A DNA stretch of 61,075 nucleotides from Pseudomonadota bacterium (GCA_041163625.1 JBEARB010000234.1:1-61075); one strand, 5' to 3'. Shown: positions 1-61,075, counted from the stretch's first letter. Notes: generated from the sequence alone by a model not told the origin. Program-made: numbers and translations.

Positions 1-2462
1 GCAACGTGATCAGTGCTTCGTATGCCGTCGTCAACGACAGCAACCAGGGAGCCACCGCCGGCGCGCGCAAGGACCGGCTGGTCCTGAGCAAGAACGCCAC
101 CTACAGCAGCGACGACATCGAGCTCGGCGTCTACGACCGGGGCGCGCTCGCGGCCGGCAAGTCCGAGGCCTACGCGGTGAAGGTCACGCTGCCGAAGAAC
201 CTGACCACCGGCACGTGGTACCTCGTGGTCAAGGTCGACAGCACCGACGCGGTGCCGGAGATCAGCGAGACCGACAACTACCGCTACCGCGCCATCTCGG
301 TCATCGGCCTGCCGGACCTCGTCCCGTCGATGCCGGTGCAGACCGCGATCCTGCCCGGGCTGAACCGCACGGTGCAGCTGCGCGTCGACAACAAGGGCTT
401 CGGCACCGCCGGCAACTCCACGGCGCGGATCTATCTCTCGAAGGACAACAAGCTCGACGCGTCCGACACCATCGTCGCCACGCCCGGCATCGCCAGCATC
501 AGCGCCGGCGGCTTCCGGACCGTCAACGTCACGGTGAAGGCGCCGACCACGCCGGGCGTCTGGTACGTCTTCGCGGTCGCCGACTACAACGCGAAGCTCA
601 ACGAGTACAACGAGAGCAACAACACCGCGGTGCAGCCGCTGAAGGTGCTGGACAAGTCGGATCTGCAGCCGAAGGACGGCAAGCTCTCTTCGGTCAAGGT
701 CGGCGCCGGCGAGACCGTGACGGTCTCGTGGTCGGACACCAACCTCGGCGACGACACCCCGACCACCTTCGTCGACGGCATCTACCTCTCGTTCGACGAC
801 AAGGTCGGCAGCAGCGACACCGCCATCGGCAGCGTCGCTTCGGGCATCCTGGCGTCCAAGGCCACGGCGAATCGGCAGCTCAAGGTCACCATCCCGATGG
901 CGACCGTGCCCGGCGACTACCACGTCCTCGTGGTCGTGGACCGCGACGGCAAGATCGCCGAGAGCAACGAGACCAACAACGTCATCGCGTTGAAGCTCAC
1001 CGTCACCGCCCCGAACCTCCCGGACCTGCAGATCACGGCGGCGGAGGTGCTCGGCACGACCACGAGCATCAACGTCGGCGACGACTTCGACGTGCAGTCC
1101 TACGAGAAGAACGCCGGCATCGTCGACGCGGGCGGCTACCAGGGCTCCTGGTACCTCTCGACCAACGCCACCTTCGACACCAACGACATCAAGCTCAAGA
1201 CGGTGTCGCGGCCCTCGCTCGGCGCGGGCAAGTCGGCGTTCGGCGTGGCGACGCTGCGGCTGCCGAGCAATACGCCCTACTCGACGCGGTACCTCTTCTA
1301 CGTGATCGACAGCGGCAGCGCGGTCAAGGAGTCCAACGAGGCCAACAACGTCTCGCAGCCCGTGAAGATTACGGCGGTGCCGCGCCCCGACCTGCGCATC
1401 GAGAACATGCTCGCCACGCCGGCCTACGGCACCACCGGCACGACGGTGAAGCTGACCTACCGCATCCGCAACATCGGCGGCGCGACGGCCGGCGGCTTCC
1501 AGCTCAAGACCGCGGTCTCGCTCGACGACAACAAGCTCGACCTGCTCCAGGACACGGTCGTGGCGACCTCGAACCAGACGCCGATCGGCGCCGGCGGCGC
1601 GCGCGACATCTCGGTGACCTTCAAGCTCGGAACCATGCCCGCCGGCAAGCAGATCTGGCTCGGCGCCTTCGCCGACAGCGCCAACGCGGTGAAGGAGGCC
1701 AACGAGGCCAACAACATCACGGTGGTGCCGTTCAGCACGACCTCGGGCGAGAACAAGGCCAACCTCTACGCCGAAGCGGGCGTCGTCAGCACCGGTACGG
1801 TCGCGGTCGGTGGTTCGTTCAACGCCAGCGTCACCTACCGCAACATCGGCAAGGTCGCGACCGGCAGCTGGAAGGCGCGGCTGGTCTTCTCTCCGTCGGC
1901 CACCGGCGTCACGGGCGGCGTCGAGGTGGCGAGCTCGACCGAGGCCAGTCTGCAGCCGGGCGCGGCGGTCAAGCGCAACTGGAAGGTCACGGTGCCGCTC
2001 GACCTGCCGACCACGCACCGCTACCTGCACATCCTCGGCGACTCGGCGAACGCCATCGACGAGAGCATCGAGACCGACAACGACCGCATCTTCACGATGA
2101 CCGTCAATCCGCTGCCGAACCTGAAGATCGTCTCGATCACCTCGAGCAACGAGACGCCCAAGGCGAACTCGAACGTCACCATCACGGTCGTCATCGCCAA
2201 CACCGGTGCGGCGAACGCCCAGAACGCCCTGCTCTACCTGCGGCGCTCGACCGACGCGACCATCACCGGCAGCGACCCGGTCTGGTACGGCGTCTACGTC
2301 AGCCTCGCGCCGGGCGCGCAGGTCACCATCACGCGGACGTTCTACGCGAGCTCCTCGTACGGGAAGACCATCTACGTGGGCGCCCGTATCGACGACAACG
2401 CGAAGATCGCGGAGACCGACGAGACCGACAATGTCGGCGTCGTGAAGCTCTCGCCGCAATGA
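1..2462 (+). CDS. CARDB (Ig-like) repeat surface protein, 5' truncated by window edge
   Basis: About 7 tandem ~120-aa units, each starting PDL/ANL/PNL and ending E-x-[ND]-E-x-[ND]-N (PEISETDN, NEYNESNN, AESNETNN, KESNEANN, KEANEANN, DESIETDN, AETDETDN); strong GC3 bias; frame open from the window start. Confidence 0.85.
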   Translation, partial: NVISASYAVVNDSNQGATAGARKDRLVLSKNATYSSDDIELGVYDRGALAAGKSEAYAVKVTLPKNLTTGTWYLVVKVDSTDAVPEISETDNYRYRAISVIGLPDLVPSMPVQTAILPGLNRTVQLRVDNKGFGTAGNSTARIYLSKDNKLDASDTIVATPGIASISAGGFRTVNVTVKAPTTPGVWYVFAVADYNAKLNEYNESNNTAVQPLKVLDKSDLQPKDGKLSSVKVGAGETVTVSWSDTNLGDDTPTTFVDGIYLSFDDKVGSSDTAIGSVASGILASKATANRQLKVTIPMATVPGDYHVLVVVDRDGKIAESNETNNVIALKLTVTAPNLPDLQITAAEVLGTTTSINVGDDFDVQSYEKNAGIVDAGGYQGSWYLSTNATFDTNDIKLKTVSRPSLGAGKSAFGVATLRLPSNTPYSTRYLFYVIDSGSAVKESNEANNVSQPVKITAVPRPDLRIENMLATPAYGTTGTTVKLTYRIRNIGGATAGGFQLKTAVSLDDNKLDLLQDTVVATSNQTPIGAGGARDISVTFKLGTMPAGKQIWLGAFADSANAVKEANEANNITVVPFSTTSGENKANLYAEAGVVSTGTVAVGGSFNASVTYRNIGKVATGSWKARLVFSPSATGVTGGVEVASSTEASLQPGAAVKRNWKVTVPLDLPTTHRYLHILGDSANAIDESIETDNDRIFTMTVNPLPNLKIVSITSSNETPKANSNVTITVVIANTGAANAQNALLYLRRSTDATITGSDPVWYGVYVSLAPGAQVTITRTFYASSSYGKTIYVGARIDDNAKIAETDETDNVGVVKLSPQ

Positions 2463-3157
2463 CGCTCGGGCTGGTCCTGAGCTGCGAACATGCAGGTCAG
2501 GGCGTGCCCGCCACGCTCGAAGCGGCTTTCTCTTCCGAGTTCATGCAGGCGTTGCTGGCGTCCCACCGCGGCTGGGATGCCGGTGCGGCCGCCGTCGGCG
2601 AGGCGCTCGGCGCGTCGTTCGGCGTCCCGCTGCTGCGTTTCGACGTGAGCCGATTGGTCGTCGATGCCAACCGCAGCGTCGGCCATCGCAGCCTGCACCA
2701 CGCCGCGGTGCCACCGCCGCTTCGCGACACGTTGGTCCGCACGCTGCACGCTCCGCATCGCGCCGCGGTCGAACGCACCTGCGCCGATGTCATCGCCGAC
2801 CGCGGGGCCGTCGTGCACGTGGCCGTGCATTCGTTCACGCCCACGCTCGCCGGCCGCGCGCGACCGATGGAGATCGGGCTGCTCTACGATCCGGGACGAC
2901 CGAGCGAGGCCGCGTTGTGCCGTCGCTGGCAGCGTGCGCTCCGGCGCGCAGGCGTGGTGACGACGCGCAACCTGCCCTACCGCGGCTGGACGGACGGCCT
3001 CTGCACCCACCTTCGCCGCCGCTGGCCGGACGCCGCCTACCGCGGCGTCGAGCTCGAGTGTCGAGCCGATGTCGTGCAGTCGCGCGGCGCGGCAGCCCTG
3101 GCCACGTTGCTCGCGCAAACCCTGCGCGAAGCGATCGACGGCGAGGCGAACCCATGA
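2459..3157 (+). CDS. N-formylglutamate amidohydrolase family protein
   Basis: LSCEHAG, HRGWDAGA, SRLVVDANRS, VHSFTP, NLPYRG motifs; ATG overlaps the upstream TGA (ATGA); the long N-terminal part of ORF 215..3157 is a shadow frame. Confidence 0.88.
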   Translation: MTLGLVLSCEHAGQGVPATLEAAFSSEFMQALLASHRGWDAGAAAVGEALGASFGVPLLRFDVSRLVVDANRSVGHRSLHHAAVPPPLRDTLVRTLHAPHRAAVERTCADVIADRGAVVHVAVHSFTPTLAGRARPMEIGLLYDPGRPSEAALCRRWQRALRRAGVVTTRNLPYRGWTDGLCTHLRRRWPDAAYRGVELECRADVVQSRGAAALATLLAQTLREAIDGEANP

Positions 3158-3870
3158 GCCGGCGACCTCGCGTATTGCCGCAACCCAACGACACCACCTG
3201 CGGGCCGACCTGCCTGCAGGCGGTCTACGCCCATTGGGCGACGCGGCGGGGCGAGCCGGTGCCGACCCTGGCGTCGGTCATCGAGAGCGTGCAGGCGCTG
3301 CCCGACGGCGGCACGCTCGCGGTCCACCTCGGCAACGACGCGCTGCGGCGCGGCTTCGACGCCACGATCTACACGTGCAACCTGCAACTCTTCGACCCGA
3401 CGTGGTTCGGCGGCGGCGTCGATTTGGCGGAGCGGCTGCGGGCGCAGCGCGCCGTCAAGCGCGACGACAAGCTACGGCACGCCACCGACGCGTACCTCGG
3501 TTTCCTGGCCGCTGGTGGGCAGATCTGTTGCGAGGACCTGGATCGCGGGCTCCTCGCGCGCTTGCTGCGCCAAGCGCCCGTGCTGACGGGCCTCTCGGCG
3601 ACCTGGCTCTACGGCTGTGCACGCGAACGCGGCGACCACGTCGTCGTCCACGACGACGTCGGCGGCACCGCGGCGGGCCATTTCGTGGTGCTCACCGAGC
3701 TCGACGAGGGCAGCGACGTGGTGCACATCGGCGATCCCCTGCACGACAACCCGGGCTGGGGCAGCGGCGCCTACGCCGCTCCGCTCCAGCGCCTGATGAA
3801 CGCAATCCTGCTCGGCGTCGTCACCTACGACGCCAACCTGTTGGTCATCACCCCTCGAGACCCCACATGA
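3154..3870 (+). CDS. Peptidase C39-like (papain-fold) protein
   Basis: QPNDTTCGPTCL (Gln + catalytic Cys), GHFVVL (His), IGDP (Asp); ATGA overlap with the upstream gene. Confidence 0.85.
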   Translation: MSRRPRVLPQPNDTTCGPTCLQAVYAHWATRRGEPVPTLASVIESVQALPDGGTLAVHLGNDALRRGFDATIYTCNLQLFDPTWFGGGVDLAERLRAQRAVKRDDKLRHATDAYLGFLAAGGQICCEDLDRGLLARLLRQAPVLTGLSATWLYGCARERGDHVVVHDDVGGTAAGHFVVLTELDEGSDVVHIGDPLHDNPGWGSGAYAAPLQRLMNAILLGVVTYDANLLVITPRDPT

Positions 3871-5351
3871 ACACTCTGCTCGTCGTCGAGAACCCGTCGC
3901 GATGGCCGATCGCGATCCCCGGCGTCGCGGTGATCGCAGCGCGCAACTACCTCGCCAGTGCCGAGGGAGTCGCGCCCGCCGGCACCCGCGTCTTCAACCT
4001 GTGCCGCAGCTATCGCTACCAGACGCTCGGCTACTACGTCTCGCTGCTCGCGACCGCTCGCGGCCACCGCGTGCTGCCGTCGGTCTCGACGCTGCAGGAT
4101 CTGCGCTCGACCGCGATGGTGCGCGTCGTCTCCGAACAGCTCGACGCCCTGATCCAGCGCAGCCTCGAGCCGCTCCGCGCCGAGACCTTCGAGCTCTCGG
4201 TCTACTTCGGGCGCAATCTCGCCAAGCGCCACGACCGGCTCGCGCGGGCGCTGTTCAACGCGATGCCGGCGCCCTTGCTGCGGGCCTCGTTCCGCCGCGA
4301 GGCGACCGAGCCCGCGCGCTGGCGGCTGGAGTCGATCCGTCCGATTCCGGTTGCGGAAGTGCCCGACAGCCATCGCGACTTCGTCGTCGAACAGGCGCGC
4401 GCGTTCCTCGGCCGCGGCGAGCGCCGTCGCGCCGAGAAAGCCTATCGCTACGACCTGGCGATCCTCGTCGACCCGAGCGAGGTCGAACCGCCGAGCAACG
4501 AGCGCGCGCTGCGGGCGTTCGAGCGCGCGGCGGCGGCGGTCGAGCTGCGCACCGACCGAATCGGATTCGACGATATCGGCCGCATCGCCGAGTACGACGC
4601 GCTCTTCGTTCGCGCCACCACCGCCGTCTCGCATCCGACCTGGCGCATCGCCAGGCGGGCCGCTGCCGAAGGGCTCGTCGTGATCGACGACCCGGAGTCG
4701 ATCGTGCGGGCGAGTTCCAAGATCTTCCTCGCCGAAGCCTTCGCCCGTGCCGGCGTGCCGGCCCCGCGCAGTATCGTCCTCTCCAAGCGCGACGACCTCG
4801 AGCGCGCGGCCGAAACCGTCGGGTTGCCCTGTGTGGTGAAGGAGCCGGACAGCTCGTTCTCTCGCGGCGTGCACAAGGCGCGCGACCGTGCTGAGCTCGA
4901 GAAGCTCGTGCGGACCTCGCTGGAGCGCTCCGAGCTCGTCTTGCTGCAGACCTACACCCCGTCGGCCTTCGACTGGCGGGTCGGGGTGCTCGAGGGCCGG
5001 CCGCTCTATGCCGCGCGGTACCACATGTCGCCGGGCCACTGGCAGGTCGTCCGCACGCTCCAGAGTGGCACGCGTCGCTCGGGGCGGGTCGATTGCATCG
5101 ACCTGAACGACGTACCGGCAGCGGTGCAGGACGCCGCCGTGCGCGCCGCTGCCGTCATCGGCGACGGATTGTACGGCGTCGACCTAAAGGAATTGGCCGA
5201 CGGCTCGGTCGTCGTCATCGAAGTCAACGACAACCCGAGCATCGACGCCGGCTACGAGGACCGCCTGCTGAAGGGCGATCTCTACCTGCGGATCATGCAG
5301 AGCTTCCGCCGCCGCCTGGACCGCCTGCGCCGGCCTCACGAGGGACCATGA
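3867..5351 (+). CDS. RimK-family ATP-grasp ligase with N-terminal RLAN domain
   Basis: NLCRSYRYQTLGYYVSLLATARGH (RLAN), VVKEPDSSFSRGV, DWRVGVL, YGVDLK, EVNDNP; ATGA overlap. Confidence 0.9.
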   Translation: MNTLLVVENPSRWPIAIPGVAVIAARNYLASAEGVAPAGTRVFNLCRSYRYQTLGYYVSLLATARGHRVLPSVSTLQDLRSTAMVRVVSEQLDALIQRSLEPLRAETFELSVYFGRNLAKRHDRLARALFNAMPAPLLRASFRREATEPARWRLESIRPIPVAEVPDSHRDFVVEQARAFLGRGERRRAEKAYRYDLAILVDPSEVEPPSNERALRAFERAAAAVELRTDRIGFDDIGRIAEYDALFVRATTAVSHPTWRIARRAAAEGLVVIDDPESIVRASSKIFLAEAFARAGVPAPRSIVLSKRDDLERAAETVGLPCVVKEPDSSFSRGVHKARDRAELEKLVRTSLERSELVLLQTYTPSAFDWRVGVLEGRPLYAARYHMSPGHWQVVRTLQSGTRRSGRVDCIDLNDVPAAVQDAAVRAAAVIGDGLYGVDLKELADGSVVVIEVNDNPSIDAGYEDRLLKGDLYLRIMQSFRRRLDRLRRPHEGP

Positions 5352-6592
5352 GTACGCTGCACCTCTTCGACGCGACCGGCGTCGAACTGGAATACATGAT
5401 CGTCGACCGGGAGACGCTCGACGTGCGGCCGATCTGCGACGTCGTCCTCGGCGCGGTCGGCGACGGCTGGGAGCGCGAGGTCGAGCGCGGCGTCACTGCC
5501 TGGAGCAACGAGCTGGCCTTGCACGTCATCGAGACCAAGTGCAACGGACCGGTGCGCGAGCTTCGCGGCCTGGCTGCCGCCTTCGGTGCCGACATCGCCG
5601 CCATCGACGCGATCCTCGCGCCGCACGGCGCGTGCCTGCTGCCGACCGCGATGCATCCCTGGATGGATCCGCGCCGTGAGACGACGCTCTGGCCGCACGA
5701 AGACGACCTGATCTACCGGACCTTCGATCGAATCTTCGACTGCAGCGGGCACGGCTGGTCCAACCTGCAATCGGTGCACATCAACCTGCCCTTCTGCGGC
5801 GACGAGGAGTTCTCGCGCCTGCACGACGCCATCCGCGTGCTGCTGCCGCTGCTGCCGGCCCTCTCGGCGAGCAGCCCCATCGTGGAGGGCCGTGCGACCG
5901 GTCGGCTCGACAACCGCCTGGGCTTCTACCGCGACAACGCCGCGCGCGTTCCCTCGGTGAGCGGCTTGGTGGTTCCGGAGCGCTTCGCTTCGCGGGCGGA
6001 GTACGAGGCGATGCTGCGCGGCATCCACAGCGATCTCGCCGCGCACGACCCCGAAGGGGTGCTGGCCCACGAGTGGGTCAACGCGCGCGGTGCCATCGCC
6101 CGCTTCGATCGGATGGCGATCGAGATCCGCGTGCTCGATATCGCCGAATGTCCGCGTGTCGACCTCGCCGTGGTCGCGGCGATTCGCGCGGCGCTCCAGG
6201 CGCTCGTAGAGGGACGCATCGGCGACCTCGCCGCCGCCGACCGTTGCACGACCGAATCGCTGGCGGCCCAGCTGCGCGCCACCGAGCGCGACGGAGAGCG
6301 CGCGATCGTCGAGGATCCTGGCCTTTGCGCGGTGCTCGGCGTCCGGCCGGGCCAATCCACTGGGGCGATTTGGCAACACCTGGTCGCCGCCACCGCCGAT
6401 GCGCATCGCGGTGCAGAGTGGGAGAGCGCGCTGCAGGTGCTGCTGAATCGCGGACCGCTCGCCCGCCGGATCCTCGCCGCGTTGCCCACGCCAGACGCCG
6501 AAGGCGCCGTACCCCGAGCGGCCCTGCGCCCGGTCTACCACGAGCTCGCCGCGTGCTTGCGCGAAGATCTTGTTTTTCTGCCGGAAAGCTGA
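5348..6592 (+). CDS. Glutamate-cysteine ligase family 2 / carboxylate-amine ligase
   Basis: GVELEYMIV, NELALHVIE, AMHPWM, HGWSNLQSVHINLPF, NARGAIARFDRMAIEIR; ATGA overlap. Confidence 0.88.
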   Translation: MSTLHLFDATGVELEYMIVDRETLDVRPICDVVLGAVGDGWEREVERGVTAWSNELALHVIETKCNGPVRELRGLAAAFGADIAAIDAILAPHGACLLPTAMHPWMDPRRETTLWPHEDDLIYRTFDRIFDCSGHGWSNLQSVHINLPFCGDEEFSRLHDAIRVLLPLLPALSASSPIVEGRATGRLDNRLGFYRDNAARVPSVSGLVVPERFASRAEYEAMLRGIHSDLAAHDPEGVLAHEWVNARGAIARFDRMAIEIRVLDIAECPRVDLAVVAAIRAALQALVEGRIGDLAAADRCTTESLAAQLRATERDGERAIVEDPGLCAVLGVRPGQSTGAIWQHLVAATADAHRGAEWESALQVLLNRGPLARRILAALPTPDAEGAVPRAALRPVYHELAACLREDLVFLPES

Positions 6593-6716
6593 AGCGGGGC
6601 GGGAGTGCCCCGGCCTCTGCAGGGTTCGCGGATCTCGGTTGATTGGTGAAGATGCAATCGGCAGGTTCCGCCGCCCGCCGGGTCAGGCAGGTTTTTTGCG
6701 TGCATCGGAGGTCCGC

Positions 6717-7797
6717 GTGTTCCGTCGGCGCCAACTGCTCCTCATCCTGACCGTTTCCGTCCTCGCGGCCTGCTCCGGGGAGGCCGGCAACACCGGCGGT
6801 TTCGGCACCGGTTTCGACATCAGCGTCCAACCCGACACGCAAGTGAGCAACGTCCAGGGCGGCGACAGCGGCGGCGGAACCGACGCCACGACCAGCGACG
6901 CGACCGCACAGGACACCGGCGACGACGATATCGCAACGTCACCAAGCTGGTCGCGCAGGTCAACCGCAGCACGTCGTCGTCGAGCTACTGCGGCACGATG
7001 AACATCTCGGCCCTGATCTACGACGAGAAGGGCGCCAAGCGCGAGATCTCGGTCGTCCGCTCCTCGGGCGAGAGCGACGTCCGTTGGAACTGGTACGGCG
7101 TGTTCCCGTCGGTCCTGCCGCTCGTGACCAGCGAGCCCGAGACCACGGCCAACGTGCAGGGCTTCGTTGGCGAGAAGTTCGATGCCTCGTGGACCCGCGC
7201 CCCGCACTACGGCGGCGAGACGGCCCCCTCGAACCTCAGCTGGAGCGGCACGGTCTACCTCACCGGCGACCTGACCATCGCCGCGGGCAAGACCCTCGAC
7301 GTCGCCCCTGGCACCACGGTCCAGGTGGTCAACCACGACCAGGATGGGGCACGACCACCGCCAAGGGTTCGGCCGCCAGCCCGATCCTGTTCACCTCGCC
7401 CGGCGACTCCGGCAAGGTCAACCAATGGCAGCAGCTGCACGTCGCCGGCGGCACCGCCAAGTCCGATCTCGCCTACGTCACCGTCGAGTACACCAACCGC
7501 GGTGTGCAGCTCGGCAGCGGCGCGCACGTGCTCGACCACGTCACCGTGCGTCGCTCGGCGCAGGAAGGCCTGCGTGCAAACAACTCCACCAACGTGAAGC
7601 TGAGCGCGCTCACGCTGAAGGAGAACACCGGCCGCGGCCTTTGGATCACCAGCGGCAAGCTCGACATGAAGGGCAACTACTGGGGTGACGGCAGCTTCCC
7701 GAACCCGGTGCCGCTGCTCTCGCTGTCGCGCACCGACGCCGTCGACGTGCAGGGTCCGCAGCCCTTCCAAATCAACGGCACGGGCCCGCAGAAGTAG
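6717..7797 (+). pseudogene. Disrupted lipoprotein with parallel beta-helix-like region (three frames)
   Basis: GGAG RBS + GTG, lipobox VLAAC; coding-like sequence changes frame at ~6933 and ~7347; pieces include WSGTVYLTGDLTIAAGKTLDVAPGTTV, AKGSAASPILFTS and GNYWG. Confidence 0.65.
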
Positions 7798-7825
7798 CCA
7801 CGCTCCCTTCGGGGACGCGCACGAT

Positions 7826-7863
7826 CGCAGCGGCGGTCGCCCTCACGGTCGGCCGCCGTTGCG
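7826..7863 (+). terminator. Probable intrinsic terminator hairpin between convergent units
   Basis: CGCAGCGGCGGTCG / CGGCCGCCGTTGCG stem with G-U pairs, followed by CTTT. Confidence 0.4.
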
Positions 7864-7887
7864 CTTTGCGGCCGAGTGGGTGGGATT

Positions 7888-9070
7888 TCAGCGGCCGGGG
7901 CGCGATGGCCGCGGCGGCGCTCCGCGGTTGCCCGGACTCGAGCTCGAGCGGGCGGGGCGTCCGCCCGCACCGCTCGGCCGGCTCGGCCCTCGAACGCGTG
8001 CTGCACGCGCCGGCGCTGGCGGTGCCGCCTTGGTGCGGGCCGGCGCGGCGGCGGCGGCAGGAGCGGCGGCGGCGGCAGGAGCGGCGGCGGCAGCAGGATC
8101 GGCGGCGGGCGCAGCAGCAGCGGGCGCAGCAGCGGCGGGCGGCGGCGCGGCGGGCGCAGCGGCAGCCGCCGGCTCGACCCGCGGCGCAGCCGTGAGCGTC
8201 ACCCGCTCGAAGAACGCGCGCGTCGTCATGCGGCCGGCGCTCACGGCCAGGACGTCGGCGCGATTCGCCGCGATGGTGGACCCGCTCACCGCCGAGTCGG
8301 ATGTCGAGGACGATCCTGGGGCTGCCCGCGTGCGCGAGGATCCCCAGCGTCTGTGCCCACGCGTAGAGCATCGCGTTGTCGTGCGCGACGTTGTCGCTCG
8401 CCTCCAGGGTCGCACGCACGGCCTGCGCGTCCTGCTGCAGCGCGATGACACCGACGCCTTCGGCCTTCAGCATCGCGCGCATCTTCTCGCGGACCGGCAG
8501 GGTCGGCTCGGCATCATCGAGCGCGGCGACGCGCGCTGCCGGCGCGGCGGCGGTTGCCGCCGGTCCTTCGGTCCGTGCCGGGCTCGCGCCGCCCTCGCCG
8601 GGTGCCGTCTCGGACTTGCCGCAGCCGGCGAGCGCCAGGAGCCCGGCGGCCGCTTGTTGCTGTTCCGCGCATTCTCGACCGGCTTGGCGGAGTGTCCGTC
8701 GTGGAGCGTCATCGTGGCGGCGAGCTTGTTGCGCAGCTTCCCCTTGCCGACCAAGCGGCCGGTTTCGGCATCGAAGGTGCCGGAGCACGACTCGCCGGCC
8801 GTCGAGAAGCCGCCGCCCATGACGACGCGCGCCTTGCCGCGCTTCATCTCGCCGCCGACCGATCCGCTGCCTTGCATGATGCAGGTGAACGAACCTCCCT
8901 CGGCGAAGAGGCGGATCTTCATCGGGCCACCGCCGTGGATGTTCACCCCCCTGCTTGCTGAGGTGGACCCGCCAGCGTCCCTTGTAGATGGTCGGGCCGT
9001 CGGCGTACGCCGTCAGCGCGAGCAACAAGACCACCGCGGCGGCGCCCGCACGCCGGAACCCGTTGCCCAT
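7888..9070 (-). pseudogene. Frameshifted, fused remnants of a secreted protein and a lipoprotein with an Ala/Pro-rich tail
   Basis: GGAGG + ATG 9070, signal peptide MGNGFRRAGAAAVVLLLALTAYA; frame change at G6 run 8946-8951; a lipobox (LLALAGC) at ~8625-8645 lacking its own start; another frame change ~8283; AAAAAP tail. Confidence 0.55.
8046..8170. repeat. Low-complexity GCG/GCA tandem tract (18-bp unit about x3, encodes AAAAAP on the minus strand)
   Basis: GCGGCGGCGGCGGCAGGA repeated, then degenerate copies. Confidence 0.7.
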
Positions 9071-9152
9071 CTCGACCTCCGCAGGCGAGGATTGCGGCAC
9101 CGTGCCGTTCGGCTGCCGACAACGGCGGATGCAACGGTCCTGTGCAGTGAGC

Positions 9153-9324
9153 CTAGAGACGCGACCAGAAAATGCAGCTTCGCATTTTCTGGCCGAGTCT
9201 CTGGTCTGTCGTTTGGGGGGCTAGGCGCCCCTGGTCGCGAGAAGCGCGGTTCTCGCGAACCATCCCCCTCCACGAGCCGCGACCAAAATATCGCCCCTGG
9301 CGATTTTTTTGATCGCGTATCTAC
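9153..9324. mobile_element. 172-bp palindromic MITE-like element, copy 1
   Basis: Colinear and the same length as 44552-44723; starts CTAGAGACGCG, ends CGCGTATCTAC; several internal hairpins. Confidence 0.8.
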
Positions 9325-9379
9325 CCGCTCGCGCGGCGGTGGCAACGAGAGATCGGCTCGCAGCGAAAAAATGGGCGTT

Positions 9380-9919
9380 TCAGCGCGATGGAGGTCGATA
9401 CTCGGCCACGCTCTGCACGGGATGCAGCGTCTCGTAGATTCGCGCGCACGCGACGCGGACGCGACCGTCCTCGAGCTTGTCCGCAGCGACGCCGGCGAGC
9501 CAATGCGCCAGCCGCTCCGACGTCGGCGAGAACGGGAAGACCGCGACCTTCATGCCGCCCGGGTAGCGATTCTCGGCGCCGCCGAGCCGTGTGACGTCCG
9601 ACGCGCTGGTCTCCCGCTGCCCGTGGCGCGGCTCGCGGCTCGCCAGCAAGCCGTCGCCGAGTTGCGCCAGCGCGTTCTCGCCCTCGCGGTAGGTCGCCTC
9701 GCCCATCGCCAGGCTGTGGTCGAGCAACGCGTGGCAAGGCCGCAGCACTTCACGCTTGAGCAGGCCGAAGTCGACGACGAAGCCGTCCTCGTCGAGGCTC
9801 TCGGCCTCGAGCTCGACCTCGAACTTCCACGTATGACCGTGGACGTGGATGCACATCCCGGCGTGACCACGGATGTGGTGCGCAAAATCGATGTCGATGC
9901 TCTTGCGGATGCGGTACAT
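9380..9919 (-). CDS. queD: 6-carboxytetrahydropterin synthase / 6-pyruvoyl-tetrahydropterin synthase family
   Basis: AHH...C..HGHTW Zn/catalytic motif, GFVVDFG, LDH, PTSERLA, IYET. Confidence 0.75.
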   Translation of the reverse strand: MYRIRKSIDIDFAHHIRGHAGMCIHVHGHTWKFEVELEAESLDEDGFVVDFGLLKREVLRPCHALLDHSLAMGEATYREGENALAQLGDGLLASREPRHGQRETSASDVTRLGGAENRYPGGMKVAVFPFSPTSERLAHWLAGVAADKLEDGRVRVACARIYETLHPVQSVAEYRPPSR

Positions 9920-9934
9920 GGCCTCGGCCGTCGG

Positions 9935-11188
9935 CTACCGGTTGGCGAGCAGCGTCACGACCGCGGTCTTGTCGTCGCCGCCCATGTTGGCGCAGAGGCC
10001 GAGCTCGACCGAGCGCGAGATCTGGTAGTCGCCGCACAGGCCCTTCATCTGCCGATGCACCTCGAGCAGCTGCTTGACGCCCGTCGCGCCGACCGGGTGG
10101 CCGAAACCGACCAAGCCACCGCCGGTGTTGATCGGCAGCTCGCCGGAGATGGCGGTGCGGCCCGCGGCGACCTGCGCGGCGGCCTCGGCGGGGGCGGCGA
10201 AGCCGAGCGCTTCCATCATCAGCAGCTCGGTGACGGTGAAGCAGTCGTGGACCTCGGCGACGCCGACGGCCTCGGCGCTCGCGCCGGCCTCGGCGTAGGC
10301 GCGGGCGGCGGCGGCGGCGGTGGTCTCGAGGCGCAGCGGGTCGGCGTCGACGTAGAGGTTGCCGGTGGCGACGCCGATGCCGACGACCTCGCTGGTGTCG
10401 TGGACGCTGCGGCCGAGCTTGGCCAGGCCCGCCTCGCTGACCAACACGAGCGCGGCGGCGCCGTCGCTGACCTGGCTGCAATCGCTGACCTTGAGGTAGT
10501 CGCGCACGGCCTCGTTGGCGAGGAACTTCGGGTTGCGCGGCCCCTCACCGGCGGCGGTCTCGAAGTCCATCGTCACGGCCTTCATGTGCGCGAGCGGGTT
10601 CTTGTTGGCGTTGGCGTACGCCTTCACCGAGACGTGCGCGAGATCGGCCTCGCTCAGCCCGTAGGCCTCGTGCGCGGCGCGGGTGCGGCGAGCGAAGAGC
10701 GCGGGGAAGGTGAAATCGTCGATGCTGCGCTGGCGGGCGTAGTGCGAGGCGCGGGCGAGGTAGTCGCCGCCGGTGCGGGCGCTGGCGGTGGTCTGCACCT
10801 CGGCGCCGACCACGAGCACGATGTCGGCGCCGGCGCGGATCGCGTCGACGGCCGACGAGAAGGCGAGGCCGCCCGAGGCGCAGGCGCCCTCGACGCGCAT
10901 CACCGGCTTGTAGAGCAGATCCGGATGCGCGCCGACGACCGCGGCGCCGAGGTGGCCCTGGTTGCTGAAGAGCTCACCGACGAAGTTGCCGATCCACGCC
11001 TTCTCGATGGCGGCGGCCGGCACGTCGGTCGCGGCGAGCGCCTGCTGCACCGCTGCGGTGATCTGGTCCTCGAGCGTCGGGTTCTCGCGCTGGCCGAACT
11101 CCGGATGCCCCTTCCAGATGAAATCCGGATGGTTCTTGCCGATGAACGGGGTGATGGCCCCACCGAGGACGAACGCGCGACGGCTCAT
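9935..11188 (-). CDS. SCP2-type thiolase (acetyl-CoA acyltransferase)
   Basis: EGACASGG, EVHDCF, GHPVGATG, NMGG motifs; start MSRRAFVLGG with GGAG RBS. Confidence 0.9.
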   Translation of the reverse strand: MSRRAFVLGGAITPFIGKNHPDFIWKGHPEFGQRENPTLEDQITAAVQQALAATDVPAAAIEKAWIGNFVGELFSNQGHLGAAVVGAHPDLLYKPVMRVEGACASGGLAFSSAVDAIRAGADIVLVVGAEVQTTASARTGGDYLARASHYARQRSIDDFTFPALFARRTRAAHEAYGLSEADLAHVSVKAYANANKNPLAHMKAVTMDFETAAGEGPRNPKFLANEAVRDYLKVSDCSQVSDGAAALVLVSEAGLAKLGRSVHDTSEVVGIGVATGNLYVDADPLRLETTAAAAARAYAEAGASAEAVGVAEVHDCFTVTELLMMEALGFAAPAEAAAQVAAGRTAISGELPINTGGGLVGFGHPVGATGVKQLLEVHRQMKGLCGDYQISRSVELGLCANMGGDDKTAVVTLLANR

Positions 11189-11360
11189 GACGACTCCTGC
11201 TGGCGGGGCGCTCCCGCGAAGGCGGCGGAGGGTAGCGCCAACCGCCGCCAACACCAAGCGCCGTGGGCGCATCTGGCCGTCCCGACGGCGTTGCGCAACC
11301 GCGCGCGGCGCGCTTTCATCGCGGCAGCCCGGCCGTCGGGCGCTCGCCCGGAGGTCCGCC

Positions 11361-12074
11361 TTGGCCCACGATCTCGTCCTCTCCAGCGGCTTCCTCGCCT
11401 TTGCCCGCCACAACGGCGTGATCGCGGCCTTGCAGCAGGCCGGCGTCGCCATCGACGGCGTCTGCGGCACCTCCTCCGGTGCCGTCGTCGGCGCGCTCTT
11501 CGCCGCCGGCTACGACGCCGAGGCCATCGAGCGTGCGCTCTCGGACCGCCGGCCGTACTCGCTGATGCGCCCCTCGCCCACCCCCTGGCGCGGCCTGGCG
11601 CGGCTGGACGCCTTCGTCCGCCACCTCGAGAGCCTGCTGCCCGCGACCTTCGCCGATCTGCAGCGACCGCTCGCTCTGGGCGTCGTCGCGCCGGGCGGCC
11701 GGCATCTGCTGCTGACCGAGGGGCCCTTGGCGCCGGCTGTGGCGGCATCGTGCGCGATGCCCGGCGTGTTCGAGCCGATCGAGGTCGGCGGCACGACCTA
11801 CCGCGACGGCGGGGCCGCCGATCGCCTGGCGCTCGAGCCCTGGCGGCGCTGGCGCCCCGGAAAACAGGCCATCGCGCATCAGGTGCGGCGCACGGCCGGC
11901 AAGGACCAGCCGCTCGACCTCGAGGGCATCACACTGCTGCAGACCCCGCGCTCGGGCGCGAGCTTCTGGAGCCTGGGCGATTACCCTGCCCAGGTGCGCG
12001 AGACGGCCGCGCTCGTCCGCGATGCGCTCGATCCGCTGCAATCAACCGACAGAACCGGCACGATCGACCATTGA
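11361..12074 (+). CDS. Patatin-like phospholipase
   Basis: LVLSSG, GTSSG nucleophile elbow, ASCAMPG, DGG; GGAGG before a TTG start. Confidence 0.85.
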   Translation: MAHDLVLSSGFLAFARHNGVIAALQQAGVAIDGVCGTSSGAVVGALFAAGYDAEAIERALSDRRPYSLMRPSPTPWRGLARLDAFVRHLESLLPATFADLQRPLALGVVAPGGRHLLLTEGPLAPAVAASCAMPGVFEPIEVGGTTYRDGGAADRLALEPWRRWRPGKQAIAHQVRRTAGKDQPLDLEGITLLQTPRSGASFWSLGDYPAQVRETAALVRDALDPLQSTDRTGTIDH

Positions 12075-12145
12075 CGCCGACGCCGAACTCGTCAGGATCG
12101 TCCGGTCGTCACCCCTGGCGCCGAAGGCGCTCCGAGAGGCCCCGC

Positions 12146-12922
12146 ATGACGCTCGCAACCATCCGTCGCTTCGGCATTCCCGTCGTCTTCCTCGCGGGCC
12201 TCTCGCTCGCCGGCTGCGGCAGCAGCTCCGGCAGTGGCGGCGGCGCGACCGATTCCGGCGGCGGCGGCAGCGACGCCGCGGGCAGCGATGCCGTCGGCGG
12301 CGACACCAGCGCGACCGATACGAGCGCGGCCGACACCGCCACGACCGACACCGCCGCGGCCGATACCGGCGGCGACACGGGCGGCGACGCCGAGCCGGTC
12401 TGCACCTACCCCGACGAGGGTGTCTGCGACGGCACCAAGGTCAGCTGGTGCAGCGACGACGGCCCGCAGACCTACGATTGTGCCGACGATTCGGACGAGT
12501 TCGCAGTCACCTGCGGCAAGGTCAGCGATTCCTGGGGCTACGATTGCCTGGTGCCGACCGGCGAGGACTGCACCTTCCTCGACGCGGACGACGAGCTGAG
12601 TTGGAGCTTCTGCGCCGGTGGTGCCGGCGCGGCGTGCGCCTACGGCAAGGACATCGAACCCGCCTGCATCACCGGTGCGCCGACCTGCAGCGACGCCGAC
12701 ATCGGCACCTGCAAGGACGGCTTCGCCATCCTCGACTGCAGCGGCGAGCAGGCGTGGGTCCTGGACTGCAAGGCGATGGGCGCGACCTGCAAGGTCGGTA
12801 ACGACGGCCCGAGCTGCACCGACGTGCCCAAGGACGGCGCCTGCGACGACGAGTCGGCATTCTGCGCCACCGGCCTGACCTGCACCATTCCGACCGACGA
12901 ACTGCAGGGCACCTGCAAGTGA
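12146..12922 (+). CDS. Cys-rich lipoprotein with an Asp/Thr/Gly linker
   Basis: Lipobox LAGC, DT-rich linker, many Cys; only the 3' end of ORF 7685..12922 is real. Confidence 0.8.
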   Translation: MTLATIRRFGIPVVFLAGLSLAGCGSSSGSGGGATDSGGGGSDAAGSDAVGGDTSATDTSAADTATTDTAAADTGGDTGGDAEPVCTYPDEGVCDGTKVSWCSDDGPQTYDCADDSDEFAVTCGKVSDSWGYDCLVPTGEDCTFLDADDELSWSFCAGGAGAACAYGKDIEPACITGAPTCSDADIGTCKDGFAILDCSGEQAWVLDCKAMGATCKVGNDGPSCTDVPKDGACDDESAFCATGLTCTIPTDELQGTCK

Positions 12923-15900
12923 GGGGGCTCGCGACGCTGCTGGTCGCGCTGCTCGCGCCTTGTCTGCTCGGCGCCAAGGGCTGGGACGTCGAGGGCAGTT
13001 GGGGGCCACGCGACGACGTGACGATCGACGTCCGCGAGGGCACCTGGATGTCGGTGGACGTCCACCCCGCGGGCGATCGGATCGTCTTCGACCTCCTCGG
13101 AGACCTCTACGAATTGCCCATCGCCGGCGGCGAAGCGCGCAAGCTCACCGACGGTGCCGCCTGGGACATGGCTCCGCGCTACAGCCCCGACGGCAAGGGC
13201 TTGGCCTTCGTCAGCGACCGCGGCGGCGGCGACAACCTCTGGTGGATGCCGGCGGCGGCGGGAACGCCGGCGGCGTTGGCCAAGCAGGCGCGCGCGCTCT
13301 CGAAGGAGACCTTCCGCCTGCTCAGCAGCCCGGCATGGACGCCCGACGGCCGCTTCGTGGTCGGTCGAAAGCATTTCACCAGCCGACGCAGCCTCGGCTC
13401 GGGCGAGCTCTGGCTCTACCACGTCTCGGGCGGCACCGCGGGCGTGCAGGCCAACGTGAAGCCGAACGAGCAGAAGGACCTCGGCGAGCCGGCGTGCTCG
13501 CCCGACGGGCGCTGGATCTACTACTCGCGCGACGCCACGCCCGGCGGTGTCTTCGAGTACAACAAAGACCCCAACGGCGCGATCTACGCGATTTTCCGGC
13601 TCGACCGACGCGATGGCCGGGTCGAACGCCTGATCGGCGGGCCCGGCGGCGCGATCCGCCCCACGCCCTCGCCGGACGGGCGCAGCCTGGCCTGGATCCG
13701 TCGGCACCGCGGCAAGACCGAGCTGATGCTGCGCGACCTGCGCACCGGCGAAAACAGGCGCCTGGACGACGACCTCGACCGAGACCTGCAAGAGACCTGG
13801 GCCATCCACGGCGTCTATCCGCATTTCGCGTTCACGCCCGACAGCCGCGCGCTGATCTATTGGGCACGCGGCAAGATTTGGCGCCTCGCGCTGCCGAAAA
13901 CGGCGGCGGACAAGGTCGCGGCCCGCGTCGAGATCCCCTTCCACGTGCGTGACCGGCGCCGCGTCCATCGCGCGCTGCGGCAGCCGCACGCGGTGGCACC
14001 GGCGCGCTTCCCGATCACGATGGTGCGCCACCCGCGGATGCGCCCGGACGGCCGCGTCGTCGCCTTCGAAGCGATGGGGCGGCTCTGGCTGCACGACGTC
14101 GCCACCAACAAGCGCCGCGCCATCGGTCCGACCGGTGAGGGCGCCGGGCTGACGGCAATGCCGAGCTTTTCCGGCGACGGCCGCAGCCTCGCCTGGGTCA
14201 GCTGGAGCGACGCCGACGCCGGCCGCGTCTGGCTCGCCAAGGGCGACGGCAGCGGCGCCCGCGTCCGTATCGCCGAGCCGGGTCATCACGTCGAGCCCGC
14301 GCTCTCGCACGACGGCAAGACGTTGGTCTGGCGGCGCGGCACGGGCGGCTGGTTGCGCACCTCGGCGTACGGCGTCGACCCGGGCTTGTACGCAGCGAGC
14401 GCCGCCGGCGGGTCGGCGTACCGCTTCAGCCGGGACGGCGAGGCGCCGCACTTCGGTCCCGAACCCGATCGCGTCTATTTCATGCGCCACGGCGCCGCAC
14501 AGGCGCTCGAGCTCTGGAGCGTCGGCCTCGGCGACCGCAGCGAACGCCTGCACGCCCGCAGCGCGCTCGGGCAGGCGATGGCGATGGCCCCGGACGGCCG
14601 CCACATCGGCTGGCGGGAGGGCTACCACGCCTTCGTCACGCCTTATGCCCCGGCCGCCAAGCCGCTGCTGGTCGCTCCGGACGGCAAGGCGACACCGCAG
14701 CGCAAGGTCTCGACCGATGGCGCCGACTTCCTCGCGTTCGCCGGCCCCGGTCGGCTGACGTTCTCGACCGGACCGACACTCTTCGCGGTCGACCCTGCCG
14801 CGCCCGCCACGCCCACCGCCGTCGTGCTCGGCTGGGACGAACCCGCCGCCGTCGCCCGCGGCACGGCCGCCATCGTCGGCGCCCGCGTCGTCACGCTCCG
14901 CGCAGGCACCGTGCCGTCCGGCGAGGGCCCACCCGCCGACGCGAGCAATGGCCCGGTCGTCTCCGCCGCGACCGTCCTGCAGGACGCCACCGTGGTCTGG
15001 CGCGACGGTCGCATCGTCGCGGTCGGCCCGCGCGCGACGACGACGGTGCCCAAGGGCGCGACCATCCTCCGCGGCGAGGGCAAGACCGTGATCCCGGGCT
15101 TGGTCGACGTGCACGGCCACGGACCACAGGCGAGCGAGGGGCTACTGCCGGAGCAGAATTGGGCGATGGCGGCCACGTTGGCGTTCGGCGTGACCACCTT
15201 CCACGACCCATCGACCGATACCACGGCGTTTTTCGACGCGGCCCAGCGACAGCGCGTCGGTGCGCTGCGGGCACCGCGGATGTTCTCGACCGGCACCATC
15301 CTGTATGGCGCCAAGGCCCCGTATTTCGCGCCGGTCGAGCGTCGCGACGACGCCCTCGCGCACCTGCGACGCCTCCGGGCAGCCGGCGCCTTCACGGCCA
15401 AATCGTACAATCAACCGCGTCGGGCGCAGCGCCAGCAGATCCTGAGCGCTGCACGCGAGCTCGGCATGATGGTCGTGCCCGAAGGCGGCGCGCTCTTCCA
15501 CCACAACCTGACGCAGGTCATCGACGGCCACACGGGCGTCGAGCACGCCCTGCCCCTCGCCGCGGTCTACGCCGATGTTCACCAGCTGTGGGCGCGGACG
15601 CGTACGGGCCATACGCCGACCCTCGGTGTGGCGTACGGCGGGCTCGGCGCCGAAAATCATTGGTACGCCAAGACGCGGGTCGACCTCCACCCGCTCCTCG
15701 GCCGCTACGTGCCGACGTTCGCCATCGACCCACGCGCCCGGCGCCGCCAGGACGCGCCCGACGAGGAGTGGAACCACGTCGCGGCAGCCCGCATCGCGCG
15801 CGACCTGCTCCGGGCCGGGGGCATGGTGCAACTCGGCGCGCACGGCCAGCGTGAGGGACTCGCCGCCCATTGGGAGCTTTGGAGCTTCGTCCAGGGCGGG

Positions 15901-16215
15901 ATGACGCCAGTCGAGGCGCTGTACGTCGGCAGTCTCGGCGGCGCCCGCTATCTCGGTCTGGACGCCGACGTCGGCAGCATCGAGGTCGGAAAACTCGCCG
16001 ATTTCGCGATTGTCGACGGCGACCCGACGCGGGATATCCGCCAATCGGACCGCGTCGAGCAGGTCGTGCTCGGCGGCGAGGTGCTGCAGGCGGCGGACCT
16101 CGCGGCGAACTTCCCGCAACCGCGCGCGGGCGTGCGCTTCTGGCATCAGCAGGGGGATGCGGTCGGCGGACGCCAGCTCGAAGCGGGCTGCGCGTGCGGA
16201 CTCGGACGGCATTGA
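12919..16215 (+). CDS. Secreted TolB/PD40 beta-propeller + amidohydrolase fusion
   Basis: Signal peptide; repeated P-x-[FWY]-[ST]-P-D-G motifs; IPGLVDVHGH, GAHGQ, GSIEVGKLAD amidohydrolase motifs; GTGA overlap. Confidence 0.9.
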   Translation: MRGLATLLVALLAPCLLGAKGWDVEGSWGPRDDVTIDVREGTWMSVDVHPAGDRIVFDLLGDLYELPIAGGEARKLTDGAAWDMAPRYSPDGKGLAFVSDRGGGDNLWWMPAAAGTPAALAKQARALSKETFRLLSSPAWTPDGRFVVGRKHFTSRRSLGSGELWLYHVSGGTAGVQANVKPNEQKDLGEPACSPDGRWIYYSRDATPGGVFEYNKDPNGAIYAIFRLDRRDGRVERLIGGPGGAIRPTPSPDGRSLAWIRRHRGKTELMLRDLRTGENRRLDDDLDRDLQETWAIHGVYPHFAFTPDSRALIYWARGKIWRLALPKTAADKVAARVEIPFHVRDRRRVHRALRQPHAVAPARFPITMVRHPRMRPDGRVVAFEAMGRLWLHDVATNKRRAIGPTGEGAGLTAMPSFSGDGRSLAWVSWSDADAGRVWLAKGDGSGARVRIAEPGHHVEPALSHDGKTLVWRRGTGGWLRTSAYGVDPGLYAASAAGGSAYRFSRDGEAPHFGPEPDRVYFMRHGAAQALELWSVGLGDRSERLHARSALGQAMAMAPDGRHIGWREGYHAFVTPYAPAAKPLLVAPDGKATPQRKVSTDGADFLAFAGPGRLTFSTGPTLFAVDPAAPATPTAVVLGWDEPAAVARGTAAIVGARVVTLRAGTVPSGEGPPADASNGPVVSAATVLQDATVVWRDGRIVAVGPRATTTVPKGATILRGEGKTVIPGLVDVHGHGPQASEGLLPEQNWAMAATLAFGVTTFHDPSTDTTAFFDAAQRQRVGALRAPRMFSTGTILYGAKAPYFAPVERRDDALAHLRRLRAAGAFTAKSYNQPRRAQRQQILSAARELGMMVVPEGGALFHHNLTQVIDGHTGVEHALPLAAVYADVHQLWARTRTGHTPTLGVAYGGLGAENHWYAKTRVDLHPLLGRYVPTFAIDPRARRRQDAPDEEWNHVAAARIARDLLRAGGMVQLGAHGQREGLAAHWELWSFVQGGMTPVEALYVGSLGGARYLGLDADVGSIEVGKLADFAIVDGDPTRDIRQSDRVEQVVLGGEVLQAADLAANFPQPRAGVRFWHQQGDAVGGRQLEAGCACGLGRH

Positions 16216-16237
16216 GCGAGCTGCGCTCGCGGCGGGC

Positions 16238-17476
16238 TCAGCCCTTGCGCGCGGTCACCAGTTCTTCCGAGAGCGCGGTCACGCGGTGCGCCAGCGACTG
16301 CGAGAAGCTCCACAGCATCTTCACCGCGATCGCCTGATCCTTCTGGCCGAGGTCGTAGAAGCCTTCGCGCGAGATCCGGAACAGGCGGGTCGGCTCGCGT
16401 GCGACAACGGTCGCTGACCGCGCCGTGCCACTGACCAATGCGATCTCGCCGAAATGGCTGCCCGCTTGCAGCACGTTGACGCGTGCGCCGCCGACCAGGA
16501 CGTCCAAGCTACCCTCGACGACGAGATAGAAATCCTGGCCCTCGTCGCCCTGCGCGAAGATCTCGCGGCCTGCGTCGCAGACGACGTCGTGCACGTAGCG
16601 CAGCACCTTCATCCGCTCGTCGGCCGAGAGGTGCTGGCAGAAAGGCAGGCCATCGAGCAGGTCGAGCTTGGCGGTATGCTCGATGCCGGGTGCGAAGGTG
16701 ACCTGCGTGGTCGGGTCGCGGCCGGCCTCGAAGCGCACGACGACGGAAGAGACGTTGTCGCCGCCGCCATGATCGTTGGCCATGTCGACGAGCGCCTGTG
16801 CGGCCGGCTCGTGCCCTTCTTGCAGCGAGCGGACGATATCCACCTCTGCCACGAAGTCGGTCAGACCGTCGCTACAGAGCAAGAGCAGGTCGTCGTCGCG
16901 CAGATCGACGTAGAGCAAGTCGACCTGCGGCCGGCTGCGCTCACCGATGGCTCGTGAGAGCACGTTGCGGAAACGAAAGCTCTGCAACTCCTCGCGCTGG
17001 ACGCGCCCGGCCCGGATCAGCTCTTCGGCCAGCGTATGGTCGACGGTGAGCTGGTCCATGTGCCCGTCACGGACGAGATATAGACGGGAGTCGCCGATAT
17101 GCGCGACGTACGCGGCCTGCTGCGCAAGCGCCACGACCGTCAGCGTGCTCATCATCCCGCGCAGCGACTCGTCTTCGCGCGAGCGCCGGAATACTTCGTC
17201 GTTGGCGGCCTCGACCGCGGCCGTGAGGCGGTCGAAGACGGCGCGTCGCTCTGCGTCGCGACCGCTGCGGTCGGCCTTGGCGATCAACTCGGAGAGCTCG
17301 GCACCAGCGAGCCGAACCGCGTCGATCGCGATGCGGCTGGCGAGGTCCCCCGCCGCCTCGCCGCCGACGCCGTCGGCGAGCGCGTACAAGCCGCTAAGGT
17401 CATCGGCCCAGACGAGGTCTTCGTTGCGCGCCCGGACCAACCCGGGATCGGTCTTCGCGGTGCTCTTGCCAGGCAT
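16238..17476 (-). CDS. PP2C-family Ser/Thr phosphatase fused to a C-terminal cNMP-binding domain
   Basis: RARNED, ADGVGG, HIGDSRLY, CSDGL, GGDN; FGEIAL...RSATV phosphate-binding cassette. Confidence 0.92.
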   Translation of the reverse strand: MPGKSTAKTDPGLVRARNEDLVWADDLSGLYALADGVGGEAAGDLASRIAIDAVRLAGAELSELIAKADRSGRDAERRAVFDRLTAAVEAANDEVFRRSREDESLRGMMSTLTVVALAQQAAYVAHIGDSRLYLVRDGHMDQLTVDHTLAEELIRAGRVQREELQSFRFRNVLSRAIGERSRPQVDLLYVDLRDDDLLLLCSDGLTDFVAEVDIVRSLQEGHEPAAQALVDMANDHGGGDNVSSVVVRFEAGRDPTTQVTFAPGIEHTAKLDLLDGLPFCQHLSADERMKVLRYVHDVVCDAGREIFAQGDEGQDFYLVVEGSLDVLVGGARVNVLQAGSHFGEIALVSGTARSATVVAREPTRLFRISREGFYDLGQKDQAIAVKMLWSFSQSLAHRVTALSEELVTARKG

Positions 17477-17507
17477 GATCCCTCCCGTCTCGGGCGATGC
17501 TACGCCG

Positions 17508-17522
17508 ACGAAGGGTGTGCCA
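17508..17522 (-). promoter_or_regulatory. Possible sigma54-type promoter of the PP2C-cNMP gene
   Basis: Minus strand TGGCAC-N5-TCGT (consensus TGGCAC-N5-TTGC); -12 element imperfect. Confidence 0.25.
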
Positions 17523-17540
17523 GCAACCGGCCCGAACGCA

Positions 17541-17580
17541 GCGCGGCCGCGGTACGCCGGAAGACGTAGCGCGGCCGCGC
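17541..17580 (-). terminator. GC-rich hairpin downstream of the 17601-20066 gene
   Basis: GCGCGGCCGCG ... CGCGGCCGCGC inverted repeat 20 nt after the stop; no U-tract. Confidence 0.35.
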
Positions 17581-17600
17581 GTCGCTTACTCCGAGGTCGC

Positions 17601-20066
17601 TCAGTTCTTCACGTTCTCCAGCAGAACACAGAACTTCTGGATGTTGGTGTCGTTGAACGTGACGGCCGAGTAGCCGGCGTCGTTCTCGTTGTGGCCCCAC
17701 GAATTCAGGCCACCGAAGTAGAGGCCGGAGGTACCGGACTGCCAGTAGGCGTGGTTGTTCCAACCCATGATCGTGTTGCGCGAGAAGGTCAGGAAGCCCG
17801 ACGGACAGCTCGTCGTGTAGCGCGGTGCGCGGACCTGTGCGGAGGGACGACCGGTCCGCGGCAGCATCTTCCAGCACACGTTCTTCACCTCGCCCGGGGT
17901 GAAGTGCACATGACGGTAGATGTTCGAGTGGCTCCAATCGTAGAGGTAGCCCAGCGCGCTGCCGGTCGCGTGCGTCGACAGGTAGATCCGGTTGCCGTTG
18001 CCAATCGACTGTGTGGTCGACTTGTTCCAGCCAGTGGGGCACTCGTTTTCGTTGTTGTGCATACCGAAGAAGACCGGGTAGACGCCGTTGGCCGTCTCGG
18101 GATCCTCGGTCGTGCCGTATACCTTCACACAGGCGCCGGCGAACTGCCCGCTGTTCTGCCAGTAGCGGTAGTACGAGCCGCCATCCTCGGTGTGCGGGTT
18201 CGAGGCCGTCGACCAGGTGTCGACGTAGCCGAGGTAGAAGCCCCAACGATTGGACTGATGATAGACGTGGTTGTTGTTGCCGCGCAGCTGGGCGTGCGTG
18301 AAGTTGTCGTAGCCCTCGGGGCACTGGTAGCCGCTGCCGGTGTAGTTGATCATCGACACGTGCGGCCGGCCCGCCGGGGCGTCGTAGGCCTTCCAGCACA
18401 CCGCCGACTTGTCGCCGCCGTTGTTGCCGTAGTTGAAGCCGGCGTAGATGTACTCTTGACCGTAGCCGTTGCCCTGATTGTCGGTCAGCACCATGCCGCC
18501 GCCGTTGATGTGGATGTACACGTAGTTGTTGCTGCCGCGCAGATCCTTGCTCAACTCGACGTTCCAACCCTCGGGGCAGTGAATTGGGTCTCGCACAGCG
18601 ACAACCGCGTAGTACTTTCGGTTCTCACGGGTGACGGCAGGAGCGAGTGTACTGTTGGATACGTCGACGGTGCCGGCGATGGTGGCGCCATTGGCGACCT
18701 TGAGCCCACCCTTCACGTCCACGTTCTTGTCGATGTACTGCGATCCGGTGGCGTAGGTGTCGCCGTTGATAGCGATCTTCTGGTTCGAGAGCGTCTGGAT
18801 GGTGATGTTCCATGCCACGATTTCACCGTCGGTTTTGCCATTGGGATCACACAGCGTGGAGTTGCCCGGCGCCTGCGGGATGCAATAGCTGGTATCGGTG
18901 ACCTTGACCGACCACAGGCCCTGCGGATTTTGACCAATCCACTTCGCGAGGTCACCCGACTTGGGCAGCGCGTCCTTGGTGTAGGTCTTCTTGAAGGCCT
19001 TGGCGTCCTTGTCGCCGCAGGGGTCGCAGAGCGTCCAGCCGGTCTTCTTGTCGTCGGGCGGCAGCACCGTGATGGCCACCGTCGACAGGTCGGTGTTCTT
19101 CAACTCGACGGTCAGCGCGAAGGTCTGCGACACGCCGATATTCGGGAAGGTCATGCTCGAGATCGCGTCCGCGCCGGTGTTGTCGGGGATCTTCACGCCC
19201 TTGGCGCCTTGGATCGTGTCGACGAACTGGTTGCTGATGAGGTCGTTGCTGATCTCGTTCAGGCCGTCCTTCGGCAGGGCGGCGGGGTCCATCGCCGCCA
19301 CGCACTCGAGCGTGCCGTCGGCCTTGATGCCCTTGACCACCTCACCGGCCTTGCTGCAGGTGCCCGCCGGTGTCTTGATGCCGGTGAGCTTGCTGCCGTC
19401 GCCGACGAACGAGGTCGCGGTCACCGTCTTGGCGCTCACGTCGCCCGAAAAGGTGCCGTTGGCGGCCTTGAGGCTGTTGCCGCCGAGGTCGACGTCGCCG
19501 TCGAACTTCAACTCGGCGACCGAGACGCAGCCCGAGCAAGCCAGGTCGAGCGCGGGGCCGCCCTTGGTCGAGCTGCCAGCGTAGTTGAAGCCGAGCTTTG
19601 CCGCGGCGATGGCGCCGTTGGCGATCTGATCGCCGGAGACGCAGCCGGTGCAAGCGAGCGCGCCGGCGCTCTTGGCGTACAGGGCGTAGATGGCGCTGTG
19701 CAGCGGCTGGCGCGGAAGCTCGGGGTCGCTCCCGACCGCGATGCCCATCCACGGCGCGGTGGCGAGCTCGTCGAGCTTCGCGCCCGAGAAGTCGACCGCG
19801 AGCGCGAAGCGACCACCGGCAACGTCGGCCGAGATCTTGCCGGAGGTCCAGTGGGCGCTCTGCGCGTCCTTGGCGGTGTAGACCGAGACGGTGATGTCGT
19901 ACTTGCCGTCGGCAGCAGGGGCTCCGCCGGCCGAAGTCAGTACGCCCTCGAGCAGGCTGGTGTTCGGCACCGACGCGAACGCGGGCGCCGCGCCGCAGGT
20001 CACGGCCAACAAGCCGATGCCACACGCGAGCGCCCGCAGGCCTCGCATCCCGTTCGACATGCGCAT
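17601..20066 (-). CDS. Secreted fibre/adhesin-like protein A: YQG-like N-domain, P-domain, four CPxG[WYF] repeats
   Basis: Signal peptide ending APAFA; LLEGVL..GKY..W..GGRF..DPELPR..YALYA; FVGDGSKLTGI; IPDN...GLW.VKVTD...W.I (proprotein convertase P-domain-like); paralog of 24369-26108. Confidence 0.8.
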   Translation of the reverse strand: MRMSNGMRGLRALACGIGLLAVTCGAAPAFASVPNTSLLEGVLTSAGGAPAADGKYDITVSVYTAKDAQSAHWTSGKISADVAGGRFALAVDFSGAKLDELATAPWMGIAVGSDPELPRQPLHSAIYALYAKSAGALACTGCVSGDQIANGAIAAAKLGFNYAGSSTKGGPALDLACSGCVSVAELKFDGDVDLGGNSLKAANGTFSGDVSAKTVTATSFVGDGSKLTGIKTPAGTCSKAGEVVKGIKADGTLECVAAMDPAALPKDGLNEISNDLISNQFVDTIQGAKGVKIPDNTGADAISSMTFPNIGVSQTFALTVELKNTDLSTVAITVLPPDDKKTGWTLCDPCGDKDAKAFKKTYTKDALPKSGDLAKWIGQNPQGLWSVKVTDTSYCIPQAPGNSTLCDPNGKTDGEIVAWNITIQTLSNQKIAINGDTYATGSQYIDKNVDVKGGLKVANGATIAGTVDVSNSTLAPAVTRENRKYYAVVAVRDPIHCPEGWNVELSKDLRGSNNYVYIHINGGGMVLTDNQGNGYGQEYIYAGFNYGNNGGDKSAVCWKAYDAPAGRPHVSMINYTGSGYQCPEGYDNFTHAQLRGNNNHVYHQSNRWGFYLGYVDTWSTASNPHTEDGGSYYRYWQNSGQFAGACVKVYGTTEDPETANGVYPVFFGMHNNENECPTGWNKSTTQSIGNGNRIYLSTHATGSALGYLYDWSHSNIYRHVHFTPGEVKNVCWKMLPRTGRPSAQVRAPRYTTSCPSGFLTFSRNTIMGWNNHAYWQSGTSGLYFGGLNSWGHNENDAGYSAVTFNDTNIQKFCVLLENVKN

Positions 20067-20112
20067 GAGTCTCTCCCCTCCGAGTCCAATGCTGTCCGGC
20101 CTCGGTGACGCG

Positions 20113-20141
20113 AAACTAGCAATTCCACCAACGCGCAGCAA
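20113..20141 (-). promoter_or_regulatory. Possible sigma70 promoter for fibre A
   Basis: Minus strand TTGCTG-N17-TAGTTT with extended -10 TG, about 45 nt upstream of the ATG. Confidence 0.4.
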
Positions 20142-20169
20142 CGGCGTGTGGAGGGTCCTCACAAAAGTC

Positions 20170-20217
20170 ACGACCGCGGCGCTTCGGGGGACGAGAATCC
20201 CGATGCGCCGCGGTCGT
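20170..20217 (-). terminator. Intrinsic terminator candidate downstream of the YceI gene
   Basis: Perfect 13-bp stem ACGACCGCGGCGC/GCGCCGCGGTCGT plus inner TCGGG/CCCGA; followed by GACTTTTG on the minus strand. Confidence 0.55.
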
Positions 20218-20291
20218 AGGGAGCGTCGGACCAAGCCGACCGGAGTCGAAGTCGTCGAGGGGCCGGCGGCACGACTCGCGTGGGAGCCGGG

Positions 20292-21002
20292 CTAGCCCTT
20301 CGCGTGGATCTCGAGCACGACGCCGTCGCGGATGAGGTCGTCGGCCTTGCCCGGGTACTCGATGCCGAAGTCCTTGCGGTTGATGCTGAACTTCGCGCTC
20401 GCGTCGACCTTGCCGCCGTCGAGCTTGATGGTCGCGGGGAAGCTGACGTCCTTGGTCACACCTCGGATGGTGAGCTTGCCGTTGACGGTGTGCGTCGCAC
20501 CGTCGGCGCCGCCGGTGACGATTCTGGTCGAGGCGAAAGTCGCCTTCCGGTACTTCTCGACGTGGAAGAAGTCCTCGCTCTTGAAGTGGCCCTCGAGCTT
20601 CTTGCTCCAATCGGTCGGGGCCTTGTAGTCGGCCACGACCGAGGCGGTGTCGACCTCGAACGAGAGCTTGCCGCCCTCGGCCTTGCCGTCGGCGGGCTCG
20701 AAGTTGCCCTTCCACTCGGTGAACTTGCACTCGTGCGATGCCGTGACCTTGCTGCCGGTGAACAGCACGTCACCGCTGAGCGCGATGGCTGCAGCGGCCG
20801 GCGCGGCGGCAGCGGCCTCGACCTTGGCCTCGGCCGGCGCCGCGGCGGGCGCTGCTGCCGGAGCGGCGGCTGCCTCGGCGGCGGGGGCGGCGGCTTCGAC
20901 CTTGGCCGCCGGCACTTCCTTGGAAGGATCCTTGGCGCAGCCAGCGAAGGTGACGGCGGCGGCGAGGACCGCCGCGAACGAGAAACGGGTGATGAGGTTC
21001 AT
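20292..21002 (-). CDS. YceI family lipoprotein
   Basis: Lipobox FAGC, Ala/Pro linker, HFKSEDFFHVEKY, GKLTIRGVTK, INRKDFGI. Confidence 0.9.
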   Translation of the reverse strand: MNLITRFSFAAVLAAAVTFAGCAKDPSKEVPAAKVEAAAPAAEAAAAPAAAPAAAPAEAKVEAAAAAPAAAAIALSGDVLFTGSKVTASHECKFTEWKGNFEPADGKAEGGKLSFEVDTASVVADYKAPTDWSKKLEGHFKSEDFFHVEKYRKATFASTRIVTGGADGATHTVNGKLTIRGVTKDVSFPATIKLDGGKVDASAKFSINRKDFGIEYPGKADDLIRDGVVLEIHAKG

Positions 21003-21150
21003 GACGGACTCCTGAGCGGATGTTGGGTCCGGGCGCCGAGAGGTGCGCCCTGTCGAGACTGGACAATATCCATGCCCGAGAATGCGACAATCCCCGCATT
21101 CACCAACACATCGTTCCCATGGAGGAACGAACCTCCCGCGTGGGGTCGGC

Positions 21151-22425
21151 TCAGGGACTACAATCGTCGATTTCGGCAGGTGCCGCGTAGAGCTGCTTGA
21201 GGAAGGTCTCGACGCTCGCTTGGCTCAGCTTCGCGTTGTCGCACACGCGCATCACATCGACGTATTTCGTGGTGAAGAAGCCGGCGAAGCTGGCGAGCGA
21301 GTCGTTGCGGCGCAGCTCGAGCGTACCGACCCGATACAGCGCGGCGAAGTTGAGTTCGCTGAGCTCGTCGTTGTCCATCACCTCCAGCGTCGTGATCTCG
21401 GACGTCTTGCCGAACGCGACGAGCTTGCCGAGCGTGGCGCAGTCGTGGACGCGCAACAGCGCGAGTTTCGCAATCGCCGAGAACCCGTTGACGACCCCGA
21501 GCTTCGGGCTGCCGGCGATCTCGACCTGGCCGACCTTCTGCAGCTTCGGGAAGGTGTCGATCGCGAGCAGACCGGGATTGTCGAGGATCTGCACGCTACT
21601 GGCCGCGCCGAGGTCGAACAGACCGTTGACCTTGACCAGGTCGCGGTTGTCGCGAATCTCGAGCGGCCCCTCGATGGACGCGAGGCGCTCGAGCGCGACC
21701 AAGCTGGTCAGGCGCTGGTTCTCCGCGATCACGACACCGCCGGCGCCCACCGTGCGTAGTCCCTCGAGGCCGACGAGATCGGTCAAGCGGTCGTTGTCGA
21801 TCAGCTTCAACGCATTGTTGAGCGAGACGATGCCCTCGAGACCGGCGAGTGACTCGAGCGCCACGTTGCCCTGCACGAGCAGCCCGCTCGTGACGCTGGT
21901 CAGCGCGTCGGTGCCGAGCGAGCGCAGCGCAGTGTTGTCGCGGATGACCAGGTCGTGGCCGATCGACTCGAGCGCCCGCAGCCCAGCGAGCGTCGTCAGC
22001 TCGCGGTTCTCCAGGAGCGCCACGTCGCCCGCCACGGTCTTCAATCGTGCGAGCGCCTCGAGGTCGGTCGCGGCGACGCCCTGGACGAAGAGGCTGCCGG
22101 AGATCGTGCGCAGGTTCCCGAGCGGGGCGAGCTGGGCCTTGTCGAGCGGCACCCCGGGCGAGGCGATCAGCCAGACGTCGCCCTCGACCGCGCAGTGGGT
22201 CGCCAATGCGGCGGGCGGCGGGCTTCCGTCCTCGCCGACCGAGCCGTTCCAGACGGGGCAGCTCGCGACGTCGTCGATGACCTCGAAGTTCGCGCCCGCC
22301 CCGCCCGATCCGGCGCCGTCTTGCGCGGTCGCGGCATCAGCGGCCGGGTCGTCACTGCCGCCGCATCCGGCCAGAGCCAGCCACGCCACTCCGAGCAGGA
22401 CGCACCGCCACACGGCACGTTCCAC
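21151..22425 (-). CDS. Receptor L-domain / LRR-like lipoprotein
   Basis: Lipobox LAGC; repeated LxxLxGLxxLxxV/IGxxLxIxxN units; GAGG before GTG (start approximate). Confidence 0.8.
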   Translation of the reverse strand: MERAVWRCVLLGVAWLALAGCGGSDDPAADAATAQDGAGSGGAGANFEVIDDVASCPVWNGSVGEDGSPPPAALATHCAVEGDVWLIASPGVPLDKAQLAPLGNLRTISGSLFVQGVAATDLEALARLKTVAGDVALLENRELTTLAGLRALESIGHDLVIRDNTALRSLGTDALTSVTSGLLVQGNVALESLAGLEGIVSLNNALKLIDNDRLTDLVGLEGLRTVGAGGVVIAENQRLTSLVALERLASIEGPLEIRDNRDLVKVNGLFDLGAASSVQILDNPGLLAIDTFPKLQKVGQVEIAGSPKLGVVNGFSAIAKLALLRVHDCATLGKLVAFGKTSEITTLEVMDNDELSELNFAALYRVGTLELRRNDSLASFAGFFTTKYVDVMRVCDNAKLSQASVETFLKQLYAAPAEIDDCSP

Positions 22426-22542
22426 GGCGTTGCCTCGGGAGGGCTCGCCTTGCGAGGGTCGAGCGCCTTCTCTATGCTCCGGTGCGCCTCCGCGACGGCC
22501 CGTGCCGCCGGTACCCACTGCGCCTGCCCACCTGGAGCGTCG

Positions 22543-24336
22543 ATGCGTCTGTTCGTGCACGGTCCTTCTCCGGTCGATGGAACGCCGACGCGCGCTCCGC
22601 TCTGGCCCAGCCGTCGGATCGGCGCAGGCGCCCTGCTGCTCGCGATCATGGTCGGCTGCGGCGCGGACGACAAGGGCGGCACCGACGCGGGGACCGATAG
22701 CGTGCTGCCGCTCTTCGACAGCGGCGGCGGCGGCGTCGAGTTCGACGCGGCCGGCACCGACGCCGACACCGTCGAGACCAAGGAAGGCTGCCCCGGCGCG
22801 GCGGACTGCAACTGCGTCGGCAACGCGGACTGCGACTCGGCGCTGTGCATGGCCTACGCCGACGGCAAGCGTTGCGCCCGGCTGTGCGTCGATGGCGGCT
22901 GCCTCACGGGCGAAGTCTGCGTCCCGGTCCAGACCGGCACCGACACCATCACCGCTTGCGCGCCCGTTCACGCGCGCTTGTGCGATCCGTGCGACGAAGA
23001 CAACGACTGCAACGGCGCCGGGATCACCGGCGGCGTCTGCGTCGATCGCGGCCCGGCCGGCGCATTCTGCGGCACCGCGTGCGAGGGCGACACCGACTGC
23101 CCGCAGGGCTATGCCTGCGGCGACGTGAACTCGCTCGGCGGCACCGCCGCGAAGCAGTGCGTCCCGAAGGACGAGGCGCTCTGCACCTGCAGCCCGGCCG
23201 CCATCGCCAAGGAGCTCTCCACCGCCTGCGCGGTGCAGGGTGAGGGCGGCGCGAGTTGCCCCGGCAAGCGCGCCTGCCTGGCCGACGGCAAAAGCGACGC
23301 CCCGGCCGGCGGCGGCCTCTCGGCGTGCCTGGGCAAGGCCCCCGGCCCCGAGGTGTGCGACGGCAGCGACAACGACTGCGACGGCTCGACCGACGAGGGC
23401 ATCGACGGCTGCGACGACGGCAACCCGTGCACCATCGACACCTGTGATCAGAGCCTGGGCTGCGTCCACAACCCGAGCGCCGCCGGCTGCGACGACGGTG
23501 ACGCGTGCACGGCCGAGGATGCCTGCGTCAAGAGCGGCACGGACGTCGTCTGCCAAGGCAAGGCCATCGATTGTGACGACAACGACGCCTGCACCACCGA
23601 CGCCTGCGACGCGACCGCCGGCTGCACCCACACTGCGAGCGGCGGCGCCTGCGACGACGGCGATCCCTGCACGGACAAGGACGTCTGCGGCGAGGGCGGC
23701 TGCGCCGGCACGGCGACCGACTGCGACGACGGCAACCCCTGCACCGCGGACAGCTGCGACGTGACGTCGGGCACCTGCACGGCGGTGCCGGTCGCCGGCG
23801 CCTCGTGCGACGACGGGGACGTGTGCACCGCGGGCGACGCCTGCGCCGACCTCGGCGCAGGCGTGGTGGGCTGCGCCGGCGGCGTGACCTCGACCTGCGA
23901 CGACGGCAACAGCTGCACGACCGACGCCTGTGACAGCGTCACCGGCTGCACGAACACCGCGAACATCGGCCAGATGCAGTCCTGCTACGACGGTCCGCAG
24001 GGCACGCAGGATATCGGCACCTGCGTCGCGGGTATCGCCACCTGCCAGGCCAACGGCAGCCTCGGGGCGTGTACGGGCGCGGTGAAGCCGAACCCGAACG
24101 AGGCCTGCGACGGCTTCGACGACGATTGTGACGGAAGCACCGACGAGGGCTGCAACGCAGGCCCGGTGAAGGTGCATTGGCGGTTCGCGGGCGCGTCGCT
24201 CGCGGGCGCCTCGGGCGAGAAGAAGGTCCGTGCATTGACCGGCGTCTCGGGCGTCGGCGGCACCTGGCAGGGCGCTGGCGGCAACAAGTCCGTCGGCGTG
24301 GGCTTCCTGCAGGCGCTGCGGGCGTTCGGGCTCTAG
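22543..24336 (+). CDS. Cys-rich repeat lipoprotein (CDDGNxCTxDxC and ExCDGxDNDCDG motifs) with a short Gly-rich C-terminal motif
   Basis: GGAG + ATG; lipobox MVGC; many repeats; N-terminal module shared with 30206-33427. Confidence 0.85.
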   Translation: MRLFVHGPSPVDGTPTRAPLWPSRRIGAGALLLAIMVGCGADDKGGTDAGTDSVLPLFDSGGGGVEFDAAGTDADTVETKEGCPGAADCNCVGNADCDSALCMAYADGKRCARLCVDGGCLTGEVCVPVQTGTDTITACAPVHARLCDPCDEDNDCNGAGITGGVCVDRGPAGAFCGTACEGDTDCPQGYACGDVNSLGGTAAKQCVPKDEALCTCSPAAIAKELSTACAVQGEGGASCPGKRACLADGKSDAPAGGGLSACLGKAPGPEVCDGSDNDCDGSTDEGIDGCDDGNPCTIDTCDQSLGCVHNPSAAGCDDGDACTAEDACVKSGTDVVCQGKAIDCDDNDACTTDACDATAGCTHTASGGACDDGDPCTDKDVCGEGGCAGTATDCDDGNPCTADSCDVTSGTCTAVPVAGASCDDGDVCTAGDACADLGAGVVGCAGGVTSTCDDGNSCTTDACDSVTGCTNTANIGQMQSCYDGPQGTQDIGTCVAGIATCQANGSLGACTGAVKPNPNEACDGFDDDCDGSTDEGCNAGPVKVHWRFAGASLAGASGEKKVRALTGVSGVGGTWQGAGGNKSVGVGFLQALRAFGL

Positions 24337-24368
24337 GCGTGCGACTGCGACGGAACGGAGGAGACGTG

Positions 24369-26108
24369 ATGAACCAGCTCAGCAAGATGCTGCGGGCGAC
24401 GGGCGTGTTGCTGGCCCTGCTGCTGGCGGCGCCGGCCTTCGCGGCGGCGCCCAAGACGATGCTGCTCGAGGGCTACGTGCACACCGCGGCGGGCCCGGCC
24501 CCGGACGGCAAGTACACCCTCACGTTCTCGCTCTACGGTGCTCAGAACGCCGCCACGTCGTTCTGGCAGGAAGCTGGCGTCGCGGTGGACGTCGCCGGCG
24601 GTCATTTCAGCTACGCGCTCGGCACCAGCAAGCCGCTCGATCCCGCCCTGCTCGCCAACGCGACCGAGGTTTGGGTCGGCCTGAAGGTCGACAACGACCC
24701 GGAGCTGCCGCGGAGCATGATGCATGCGGTCGGCTTCGCGCTGCGCGCGGCCGTCGCCGATCTCGCCATCGGTCTGGGCTGCACCGGCTGCGTGAAGGCG
24801 TCGTCGATGAATTGGGACGCCGACATCGATCTCGCCGGCCAGAGCCTCAAGGCGACGCAGGTCACCGCCAAGACCGTCAATTCGGCCACCGTCATCGCGC
24901 AGGAGTTCGTCGGTGACGGAAGCAAGCTCACCGGCATCAAGCTGCCCAACGGCAGCTGCCCGAGCGGCCAGGCCGTCACCGGCATCAACGCCGACGGCAC
25001 CCTGGCCTGCAAGAAGCTGACGGCCGATACCCCGACCGGCTCGCTCGAGGCGGTGTCCGGCGGCACGATCACCAACGAGTTCTCCAACGTCGAGTCGGCC
25101 CCGACGAAGAACGTCTCGATCCCCGACAACACCGGCCTCGACGCGCTCTCGACGATCACATTCCCGGACGTCGGTGTGGCGAAGACGCTGTCGATCACCA
25201 TCGATATCGAGAGCTCGGACCTCTCGCAGGTCGCGATCACCATCCTGCCGCCCGACGACAAGAAGGTCGGCTATACGGTGTGCGATCCCTGCGGCAAGGC
25301 GGGCGAGAAGATCCTCAAGGCGACACTGCCGGTGCCGATGGCACTCAAGACCGGAAGCCTGGAGCAGTGGGTCGGCCAGAACCCCAAGGGGCTGTGGAAC
25401 CTCAAGGTCAAGGACACCGGCTACTGCATCCCGCAGCTGCCCGGCAACAGCACGATCTGCGACGTGAACAAGGCCACCGACGGCTGGATCCACGATTGGA
25501 GCATCAACGTCGTGACGGTCAGCGCCAGCGACATCGCGGTGAAGGGGCAACTCGTCGCCTGGGGCGGCATCCGGGTCGGCGCCACCGGCGCGCCCTGCAC
25601 CGACAAGAACGTCGGCGCGCTGCGCTACACGACCGAGCTCGGGCTGCAGCTCTGCGACGGCAAGGCGTGGGCACCGGTCGCCGCCAAGAACGGCATCATC
25701 CACTACAGCGGCACCTGCACCAGCACGGCGAGCAGCAGCACCTACTCGTTCTGCTTGAACAAGGAGCTCTCGAATACGGCGCAGGACTACCTGACCGTGA
25801 CGACCACCGGCTATGGCGCCAACGACTTCAATACCGGCCGGGTGCTGATCAAGAAGCCGGGCTACTACCGCTTCTCGTTCAACCGCCGTGGCCGCGGCAG
25901 CTCGTGTCAGTGGTGGATGTACAAGTCGGGCACGCAGTTCGCGTACGGCTACCAGACCAAGTACTCGTCGAGCTACTACATCAACGATTCGGGCAGCCGG
26001 ATCATGCCGATGAAGGCCAACGATTACTTCAACCTGAAGTTCTACTGCAACAGCACGGCCTGGTACGCGAACGACACCACGCTCGACGTCGAGTACCTCG
26101 GCGAATAG
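24369..26108 (+). CDS. Secreted fibre/adhesin-like protein B: YQG-like N-domain, P-domain, C1q/TNF-like head
   Basis: GGAGGAG RBS; signal peptide APAFA; long paralogy to fibre A; GALRY...LQLCDG..W spacer; head with GRVLIKKPGYYRFSF and final LDVEYLG. Confidence 0.8.
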   Translation: MNQLSKMLRATGVLLALLLAAPAFAAAPKTMLLEGYVHTAAGPAPDGKYTLTFSLYGAQNAATSFWQEAGVAVDVAGGHFSYALGTSKPLDPALLANATEVWVGLKVDNDPELPRSMMHAVGFALRAAVADLAIGLGCTGCVKASSMNWDADIDLAGQSLKATQVTAKTVNSATVIAQEFVGDGSKLTGIKLPNGSCPSGQAVTGINADGTLACKKLTADTPTGSLEAVSGGTITNEFSNVESAPTKNVSIPDNTGLDALSTITFPDVGVAKTLSITIDIESSDLSQVAITILPPDDKKVGYTVCDPCGKAGEKILKATLPVPMALKTGSLEQWVGQNPKGLWNLKVKDTGYCIPQLPGNSTICDVNKATDGWIHDWSINVVTVSASDIAVKGQLVAWGGIRVGATGAPCTDKNVGALRYTTELGLQLCDGKAWAPVAAKNGIIHYSGTCTSTASSSTYSFCLNKELSNTAQDYLTVTTTGYGANDFNTGRVLIKKPGYYRFSFNRRGRGSSCQWWMYKSGTQFAYGYQTKYSSSYYINDSGSRIMPMKANDYFNLKFYCNSTAWYANDTTLDVEYLGE

Positions 26109-26126
26109 GACGGCTGCGTCTCCTCC

Positions 26127-27431
<1,305 letters not shown>

Positions 27432-27440
27432 GGAACCGAC

Positions 27441-28235
27441 GTGCAGACCTATCTCGACCTGCTCCGCGACGTGCTCGAGCACGGCGAGCGCCGCGAGGAC
27501 CGCACCGGCACCGGCACGCTCTCTCGCTTCGGCGCGCAATGCCGCTACGACCTGCGTGAGGGCTTCCCGCTGCTGACGACCAAGAAGATCCACACCAAGA
27601 GCGTGGTGCTCGAGTTGCTGTGGTTCCTGCGCGGCTCGACCAACGCGCGCTGGCTACAGGAGCGCGGCGTCCGGATCTGGAACGAATGGGCCGACGCCGA
27701 CGGCGAGCTCGGCCCCATCTATGGCCGACAATGGCGCGCCTGGGGCACCGCCGACGGCGACCACGTCGACCAGATCGCGCAGGTCGTCCAGCAGATCCGC
27801 GAGAACCCGACCAGCCGGCGCATGGTCGTCAGCGCCTGGAACGTCGGCGAGATCCCGCAGATGCGCTTGCCGCCTTGCCATATCCTCTTTCAGTTCTACG
27901 TCAGCGGCGGGCGACTCTCCTGCCAGCTCTACCAGCGCAGCGGCGATCTCTTCCTGGGCGTCCCGTTCAACGTCGCGAGCTATGCGCTGCTGACGGCGAT
28001 GATGGCGCAGGTCTGCGATCTGGAGCCCGGGGAGTTCGTGCACACCCTCGGTGACGTGCACCTGTACCTGGACCACCTCGACCAAGCACGAGAGCAGCTC
28101 GGCCGCACCCCGCGTGCCCTGCCCCGCCTCTGGCTCGACCCCGCGGTGCGTCGCCTCGAAGACTTCGAGCCCGAGCACATCCGCTTCGAGGACTACGACC
28201 CGCACCCGGCGATCCGCGCGCGCGTGTCGGTATGA
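27441..28235 (+). CDS. thyA: Thymidylate synthase
   Basis: [40 protein letters not shown]. Confidence 0.97.
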
Positions 28236-28768
28236 GCGCCGGCGACACCGTCCGCGTCGGCCTGATCGCGGCGGTCGGTCGCGACGGCGTGGTCGGTCGC
28301 GACGGCGGCCTGCCGTGGCACCTCCCGGAAGACCTGCGCCACTTCAAGAAGATGACCCGCGGCCACGTGGTCGTGCTCGGACGCCGCACCTGGGAGGAGA
28401 TCGGACGCCCGCTACCCGGCCGGCCGCACGTCGTGGTCAGCGCGAGCCTGCGCGAGCCGCCGCACCCGGAGGTCCGCCTCGCCCACGATCTCGACGAAGC
28501 CCTGCGCATCGGCCGCGTCATCGAGGCCGACGCCGTCGCCGCCGGTCGCGTCGAATCCGGCATCGTCTGGCTGATCGGTGGACCGCGGATCTGGGCCGAA
28601 GGCTGGTCACGCGTGGACGAAGCGTGGCTCACCGAAGTCGACGCCGCCCCCCCCGGCGACACCTACTTCCCTGCCGTCGATTTCGTCGACTTCACGCGGG
28701 AAGTCGTGCGGGTCGAGGCCGGGCCACCGGCGCAGAACTACGTCTGTTGGCGTAGAAAAAGTCCTTGA
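28232..28768 (+). CDS. folA: Dihydrofolate reductase
   Basis: [36 protein letters not shown]; ATGA-coupled to thyA. Confidence 0.92.
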
Positions 28769-28820
28769 CAGCACGGGATCGCAGCTCGTAAATAGCGTTC
28801 ACTTCGTGAATGCCGTTCAC
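28765..28820 (+). promoter_or_regulatory. Promoter with tandem palindromic operators upstream of the TetR gene
   Basis: TTGACA at 28765-28770; GTAAA-TAGCG-TTCAC (28788-28802) and GTGAA-TGCCG-TTCAC (28806-28820) overlap the expected -10/+1 region. Confidence 0.7.
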
Positions 28821-28836
28821 GGAATGAGGTCCTCCG

Positions 28837-29619
28837 ATGGCGCGCTCCTCCGACCAGCCCGACGGAATCGAAGCACCGAAGCCGACACTCGGCCGGGTGG
28901 CGCGGCGACGCGAGCAGCGGCGCGACGAGATCTTGGCGCGCGCCGCGAGCTTGATCGCGAAACACGGCGTGGAGGGTCTGACTGCTGCGCGCCTGGCGGA
29001 GGCGGTCGGGCTGACGCCCGGAGCGCTCTACCGCTATTTCCCAGGCATGAACGCGGTCGTGGCCGGCGTACTGGGCGATATCCTGGCGCGGATCGCGCAG
29101 CGGCATACGCGCGCGTTGGCCGCGCTGGGCCTCGCGCCGGCGGTTCCCCGTGCCATCGCGGCGCTCTACCTCGAGTCGATGGTGCACGCCGAACTGGCGC
29201 GCGAGGCGCCCGAGCGCTTCGGCTTGCTGGCGGTGGCGATCGCCGATCCGCGCGAATTGGTGGGCGAGGAGCGCGCAGTCGCCGTGCGCGGTGCCACCTT
29301 CGACCTGCTGCAACGCAGCGCGTCGGCGTTCTCGGCGGCGCGCAGCTGTGGCGCCCTGCGCGACGATCCGCCGACGCTCCCGGACGGCGACCTCGACCAC
29401 GAGCGCGCGTTCGCTTGGACGTTCGCCGGCCACGGCCTGCTGACGACGCGAAAACTCGCGCGCCGCGCCGGTCAGGAAGCCCTGGTCGACCACCTGCACG
29501 GGCGGCTGCGCCGCGACTTGCTGCGTGCGTGGGGCGCCGAGGACGGACCGATCGCCGCAGGTCGCCGCCTCGCTCAAGACACCTGGGCCAGCATCGGCCC
29601 GCTGGAGAACACCCCATGA
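28837..29619 (+). CDS. TetR/AcrR family transcriptional regulator
   Basis: ILARAASLIAKHGVEGLTAARLAEAVGLTPGALYRYF helix-turn-helix. Confidence 0.9.
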   Translation: MARSSDQPDGIEAPKPTLGRVARRREQRRDEILARAASLIAKHGVEGLTAARLAEAVGLTPGALYRYFPGMNAVVAGVLGDILARIAQRHTRALAALGLAPAVPRAIAALYLESMVHAELAREAPERFGLLAVAIADPRELVGEERAVAVRGATFDLLQRSASAFSAARSCGALRDDPPTLPDGDLDHERAFAWTFAGHGLLTTRKLARRAGQEALVDHLHGRLRRDLLRAWGAEDGPIAAGRRLAQDTWASIGPLENTP

Positions 29620-30176
29620 CCGCGCTCTCGTTGCTTCTGGTCGCGTTGCTCGGCGCCTTCGGTTGGACGCTGACGGAGTACCTCTTGCACCGCTTCGCCG
29701 GCCACAAACCGCGCGGCCGCAGCCCGCTGACGCGCGAGCACATGGCGCACCACGCCGACCCCGACTACTTCACCCCGTGGTGGCGCAAGCTGGCGCTGGC
29801 GGTGCCGGTGGTCGGCCTCGGCTCGGCGCTGACGATGCCGCTCTTCGGTCTGCACGGCGTCGCCTTCGTGCTCGGTTTCGTCGCTGGCTGGCTCGGCTAC
29901 GAGGTGCTGCATCGACGCATCCACACCCACGCGCCGCTCGGGCGCTTCGGCGATTGGGCGCGGCGGCACCACCTCGCGCATCACTTCACCGATCCGGCGA
30001 TGAACCACGGCGTCACGCTGCCGCTCTGGGACCAGCTCTTCGGCACGCTGCGCCCAGCGCCGCAGGTGCGCATTCCTGCGCGCCGTGTGCCGCGTTGGCT
30101 CGCGCGTACAGACGGCGGCATCGAAGAGCGGTATGCTGGCGTCTACGTGGTCGCCGGACGCGGCGGCCCGCGCTGA
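29616..30176 (+). CDS. Fatty acid hydroxylase / sterol desaturase family
   Basis: EYLLHRFAGH, HMAHH, YEVLHRRIH, HHLAHHF His boxes, NHGVT..WD..FGT; ATGA overlap. Confidence 0.9.
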   Translation: MTALSLLLVALLGAFGWTLTEYLLHRFAGHKPRGRSPLTREHMAHHADPDYFTPWWRKLALAVPVVGLGSALTMPLFGLHGVAFVLGFVAGWLGYEVLHRRIHTHAPLGRFGDWARRHHLAHHFTDPAMNHGVTLPLWDQLFGTLRPAPQVRIPARRVPRWLARTDGGIEERYAGVYVVAGRGGPR

Positions 30177-30205
30177 GCTCCCGAGCCGGCGCAGGGGAGG
30201 CTGGC

Positions 30206-33200
30206 TTGTTCGACGCCCACGTTCGCGCATTCGGTTCGCGCCCTGCCTTCGCGGGCGCCACGCTGCTCCTGCTCGCACTCGGTGCTTGCAGCGACGACAG
30301 CGGCACCAACAACAGCGGCATCGCCCTCGGCGACGTCTTCGGCGGCGGCGGCGCGCTCTTCGACGGCAGCGGCGGCGGCACCGACGCGGCCGGTCCCGCG
30401 GGGGACGCGAGCCTGGACTGCCCCGGCGGCGCCTTCTGTCCCTGCAACGACAACGCCGATTGCGACAGCAGCCTCTGTATCGAGAGCCCGGACGGCCGCG
30501 TCTGCGCGCAATTCTGCGTCGCGGATTGCCCGGAAGGTTGGGCCTGCAAGGTCGTGCAGCCGCCGGGCAGCGACGTCGTCACGATGTGTACGCCGCGTTG
30601 GGGCAAATTGTGCAACCCGTGCGAGGTGTCGAGCGAGTGCGATGCCCTCGGCGTGAGCGGCGCGCTCTGCCTCGACCTCGGCCAAGCCGGCGGCTTCTGC
30701 GGTGCGCCCTGCGGGGTGGACGCGGATTGCCCCTCGACCCATCGCTGCAAGCCCGTGCCCGGCAAGGACGGCGGCCAGGCGTCGCAATGCGTGCCCGAGC
30801 CGGTGGCCGGCGACGACGATTTGGCGGCCGGCTGTGCGTGCAGCAAGGCGGCGATCGCGGCCTCGCTCGCGACCAGCTGCGCCGTCGACGTGATCGGCGC
30901 CGGCGGCGCGGTCGTCGGCACCTGCGTCGGTGAACGCCGCTGCCTCTCCGACGGCCTCGGCGATTGCACCGTCCCCGCCGAGACCGTCGAGGTCTGCGAC
31001 GGCCTCGACAACGACTGCGACGGCAAGACCGACGTCGGCGCATGCGACGACGGCAACGCCTGCACCCTCGACGCCTGCAACCCCGGCGGCGACGGCGACG
31101 GCTGCACGCACACCGCGACCACCGGCGCCTGCGATGCCGACGGCGACGCCTGTACCGAGGGCGACAGCTGCGCGACCGGCACCTGCAAGCCCGGCCCCGC
31201 CAAGAATTGCGACGACCAAAACCCCTGCACCCTCGATACCTGCGATCCGACCAGCGGCTGCAAGCAGACGCCCGACGACGGTAAGCCCTGCGACGACGAG
31301 AACCCTTGCACCATCGGCGATGTCTGCGGCAGCGGCCAATGCCAGGGCGGCGCCGCGAAGTCGTGCACCTCGGGCGACCCCTGCGTCGACGCCAAGTGCA
31401 AGCTGACCTCCGGAAAGTGCGAGTTCTCCGACAAGCCCGAGGGTGCCCCCTGCGACGACGGCTCGCTGTGCACCACGGGCGACGCCTGCACGTCCGGCAA
31501 CTGCAGCGGCGTCGCGGCCAACTGCGACGACAAGAACTCCTGCACCCTCGACAGCTGCGAGGCCAGCACCGGCTGCAAACACCAAGCGACCACCGACGGC
31601 GGCGCCTGTGAGGACGGCAACGCCTGCACCAAGGGCGGCACCTGCAAGGCGGGCGCCTGCGTCGGCGGCGTGGCCGGCACCTGCGACGACGGCGACCCCT
31701 GCACCGAAGACTACTGCGACCAGGTCACCAACACCTGCAAGGCCAACCCCAAAGCGGGCTGCGGCAACTATTGCGGCAAGCCGGCCGACTGCGCCGACGA
31801 CGGCAACCCGTGCACGACGACCGTCTGCGACGTGCCCGCCGGCGCCGCCGTGGGCACGTGCGGCAAAGCCCCGCAGAGCGGCGCCTGCGACGACGGCAAC
31901 CCCTGCACCCAGAACGACGCCTGTGCCAATGGCGTCTGCGCCGGCCAGGGCAAGAACTGCGACGACGGCAACAACTGCACCGTCGACGCCTGCGACGCGC
32001 AGACGCAGGGCTGCACGCACGCGGCGAATTGCACGCTCGGCCAGGCCTGCCAGGGCGCCGGCGACTGCAAAGAGGGCGCCTGCATCGACGGCAAGTGCAC
32101 GGCCGTCGCGCAGTGTCGGCCGATCGGCAAGACCTCGACCGGCGCGCTCGGCGCGATCAGCCTCTCGGGTAGCGCCGTCATCGACACCGACGCCGGCACG
32201 ATCGTGCAGGGCAGCAAGACCGTGGTGGCGGCCGGCGCAGCGGGCGTCGAGTTGGTCCCCGGGCCAGGCGGTCAGGGCCCGAAGCTGCGCGTCTTCCACG
32301 TCGAGAGCTTCACGGCGGCGCTGAACGCGACCGTCACCGTGCAGGGCAGCTTCGGCTTGGTCATCGTCGCCAAGGCGGGCGTGAACATCAGCGGCACGCT
32401 CGACGCGCGCGGCAAGAACGGCACCGCCGGCGGCGAGAACACCGGCGGCACCGGCGGCGCGGGCGGCCCGGGCGGCAGCGCCGGCGGCAGCTGGAAGAGC
32501 GGCCCCGGCTGCGACGCCAGCAACGGCAACGGCCAAGGCCCCGGCGGCAGCCCGCGCGGACAATGCGGCGGCGGCGGCCAGAAGGGCGGCCAGGGCACCA
32601 ATGGCGGCGGCGCGGGTGGCGGCGGCGGCGGCTGCGGCGGCACGGGCGGGCCCGGCGGTAGCTACGCCAACCCGGGCGAGACGGGCTACGCCGGCGCGGC
32701 CGCCGAGAACGGCAAGAACGGCCTCGGCTTCGCGGGCGCCGGGGTGGGCGGCGGCGGTTGCCTGCAGGCCGCGGGCGACGCCGGTCCCGGTCAGCCCTAC
32801 GGCGACGACGCGATGACCGTCTTCTGGGGCGGCAGCGGCGGCGGCGCCGGCGGCTTCGGCGGCTTCCACGGCTTCGGCGGCGACGCCAAGGGCACCGACG
32901 GCGCGGCCTACGGCGGCTTGAAGGGCTTCTCCGGCGGCAGCGGCGGCGGCGGCGGCGGCGGCGGCCTGGTCGTGCTCTGCGGCGGCGCGGACGTCTACGT
33001 CAGCGGCACGGTCGACGCCAGCGGCGGCAACGGTGCGACGGGCGGATCCTCCGGCTTCCCTGAGAACGGCGGCTCGGCCGGGTTCACCGCCAAGCAGCCG
33101 GTCGGCGGCGGCGGCGGCGCGGGCCGTTCCGGCGGTGGCGGCGGCGGCGGCGGCGGATCGGGCGGCACGATCTTCCTCTCGGCGCCGAAGATCGTCGCGA

Positions 33201-33427
33201 GCTCGGGCAAGCTCCTGACGGCGGGCGGCACCGGCACCAGCGGCGGCTTCGCCTTCAGCGGCGGCCAAGGCGGCCCCGGCAAGAACGGCGGCAGCTTCGG
33301 CGGCAACGGCGGCGCCGGTGGCAAGGGCGGGGCCGGAGGCAAGGGCTCGATCGGTCGGATCCGCGTCGAGGCAGGCAGCGCCGCGCTCGGCAACTACACC
33401 GGCAAGCTCACGCAGGGGGGCTTGTAG
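30206..33427 (+). CDS. Large Cys-rich repeat lipoprotein with a C-terminal glycine-rich domain
   Basis: GGGGAGG + TTG; lipobox LGAC; many CDDxNxCTxDxC repeats; C-terminal GGxGG tracts with GGSGGTIFL and GRIRVE. Confidence 0.85.
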   Translation: MFDAHVRAFGSRPAFAGATLLLLALGACSDDSGTNNSGIALGDVFGGGGALFDGSGGGTDAAGPAGDASLDCPGGAFCPCNDNADCDSSLCIESPDGRVCAQFCVADCPEGWACKVVQPPGSDVVTMCTPRWGKLCNPCEVSSECDALGVSGALCLDLGQAGGFCGAPCGVDADCPSTHRCKPVPGKDGGQASQCVPEPVAGDDDLAAGCACSKAAIAASLATSCAVDVIGAGGAVVGTCVGERRCLSDGLGDCTVPAETVEVCDGLDNDCDGKTDVGACDDGNACTLDACNPGGDGDGCTHTATTGACDADGDACTEGDSCATGTCKPGPAKNCDDQNPCTLDTCDPTSGCKQTPDDGKPCDDENPCTIGDVCGSGQCQGGAAKSCTSGDPCVDAKCKLTSGKCEFSDKPEGAPCDDGSLCTTGDACTSGNCSGVAANCDDKNSCTLDSCEASTGCKHQATTDGGACEDGNACTKGGTCKAGACVGGVAGTCDDGDPCTEDYCDQVTNTCKANPKAGCGNYCGKPADCADDGNPCTTTVCDVPAGAAVGTCGKAPQSGACDDGNPCTQNDACANGVCAGQGKNCDDGNNCTVDACDAQTQGCTHAANCTLGQACQGAGDCKEGACIDGKCTAVAQCRPIGKTSTGALGAISLSGSAVIDTDAGTIVQGSKTVVAAGAAGVELVPGPGGQGPKLRVFHVESFTAALNATVTVQGSFGLVIVAKAGVNISGTLDARGKNGTAGGENTGGTGGAGGPGGSAGGSWKSGPGCDASNGNGQGPGGSPRGQCGGGGQKGGQGTNGGGAGGGGGGCGGTGGPGGSYANPGETGYAGAAAENGKNGLGFAGAGVGGGGCLQAAGDAGPGQPYGDDAMTVFWGGSGGGAGGFGGFHGFGGDAKGTDGAAYGGLKGFSGGSGGGGGGGGLVVLCGGADVYVSGTVDASGGNGATGGSSGFPENGGSAGFTAKQPVGGGGGAGRSGGGGGGGGGSGGTIFLSAPKIVASSGKLLTAGGTGTSGGFAFSGGQGGPGKNGGSFGGNGGAGGKGGAGGKGSIGRIRVEAGSAALGNYTGKLTQGGL

Positions 33428-33935
33428 GCGGCGCAGGGTGCAGATGCCCGCATTCCGGGCAGGTTCGCAGCGCTTCCGAGGCATAGAAGCGCGCGAAGAC
33501 CGGCGCGAGCTGGGTCGTCGTATCGGTCAGGTGGAACCACTCTTCGTGCACCACCGCGCTGCAGGCGGGGCAATACCAGCGCACACCGTCGAGCTCGCCC
33601 TCCTCGCGGGCGTATTCGCAAACGACGCCGACGGTATCGGCGAAGCGCTGCGGCGAGTGCGGCACGTTGGCCGGCAGCAGGTAGAGCTCGCCCTGCCGGA
33701 TCCATTGATCCTTGAATTCGCCGTCATCGACGATGCGCAGGAGCATGTCTCCCTGGATCTGATAGAAGATCTCTTCGCGCGGATCGATGTGCCAATCGGT
33801 CCGCTCGTTCGGTCCGCCGACGACGAAGAGCATGAAACCGCCCTCGTTGTAGACGTTCTTGTTGCCCACGGGCGGGCGCAACGAGGCCCGGTTGGACTCG
33901 ATCCAGGGCATCAGCGGAATCGGTGGCTTGATCAC
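33408..33935 (-). CDS. nbaC: 3-hydroxyanthranilate 3,4-dioxygenase
   Basis: PPVGNK, VGGPNERTDWH, EEIFYQ, VPHSPQR, rubredoxin-like CPAC...CPECG; GGAGG before GTG. Confidence 0.92.
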   Translation of the reverse strand: MIKPPIPLMPWIESNRASLRPPVGNKNVYNEGGFMLFVVGGPNERTDWHIDPREEIFYQIQGDMLLRIVDDGEFKDQWIRQGELYLLPANVPHSPQRFADTVGVVCEYAREEGELDGVRWYCPACSAVVHEEWFHLTDTTTQLAPVFARFYASEALRTCPECGHLHPAPPTSPPA

Positions 33936-34030
33936 GGCGGACCTCCTCGGGCAGAACGCTCTGCCCAATGCTACCGCATGGCGGCCGAACGGGAAGACGC
34001 GCGGACGCTGCCGCGCCGAACGGAGACTCG

Positions 34031-34972
34031 ATGATCGGTCGCAAGGACGCACGCGCCTGGGGCGTCGGCAGCCCGACGGCGCTCGCCGCCAAGGCGGGCC
34101 TGGCGACGGCGTTGGCGCTGGCGGTCACACGGCTCGCCGGCGTGCCCGACAGCGTCTCGAGCACGCTCGTCGCCGTCATCTGCGTCTCGCCGACCGTCCT
34201 GGCGGGCTTGCAGCGCGCCGGCACGCAGGCGTTGGCGAGCCTGCTCGGCGGAGCACTCGCCACCGCCATCGCGTTCGTCGGCCTGCCGGTCGGCCTCGGG
34301 CTACCGGTCGCAGTCGCGCTGACGGCGTTGCTGGTGGTGCCGCTCGGGCTGGCGCAGGGCCTGGGCGTGGCCGCATTCACGGCGATCTACGTCTTCCTGC
34401 TGCCCAAGGGCGACCCGGAAGACACGCTGCTGGTTCGCATGGCCGCGGTCGGCATCGGCGCCGGCTCGGCGATGCTGGTCAACAGCGTCGTCAGCGCGCT
34501 CTCGTACCGACGCATCTTCGCACGTCGGATGCGGGTCGCCGCCGAGCGGCTGGCCGAAGCCGTCGAGGCCCTCGCGGACGGCGCCGCGGCCGACAGCATC
34601 CTGCCGACCTTCGGACCGATCGGAGAATTGAACGCCGAGTTGGTCGTGGCCGAGCGCGAGCTGCTGCTGCGTCGGGCGCAGTTCCAGCGCGACGAGATCG
34701 CCAATATGCGCCGCGGCGCCCGCAATCTCGGGCGAATCGCGCATTTCGCGCGCGACCTCGCGCTCGCCCTCGAAGAGGCGCAGGAGCCGATGCTCGACGC
34801 GGATCGGGTGGTGCTGCGCCACGTCGCGGCCCGCCTGCGCGGTCGCGGCGGTGGCGGCCATCCCGAGCCCGCGGGCGAGATCGGCGCGCGCCTGCTGGCG
34901 AGCTGCGGGCGCTATTGTGAGGCGATGCGCAGCGAGACGCTGCCGAGCGCCTCGACGGTCGCGCGCACGTAG
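34031..34972 (+). CDS. Aromatic acid exporter / FUSC-like membrane protein
   Basis: AKAGLATALA...VAVICVSPT N-terminal motif, several hydrophobic helices, helical C-terminus. Confidence 0.6.
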   Translation: MIGRKDARAWGVGSPTALAAKAGLATALALAVTRLAGVPDSVSSTLVAVICVSPTVLAGLQRAGTQALASLLGGALATAIAFVGLPVGLGLPVAVALTALLVVPLGLAQGLGVAAFTAIYVFLLPKGDPEDTLLVRMAAVGIGAGSAMLVNSVVSALSYRRIFARRMRVAAERLAEAVEALADGAAADSILPTFGPIGELNAELVVAERELLLRRAQFQRDEIANMRRGARNLGRIAHFARDLALALEEAQEPMLDADRVVLRHVAARLRGRGGGGHPEPAGEIGARLLASCGRYCEAMRSETLPSASTVART

Positions 34973-35745
34973 CGCTTGCCCTGCAACGGCACCGCAGCGG
35001 TGGCGGCGCCGGCGAGCACCACCTCGCCGCGTCGCAAGCCCTGGCCCTGCTCGGCGAGCGAGCGCTGCAACGAGGCGAGCGCGTGCTGCGGTCCGTCGAG
35101 GATCGCGGCCGCCGAGGCGGTATGTGCCACCGTTCCGTCGACCTCGAAGACGACGCCCAGGTCTTCGAGCTGAAGCCCGCGCCGACGCAGCTCCGAGGGC
35201 CGCAAGCCGGGGCCGCCGAGGACGTAGCGGGCGGCCGAGGTGTTGTCGGCGACGACGTCGGCCAGGGTGAAGCGGAAGTTCTCGTAGCGCGAGTCGATGA
35301 CCTCGAGCGCCGGCACGACCAGCGCCATCGCGTCGAGCAGCTCGGCGGTGCTCGGGTTGCCCTCGACGTCGCGGCCGACGACGAAGGCGATCTCCGGCTC
35401 GACCCGCGGATGGCAGAAGCCGCTCAGCGCGAGGGTGGCCCCGTCGGGCAAGGCGGTCGCGCTGCCGAGGCGGCCACGGATCGGCTCGTGGACGCCGACC
35501 TGCACCATCTTTGCGCGGCTCGTCAGGCCCATCTTCCAGCCGGTCAGCGTCTCGCCTGCCTCTTGCCGCAGCGCGAAGCCGACCCGCTGGATCGCTTCGG
35601 CGGTGTCGGCATCCAGCTGCGGCCAACGCTCGGTGAGCTGACGCATCGGCTGACCGCGACGGCGCGCCTCGTCCAGGCGCCGCGCGGCCTCCTGGACGAC
35701 GGGGTCGAGGTCGAGATCGTGGAAATCGAGCGTGGATAGGCGCAT
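34912..35745 (-). CDS. Fumarylacetoacetate hydrolase family (4-oxalocrotonate decarboxylase / 2-keto-4-pentenoate hydratase-like)
   Basis: GWKMGLTSRAK, HPRVEPEIAF, LEVIDSRYENFRF, VVADNTS. Confidence 0.88.
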   Translation of the reverse strand: MRLSTLDFHDLDLDPVVQEAARRLDEARRRGQPMRQLTERWPQLDADTAEAIQRVGFALRQEAGETLTGWKMGLTSRAKMVQVGVHEPIRGRLGSATALPDGATLALSGFCHPRVEPEIAFVVGRDVEGNPSTAELLDAMALVVPALEVIDSRYENFRFTLADVVADNTSAARYVLGGPGLRPSELRRRGLQLEDLGVVFEVDGTVAHTASAAAILDGPQHALASLQRSLAEQGQGLRRGEVVLAGAATAAVPLQGKRYVRATVEALGSVSLRIASQ

Positions 35746-35802
35746 CGGGACTCCGGGCGACGGCGCGCCACGCGGCACGCCAGGAGCTACCCCCGCCGCC
35801 AC

Positions 35803-35828
35803 TGGCGATTTCTCGGTCGCGTCTCTAG
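35803..35828. repeat. End remnant of the 172-bp element
   Basis: TGGCGATTTCTCGGTCGCGTCTCTAG matches 44698-44723 at 22/26 positions; lies in a divergent intergenic region. Confidence 0.65.
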
Positions 35829-35848
35829 GCTGCCCGCGGAGGCACATC

Positions 35849-37024
35849 ATGGCAACGAACGACCCGCACCCCGGCGACGACGGCATCGACCGCGAGGCCC
35901 TGCTCTCGACCCTGCACCGCTTCGTCGAGCGCGAGATCGTCCCGCACCTCGACGGCTGGGAGGCCGCCGGCACCCTGCCCCGTTCGCTCTACAAGACCGC
36001 GGGCGAGCTCGGCCTGCTCGCGCTCGGCTTCCCCGAGGCGTACGGCGGCGTCCCGTGCAGCAACGAGACCACCGTGGCCGTCGTCGAGGCGCTGGCGCGC
36101 GCCGGCTCCGGCGGCCTGATCGCCGGCCTGCTCAGCCACGGTATCGCGCTGCCGGCCATCGTCGCGCTGGGCAGCCCCGAGCTCTGCGAGACCGTCGTCA
36201 CCCCGACGCTGGCGGGCCGCACCATCGCGGCGCTGGCGGTGACCGAGCCCGGTGGCGGCTCGGACGTCGCCAACCTCCGCACCAGCGCCCGCCGCGATGG
36301 CGACGACTACGTCCTGGACGGCGCCAAGACCTTCATCACCTCGGGCGTCGCCGCCGATTGGCTGACCGTGGCCGCGCGCACCGGCGGCCCGGGCTTCGGC
36401 GGCGTCACGCTCTTCGCGGTCCCTGGCGCGAGCGCTGGGCTGACGCGCCGACCGCTGCACAAGATGGGCTGGTGGTGCTCGGATACCGCGGAGATCCACC
36501 TGGACGGCGTGCGGGTGCCGGCGCACCTGCGCATCGGCGACGAGGGCACGGGCTTCCCGGCGCTGATGGCGAACTTCAACCGCGAGCGGCTGATGATCGC
36601 GGCGATGGCGGTCGCGTTCGCGCGCGTGGCCACCGACGACGCCCTCGATTGGTGCCGCAGCCGCGAGACCTTCGGCCGGCCGCTGGTGCAGCGTCAGGTC
36701 GTGCGCCACCGCCTGGTCGCGATGGAGACGGCCGTCCGCGCCGCGCGGGCGTTCTTGCTCGAGACCGCGCGGGCCGTCGACGCCAAGGCCGCCGAAGGCG
36801 AAGGCGCCGACGCCGACCTGGTCGCCGAGGTCTGCATGGTCAAGAACCACTGCACCGCGATGCTGGAGCACGTCGCCGGCGACGCCGTGCAGCTGCTCGG
36901 CGGCATGGGCTACATGCGCGGCGTCCGCGTCGAGCGCATCTTCCGCGAGACCAAGGTGCTGTCGATCGGGGGCGGCGCGAGCGAGATCCTCACCGACCTC
37001 GCGGCGCGCCAACTCGGCTTCTGA
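35849..37024 (+). CDS. Acyl-CoA dehydrogenase
   Basis: AVTEPGGGSDVA, GAKTFITSG, KMGWWCSDTAE, FNRERL, RETFG, GGMGY, IGGGASEI. Confidence 0.93.
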   Translation: MATNDPHPGDDGIDREALLSTLHRFVEREIVPHLDGWEAAGTLPRSLYKTAGELGLLALGFPEAYGGVPCSNETTVAVVEALARAGSGGLIAGLLSHGIALPAIVALGSPELCETVVTPTLAGRTIAALAVTEPGGGSDVANLRTSARRDGDDYVLDGAKTFITSGVAADWLTVAARTGGPGFGGVTLFAVPGASAGLTRRPLHKMGWWCSDTAEIHLDGVRVPAHLRIGDEGTGFPALMANFNRERLMIAAMAVAFARVATDDALDWCRSRETFGRPLVQRQVVRHRLVAMETAVRAARAFLLETARAVDAKAAEGEGADADLVAEVCMVKNHCTAMLEHVAGDAVQLLGGMGYMRGVRVERIFRETKVLSIGGGASEILTDLAARQLGF

Positions 37025-37027
37025 GCC

Positions 37028-37567
37028 TCAATCGGGCCAATCGCCCTCGTCCTCGCCGTCGAGCGCGTCGGCCCAATACGAGATCAGCTCCATATCGTCG
37101 ATGATCCGGGAGTGGTAGTGCCCCCAGACGTCGGAGAGCTGCACGCACTCGCCCTGCGAGAGGCGCGGCGTGAGGTAGATCGCGTAGTAGCTCGCGCCGG
37201 ATCCGTCCTCGACCTCGCCGACCTTCTCGAGCGGCGCGCCGCTGCGCGGGCAGAACAGCTCGCACTGCGTCCCGGCGGGCAGGTCTTCCATGCCGACCTT
37301 GCGGGCGTCGCCGTGGATCGGCGAGAGGTGCACGACGCCCTCGCGGCCCGCTGCGCGCACACCGACCGTCACCGCCGGCCAGCCGTCGAAGGTGACCTCG
37401 GGGTTGATCATGCTCTCGCCGGTCGGGCCGTAAGCGGCCGAGACGACGATGAGCGGCTCGTCGACGCCGGGTCCTGCTTCGCTCTCCGCGATGGAGACGT
37501 GCGGCTCCGCGAGGACGCGGTGCTTTCCGGTGAGTCGAAAACGGCTGCGGTCGTTGTCGTTCGCCAT
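37028..37567 (-). CDS. Hypothetical protein
   Basis: Clean ORF with RBS and coding codon bias; motifs HLSPIHG, ELFCP, WGHYHS; no family recognised. Confidence 0.7.
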   Translation of the reverse strand: MANDNDRSRFRLTGKHRVLAEPHVSIAESEAGPGVDEPLIVVSAAYGPTGESMINPEVTFDGWPAVTVGVRAAGREGVVHLSPIHGDARKVGMEDLPAGTQCELFCPRSGAPLEKVGEVEDGSGASYYAIYLTPRLSQGECVQLSDVWGHYHSRIIDDMELISYWADALDGEDEGDWPD

Positions 37568-37721
37568 TGGCTCCCCCCTCGGCTCGCGCCCGGTCGTGGC
37601 GTCGGCAGGCTACCGACCCTCGCGCTCGCGTCAATGCCGCCTCGACGGGGGGGCCAAGCGACGCATCGACATCATCGGCCGGCTGCCCCATCCTCGTGCT
37701 CCAACCGACCAGGAGGCACCG

Positions 37722-39356
37722 ATGCTGTCCCCGACCCGCGATACCGTTCGCCGCACCCGCGCCCCCCTCCCCGACGGCGACGTCGACGTCGCCATCGTCG
37801 GCGCTGGCCCGGGCGGCCTGATGGCCGGCGCCATCCTCGCCCGCGCTGGCCTGCGCGTCGCCTTGTTCGAGCAGCACTACGTCGCGGGCGGCTGCGTCAC
37901 GATGTTCGAGCGAGGCCGCAGCGAGAACCGCTACAGCTTCGATGTCGGCCTGCACTACGTCGGTGATTGCGGCGCGGGTGGCGAGCTGCCGCGTCTGCTG
38001 GGCCTCGCCGGCGTCGAGCTGAACTGGCTGCCGCTGGATCCGGACGGCTTCGACACGTTGGTCTTCCCCGACTTCGAGTTCCGCGTGCCGGTCGGTCACG
38101 AGGCCTTCCGCGACCGGCTGCTCGAGCACTTCCCGAAGGAGAAGAAGGGGATCGATCGCTACATGCGGCTGCTGCTCGAGGTCGACCGCATCTCGCGCAA
38201 GATGGACAAGAGCGGCAAGCCCGGCTTCGGGCTGCTCGCCGACGTGCTGCTGCACGGCCGCCTGCTCGCGAAATACCAAGAGTCCACGATCGGCGCGTTC
38301 CTCGACTCGTGCACCTCGGACATGCGGCTCCGTGCGGTGCTGCTCGGCCAGAGCGGCGACTACGGCCTGCCGCCCTCCAAGTGCTCGGCGATGCTGCACG
38401 CGGGTTTGGTCAACCACTACCTGCACGGCGCCTACTACCCCGAGGGTGGCGGGCAGGCGCCGTCGGACGCGCTCGCCGAGGCCATCGAAGCGGCCGGCGG
38501 CAGCATCCACTTGCGCCGCGGCATCGCGCAGATCTTGGTCGAGAACGGCCGTGCGATCGGCGTGCGCACCGAGGCGAGCTGCAAGGAGCCGAGCGTCGAG
38601 GTCCGCGCCCGCGTCGTGCTGAGCAACGCCGACCTGAAGCGCACCATCCTCGAGTTGCTGCCGCGCGAATCGCTCCCCGACGCCTGGCGCGCGCGCGCCG
38701 ACGGCTTCGAGATGGCCGGCGCCATCTTCATGACCTTCCTCGGCATCGAAGGCGACCTGGCCGACCTCGGCATGCGCAACTGCAACTATTGGTGCTTCGA
38801 CGGCTACGACATGGAGGGCTTCTACCGCGACGCGATGGTGCAAGGCCGCGTGCAGCCGCGCGGCTGCTACATCACCTCGGCGTCGATGAAGGACCGCGGC
38901 ACCGAAGGCCATGCGCCGGCCGGCCACATGGGCCTGGAGATCATGTCGCTCGTGCCCGGAAAACCGAGCGATTGGGGCGCGACGGACGACGAGGCCGTGC
39001 GCGGTCGCTACCGCCGCGGCGGCGCCTACCGCGACCAGAAGGCGCGGATCGAGGCGCAGATGATCGATCGCGCCGAAGCGCTGCTGCCGGGCGTGCGCGA
39101 GCGCCTGCGCTTCCAGGAGTCGGCGACGCCGCTCTCGCAGATGCGCTACACCCGCGCGAGCGATGGCACCGGCTACGGCCTCGCCGCCACGCCGGAGCAG
39201 TTCCTACGCCACCGGCCGGGCTATCGGGGCCCGTTCGACGGGCTGTATTTCTGTGGCGCGAGCACCCGCGCCGGTCACGGCGTGGTCGGTGCGATGAAGT
39301 CGGGCGAAGCCGCCGCCAAACGCATCCTCGCCGACCTGGAGAGCCCGCGCCGCTGA
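37722..39356 (+). CDS. Phytoene desaturase / retinol saturase-like FAD oxidoreductase
   Basis: AGGAGG RBS; IVGAGPGGL, EQHYVAGG, FDVGLHY, YPEGG, ATPL, GLYFCGA, GHGVVGA. Confidence 0.88.
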   Translation: MLSPTRDTVRRTRAPLPDGDVDVAIVGAGPGGLMAGAILARAGLRVALFEQHYVAGGCVTMFERGRSENRYSFDVGLHYVGDCGAGGELPRLLGLAGVELNWLPLDPDGFDTLVFPDFEFRVPVGHEAFRDRLLEHFPKEKKGIDRYMRLLLEVDRISRKMDKSGKPGFGLLADVLLHGRLLAKYQESTIGAFLDSCTSDMRLRAVLLGQSGDYGLPPSKCSAMLHAGLVNHYLHGAYYPEGGGQAPSDALAEAIEAAGGSIHLRRGIAQILVENGRAIGVRTEASCKEPSVEVRARVVLSNADLKRTILELLPRESLPDAWRARADGFEMAGAIFMTFLGIEGDLADLGMRNCNYWCFDGYDMEGFYRDAMVQGRVQPRGCYITSASMKDRGTEGHAPAGHMGLEIMSLVPGKPSDWGATDDEAVRGRYRRGGAYRDQKARIEAQMIDRAEALLPGVRERLRFQESATPLSQMRYTRASDGTGYGLAATPEQFLRHRPGYRGPFDGLYFCGASTRAGHGVVGAMKSGEAAAKRILADLESPRR

Positions 39357-39381
39357 GGCCCAGCGTGGGCGAACGCGGGCG

Positions 39382-41727
39382 CTACAGACCGGCGCCGCCC
39401 GGGTAGCCGTAGCTGACGTCGTCGTCGTAGCCGTAGACGAACAGGCCGACCTTCTTGTCGGCGTTCAGCGCGTGCTTGCCCGCCGCGATCGGCAGGCGCG
39501 CGACGGTCCAACTCGTGCCGGGGATCGTCGAGAAGCCCGAGCTGAGCAGCGGGCTGCCGTCGAGCTTCACGGTCGCACCCTGCGGGGCGATGATCGTGAC
39601 GTAGTTGAGCTTGTACTTGTCCGGCACGAGGAAGAGGTACTCGTCGAGGTATTGCGTGGTCGCGACGTCGAGGATCATCGACGGGTCGCCGATCGCCGCG
39701 CATTCCTTGGAGAAGCCCGCCGAGGTGCAGGTCGCCAGGACACCGTATTGCGATTTGCAGCTGGCGTCGTTGGTGCAGGGCATCGAGCCCGCCGTCACCG
39801 TCGCGTACGAGCTCGCCATGTACTGCGCGACCAAGACCGGCTTGTCCGCGTTGATCAGGAAGTCCTGTGTGGTCTCGAACTCGAAGCTCTGGCCCTGGTT
39901 CAGGGTCGGCACGTTGACGCCGATATTCGGCGTGATGGTGACATTGGTGCCGTTCTCGGCCGCGACGATGCGCCAAGCGTCCTGCTCCTTGCCGCGCGGG
40001 GAGAGGCGCGCGCCGACGTAGCTGGTGCCCCACGACTTGGTCGGGAAGAGCTGCTCCTCGAGGTGGTCGGCGCAGCACTCGGAGTCGCAATCCGCGTCCT
40101 TGGTGCACGACTTCGGCACCGAGAAGCCGCCGAGCATCGAACTGGCGCAGACCTTGGCGCTGCTGCCCTTGGTCTTGGGCACGCAGTTGCCGATCTGCGG
40201 CGAATTGCTGGCCTCCGAGCCGCCGAAAACCGCCACCGGCGCGGTCGCCTTCACCCAGGATCCCGTCAAATCGGCGTCGACGGCGTTGGACTCGACGTTG
40301 AGCACCTGTCCCTGCTCGAGCGTGAAGGTCATCTGGCCGCCGAGTGACATCTTCGCCACGCCGACGCCGGCGATGGTCGGCGCCGAGACGATGACCGTCA
40401 CGTCGGTCTTACCAGGCTGCGTCGCGATCACCGTGAAGTAGCTGCGGAACTTGTCGCCGAGCTGGTTGCGGCTGACGATCCAGTACTCATCGCCCAGCGA
40501 GCCGGTCGGCAGCAGCAGGCTGGCGTCGTTGCTGAACACGCCGTAGTTCTGCAGCGGGTTGAACTGGTAGGCCACGATCGGCTGCGTCGCCTGCACCCGG
40601 AATGCCCGGTTGTTGATGCTCGAGCCTTCCTGGTTCTGGTTCGGCACGCCCCACGACTTGTCCGGCAAATCGATGACCTGCAGGCCCTTGGCCGGCACCG
40701 TCCACTTCTTGCTCTTGGCCCCCGCAGCGGTGGAGTCCGGTCCGAGGGTGACGGTGACGGTCGCCTCGGCATCGGCGGTGTTGCTGACGATGAGCGAGAA
40801 CTGCGCATTCTGGGCGTCGTAGGAGCCATCGACGGCGTTGTCGAGGTCGACGGCCCAGTAGTCACAGCCGACGTTGGTGTTGCTCTTGAAGTCACCGGCG
40901 CAGGGGTTCACGCACAGACCGCCGAGGCAGGTCAGGCCCTTCTGGCCGCAGTCTTCGACGATCAGCCACGCCGAACCGTCCGCAGCGCAGACCTCCGAGA
41001 GGTGGTTGGTGCAGCGCTTGGCGCCGGGGGTGCAGACACCGCAGGAGCCCTGGAAGCAGGTCTGGCCCGCCGGGCAGAGCTGCACGATGTCCGCGGCGCT
41101 ACCGTCGGCGTTGCACTTCTGGACGGCCACGCTGTCCCCGCCGGCGACCTGCGGCGGCGCGCAGCTGACCTGACCGGGCGCGCAGGCCAGGCAGGTCGAG
41201 CCCTCGCAGACCGGCTTGGCGTCCGGGCACGCCGAGAGCTCGTAGCCCTTGCCGTCGGCCTTGCAGACGGCGAGGAAGTTGCCCTGGCACTCGGTGTGGC
41301 CGGGCGTGCACGACGGGTCCTTGCACTGGTAGTCCTCGCAGTGGCCGGTCGTTTTGCTGCAGTGGAAGTCGAGCAGGCATTGCACGCAGACCTGCAGCTC
41401 GAGATTGCAGTAGGGCGTGTCGTCGTAGTCTTTGCAGGCGCTCGCTTTGGCGCACGCGGGGCCGTCGGGGACGTAGACGTCCTCGGCCGCGTCCTCTCCG
41501 CTCGTGCTGTCGCCGGCAGCCGCGTCGCCGCTTGTGGCTGTGTCGCCGGCACCTGCGGTGTCCCCGGTCGGGGCCACGCCGTCGGGCGTGAAGACGTTGC
41601 CGACGTCCCCCTGCGGGACACCGAAACCGCCGCCGCCGCCGGGCGTGTTGGAGCAACCTGCCGCCGCGAGCAGGACGGCGAGGCCGAGCGAGAGCAGAAG
41701 GACACGAATCGGATTCATCGAGGACAT
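39382..41727 (-). CDS. IgGFc-binding domain lipoprotein with a Cys-rich stalk
   Basis: Lipobox AAGC; NVGCDYWAVDLDN, AYQFNP, SNDASLLLP, DHLEEQLFP, GDPSM, VSYGYPGG. Confidence 0.9.
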   Translation of the reverse strand: MSSMNPIRVLLLSLGLAVLLAAAGCSNTPGGGGGFGVPQGDVGNVFTPDGVAPTGDTAGAGDTATSGDAAAGDSTSGEDAAEDVYVPDGPACAKASACKDYDDTPYCNLELQVCVQCLLDFHCSKTTGHCEDYQCKDPSCTPGHTECQGNFLAVCKADGKGYELSACPDAKPVCEGSTCLACAPGQVSCAPPQVAGGDSVAVQKCNADGSAADIVQLCPAGQTCFQGSCGVCTPGAKRCTNHLSEVCAADGSAWLIVEDCGQKGLTCLGGLCVNPCAGDFKSNTNVGCDYWAVDLDNAVDGSYDAQNAQFSLIVSNTADAEATVTVTLGPDSTAAGAKSKKWTVPAKGLQVIDLPDKSWGVPNQNQEGSSINNRAFRVQATQPIVAYQFNPLQNYGVFSNDASLLLPTGSLGDEYWIVSRNQLGDKFRSYFTVIATQPGKTDVTVIVSAPTIAGVGVAKMSLGGQMTFTLEQGQVLNVESNAVDADLTGSWVKATAPVAVFGGSEASNSPQIGNCVPKTKGSSAKVCASSMLGGFSVPKSCTKDADCDSECCADHLEEQLFPTKSWGTSYVGARLSPRGKEQDAWRIVAAENGTNVTITPNIGVNVPTLNQGQSFEFETTQDFLINADKPVLVAQYMASSYATVTAGSMPCTNDASCKSQYGVLATCTSAGFSKECAAIGDPSMILDVATTQYLDEYLFLVPDKYKLNYVTIIAPQGATVKLDGSPLLSSGFSTIPGTSWTVARLPIAAGKHALNADKKVGLFVYGYDDDVSYGYPGGAGL

Positions 41728-41928
41728 CGGTGATCTTCCTGCTGCGGGGGATGGGTTCCGCAGAATGGCGCGAACGTTCAGAGTACCGTTCGGGTGCGCG
41801 GGCGACAAGTTCTTGATTGTGCGGCAACGTGCGCGCCCCAACCGAGCCGGGCCCCCCTGGCTTGACGCCCCGGGCGCGACGCTCGACCCTGGAGGACCTG
41901 GCCAACGGACAGCTAGGCAGCGAGGAGG

Positions 41929-44052
41929 GTGACGGTGCAGGGCAGCAGAGCGCTCGCCGCGGTGCATCCCCATCTGCACGCCGGCGCAGACGTGCGAGCG
42001 CACGGCGATCATCTCGCCTTGGTAAGCGCCGACGGCCGCCGTGCGTGCGACCTCGTGCCCGAAGAGCAGCCGCTCCTGGCGCTGATCGACGGCAACCGCG
42101 ACATCCGCACCCTCGCCCGTGAAGCGCTGGCGCTCGAGCCGCCACTGCGGCCCGCCGCCACCCTCGGGCTACTGCGACGTCTTTACGAGACAGGCTTGCT
42201 CGAGGGGGTCAACGACAACGCCGGCCGGGAGCTCGGCGCGGTGAACCGAACCCAGGGGTTCGTCGCGTGGCTGCGCGCGGCGACCGCTGTGCGCGTAGCG
42301 CTACCCGCGTGGCTCGGGGCGCCACTGCGCCCGCTGGGCTTCTCGGCCACCGCGGCGGCGCGGCTGGCCGGCGTCGGCTTGGCCGGGACGGTCCTCTTCG
42401 GCCTCGGCCTGATGCTGACGGGCGAGCTCGAACGTGCACTCGACCCGTTTGCCGGGGGCGCGCTCGAGCTGCGCGCCGCCCTGCTCTACGCCGCGACTGC
42501 GGCGCTCGCGAGTGCGCGCGGGCTGTTCCGGCTGCTCGCCCTGCACGGTCAGGGCGAGGCGGTGCGGCCCGCGATCGGCTGGACCGCAGGCGTCGTCCAC
42601 CTGGACATCGACGACCGCGCCCGCCGCTGGCTGCCGCCCGAGGCCCGCGGCGGCCTGTACCTGGCCGGCGTCGCCGGGTTGGCGCTACCGACGGCGTTCG
42701 GCCTCGCCGATCGCTTGGTCGCGACCTTCGTGCCGCACGGTCTACCGGCATGGGCGGGCGCCATCGTCGCCGTCGCGCCCTTCGTGCTGGCGCTGGACCT
42801 CGCGCCCTACGGCCGCGGAGACGGCTGGCAGCTCGCCGGCGTCTGGGCCCGGGTGCCCGACCTGCGGCGCCGCTCGGCGGCCTTCCTGCTGCGCCGCTCG
42901 ATCCGCAACCTGCTCCGCTCCGAGCCGACCTCGGCGGCCGAGCGCACCTACCTCCTGCTCGGGTCGGCGTGGCTCGCCCACGCGATGCTGGCCGGCTGGC
43001 TGCTGACCGAGCACCTGCTGCCCTCGGCCCTGCGCGCGCTGACGCGGCTGGTCCGCGACGGCTCGGGCGATCCCGTGGCCTGGGGCGTCGGGGCAGCGAT
43101 GACCGTGGGGCTGCTGGTGGTGACCGTCGCGCTCGGCTTGGCGCTGTTGATCGTCGTCGGTGGCGCGGTGGCCCAGCTCTTTGGCGGTCGCCGCGCGACG
43201 CCGCCGGCCAGCGTCCCGGTCGGTGAGGCCGCCGAAGACGTGCTCGAGGCGATGGCGGCGGTGCCCTTCTTGGCCAGCCTACCGCGCGAGGCACTCGGCT
43301 CGATCGTCGCCGGCATGCGGCGCGAGCGCTACCGGAACGGCGACGCCATCGTGCGTCAGAGAGAGCCGGGCGACCGCTTCTGCCTGCTGCAGTCGGGAGA
43401 GGCGGAGGTCCTGTTCGAGGACGAGTCGGGCGCACGCGAGCGCTTGGCCAGCCTACGCGCCGGCGATTTCTTCGGGGAAATCGCGCTGCTCGAGGAGCGG
43501 CCACGGACGGCGACGGTGCGCGCGCGCGGCGAGGTTTCGGTGCTCTCGCTCGATCGACCGAGCTTCGTATCGCTCGTCGAGCACTCCCGCTTCGCCCGCG
43601 AGGCGGTGCTCGAGCAGGTACGCAACGCCGGCTTCCTGCGCACGGTCGACGTGTTCTCGCACGCGCGCCCGGCCCTGCTCGCCACCCTGCTCGACAAGGT
43701 CGTCGCGCAGGAGCTGCCCGCCGGCACCGCGGTGGTGCGCCAGGGCGAGGTCGGCGACGCGCTCTACGTCGTGCGCGAAGGCGGCGTGCGCGTCGAGCGC
43801 CGCGAGGGCGACACCTCTCGCACGCTGGACGAGCTCGGTCCGGGCGAGGTCTTCGGCGAGATCGCGTTGCTCTCGGGCACGCCGCGCACCGCGACGGTGG
43901 TGACCACGGCGCCCAGCGTGCTGCTGCGCCTGCCGGGCGAGGCGCTCGACGCGCTGCTGCTCGACGATTTGCGTATCGCGGTCGGCCTGTGCGCCGCGAT
44001 GCGACGCCGCCGGGTGGCGCACGGGGAGGCGACGTGGACGTCACGCGCCTGA
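41929..44052 (+). CDS. Membrane protein: PqqD-like N-terminus, degenerate M50-like TM domain, two cNMP-binding domains
   Basis: LIDGNRDI...LRRLYETGLL; TM helices; LDLAPYGRGDGW; FGEIALL..RTATV twice. Confidence 0.75.
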   Translation: MTVQGSRALAAVHPHLHAGADVRAHGDHLALVSADGRRACDLVPEEQPLLALIDGNRDIRTLAREALALEPPLRPAATLGLLRRLYETGLLEGVNDNAGRELGAVNRTQGFVAWLRAATAVRVALPAWLGAPLRPLGFSATAAARLAGVGLAGTVLFGLGLMLTGELERALDPFAGGALELRAALLYAATAALASARGLFRLLALHGQGEAVRPAIGWTAGVVHLDIDDRARRWLPPEARGGLYLAGVAGLALPTAFGLADRLVATFVPHGLPAWAGAIVAVAPFVLALDLAPYGRGDGWQLAGVWARVPDLRRRSAAFLLRRSIRNLLRSEPTSAAERTYLLLGSAWLAHAMLAGWLLTEHLLPSALRALTRLVRDGSGDPVAWGVGAAMTVGLLVVTVALGLALLIVVGGAVAQLFGGRRATPPASVPVGEAAEDVLEAMAAVPFLASLPREALGSIVAGMRRERYRNGDAIVRQREPGDRFCLLQSGEAEVLFEDESGARERLASLRAGDFFGEIALLEERPRTATVRARGEVSVLSLDRPSFVSLVEHSRFAREAVLEQVRNAGFLRTVDVFSHARPALLATLLDKVVAQELPAGTAVVRQGEVGDALYVVREGGVRVERREGDTSRTLDELGPGEVFGEIALLSGTPRTATVVTTAPSVLLRLPGEALDALLLDDLRIAVGLCAAMRRRRVAHGEATWTSRA

Positions 44053-44555
44053 TGCCCGTCGCGCTCGCGCTCGGCAGCGCCGGTGTCGTCGCCAACGGCG
44101 GCGGCAAGGTCGCCACGCAAGTCGTCGACACGGTCAAGGCGGTGCTGACGCGCTCGGAGCTCAGCCAGATCGCCAAGCTGCTCGAGGCCGATTCGGCGCT
44201 CGGCAAGCGGCCGCCGCGCGACGCCGCGGGGCTGAAGGCGTGGCTCGGCGAGAATATGCGTGGTCGCTCGGGGCGCGATCCGGCCGACGACCTCTGGGGC
44301 CACCCCTACCGCATCGCACGCCAGGATCGGGAGCGCGTGGTGCTCAGCCTCGGCCCGAACGGAAAGCGCGACCGCTGCGCCGGCACCGCGGGCGAAGACG
44401 CCAAGCGGGCCCGTGAGGCGACCGAACGCGAACTGCGCGGCGAAGCGCAGCCCGAGCAGACCGGCGACGACGACCTCTGCGTGACGCTGAACCTGGTCAC
44501 GGGCAAGGCACCGAAGGGCGACCGCTCACCCTTCCGCTCGATGCACGAGCGCTAG
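44034..44555 (+). CDS. GspG/T2SSG-like pseudopilin-domain protein (orphan)
   Basis: DLWGHPY...VLSLGPNG...GDDD motif; GGGGAGG + GTG; no canonical prepilin G|FxxxE. Confidence 0.6.
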   Translation: MDVTRLMPVALALGSAGVVANGGGKVATQVVDTVKAVLTRSELSQIAKLLEADSALGKRPPRDAAGLKAWLGENMRGRSGRDPADDLWGHPYRIARQDRERVVLSLGPNGKRDRCAGTAGEDAKRAREATERELRGEAQPEQTGDDDLCVTLNLVTGKAPKGDRSPFRSMHER

Positions 44556-44723
44556 AGACGCGACCAGAAAATGCAGGTTCGCATTTTCTGGCCGACTCTC
44601 TCGTCTGTTGTCTGGGGGGCTGGGCGCCCCCTGGTCGCGAGAAGCGCGGTTCTCGCGAACCATCCCCCTCCTCGAGTCGCGCCCCAAAAATCGCCCGTGG
44701 CGATTTTTTGGGCGCGACTCTAG
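44552..44723. mobile_element. 172-bp palindromic MITE-like element, copy 2, flanked by a CTAG duplication
   Basis: CTAG at both ends, imperfect terminal inverted repeats AGACGCGACCAGAAAAT / ATTTTTTGGGCGCGACT; the flanking CTAGs contain the stop codons of both neighbouring genes. Confidence 0.85.
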
Positions 44724-46378
44724 GTCCAGCGCACCAGGCTCGGCGCCATGCCCTCGGGCGGGACGAGGCCGAGCAGCGAGACGACGGTCGCGGCGACGTT
44801 GCCCAGGCCCGCCTCGGGGAGGTCGTCCCGCAGCTGCCAGCCGCCGCGCGGGTCGACGATCGTCAGCGGCACCGGCGCCAACGTATGGCTGGTCTTGGGC
44901 AGCGGCGTCCCGTCCGCCGTGCGCTGCGGGTGGCCCTTCTTGTCGCGCATCCACATATCGTCGGCGTTGCCGTGGTCGGCCGTGAGCACGAGGACGGCGC
45001 CCATCGCGCGGCAGGCGTCGTGCAGGCGGCCGACTTCGGCGTCGACGATCTCCATCGCGGCGACGGTGGCGTCGAAGTTGCCGGTATGGCCGACCATGTC
45101 GCCGTTGGCCCAGTTCAGGCGCAGCACACGGGGCGGCTCCGGCTGCGCGAGCGCTTCGAGCACGGCGTCCGTGATGGCGGCGGCCTGCATCGCCGGCGCG
45201 CGGTCGAAGGAGATTCGGTCGCTGGGGATCTCGCGCCAGGTCTCGAGGGCCTCGTCGAGGCGGCCCGAGCGGTTGCCGTTCCAGAAATAAGTGACGTGCC
45301 CGAACTTCTGCGTCTCGCTGACCGCGAACTGCGAGATCCCCGACGCGACGAGGTACTCGCCGAGGGTGCAGTCGATGGTCGGCGGTGCGACCAGGTAGCG
45401 CGTCGGGAGCAAGGCGTCGCCGTCGTACTGCATCATGCCGGCGTAGCGGACATCGGGTCGGCGGACGCGGTCGAAGCCAGCGAAGCCGTCGCCTTCTTCG
45501 AAGGCGCGGGTCAGTTCCAGCGCACGATCCCCGCGGAAGTTCCAGAACGCGAAGCTGTCGCCGTCCTGCACGGCGCCGATCGGGCCGTCGCGGTCGGCGA
45601 CGACGAAGGCGCCGAGGGTCTGGTCGCTGTCGCCGTCGGGTGCCTGTCGGAGGGCGGCGACGGCCTGCTGCCAGCCCGGAAACGCGGGCGCGTCCCCGAG
45701 GACGTGCGCCTTCCAGCCGCGCTCGACGATGCGCCAATCGGCTTCGTAGCGGTCCATGGTGACGACCATGCGGCCACCGCCCGAGGCGATGCGGGCGTCG
45801 ATGCCGGCCGCACGCAAGGCGCCGAGGTGCGCGTCGAGGGCGTCGAGGTAGCGCTCGTAGGTGCCGTCGCCGACGTCGCGGCCGTCCGCGAGCGGGTGCA
45901 GCCGAAGCCGACGCACACCGGCGCGCGCGGCGGCGTCGCAGAGCGCGAAGACGTGGTCGATGTGCGCGTGCACGTTGCCGTCGGACAGCAGGCCGCAGAG
46001 GTGCAGCGTGCTGCCGTTCGCCACGGGGCGCTCGACCAACCAGGCAAAGGTCTCCGATCGGAAGAGGCTGCCGTCGGCGATGGCGTCCTGTACGAGCGCG
46101 GCGCCCTGCCGGACCACGCGGCCGGCCCCGAGGGCGTTGTGACCGACCTCGCTGTTGCCCATGTCGTCGCCGCCGGGCAGGCCGACGGCCGGCCCGTGCG
46201 CGAGCAGCGTGCGCGTCGGCGCCTGCGCCCAGAGCGCGTCGAGGTGCGGGGTGCGCGCGACGGCGACGGCGTCACCGGCGTCGCCGACACCGCGACCGAC
46301 GCCGTCCATCACGGCGATGACCAGGGGCGCATCGAGCGAGCGGGCGGCGGGGTCGCGGACGAGGGGATGAACGTACAT
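44720..46378 (-). CDS. gpmI: 2,3-bisphosphoglycerate-independent phosphoglycerate mutase
   Basis: MDGVG, MGNSEVGH, SDGNVH, DGRD, NFRGDR, ETQKFGHVTYFWNG, DMVGHTG, TADHGN, TSHT. Confidence 0.95.
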   Translation of the reverse strand: MYVHPLVRDPAARSLDAPLVIAVMDGVGRGVGDAGDAVAVARTPHLDALWAQAPTRTLLAHGPAVGLPGGDDMGNSEVGHNALGAGRVVRQGAALVQDAIADGSLFRSETFAWLVERPVANGSTLHLCGLLSDGNVHAHIDHVFALCDAAARAGVRRLRLHPLADGRDVGDGTYERYLDALDAHLGALRAAGIDARIASGGGRMVVTMDRYEADWRIVERGWKAHVLGDAPAFPGWQQAVAALRQAPDGDSDQTLGAFVVADRDGPIGAVQDGDSFAFWNFRGDRALELTRAFEEGDGFAGFDRVRRPDVRYAGMMQYDGDALLPTRYLVAPPTIDCTLGEYLVASGISQFAVSETQKFGHVTYFWNGNRSGRLDEALETWREIPSDRISFDRAPAMQAAAITDAVLEALAQPEPPRVLRLNWANGDMVGHTGNFDATVAAMEIVDAEVGRLHDACRAMGAVLVLTADHGNADDMWMRDKKGHPQRTADGTPLPKTSHTLAPVPLTIVDPRGGWQLRDDLPEAGLGNVAATVVSLLGLVPPEGMAPSLVRWT

Positions 46379-46415
46379 CGGGGCTCCTCGGCGGGCGGAC
46401 GCGCCGCGCGCCGGC

Positions 46416-47888
46416 TCAGAAGCGGTAGCCGAGGCCGAGCTCGGCGGAGATCGGGAAGTTCAGGCGGTCGGTGCCGTCGAGTGGCAGAAAATACGTCGAG
46501 ACCGACGCGCGACCGATCAGCAGGAAGCGACGACCGAGCTCCCAGATGCCGACGGTGGCGATGTTCAGGCCGACGAGCACGTCTGCCTCGAGGTTGCTGA
46601 CGGTGGCGTTGTTGCAGAGCGGATGACGCTCACCGAAGAGTTTGCAGTTCGGGTCGGTCGTGGCGATGAAGCTGCCGAGGACGTGCAGATCCAAGCCAGG
46701 CTGCAGCACGAAGCGCAACGGACCGCGCTCGATCGCGAAGCCGACGCCCGCTACGGCGCGGACCGAATTGAAGGCGTGCAGCAGGTCGCGGTACGGGTCC
46801 GACAGGCTGGTGTACATGTTCACCCGCGCGAACCACTCGAAATTCGGACGCAGCTCCACGGCCACGCCGGCCGCGAAGCCCAGGCTGTGGAAGGAGAGCC
46901 GGGTCGGCTGTCGCAGGTACAGGGCGTACGAGGCGGAGGTATCCATCCAGACCGGCCGCTGGCGACGGCGGTTCTGCACCGCGCCGCCGGTCTGCGCCAC
47001 CGGCACGCAGGCGAGCCAACGCGAGACGAAGGGCTCGAGCTGACCCTCGAGCGCGGCGAGCGGAAAGCGCGCTTCGGCCTCGAAGCCTTGGCGTTCGCGT
47101 CGCCACGCGGCGAGCCGAACCTCGAGCGCGCCTTGTTCGTCGCGGACGACGGCGACAGTGACGATGGCGTCGACGTTGAGCCGCCGCGCGAGCGCCAGCA
47201 TCCGCTCGTGCTCGCCGTAGGGACGGCTGTGGTTGCCGGTGCTGAGGTGGTCGGCGAGCGCGGACGACAGCGCCGCCTCGACCTGGGGGCCGAAGAAACG
47301 GGGCCGGAAGCGACGCTCGGGCTGAAGGGCGAAGGCGTCTTTCAGGGCGACGTGGGCGGCGACGGCGTTGCCGGCATCGACCAATGAGACGCCGAGCATG
47401 AAGGCGGCGTCGGCGATCGGCTTGGTCGCCACGATCTCCTGGAAGATCTCCTGGTAGAGCGCGACCGCCCGGCGCAACGACTCGACCGCGCGCGCCGGTG
47501 CCAGACCGAGGTAGTACTCCAGGCCGAGGCGGTAGCGCTCGGCGGCGAGACGGCCGGCGGTGCGGGCGCTGTGGTCGTCCGAGAGGCGTGCGCGGACGCC
47601 GGCGGGATCGAGCAGTTGGACGAAGCCGTGGCCGCGCAGCGCGTCGGCGACGCTCGCTTCGACGCCGGCGACGAGCGAGAGGTGTTCGGGCGACCGCTCG
47701 GGGGCGAAGAGATCCGAGACCTTGCCGAGGACGCTCTTGACCGGGAGCAGCGCGATGCGACGCGGCCGCTTCTGGGCGTCGGCCACGTCGCCCGGCCGCA
47801 AGCTCGCGACGGGGACCGCGGCGGCGGCGAGCGCCGGGCCGAGCACGCCGCAGACCAGCAGGCACAGGGCGGCGAGTCGGAGCTTCAT
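46416..47888 (-). CDS. Secreted protein with TPR-like helices and a probable C-terminal beta-barrel
   Basis: Signal peptide; helical TPR-like middle; alternating beta-strands ending ELGLGYRF. Confidence 0.65.
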   Translation of the reverse strand: MKLRLAALCLLVCGVLGPALAAAAVPVASLRPGDVADAQKRPRRIALLPVKSVLGKVSDLFAPERSPEHLSLVAGVEASVADALRGHGFVQLLDPAGVRARLSDDHSARTAGRLAAERYRLGLEYYLGLAPARAVESLRRAVALYQEIFQEIVATKPIADAAFMLGVSLVDAGNAVAAHVALKDAFALQPERRFRPRFFGPQVEAALSSALADHLSTGNHSRPYGEHERMLALARRLNVDAIVTVAVVRDEQGALEVRLAAWRRERQGFEAEARFPLAALEGQLEPFVSRWLACVPVAQTGGAVQNRRRQRPVWMDTSASYALYLRQPTRLSFHSLGFAAGVAVELRPNFEWFARVNMYTSLSDPYRDLLHAFNSVRAVAGVGFAIERGPLRFVLQPGLDLHVLGSFIATTDPNCKLFGERHPLCNNATVSNLEADVLVGLNIATVGIWELGRRFLLIGRASVSTYFLPLDGTDRLNFPISAELGLGYRF

Positions 47889-48445
47889 CGACCGCTCGCC
47901 ACGTTGCCGGCTTCGGCGCTCGCAGGCGTCTCGCATTGCAGATCGGCGCCGCCGATGGTGGCGAACCGCTCGAGCTGCAACGGCTGTTCCGTGCCGAATA
48001 GCGGCGAAGTCGGTTCCTCGACGCGCAGCGTGCCGTCGAGCAGGTCGCCGTCGAGGGTGAGCTCGGCGCGGACCAACAGCGGCGCCTGCGGGCTCGCGCC
48101 GGGCAGACATCCACGGAGTTGGAAGTCGAGCACCGAGGCGGCCGAGAGCCAGCGACCACGGTGGACGAATGCGCAGGCGCACTCCCGATAGGGTGCGGCG
48201 GCGTCGAGCGGGTCCTCGAAGTCGGGGTCGTGGAAGAAGCGGACCAGGCCGGCGACGTCCGGACCGTAGTGGCCGAGCGAGACCTCGACGAAGACGTCCG
48301 AGTCACCGCCGACGAGCGGTCCGGGCACGGCGCTGGCGCTTCGCCAGATGCCACCGACCTCCGACGAAGACGTGCATGCCGAGGCGAAGGCCGCGAGCAC
48401 CAGCCCGAGCGCGAGGCGCCGCGTCTGCGGCGAGCGCGCGTGCAC
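47885..48445 (-). CDS. Hypothetical lipoprotein
   Basis: Lipobox FASAC; ATGA overlap with the downstream gene. Confidence 0.7.
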   Translation of the reverse strand: MHARSPQTRRLALGLVLAAFASACTSSSEVGGIWRSASAVPGPLVGGDSDVFVEVSLGHYGPDVAGLVRFFHDPDFEDPLDAAAPYRECACAFVHRGRWLSAASVLDFQLRGCLPGASPQAPLLVRAELTLDGDLLDGTLRVEEPTSPLFGTEQPLQLERFATIGGADLQCETPASAEAGNVASGR

Positions 48446-48451
48446 CGGCGG

Positions 48452-49201
48452 CTACTCGACGGGCGCGCAGACGATCTGCACGTTGTCGATGTAGATGCCC
48501 GAGCCGCCGCGCAGTCCGACGACGACGGTGCCGGGCGGACAGATCTGCTCGAAGGGCGTGCCGCCGACGCCACCGGCCGAGGTCAGGTTGATGCGGTTGC
48601 GGCTGACCTTGAACTTGGACTTCCGTCGCTCGAGCTTCTGGATCGTCTCGGTCAGGAGCTTGCCGGTGTAGGGACCGATGCGATCGGCCACGCCGGCGTG
48701 CTCGGCGTCGTAGGCGAAGCCCGCTTTCTCGGCGTATTGGACGATGCGCTTGCCGCCAGGGGCGTTGCCGACGTCGATGGTGGTCAGCGACGCGTCGGTG
48801 CCACCGAGGGGCTCACGCAGGATCGTACCCGCGCCGACGATCGAGACCTCGATCACCGCCTGCGAGGGGTCGAACTTGCTCGGCAGCTCCTTCTGCTTGC
48901 CCAACTTGACGGCGTACTTGCCGTTGTCGACGGAGATCCAATGCGACTCCTTCCACATCGCGCGCTTGCTCTTGGGCTTCTTCAGCTCGAAGCGCATCTG
49001 GAAGATACCGGTCACAGGCTTGCCGTTCTCGTCCTTCAGGCGGCTGTCGAAGTCCAGCACCGTGCGCAGCTTGCGCCCGGAGCGGGCGTCGGCGGGGCGC
49101 GGCGCGAGCAGCCCGGCCACCGCGAGGACGGCGCAGGCGAGCAGGGCCGAGCGCGCCGCGGCAAGTGGGGCGAGCGTCGAGTCGAAGCGGTTGCGAACCA
49201 T
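48452..49201 (-). CDS. Small secreted protein: YQG-like N-domain, short helix, single jacalin-like repeat
   Basis: Signal peptide; FDSRLKDENGKPVTG...F.L...W.E...V.NGKY.V.LG; QYAEKA; C-terminal GGVGGTPF..CPPG.VVVGLRGGSG..IDNVQIVC. Confidence 0.75.
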   Translation of the reverse strand: MVRNRFDSTLAPLAAARSALLACAVLAVAGLLAPRPADARSGRKLRTVLDFDSRLKDENGKPVTGIFQMRFELKKPKSKRAMWKESHWISVDNGKYAVKLGKQKELPSKFDPSQAVIEVSIVGAGTILREPLGGTDASLTTIDVGNAPGGKRIVQYAEKAGFAYDAEHAGVADRIGPYTGKLLTETIQKLERRKSKFKVSRNRINLTSAGGVGGTPFEQICPPGTVVVGLRGGSGIYIDNVQIVCAPVE

Positions 49202-49250
49202 ATCACGTCTCCATCGCGGCAGCGCCGCGCGGTGCCTCTGTAGCAGAAAG

Positions 49251-50720
49251 TCAGGGCTGCTGCACGCCGCCGTCGATCCACATCCACAGCGCGTCGCCGA
49301 CCCGCCGTGTGCCGACGAGCGCGGGGCTCCCGGGTGGCAACGCCAGCGGGCCGTCGAAGATTCCCCCGAGCACGGCACGCAGCAACGGCAGCAGCACCGT
49401 GGGCGACACCGTCCCCAATGGCACGAGCGGGCTGTCGACGCCGACGCTCTCGAGCTCGACGGCGCTGGTCTCCAGGCTCCAGGCGTCGCCGACGCCACGC
49501 AGGCGCACGCGCATCCGCAGCGAGCCGGCCACCCGCAACACGGCGAGCTCCACGCCGTCGACCGGGGCGGCGACCTCGACCAAGGCGTCGGGTAGGACCC
49601 ACTCCAGATCGGCCGCGCCGTCGCCGTCCAAGACCCGCAGTGTCGGCGCGCCGCCGGGCCAGAACCGCGCGGAGACCGAGCCGGGCTGCACCAAGGCACC
49701 GAGCGAGGGCGCGATCTTGGTCGCCCAATCCGGACCGAGCCGCGCCTCGAGACCCGTGCTCGCACCGCGGCACAGCCAACCACCGCGATGCAGCGCCCAA
49801 CCCAGCCTCGCGAGCGCGCCGCCACCGAGGACCACCGAGCGGCGGAGCACCGAGGCACCAGCGGGCTCGAGCGGCACCTGCGCGGGCAGGAGCCAGGGGC
49901 CGGCCGACGGCGGCGCGGCGTCGACGGCGCAGGCGTGGCGAGGGGCGTCTAGGCCGACGTCGAGGGCGGCCTGCAAGTAGGCGCCGTTGTGGGCGACCAG
50001 CCCGCTGGCGCCGACCGGCTGGTAGCGGGCGTCACCGTGCAGCGTCGCGCCGGCGGAGGTGGTCTGCAGCGCGAACTCCCAGCCGGGCGGCAGGACGGTG
50101 GCGACGACGTCGCGCGCCGCGTCGGTCAACTTCGGACCGAGCCCGCCGCGCACCGCCTCGCGGACGTGGGCGAGGATCGCTGCGGTCGCGGTGGCGCCGG
50201 CCGCGGCGAAGCAGCCGCCGTCGTCCTCGAGGGTCGCGGCATCGAGCTGCAGGCTCGGAGGCGCGGCGAGGTGGACGGTCACGGTGCCGAGCGGATCGCG
50301 GGCGAAGCGAAGGTCGACACCGAGCGAGAGCCCTGAGGCGGCCCAGGTCGCGGAGCAGGCAGCGCCGGCGCCCTGCAGCACCAGCGGCTGTGGCGTCACC
50401 GTCAGCGCAACGGCGATCTGCAAGCCGCCGTCGGCGTCGATGCCGACCGAGCCGGGCCCGACGGCGACCCCGATCGTGGTGGCCGCCACGCTGCCGGCTT
50501 CGCCGACCTCGAGCGGGGCGACGCTGACCTCGTGCGTCTTGCCGAAGCGCAGGCGAACCGCGGCGGCGACGCCCTGTAGGTGGGCGTTGCTCAAGACGAC
50601 GCGGGCGCCGGCAGGGCTGACGCGGTCGGCCGGAATCGGCGTGGCGAGCGGCTCGACCTGACCGCAGCTCACGAGCGTGAGCGCGACGACGGCGGCGGCC
50701 AGCGGCGGCCAGCGGCTCAT
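49251..50720 (-). CDS. Hypothetical lipoprotein (long beta-rich, possibly LBP/BPI-like)
   Basis: Lipobox LVSC; fold guess only. Confidence 0.65.
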   Translation of the reverse strand: MSRWPPLAAAVVALTLVSCGQVEPLATPIPADRVSPAGARVVLSNAHLQGVAAAVRLRFGKTHEVSVAPLEVGEAGSVAATTIGVAVGPGSVGIDADGGLQIAVALTVTPQPLVLQGAGAACSATWAASGLSLGVDLRFARDPLGTVTVHLAAPPSLQLDAATLEDDGGCFAAAGATATAAILAHVREAVRGGLGPKLTDAARDVVATVLPPGWEFALQTTSAGATLHGDARYQPVGASGLVAHNGAYLQAALDVGLDAPRHACAVDAAPPSAGPWLLPAQVPLEPAGASVLRRSVVLGGGALARLGWALHRGGWLCRGASTGLEARLGPDWATKIAPSLGALVQPGSVSARFWPGGAPTLRVLDGDGAADLEWVLPDALVEVAAPVDGVELAVLRVAGSLRMRVRLRGVGDAWSLETSAVELESVGVDSPLVPLGTVSPTVLLPLLRAVLGGIFDGPLALPPGSPALVGTRRVGDALWMWIDGGVQQP

Positions 50721-51973
50721 TCGGCCCCCCCGAGCGGCGTCCATCGAAGCTCGGCAACCCGCCCCCCAGGCTGCTCGCCGTCGAGCTCCAGCCACGCCAG
50801 GAGCAGACTTCCGTCGGCCTGCGCGAGCAGTCGCGGACGCAGCTGCGGGCGGTTGGTCGCCGGCAGGTCGACCTCCTGCAACTGACCGTTGCTGGCCTCC
50901 ACGGCGAGGCGAAGGCGGGCCCGGGAGGCGTCTTGCCACGCCACGGCCAAGCCACCGCCGGCCATGCGGACGACGTCCAGGGCAGTACCGACGAGGTCGC
51001 GCCGGACCACGCCGGTCAGCGCGTCGGTGTACGCGCCGTCGTCGACCAAGCTGTCGGCGGCCGCGCCCGCCGCCGAACGCAGCAGGCGCACCGAATTCGC
51101 GCTGCGATCACGGTACGCGACGACGAGACCGCCCTTGGTGTCGCGGGCCAGCGCGCACGGCCGCCCCGCGTCGCCCGCGTCGGTCGTGCCGTCGGCCGCG
51201 CGTCCGACCAGCCGGCTCGCGACCCAAGCCGCGGTGCGAGTGGCGATGACGAGGTCGCCGCCTCCGGGCTCGTAGAAGGCCAGGGTCAGGCTGCCGGCCT
51301 GCGCGGAGGCGACCAGGGTGCCGCCGACGCGGGCGACCTTGCCGTCCACGTCCGGTGGCAGCGGCACCTCCTCGGCGGTCCAGGTGCCGTCGTTGGCGCG
51401 GGCGGTCGAGAACAGGCGACCGGTGCCGATCTCGTCGAAGGCCACGGTCGGTACGCCGTTCCACAGTGCGAGCGCGAGGCGGTCGCCTGGTCGATGCGGC
51501 GCGATCGCGGTGACGCGCTCACGAAGCCACGTGCCGCCCTCGCGTCGACCGTACCAGAGCGAGCCGTCGCTGCGGCGAACCCAGGCGACGTGCACGACGC
51601 CCGCTTCGTCGGCGACCGCATCGACGACGTCGCCGGCGGGGAGGCCGTCGTCGGTGGCCTCGCCCGCGACGAAGCTGACGGAGACCTCGTCGCCGGCGTG
51701 CTCGATGTACGCGACGCTCCGGCGAGCCGGCGAGTAGCCGACGATGGCGTGGCGATCGGCCCCCAAGCCCAACAGCGCGTATCGCCCAGAGAGCCGCGGC
51801 GTGGCGTCCGCCGCCGCGGGGGCATCGACGCAGCGGCCGGTGTCGCCATCACAGACCATCCCGATCGGGCACAGGCCTGCCTCACAGCGCACCGACTCGC
51901 TGCATGCCAGGGCGCCGATGGAGAATGCCAACAGCAGCGAGAACGGGCGGAGGCGGTGGAGCGGCGGGCGCAC
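50717..51973 (-). CDS. Hypothetical lipoprotein with a Cys knuckle and beta-propeller-like repeats
   Basis: Lipobox ALAC; CPIGMVCD..TGRC; repeated V[AV][WFY]...L.[YLF]...W blades; start approximate. Confidence 0.7.
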   Translation of the reverse strand: MRPPLHRLRPFSLLLAFSIGALACSESVRCEAGLCPIGMVCDGDTGRCVDAPAAADATPRLSGRYALLGLGADRHAIVGYSPARRSVAYIEHAGDEVSVSFVAGEATDDGLPAGDVVDAVADEAGVVHVAWVRRSDGSLWYGRREGGTWLRERVTAIAPHRPGDRLALALWNGVPTVAFDEIGTGRLFSTARANDGTWTAEEVPLPPDVDGKVARVGGTLVASAQAGSLTLAFYEPGGGDLVIATRTAAWVASRLVGRAADGTTDAGDAGRPCALARDTKGGLVVAYRDRSANSVRLLRSAAGAAADSLVDDGAYTDALTGVVRRDLVGTALDVVRMAGGGLAVAWQDASRARLRLAVEASNGQLQEVDLPATNRPQLRPRLLAQADGSLLLAWLELDGEQPGGRVAELRWTPLGGAE

Positions 51974-52097
51974 GCCGGCAGCATGGCCGAGCCCACGCGG
52001 GCGGCGCAAGTCCGCTGCAAGGTCAGCTTGTGGCGCGCCACGCAGCCTGTGGTATGAAGGTCACGAAGCGACGCGCATCGGCGCGTGGAGGCAGACC

Positions 52098-52682
52098 ATG
52101 ACGAGTCCCGCCGCGACCGGCGACGAAGCGCTGGTCGATGCACTGCGACGCATCAAGCTGTTCCGCGGTGTCAACGTCAACGATAGTATCGTGTTGCTGG
52201 GCGCGATGCGCCGAATGTCGCTGCGTTCGGGCGAGCGCATCTTCGCGCAGGGCGAGACGGGCGACACGATGGTCGTCGTGATGGACGGCATCCTCCGCGT
52301 CGAGGTCACCGATCTCGGAGGCAACGTCGCCACGGTCGGCAAGGTCGAGGCGGGCGAAGTCGTCGGCGAGATGGCCGTCATCGACCCTGCCCCGCGCTCG
52401 GCGACGGTGGTGGCGGCGACGGACTGCGAAGTGCTCGAGTTGTCGCGCGCGGACCTGATGGGCCTCCGTCGTCGTGCGCCGAGCGCGTCGGCGGCGATCG
52501 TCGGTGGCATCATCGGCGACGTGACGCGCCGCCTCCGCAACGTGAACAAGCGCATCGACACCGAGCTCGACCCGAACAGCGGCGCCGGCCGCGACAAGGG
52601 CAAGGTCGCGCTGCAGTCGGGCCAGAACCAAGACCCGACCGAGACGTTCTTCGGACGAATCTTCGGCAAGCTGCGGCGCTAG
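52098..52682 (+). CDS. Stand-alone cyclic nucleotide-binding domain protein
   Basis: IFAQGETGD, GEMAV..PRSATV; no Crp HTH; GGAGG RBS. Confidence 0.88.
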   Translation: MTSPAATGDEALVDALRRIKLFRGVNVNDSIVLLGAMRRMSLRSGERIFAQGETGDTMVVVMDGILRVEVTDLGGNVATVGKVEAGEVVGEMAVIDPAPRSATVVAATDCEVLELSRADLMGLRRRAPSASAAIVGGIIGDVTRRLRNVNKRIDTELDPNSGAGRDKGKVALQSGQNQDPTETFFGRIFGKLRR

Positions 52683-52691
52683 GGAGGGGAC

Positions 52692-53309
52692 GTGGCGACG
52701 ATCAACCTGCGTTCGCTCGATGCGCTGCGTGATTACTCCAACGCGGAGCTGAAGCTGCTCGGCGCGGTCGCTCCGGCCCGGGAGTACCAACCGGGCGACG
52801 CGCTCTGCACCGAGGGCCACGCCGGGCAATCGTGCTTCTTGGTGGCATCCGGCCAAGTCGACGTGGTCAAGCAGATCGACGGCGAGGACAAGAGCCTCGC
52901 CACCCTGCGCGCGGGCTCGATCGTCGGCCAGATGGCGCTCGTCGACCGCTCGCCGCGTTCGGCCACGGTGCGCGCGGGCAGCTACACGATCGCGCTCGAG
53001 CTCAACCGCGAGGTCTTCGAGCGCCTGCTCGCGGCCCACAGTCCGCTGGCGCTCCGGTTCCAGCACCAGATCGCGGTGGCGGGCGTGCGCCAGCTGCGGA
53101 TGGCGACCGGCAAGCTCGCCGAGATCCTCAACGCGAGGCCGGCGGCGCCGACGGCGCCCGAACCCGACCCGGTGCGCAAACGCGAGACGTTGCTCACCGT
53201 GCAAGCCGCGCTCAGCGAGTGGGAGATGTCGCTCGAAGAGCTCGACAAGGTCCAGGTCTCGGTGCCGCGCGGCCAGATCGGCGCGACCGAGACGAAGGGA
53301 CGCCGCTAG
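52692..53309 (+). CDS. Stand-alone cyclic nucleotide-binding domain protein
   Basis: EGHAG, GQMALV..PRSATV; GGAGG RBS. Confidence 0.85.
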   Translation: MATINLRSLDALRDYSNAELKLLGAVAPAREYQPGDALCTEGHAGQSCFLVASGQVDVVKQIDGEDKSLATLRAGSIVGQMALVDRSPRSATVRAGSYTIALELNREVFERLLAAHSPLALRFQHQIAVAGVRQLRMATGKLAEILNARPAAPTAPEPDPVRKRETLLTVQAALSEWEMSLEELDKVQVSVPRGQIGATETKGRR

Positions 53310-53339
53310 CGCCAACGCGAGCAGCCACCCGCCGCGCGA

Positions 53340-53621
53340 TCACGCCTCGGCGGGCTCTGCGCAGGCGCCACAGCCACTCGGCGGACAGGACGCAGCAGGC
53401 GCGGCCTCTTTCTTCGCCGTATGGGTGCCGGTGCGGCCCGAGCCGCCGTAGTCCGAGGCGTACCAGCCGCCGCCCTTGAGGTGGAAGGTGCCGCCGGAGA
53501 TCAGGCGCTTGGTCTCGACGCTCTGGCAGCTCGGGCAGGTGGCCTTGGGCTCGGCGCTGATACGCTGGAAGACTTCGAAGACATTGCCGCATTTCTCGCA
53601 GCGGTAGTCGTAGGACGGCAT
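53340..53621 (-). CDS. FmdB-family zinc-ribbon regulatory protein
   Basis: MPSYDYRCEKCG..FEV...CPSC...LIS..F.LKGGGWY.SDY. Confidence 0.92.
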   Translation of the reverse strand: MPSYDYRCEKCGNVFEVFQRISAEPKATCPSCQSVETKRLISGGTFHLKGGGWYASDYGGSGRTGTHTAKKEAAPAASCPPSGCGACAEPAEA

Positions 53622-53810
53622 CTCGTGGCTCCCGTGCGCGGGCCGGGGCGCCCGCGTGCTGCAAGGCAAGGATGATCGCGCGCGGCTGTCAATGGAAGCA
53701 CGGATCGGATGCGCTGCTCGTGCGTCGGAAGTTTTGAGCGCCCGCAGGCGACGTGTTAGCGTCTGGGCGCGCCGGCGCCGCCCGCTGCGCTCTCGCGAGG
53801 TGCTACCCCC

Positions 53811-55505
53811 ATGCGCGTTTGCCCCCGTTGCGGCCTGGAAACCGATGCCGCTGCCTGCCCCGACGACGGCGCCACGACCGTCCCGATCGCTTCGGCGGCG
53901 GCGACCTACCCCTCCGGCACCGTCATCGACGAGCGCTATCGCATCGACTCGGTGCTGGGTATCGGCGGCTTCGGCGCGGTCTACAAAGGCACGCAGCTCG
54001 CGATGGACCAAGTCGTCGCGATCAAGGTGCTGAAGAACGAGCACATCGCCAGCGAGGAGCACGTCAAGCGCTTCGCGCGCGAGGCCAAGGCGGCGAGCAA
54101 GCTGCGGCATCCCAATACGATCCGCATCTTCGACTTCGGCAGCCACACCGATCACGCGCTCTATCTGGCGATGGAATTCCTCGAGGGCGACACGCTCGCC
54201 GCGCGCCTGGACCGCGACAGCCTGCTGAGCGCCGAGCAGGTCGGCCACATCATCAGCCAGGTCTGCCACTCGCTCACCGAAGCGCACGAGCACGGCATCA
54301 TCCACCGCGACCTGAAGCCGGAGAACATCATGTTGCTCTCGGTGCCGGGCGTGGACGACTTCGTGAAGGTGCTCGACTTCGGCATCGCCGCGACGCTCGC
54401 CGAGTCCGGCGACAACGACGAGAAGCTCACCGAGATGGGCATGATCATGGGCACGCCTACGTACATGTCGCCGGAGCAGGCGTTGGGCAAGCCGCTCGAC
54501 GCGCGCTCGGACATCTACGCGCTCGGCGTGCTGATGTACGAGGCGCTCACCGGCAAGGTGCCCTTCGAGGGCGATCAGCCGATGAACGTGCTCGTGCGGC
54601 ACATCAACGATCCGCCGGTCGAGCCGAACAAGTGCAACCCGGACGCGAACATCCCCGCCGCGCTCGAACGCCTCGTGCTGCGGTGCCTGGAGAAGGACCC
54701 GCGTCATCGACCGCAGACCACCGCGGAGCTCGCCGGCGAGATCGAGCGGGCGCTGCAGAACCCCGAAGGCGTGCTGCGGCGCGGTGCCGCGGAGGTCGGC
54801 GCGCAAGACGCCGTCGCCACCACCGCCGTGCCGGGTCTCCACGACGAGCCGGTCCATCCGGTGACGAGCGCCGTCTCGGCGCCGACGCGGCACCCCTCGA
54901 CCGACCATGCGGCCGCCTACGAGGGCGAGTCGAGTAAGGGCCGTGGGCTGTGGCTCGGGCTCGGGGCGCTGGCGATCGTGGCCGTCGTCGCGGGCGTCGT
55001 CGCCATCGCGGTACCGCCGGCCGAGTCTCCGACCAATCCGCCGGTCGAGACGCCTCAGCCGGCGGCGGCACGTGTCGTCGAAGACGCCGACGCCGCAGCG
55101 GCACCCGCGCCGACCGTCGACGCCGGCTCCGCCGCGGCCGAGCCGGACACCGCCGCCGTGGCCGAGTCGGCCGACACTGCCGCCCCCCCGGCGACGGACG
55201 TCGCCGCCGCGGCTGCCGCGGCCCCAGACGCCGCCGCTGCGGTCGTCGACAAGGGCACCGAGCCCAGCGCGCCGAAGGCCGCCGACGCCGGCTCGCGCCG
55301 CCCGGAGCGCAACCACTCCGCAGGCCGCGCCGGGCCGCGTCACGCCGACGCGCACGCCAAGACCGCCGGGACGGAAGGCACCACCGGCGCCAAGGTCGAG
55401 CCAGCCGTCGAACCGAAGCCAGAGCCGAAGGTCGCTCCCAAGGCCGAGCCCAAGCCCACGAGCAAGAACCCGGGCAGCCGGGACGACTTCCGACTCCCGG
55501 AGTAG
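53811..55505 (+). CDS. Membrane-anchored Hanks-type Ser/Thr protein kinase
   Basis: CPRC..CPDDG knuckle, LGIGGFGAVY, VAIK, HRDLKPEN, DFG, GTPTYMSPEQ, TM helix, Ala/Pro-rich tail. Confidence 0.95.
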   Translation: MRVCPRCGLETDAAACPDDGATTVPIASAAATYPSGTVIDERYRIDSVLGIGGFGAVYKGTQLAMDQVVAIKVLKNEHIASEEHVKRFAREAKAASKLRHPNTIRIFDFGSHTDHALYLAMEFLEGDTLAARLDRDSLLSAEQVGHIISQVCHSLTEAHEHGIIHRDLKPENIMLLSVPGVDDFVKVLDFGIAATLAESGDNDEKLTEMGMIMGTPTYMSPEQALGKPLDARSDIYALGVLMYEALTGKVPFEGDQPMNVLVRHINDPPVEPNKCNPDANIPAALERLVLRCLEKDPRHRPQTTAELAGEIERALQNPEGVLRRGAAEVGAQDAVATTAVPGLHDEPVHPVTSAVSAPTRHPSTDHAAAYEGESSKGRGLWLGLGALAIVAVVAGVVAIAVPPAESPTNPPVETPQPAAARVVEDADAAAAPAPTVDAGSAAAEPDTAAVAESADTAAPPATDVAAAAAAAPDAAAAVVDKGTEPSAPKAADAGSRRPERNHSAGRAGPRHADAHAKTAGTEGTTGAKVEPAVEPKPEPKVAPKAEPKPTSKNPGSRDDFRLPE

Positions 55506-55594
55506 GTCTCAGGAGTCGGCGCATTCCTTGACGCCTTCACCGTTCCGCGCGAAACCGACGGGACGGGCAACAACGCCCCCGCGAAGGACGTGCG

Positions 55595-56614
55595 ATGCGC
55601 TGGATCTCGTGTCTGTTGGCCGTCTCGATGGTGCTGACGCCGGTTTCCTCGGTGTGGGCCGGTCCGCAGCTCTCGGCCGAGGATGCCGACGCGCGTCGCC
55701 GCGCGCTCGACGTCTTCAAGCAGGGCCGCACCGCCTACAAAGCGGGCGACTACGACGCTGCGCTGCGCTTCTTCCGGCAGGCCCAGGCGATCTATCAGCA
55801 CGAGGCATTGATCATCCTCGCGTTGGCCAAGACGCTGGACAAAGCCGGGGATGGCGAGCGCGCGCTCTCCTACTACCGTCTGTTCCTGAAGGAAGCACCG
55901 GAGAACGACCCGGATCGCGGCTCGACCGTGCAGCGCATCGCCGCGCTCGAGGCCGAGCTCGCCGCACGCCCGGGCTTCGTCGTGCTGCAGAACCTGCCTT
56001 CCGGCGCAGAGGTGACGGTCGACGGCAAGGCCGCGGCGATCGACCACCGCGCCGGCATCAAGCTCGCCGCCGGCACCTACAAGGTCGCGGTGCGGATGAA
56101 GAATCGCCTGCCCTTCGAGCGGACGGTCGAGGTCACCGCCGGGCGAGAGACCAAGATCGACGTCGTGCTGCTCGAGCCGGTCGACCCCTCCAAGCTCCCG
56201 CGTGACTACCGCTGGACCTGGATCACCGGCGGCCTCGCTGCGGCGAGCCTGCTCACGACCGGCGTGCTCGCGGTGCGGGGCTCCTCGTTGCGCAACGACT
56301 ACGGCGTGCTCTTCGACGAGGCCTCCGGACGCGCGACCGAGACCGGACGCAAGCGCTACGACTGCCCGCCGACCGCGACCAAGGACGAGGACTGCCCGGA
56401 GTTGGTCGCCGAGGGCGAGCGCCTGCGCAGCGACATCATCAGCAACGACACGCTGACGGCCTCGTTCGGCATCGCCACCGGCGCGCTGGCCATCGGCACG
56501 CTGGTCGCGTGGCTGGCGGCGCCGGTCAAGCAGCCCGCCGAGGGCAGCACCGTGACGTGGACCCCGCAATTCGGGCCACGCAGCGCGGGCATGACGCTAT
56601 CGCTTCGATTCTGA
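55595..56614 (+). CDS. TPR + PEGA domain protein
   Basis: Signal peptide, TPR helices, PSGAEVTVDG...AGTY PEGA motif, C-terminal hydrophobic helices ending LSLRF. Confidence 0.85.
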   Translation: MRWISCLLAVSMVLTPVSSVWAGPQLSAEDADARRRALDVFKQGRTAYKAGDYDAALRFFRQAQAIYQHEALIILALAKTLDKAGDGERALSYYRLFLKEAPENDPDRGSTVQRIAALEAELAARPGFVVLQNLPSGAEVTVDGKAAAIDHRAGIKLAAGTYKVAVRMKNRLPFERTVEVTAGRETKIDVVLLEPVDPSKLPRDYRWTWITGGLAAASLLTTGVLAVRGSSLRNDYGVLFDEASGRATETGRKRYDCPPTATKDEDCPELVAEGERLRSDIISNDTLTASFGIATGALAIGTLVAWLAAPVKQPAEGSTVTWTPQFGPRSAGMTLSLRF

Positions 56615-57220
56615 TCGCGGCTTTCGCGATGGCTTGCGTGGCGGCGACGCTGGCGCCCCCGCGCGGATCGTGCGGTCGAGCAGCGCGCGGACGGCGGCGT
56701 CGGGCTCGGCGCGACGCAGGCGTACCGCGGCGCGGCGGGCGACCGCCGGCGCAGGCAGCATCGCCAGGGCGCGTGCGATCGCGGCGCGCACTTCGAGCCG
56801 CTGCTTCGGATGCCAGTCGGCCAGGACACCGGCGATGCGCTCGGGTTGCCGCGCGCCCGGCCCGGCCGCGAGGGCGACCGCCAGCGTCGCGCGCAACGAC
56901 GGGTCGTTCAAATCGCGCAGGCCGAGCAGGATGGCCGTCGCCTGATCGTCACTGAGGCGGCTGAGCAGCGCGATGGCGCGATGTCGGGCGTAGCGGTGTT
57001 CGGCGGGGTCGCGGGCGACGGCGCCAAGTTCGTGGTGGACGTGCGCGCTGGCGCGGCGGAGCTGATCGGCGGTCGGGCTCGCGTCGGTCGCGTGCAGCCA
57101 GGCGCGCAGTGGCTTCGGTACGGTAACCGCGTCGGCTGCGCCGGTGAAAGCGACCATGAGGGCGGCAGTGGTGCCCCAGCCGGCGAGGCGGCGACCCAAT
57201 TTCCGGTGCGCGGCGATCAT
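56597..57220 (-). CDS. HEAT-repeat-like secreted protein
   Basis: Signal-like N-terminus; RxxAIxxL and DxxVR repeats. Confidence 0.6.
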   Translation of the reverse strand: MIAAHRKLGRRLAGWGTTAALMVAFTGAADAVTVPKPLRAWLHATDASPTADQLRRASAHVHHELGAVARDPAEHRYARHRAIALLSRLSDDQATAILLGLRDLNDPSLRATLAVALAAGPGARQPERIAGVLADWHPKQRLEVRAAIARALAMLPAPAVARRAAVRLRRAEPDAAVRALLDRTIRAGAPASPPRKPSRKPRSESKR

Positions 57221-57224
57221 CGAC

Positions 57225-58430
57225 CTACTCCGTGGGCTGCAGCGCCGGGCTGCGACGCAGGACCTGCGCCTGCTCGTGGCTGAGTGTGCGGTTGTTCTGG
57301 GTCACCGACCAGTGCATCAGGTTCTTCGGCGCCGGCACCGGCGTGTCGGGCAGCGGATCGGCGGTCGGCGCGGCGTTGCCGTTGGCGGCCTCGGTGGTGT
57401 GGAACAAGCCGAGGAAATGGCCGAGCTCGTGGGCCATCACGTGGCCGAGCAGGCCGTCGTCTTCGGTGCCGAGGCCCCAGGCGATGGCGATGCCGGCGCG
57501 CGCGTGGTCATGGCCGACGGGATCGCCCGGAATCCCGCCGGCGACGCCGAGCATCAGGTCCAGACCCGGGATGCCGCCGCCACCGAGCCAGATCTGCTCG
57601 ACCAGGAAGACGTTGATGCCGGGCTCGAAGCCGGCGCCGCTCGCCAACAGCTTCGCGAGGTCGCTGGTCGGCCCGTGCCGTGAGGTGACGAAGCGGAGGT
57701 TCGAGTCCACGTCGTAGTAGCGGATCGGACCCACCACCAAGCCCGCCGCGCCGAGCAACGCACCCACCTCCGCGAGCGCCGCCTGCAGGGCCGGGCTCTC
57801 CGGCGCCTTGGCGGCGTCCAAGCCTCCGGCGCCGGTCAGCGCGATGTTCAGGGGCAGGCGCCGCCGGTCGGGCGCAGGGCGGACCCGATGCAGCGTCACG
57901 GAGATCGGCACCGCCGCCGGCTTCTCGTCGCCTTCGACGACGCGAAACGCGAAGAAGCGGAGCCGGTGCGTACCCGGCTGCAGCGTGATCAGCGGCGTGT
58001 TGGGGGCCAGGAATGCCGCTACGCCGGGCTGCGCGAGCACGCGGTTGGCGCAGGGGCCGAGGCAGACCGACGCCGTCGCCGCGGTCTGCAACCAGGCCAC
58101 GGGGACCACGTCGATCGCCCCGGGTTGGTCCCACGCGGCGATCTGCAGCTCGACGTCCGGCTCGCTGCGCAGGACCACGGTGACCGCCGTCACGTCGGCC
58201 GGCAGCGCGAAGGTCAGCGGCTGCGAGAGCCCGTCGGCGGCGGTCTGCACGGTCCCGAGGTCGAGCGTCTCGACGGGCGGGCCCGTCGGTCCGGCGTCGG
58301 CGCCACCGTCTACGGATGCGTCGGTGACGGCGTCGACAGCGTCGACATCGCTCGCGACCGGATCCGTCCCACAGCCGAGCACACTCGCGAACAGCAGGAG
58401 GGAGAGCAACGTCTGGCGGGGAATTCGCAC
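57225..58430 (-). CDS. Metzincin (M43-like) zinc metalloprotease lipoprotein
   Basis: Lipobox VLGC; HELGHFLGLFH; Met-turn NLM; start approximate. Confidence 0.8.
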   Translation of the reverse strand: MRIPRQTLLSLLLFASVLGCGTDPVASDVDAVDAVTDASVDGGADAGPTGPPVETLDLGTVQTAADGLSQPLTFALPADVTAVTVVLRSEPDVELQIAAWDQPGAIDVVPVAWLQTAATASVCLGPCANRVLAQPGVAAFLAPNTPLITLQPGTHRLRFFAFRVVEGDEKPAAVPISVTLHRVRPAPDRRRLPLNIALTGAGGLDAAKAPESPALQAALAEVGALLGAAGLVVGPIRYYDVDSNLRFVTSRHGPTSDLAKLLASGAGFEPGINVFLVEQIWLGGGGIPGLDLMLGVAGGIPGDPVGHDHARAGIAIAWGLGTEDDGLLGHVMAHELGHFLGLFHTTEAANGNAAPTADPLPDTPVPAPKNLMHWSVTQNNRTLSHEQAQVLRRSPALQPTE

Positions 58431-58543
58431 GGCCCGAGCATGCCAATCGCACGTCGTGCGAGGAAGTCGGAATAGAACCTTTGCGACCCGCGTTGTGATG
58501 GTGAGGCTGGCGACCATGGTGGTCGGCAGCGGTCCCCCCAGAA

Positions 58544-58615
58544 CGGCGGCAGGCCGGTCTCGCTTTCGGCTCCCCTCCCCTCCTTCCACCCGCTCGCGAG
58601 ATCGGCCTGCCGCCG
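58544..58615. repeat. 20-bp inverted repeat with a 32-nt pyrimidine-rich loop in a divergent intergenic region
   Basis: CGGCGGCAGGCCGGTCTCGC (58544-58563) pairs with GCGAGATCGGCCTGCCGCCG (58596-58615), with one G-T pair. Confidence 0.8.
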
Positions 58616-58711
58616 CCCCCCACCCCGACATCGCCACCGCGCCCCGGCCCATCCCGGCCTTCTAGGACCGCCTTGCTTGTCGGCGGCGGCAAAACGGGGT
58701 ACGTCGACGCA

Positions 58712-59233
58712 ATGCGCGCGGCCGCTCCCACCCGCTTGGTGTCGTTGTTCTTGCTGGTCGGCAGCATGCTCGCCAGTACGGCGTACGCCGGCGACTACGA
58801 CCGCAACGAGGTCGCCGGTCGCTCGATCGGGTTGCTGGTCGGCTCGGCGCCCATCGACAATCGACCGCTGACCATCATGGTCCAGGGCGCGGCGCGCAAG
58901 CAGAACCGCTGGCTCACACTCGGCACGCAGATCGCGCTCGGTGCGCACTTCGACGGCCACGTCGTCGTCATGGCCGGCGGTGTCGCCGGCATCGAGAGCA
59001 CGTCGAGCGATTGGACGCTACTGCGCGGCTATCTCGAGCTCGGAGCCAACATCTTCTACGCCGGCAGCCGCCTCGGCGACACGCTCGTCTTCCATGTCGA
59101 AGGGGGGCTGCGCCTGAAGCTGCGCGCCTTCGCACGCCCGCACCTCTCACTGCAGCTCGGCCTACGCGGGATGAGCAACTTCAACAGGTTCGGCTGGCTG
59201 GTTCCAATCGGCCTGCACTGGACCTTCGATTGA
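58712..59233 (+). CDS. Small outer-membrane beta-barrel-like protein
   Basis: Signal peptide ending AYA; amphipathic strands; C-terminal IGLHWTFD. Confidence 0.6.
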   Translation: MRAAAPTRLVSLFLLVGSMLASTAYAGDYDRNEVAGRSIGLLVGSAPIDNRPLTIMVQGAARKQNRWLTLGTQIALGAHFDGHVVVMAGGVAGIESTSSDWTLLRGYLELGANIFYAGSRLGDTLVFHVEGGLRLKLRAFARPHLSLQLGLRGMSNFNRFGWLVPIGLHWTFD

Positions 59234-60381
59234 GCGAGCTGGCCCGCGAGCCCAAGAGTGTGATCAGTTCGCTGCTCGAGCGGCGGCGGGTGATCGTCGT
59301 GGTCGGCGCCGGAGGCGTCGGCAAGACCACGCTGTCGGCGGCGCTCGGCGTCGCCGCGGCGCGGCGTGGGCGGCGGGCGCTGGTGCTGACCGTCGATCCG
59401 GCGCGACGGCTCGCCAACGCGCTCGGCCTGCGCACGATCGACGAACACGTTCAGACGCTCTCGGCCGAGCAGCTGCAGAGCGCGGGCTGCCCGGCCCGGG
59501 TCGCGCTCGACGTCGCCATGCTCGACGTGAAGAGCACCTTCGACCGCGCTGTCCGCCGCTACGCCAGCTCGCCCGAGCGGGCCGAGGCGATCATGGCCAA
59601 CGCCTTCTACCAGACCGCCTCGACGGCACTCGCCGGATCGCAGGAATACATGGCGATGGTGCGGCTGTACGAGGTCGTCACCGAAGGCGACTACGACGTC
59701 GTCATCCTCGATACGCCGCCGTCGGCCCACGCGTTGGACTTCCTCGACGCGCCGCGCCGGATGATCGAGCTCTTCGACTCGCGCTCGTTCCGCTTGCTGC
59801 TGCGTCCGTTCTCGACCGGCGGCGCCGTCGCGCAAGGCTTGTTCTCGGCGAATTCGCTGGTGATGCGCGGCATCGGACGGTTCACGAGCGTCGAGGCCTT
59901 CCACGAGTTGCTCGGCTTCTTCGCGTCGTTCTCGGAGACCTTCGACGGCTTCGTGGAGCGGGCCCGAGACGTGATGGCGCTGCTGCGCGGCCCCTCGGCC
60001 AGCTTCGTGCTGGTCTCTGCGACCGACGAAGCCTCACGCGACGAGGGGCTCTTCCTCGACGCACGACTGCGGGACGAACAGATGGAGGCGGCCGTCTGGG
60101 TCACCAACCGTGTGACGACGATGTCGGCCGACTGTGGCCACGACGCCGAAGCGCTGGCCGCGGCGCTGCGCCCGAGCGTGGGTGCCGACGCAGCGGCGAT
60201 CGCGCAGGCCGCCACCGCGATGGCCGCCCTGGCCGAGCGGGATCGGGCCTTTCTCGACGGGCTCGCACGTCGATTGCCGGCGGGCGTCTCGTTGCTGCAG
60301 ATCCCTCGGCAAGCCGACGAACCCGCCGATCTGGGTGAGCTGCAGCGCCTCGCGACGGTGCTGCTCGGCGAGTCGACGTGA
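59230..60381 (+). CDS. ArsA/Get3-family ATPase
   Basis: GAGGVGKTT, TVDPARRLANALG, GSQEYMA, DTPPS..ALDFL, NRV; TTGA overlap. Confidence 0.88.
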   Translation: MSELAREPKSVISSLLERRRVIVVVGAGGVGKTTLSAALGVAAARRGRRALVLTVDPARRLANALGLRTIDEHVQTLSAEQLQSAGCPARVALDVAMLDVKSTFDRAVRRYASSPERAEAIMANAFYQTASTALAGSQEYMAMVRLYEVVTEGDYDVVILDTPPSAHALDFLDAPRRMIELFDSRSFRLLLRPFSTGGAVAQGLFSANSLVMRGIGRFTSVEAFHELLGFFASFSETFDGFVERARDVMALLRGPSASFVLVSATDEASRDEGLFLDARLRDEQMEAAVWVTNRVTTMSADCGHDAEALAAALRPSVGADAAAIAQAATAMAALAERDRAFLDGLARRLPAGVSLLQIPRQADEPADLGELQRLATVLLGEST

Positions 60382-61075
60382 ACCGGGAGCAGCGCCTCGG
60401 CTGGCTGGGCGCGGCGGGGTTGCTCGCGCTCGCGTCGGCTTTTGCGTGGCCGCTGCTGCGCGAAGGCGTCTACGTCGGCAACGGCACGGATCTGTTCAGC
60501 TACCAGCTGCCGACCCGGGCCTTGGTGCGTCGCTTGCTCCTGGCGGGGGAACTGCCCCTCTGGAACGACGGCGTGCTCGGCGGACTCCCGCTACACGGCG
60601 CCTGGCAGCTCGGCCTGCTCGATCCCGTCACGCTGCTGACCATCGCGCTGCCGCCCGAGCTCTCGACCGACCTCGACCGGGCGTTGCGGGGCGTGGTGCT
60701 CCTCACCGGCGGACTCGCGCTCGGAAACGTGGTCGCGGGCGTACGCGATGCGCGGGCGCTGCTGCAGCCCAGCGCAGCCGGATTGGCGTCCGCCGGCCTG
60801 CTCGGCGGCGCCGGCGTGACCTGGGGCCACGTGTACGCCGGGCACGTCAGCTTCCTCGCGGCGTGGTCCTACGCGCCGTGGTGGATCGCGGGGACGCTGT
60901 GGAGCGTTTCCGCCGGCCACGCTGCGGGCGCCCGCCTACGCGGCGCGCTGTGGGCGGGCGTAGCGCTCGGCCTGTGCCTGCTCGCCGGTCATCCGCAGGT
61001 GGTCTACGTCAGCGGCGTCGCGCTCGTCTTCGCTGCCGCAGCCCAAGCCCTGACCGGCGGCGGGGTGCGCGGCGC
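60378..61075 (+). CDS. YfhO-like GT-C membrane protein, 3' truncated
   Basis: Not in the ORF track (no stop in window): VNREQRLGW...DLFSYQLP...GELPLWN....GG.P...Q..LLDP, then TM helices and GHPQ. Confidence 0.75.
   Translation, partial: MNREQRLGWLGAAGLLALASAFAWPLLREGVYVGNGTDLFSYQLPTRALVRRLLLAGELPLWNDGVLGGLPLHGAWQLGLLDPVTLLTIALPPELSTDLDRALRGVVLLTGGLALGNVVAGVRDARALLQPSAAGLASAGLLGGAGVTWGHVYAGHVSFLAAWSYAPWWIAGTLWSVSAGHAAGARLRGALWAGVALGLCLLAGHPQVVYVSGVALVFAAAAQALTGGGVRG

Follow-up and report, generated by a model that had tools for sequence, protein, structure and literature searches.

A family of putative fibre-like recognition proteins with exchangeable heads, predicted to be trimeric and remotely related to the mosaic adhesive trimers of Bdellovibrio

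The closest named relatives of the proteins described here are the mosaic adhesive trimer (MAT) fibres with which the predator Bdellovibrio bacteriovorus takes hold of its prey, in particular the non-S74 subgroup, e.g. Bd2439 and Bd2734 (Caulton et al. 2024, PMC10769870). The sections of that report used here count 21 MATs in strain HD100, 13 of them bearing S74, and describe Bd2734 and Bd2740 as short MATs lacking beta-helices; its Supplementary Tables 3 and 4 catalogue relatives of MATs from other bacteria and may already include such proteins as ours. In a window of 61,075 nucleotides (the whole stretch of DNA that was analysed) from a 5.5-Mb genome, we characterized two open frames, P0001 (17601..20066, minus strand, 821 aa) and P0002 (24369..26108, plus strand, 579 aa), and found computationally a shared scaffold, recognisable domain folds, homology of the N-domain to MATs, a predicted trimer and a diversity of heads. 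On balance, and with considerable reserve, we favour the explanation that both are Sec-exported homotrimeric fibre-like recognition proteins of a lineage-specific branch of the MAT superfamily, which would be anchored at the cell surface, bind glycans and recognise prey or partners, the host being an uncultured aquatic Myxococcota family.

BLASTP aligned residues 36-449 of P0001 with residues 30-415 of P0002 (185/426 identical, 43%, E 2e-102), a roughly 35-aa insert in P0001 corresponding to its second CxGC-containing stalk segment. Past 'QKIAINGD' in P0001 and 'SDIAVKGQ' in P0002 no further similarity better than E 1.8 was found, and the shared scaffold, its abrupt end at 'IAxxG' and the unrelated C-termini, all claimed in a first-pass annotation of the sequence, were thus borne out. 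Because the scaffold DNA of the two genes is only 72-81% alike, in arms of no more than 218 nt, the comparison points to old paralogues and disfavours a recent duplication or an invertible cassette. Genes for surface proteins (YceI, a Receptor-L/LRR lipoprotein and Cys-rich Dicty_CTDC proteins) surround the window locus.

On the minus strand, P0001 starts with a signal peptide read by eye (residues 1-31, 19974..20066, ending ...APAFA before SVP), followed by the MAT-like N-module assigned by profile comparison (residues 33-132, 19671..19970), a long stalk with two CxGC segments, assigned by homology to the P0002 stalk (residues ~133-232, 19371..19670, predicted trimer), a Cys-clasped hairpin mini-domain (C237...C255, 19281..19370), a furin-type P-domain with four conserved Cys (347, 350, 395 and 406, 18762..19238, fold modelled for the P0002 homologue) and a head made of a linker and four repeats (17604..18761; repeats at 18366-18620, 18084-18365, 17850-18083 and 17604-17849). 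On the plus strand, P0002 has the same order: signal peptide, also read by eye (residues 1-25, 24369..24443, ending ...APAFA before AAP), beta-rich N-module (residues 27-128, 24447..24752, pLDDT ~90), short stalk (residues 129-190, 24753..24938), Cys-clasped hairpin (C197...C214, 24939..25028), P-domain (residues 235-390, 25071..25538, Cys 305, 308, 353 and 364 being invariant family-wide), a neck (C410...C429, 25554..25691) whose motif C..x..G....C.G..W is common to most paralogues, and a C1q/TNF-like jelly-roll head (residues 442-579, 25692..26105).

The N-module is a beta domain of about 100 aa directly after the signal peptide, with no Pfam model. For a MAT reference set, a Pfam PF13884 search of B. 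bacteriovorus strain s4 gave 13 fibre genes with S74, a count equal to that reported for HD100; we cut out their N-domains, which start with 'LTYQGRIL' and end with 'SVPFA'. An N-module profile of 20 sequences matched these 13 N-domains by hhalign end to end over 99 columns (probability 83.4%, E 8.5e-6), and none of 200 column-shuffled controls reached the real score (36.1 against a mean of 11.3 and a maximum of 19.2). The likeness to the TYQG...PYA domain of MATs had been proposed from the sequence, the profile comparison was set beforehand as its test, and the proposal held. The N-module HMM had no match in five Bdellovibrio or Pseudobdellovibrio genomes (E <= 0.01), nor the MAT N-domain HMM in this genome (E <= 1). 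The N-module is homologous to the MAT N-domains as judged from a single profile-profile comparison, and the relationship is remote, since HMM-to-sequence searches failed in both directions. The motif GDGSxLT, noted at the outset as common in trimeric fibres, stands at the end of the P0001 stalk (FVGDGSKLTGI) and is absent from all 13 Bdellovibrio fibre ORFs read.

Trimerisation was predicted for P0002 as anticipated. Three copies of residues 27-240 gave ipSAE values of 0.75, 0.76 and 0.76 (best of three controls 0.00), at a mark reached in the calibration of the tool by 20/30 proteins solved as pairs of one chain and by 1/23 solved as single chains. Since the tool was calibrated on two copies, our prediction, with three copies and its own alignment, lies outside that calibration. 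At least 92% of contacts were in common between runs (partner pLDDT at least 83), and the interface comprised residues 117-197, a stretch that covers the stalk and is disordered in the monomer model. The pass may reflect a likeness to triple beta-helices, which are well represented among solved structures. We predict that the family proteins are homotrimeric, and the C1q heads are consistent with this, as is a bridge form in the same genome (the C273 protein), in which the N-module in the classic form 'THQGRL...SVPFA' precedes collagen triple-helix repeats (Pfam E 5e-19), an obligate trimer motif, and a globular end.

The embedded Cys-decorated P-domain was likewise recovered. Residues 237-385 of the P0002 model matched the furin P-domain (4omc, VIA Z 11.5, rmsd 2.5 over 119 residues) and the Aeromonas ASP P-domain (VIA Z 9.4). 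Pfam P_proprotein (PF01483) stayed under the cut-off in P0001 and P0002 (16 bits vs 21), was over it in 3/21 other paralogues scanned and reached E <= 0.01 in 14/21. No subtilisin catalytic domain was present in the P-domain-bearing proteins. Model and profile matches together indicate that the furin-type P-domain fold in this family is real.

Using the scaffold as a tblastn query, we found 27 places in the genome, comprising 19 whole genes, five cut at the 5' contig end, two cut at the 3' end and one with the N-module only; P0001 and P0002 are among the 26 scaffold loci. Members are about 580-850 aa long, with a stalk of 60-100 aa between N-module and hairpin, and a signal-peptide-like leader stands at every visible N-terminus. 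The scaffold was present in 37/37 genomes and 14/14 genera of the same taxonomic family, mostly with tens of matches; in a sample of the phylum, 136/301 genomes matched at E <= 1e-5, the matches being strong in 23/23 members of the taxonomic family and weak or partial elsewhere. Relatives include metagenome-assembled genomes with the source names 'Myxococcales bacterium' and 'Deltaproteobacteria bacterium', which fits the myxobacteria-like host suggested at the outset. Near-identical DNA turned up in waters from fresh to marine, in 20 runs that belong to 10 studies. One RNA-seq run yielded small contigs within both genes; as DNA can occur in RNA libraries, these contigs do not establish transcription.

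The expectation of many C-termini on one scaffold was confirmed, this genome by itself showing at least nine head classes. Among its 24 visible heads were 12 putatively fibrinogen-like, three C1q-like and one TLDc (E 1e-26), as well as the four-repeat head of P0001, and CTHRC1_C was found on proteins of relatives (E 1e-37). Fibrinogen_C or COLFI reached E <= 0.01 in 12/21 other paralogues, of which only the match on contig C110 spans profile positions 19-204 of 221, the rest covering the first ~50. The two heads in the window are unrelated, as had been claimed: that of P0001 has four homologous repeats, 78-94 aa long and with a single Cys pair apiece (CPxG[WYF] at residues 497, 582, 676 and 754), for which no known fold was detected (AF2 pTM 0.80), and this head is also present in proteins whose stalk differs or that lack a P-domain. 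That of P0002 matched C1QL1 (4d7y, VIA Z 16.4, rmsd 2.1 over 123 residues) and EDA (1rj7), with a Foldseek probability of 1.0 and TMt of 0.72-0.80 (0.80 to C1QL3). Its sequence identity to C1q is 15-18%; Pfam C1q was under the cut-off (16 bits vs 23.7), and one orthologue (P0012) has a precomputed PF00386 hit.

The recognised head folds are those of soluble animal lectins, which raises another reading: that the proteins are released rather than anchored, as bacterial counterparts of ficolins, collectins and C1q. Once secreted, the trimers would agglutinate or opsonise other cells or polymers or else form extracellular matrix, with the N-domain serving oligomerisation. The signal peptide is of type I, and the family sequences read showed neither a lipobox nor a transmembrane segment nor any recognisable sorting signal; no anchoring partner or conserved neighbour gene was found beside the family loci; and 4 of the 150 best database hits carry three to four N-modules in tandem, an arrangement that does not fit a purely terminal-base role. 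However, about 25 paralogues retain the N-module under changing heads, which fits a common docking site, and the MAT fibres, which carry the homologous N-domain, are shown on the surface of Bdellovibrio cells in the sections used of PMC10769870. We therefore consider release unlikely.

In a tree of 21 scaffolds, C1q-headed P0002 was sister to a TLDc-headed paralogue (support 97/93) and P0001 to one whose Cys-repeat head differs from its own (support 100/98), while C1q heads required three changes, at least two of them forced by well-supported branches. Heads have thus been exchanged between closely related scaffolds. Orthologues in other genera retain the same heads, and contigs that other studies yielded stay near-identical through the P0001 and the P0002 head alike; head diversity lies between paralogues and not between alleles or populations, and the word 'polymorphic' in the first-pass annotation applies in the former sense but not in the latter. 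The same stability weighs against self- or kin-recognition or cohesion adhesins, acting in social behaviour (aggregation, outer-membrane exchange) and not on prey or foreign ligands. Myxobacteria recognise kin via polymorphic surface receptors such as TraA, a precedent for this idea, and the location of the window locus among surface-protein genes would suit it; such loci, however, differ between strains, and we regard this role as distinctly improbable. Hardly any credence can be given to the reading that these proteins serve a phage-derived particle, such as a prophage, a tailocin or an extracellular contractile injection system (eCIS), as its tail fibres or receptor-binding proteins: fibres of phages and eCIS typically have C1q/TNF-like heads and swapped tips, the P0002 head structurally matches cyanophage and lactococcal phage receptor-binding domains, and a catalogue of eCIS receptor-binding domains reportedly exists (PMC12923769), but every visible N-terminus has a signal peptide, the loci are spread across 24 contigs with no adjoining phage or sheath genes, and PHROGs gave no tail-fibre family for P0001 or P0002.

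Under the surface-fibre explanation that we favour, the N-terminal beta domain would act as the base and keep the fibre attached to the cell, by analogy with the MAT proposal, followed by a short intertwined trimeric stalk, the disulfide-clasped hairpin, a lateral furin-type P-domain, the Cys-clasped neck and the exchangeable head. The heads would mostly be lectin-type folds (fibrinogen-like, C1q/TNF-like and TLDc here, CTHRC1-like in relatives), next to the four-repeat head without a recognised fold, and each fibre tip would bear three copies of its head. With about 25 fibres per genome, the cell would be able to bind a wide range of surface ligands; glycans carried by other cells, by prey or by particles are the most likely ones.

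The family shares features with several known systems. Tail fibres of phages and eCIS are also trimeric, with a conserved proximal part and exchangeable distal binding domains, and their receptor-binding domains are matched by the P0002 head, whereas the family is cellular, Sec-exported and unlinked to particle genes. BclA-type exosporium fibres and F-ENA tip fibres of Bacillus are trimeric surface filaments with a terminal C1q/TNF-like head (P0002 head vs BclA, 1wck, and vs F-BclA, 9h38, Z 14.6 each), and the C273 protein has the identical order of N-domain, collagen repeats and globular end; they have another N-terminal attachment domain, however, and neither a P-domain nor a swapped-head family. 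Animal trimeric lectins (ficolins, tenascin-type FReD proteins, C1q/C1QL/cerebellin, CTHRC1) likewise carry C1q- or CTHRC1-like globular heads, and the fibrinogen-like heads to which those of the 12 paralogues putatively correspond, C-terminal to a trimerising stalk and have diversified the head in large paralogue repertoires, but the family stalk is neither collagen nor coiled coil except in C273, its base and P-domain have no counterpart there, and identity to C1q heads is low. MAT fibres come closest: in both, a signal peptide precedes a conserved beta-rich N-domain without a Pfam model (~130 aa in MATs), homotrimers are predicted, one end is conserved while C-terminal tips are exchangeable in repertoires of 21 (HD100, as given in the sections used of PMC10769870) and about 26 here, and TNF/C1q-like tips occur (P0002 head vs Bd2439 tip, 8ol4, Z 9.7). 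Unlike the ~1000-aa beta-helical MATs, the family is short in length and stalk, its tips are mostly putatively fibrinogen-like, TLDc or new, and no direct HMM search connects the two families. Peptidase_S74 (PF13884) had 0 matches in this genome (93% complete) vs 13 in B. bacteriovorus s4, although this chaperone is not required of non-S74 MATs; the Cys hairpin, the Cys neck and the P-domain with its four conserved Cys set the family apart, the P-domain being absent from all 13 Bdellovibrio S74-fibre ORFs. Relative to the MAT kind, the novelty is that S74 is absent and a P-domain is borne.

We found that the two fibre genes of the window, P0001 (17601-20066 on the minus strand, an open frame of 821 aa) and P0002 (24369-26108 on the plus strand, an open frame of 579 aa), share one scaffold and carry unrelated heads, as the first-pass annotation had claimed. 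Residues 36-449 of P0001 aligned with residues 30-415 of P0002 by BLASTP (185/426 identical, 43%, E 2e-102), and the one insert of about 35 residues in P0001 was a repeat of the CxGC-containing stalk segment. The similarity indeed stopped abruptly after the 'IA..G' motif, with a best remaining score of only E 1.8 past 'QKIAING' / 'SDIAVKG'. The shared DNA of the two genes was only 72-81% alike, in arms of at most 218 nt. P0001 and P0002 are thus old paralogues, and recent duplication, gene conversion and an invertible cassette were rejected.

The AlphaFold2 model of P0002 (119-sequence alignment, mean pLDDT 83.2, pTM 0.52) had a confident N-module, which is the N-terminal beta domain of about 100 aa after the signal peptide, at residues 30-120, a low-confidence stretch at residues 127-181, a small hairpin at residues 190-220, a very confident domain at residues 235-390, and a neck followed by the head at residues 442-579. 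VIA-align against 48,161 PDB representatives placed residues 237-385 on two P-domains, that of furin (4omc, Z 11.5, rmsd 2.5 over 119 residues) and that of the Aeromonas ASP (Z 9.4). Over 119 relatives, the stalk and the hairpin had two invariant Cys each and the P-domain had four; these four and the furin match uphold the earlier suggestion of an embedded, Cys-decorated P-domain. With the Pfam P_proprotein model, neither P0001 nor P0002 passed the threshold; among the 21 other paralogues, three scored above the cut-off and 14 reached E <= 0.01. The whole-family profile reached only E 0.21 against PDB sequences, and NCBIfam gave no meaningful match for the fibre proteins.

The two heads were of the kinds first described, a C1q/TNF-like domain and four CPxG[WYF] repeats. 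Residues 442-579 of P0002 matched the C1q/TNF domain of C1QL1 (4d7y, Z 16.4, rmsd 2.1, 123 aligned, VIA-align), BclA (Z 14.6), phage receptor-binding domains and the Bd2439 tip of Bdellovibrio (8ol4, Z 9.7), which belongs to a mosaic adhesive trimer (MAT) fibre; Foldseek agreed on the fold. In P0001, the CPxG[WYF] motifs at residues 497, 582, 676 and 754 defined four homologous repeats of 78-94 residues with nine invariant positions and one Cys pair per repeat. The model of this head was confident (pLDDT 80, pTM 0.80) from only 9 sequences; its best match among the 48,161 chains was Z 2.9, with none at Z >= 5 (VIA wide), Foldseek returned no PDB match at E <= 1e-3, the best TMq in BFVD was 0.16, and the ESM Atlas gave no usable match. 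Three collagen IV NC1 entries of the PDB (Foldseek, E 2e-3 to 2.5e-2, TMq about 0.22) are a lead only. Because the model rests on 9 sequences, we regard the four-repeat head as a candidate new fold and not as a finding.

With the scaffold (P0002 1-395) as tblastn query, the genome that the window comes from (5.49 Mb in 374 contigs, 93% complete) gave matches at 27 places on 24 contigs: 19 complete genes, five cut by the contig 5' end, two by the 3' end and one N-module only. All visible N-termini had, by eye, a signal-peptide-like leader ending in A-x-A, then '(V)P.T..EGVL..GG.PAADG.Y', and an alignment of 23 sequences was conserved to 'W.I...TLS..K(V/I)' and divergent after it. Two members lay a few kb apart on three contigs, the window included. 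The C-termini were catalogued for the 24 visible heads (Pfam scan of the 21 paralogues besides P0001 and P0002): 12 matched Fibrinogen_C or COLFI, three were C1q-like (P0002 and two paralogues matching its head at E 1e-19 and 5e-22), one was TLDc (E 1e-26), and the other eight, including the four-repeat head of P0001, made up at least six further classes without Pfam match or with the DUF4215 Cys-rich spacer only. Since only one Fibrinogen_C/COLFI match covered most of the profile, this class is named only 'fibrinogen-like'. All but one of these 12 heads finished alike at the extreme C-terminus, in (W/F/V/L)-x-V-R or V/F/L-R. DUF4215 spacers lay between neck and head in 10 of the 21 paralogues, and CTHRC1_C heads were also found on relatives in other genomes (E 1e-37 to 1e-39). 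A likeness seen by eye between the Gly-rich head on contig C363 and the Gly-rich tail of the window protein at 29525-33424 was rejected (BLASTP best E 0.91).

Outside this genome, at least 236 proteins were related to the scaffold at E <= 1e-5 in a word-indexed search that scored only the 8000 candidates with most words in common. All came from MAGs or metagenomes, with names, where given, of 'hypothetical protein', 'cysteine-rich repeat protein' or 'TLD domain-containing protein' and named sources of 'Myxococcales bacterium' or 'Deltaproteobacteria bacterium'. The scaffold was present in 37/37 genomes and 14/14 genera of the window's taxonomic family, mostly with tens of matches per genome (only 1-4 in two genera); these counts do not give the copy number. 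Of 301 genomes sampled evenly across the phylum, 136 matched at E <= 1e-5, strongly in 23/23 members of the family and weakly (1e-6 to 1e-34), mostly partially, outside it. Near-identical DNA occurred in 20 public runs of 10 studies labelled freshwater, lagoon, estuary, seawater, marine or aquatic. At window 19305-19588 (conserved stalk and GDGSKLTGI), three metagenome runs had a 5- to 20-fold depth spike and their contigs broke there, as expected of a family with many copies in those communities; such breaks over the conserved stalk probably explain why many members sit at contig ends in the window's own assembly.

The first-pass annotation had called the family polymorphic, with variable tips, and this could mean exchange between paralogues or variation between alleles. 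On a maximum likelihood tree of 21 scaffolds (371 columns, variable insert removed; two fragments and one C-terminal fragment left out), P0002 with its C1q head was sister to the TLDc-headed paralogue (support 97/93); the sister of P0001 (100/98) bears a different Cys-repeat head. C1q heads required three changes and fibrinogen-like heads five, at least two in each case being forced by starred branches, and the head of P0001 also occurred on the database proteins P0227, P0261 and P0262 with a different stalk or without the P-domain. Orthologues kept their heads (53-79% identity for full-length relatives of P0002, 43-79% for P0001); the pair is presumably syntenic in one related MAG, judging from locus tags 03965 and 03975 and a contig of the same size; and contigs of two other studies were near-identical over both heads, e.g. 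with one letter different over 17601-19026. Because orthologues keep their heads and these contigs hardly differ across them, the diversity is between paralogues and old, so the claim of variable tips stands between paralogues and falls for alleles.

Caulton et al. 2024 (PMC10769870) describe 21 MATs in B. bacteriovorus HD100, all with a conserved beta-rich N-domain of about 130 aa after the signal peptide and without structural homologue in the PDB, 13 of the 21 ending in the S74 chaperone (Peptidase_S74, PF13884); tips include TNF/C1q-like and C-type-lectin folds, and relatives in other bacteria are given there only in supplementary tables. In strain s4, we found 13 PF13884 matches and 13 open frames with N-domains running from 'LTYQGRIL' to 'SVPFA'. 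The proposed likeness of the N-module to this domain was borne out by profile-profile alignment (hhalign, 20 family sequences against the 13 MAT N-domains, probability 83.4%, E 8.5e-6, 99 columns end to end), with a score of 36.1 against a mean of 11.3 (sd 2.2, maximum 19.2) for 200 column shuffles of the MAT alignment and 10.2 for the reversed profile. Plain HMM searches failed both ways: the N-module HMM had no match at E <= 0.01 in five Bdellovibrio/Pseudobdellovibrio genomes, and the HMM of the 13 MAT N-domains none at E <= 1 in the window's own genome. On contig C273 of this genome (L031:1387-2919, plus strand), a 511-aa protein with a signal peptide carried the N-module in the classic 'THQGRL...SVPFA' form ('THQGRLLDADGKP...SVPFALVAG'), then a long run of GDK-type collagen triple-helix repeats (Pfam Collagen, E 5e-19) and finally a globular domain at the C-terminus; its sequence bridges the family-type and MAT-type N-modules, and its layout resembles BclA, but on a MAT-type base.

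Further, the S74 domain was absent from the window's own genome (93% complete), and the Pfam P-domain and the GDGSxLT motif each occurred in 0/13 Bdellovibrio fibres; a P-domain query likewise found nothing in five Bdellovibrio-type genomes. The Cys hairpin resembled by eye the 'C..G..L..DG....C' segment after the MAT N-domain, a likeness that hhalign did not support (probability 0.4%). The N-module profile matched 39,440 clusters at E <= 1e-3 and 16,108 at E <= 1e-10 in a 1.84-billion-protein library, yet no Pfam model matches the module in the window proteins, paralogues, relatives or 13 Bdellovibrio fibres, so that it represents a large uncurated domain family; in the Atlas it met only unnamed clusters from Verrucomicrobiota, Bacteroidota and Myxococcota. 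Among the matches listed, the proteins P0124, P0147, P0171 and P0258 each contained three to four tandem copies at a spacing of about 150 residues (hmmsearch, i-E 1e-7 to 1e-19), so that the module is an autonomous, repeatable domain and not an N-terminal cap only.

Three copies of P0002 27-240 were predicted as a trimer, the check proposed with the original observation (ipSAE 0.75, 0.76 and 0.76; best of three controls 0.00), with at least 92% of contacts in agreement and partner pLDDT of at least 83. In calibration, 20/30 proteins solved as one-chain pairs and 1/23 solved as single chains reached the tool's mark; these rates come from two copies and the calibration's own alignments and hold only roughly for this trimer. 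The predicted interface was residues 117-197, disordered in the monomer model. Its best pairs are shifted by some five residues from one chain to the next, which is also the case in an intertwined beta-stalk. Structures of triple beta-helical fibres have already been solved, so the pass may reflect likeness to them.

Three genes between P0001 and P0002 encode other exported proteins, one YceI-like; this interval holds a lipoprotein-like Receptor-L-domain/LRR protein (21151-22503, minus strand) and a Cys-rich protein with Dictyostelium-type CTDC repeats (Dicty_CTDC, 21955-24336, plus strand), and 29525-33427 encodes another CTDC protein, whose tail is long and Gly-rich. Over the CTDC repeat region 23281-23848, metagenome contigs broke and piled up (depth up to 3179). 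The start codon of P0001 is preceded, at a distance of about 100 nt, by a 19-nt inverted repeat (20170-20217) with 95% complementarity and a loop of 10 nt. The flanking genes were unrelated to fibres (PD40-amidohydrolase, PP2C-cNMP protein, amine-oxidase-like protein and thyA-folA, a thymidylate synthase/DHFR pair by eye from translations). The recurrent neighbours of 24 family loci were only family members, Cys-rich repeat proteins (seven loci, possibly a compositional effect) and Ser/Thr kinases (four loci), with no candidate mounting partner among them. The kinase genes lay within 6 kb of family loci on contigs C135, C273 and C344, one of them between two divergently oriented members on C135; since such kinases are abundant in the phylum, their adjacency may be chance. 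PHROGs gave no tail-fibre family for P0001 or P0002, and the many PHROGs matches of the C273 protein lay on its collagen repeats. In one RNA-seq run, small contigs in both fibre genes, weakly hinting at transcription, and a deeper one in the YceI gene were observed, the uncovered parts of the window being no evidence of silence.

Taken together, the evidence best supports a branch of the MAT fibre kind that is specific to this lineage, bears a P-domain and lacks S74. Each member would be exported and form a homotrimer in which base and stalk are constant and the lectin-type head is exchangeable, so that the cell could bind a wide range of ligands; we infer anchoring through the N-domain, glycan ligands and recognition of prey or partners from the case of Bdellovibrio and the roles of the head folds elsewhere. 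Literature searches found no description of such an architecture, nor of MATs in Myxococcota, a point on which the supplements to PMC10769870 may bear. Each genome would supply about 25 candidate lectins ready for testing on glycan arrays, and the family bears on how non-obligate predators and other attaching bacteria recognize many different targets. MAT fibres, from one genus, are to our knowledge the only characterized multi-tip repertoire, and the family would carry this principle into Myxococcota with a different body plan: compared with MATs, the Myxococcota fibres have a short stalk, a P-domain knob and disulfide clasps.

The head set is dominated by folds used in animal innate immune recognition; fibrinogen-like, C1q, CTHRC1 and TLDc heads are otherwise best known from metazoan innate immunity and matrix. 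A bolder reading, which we offer tentatively and consider rather unlikely as a whole, is that this uncultured aquatic family of Myxococcota has evolved a bacterial counterpart of the pattern-recognition repertoire that animals have in ficolins and C1q. Every genome would encode tens of MAT-based trimeric fibres in which the base is fixed, the P-domain forms a lateral knob and the heads (fibrinogen-like, C1q, CTHRC1 and TLDc, plus at least one four-repeat head of new fold) are interchangeable, and with these fibres the cell would recognize and grip prey or partner cells of many kinds. If true, predatory or attaching bacteria of different phyla would share MAT-type recognition as a general solution, and the Myxococcota heads would mark an old bacterial pool of 'animal' lectin domains.
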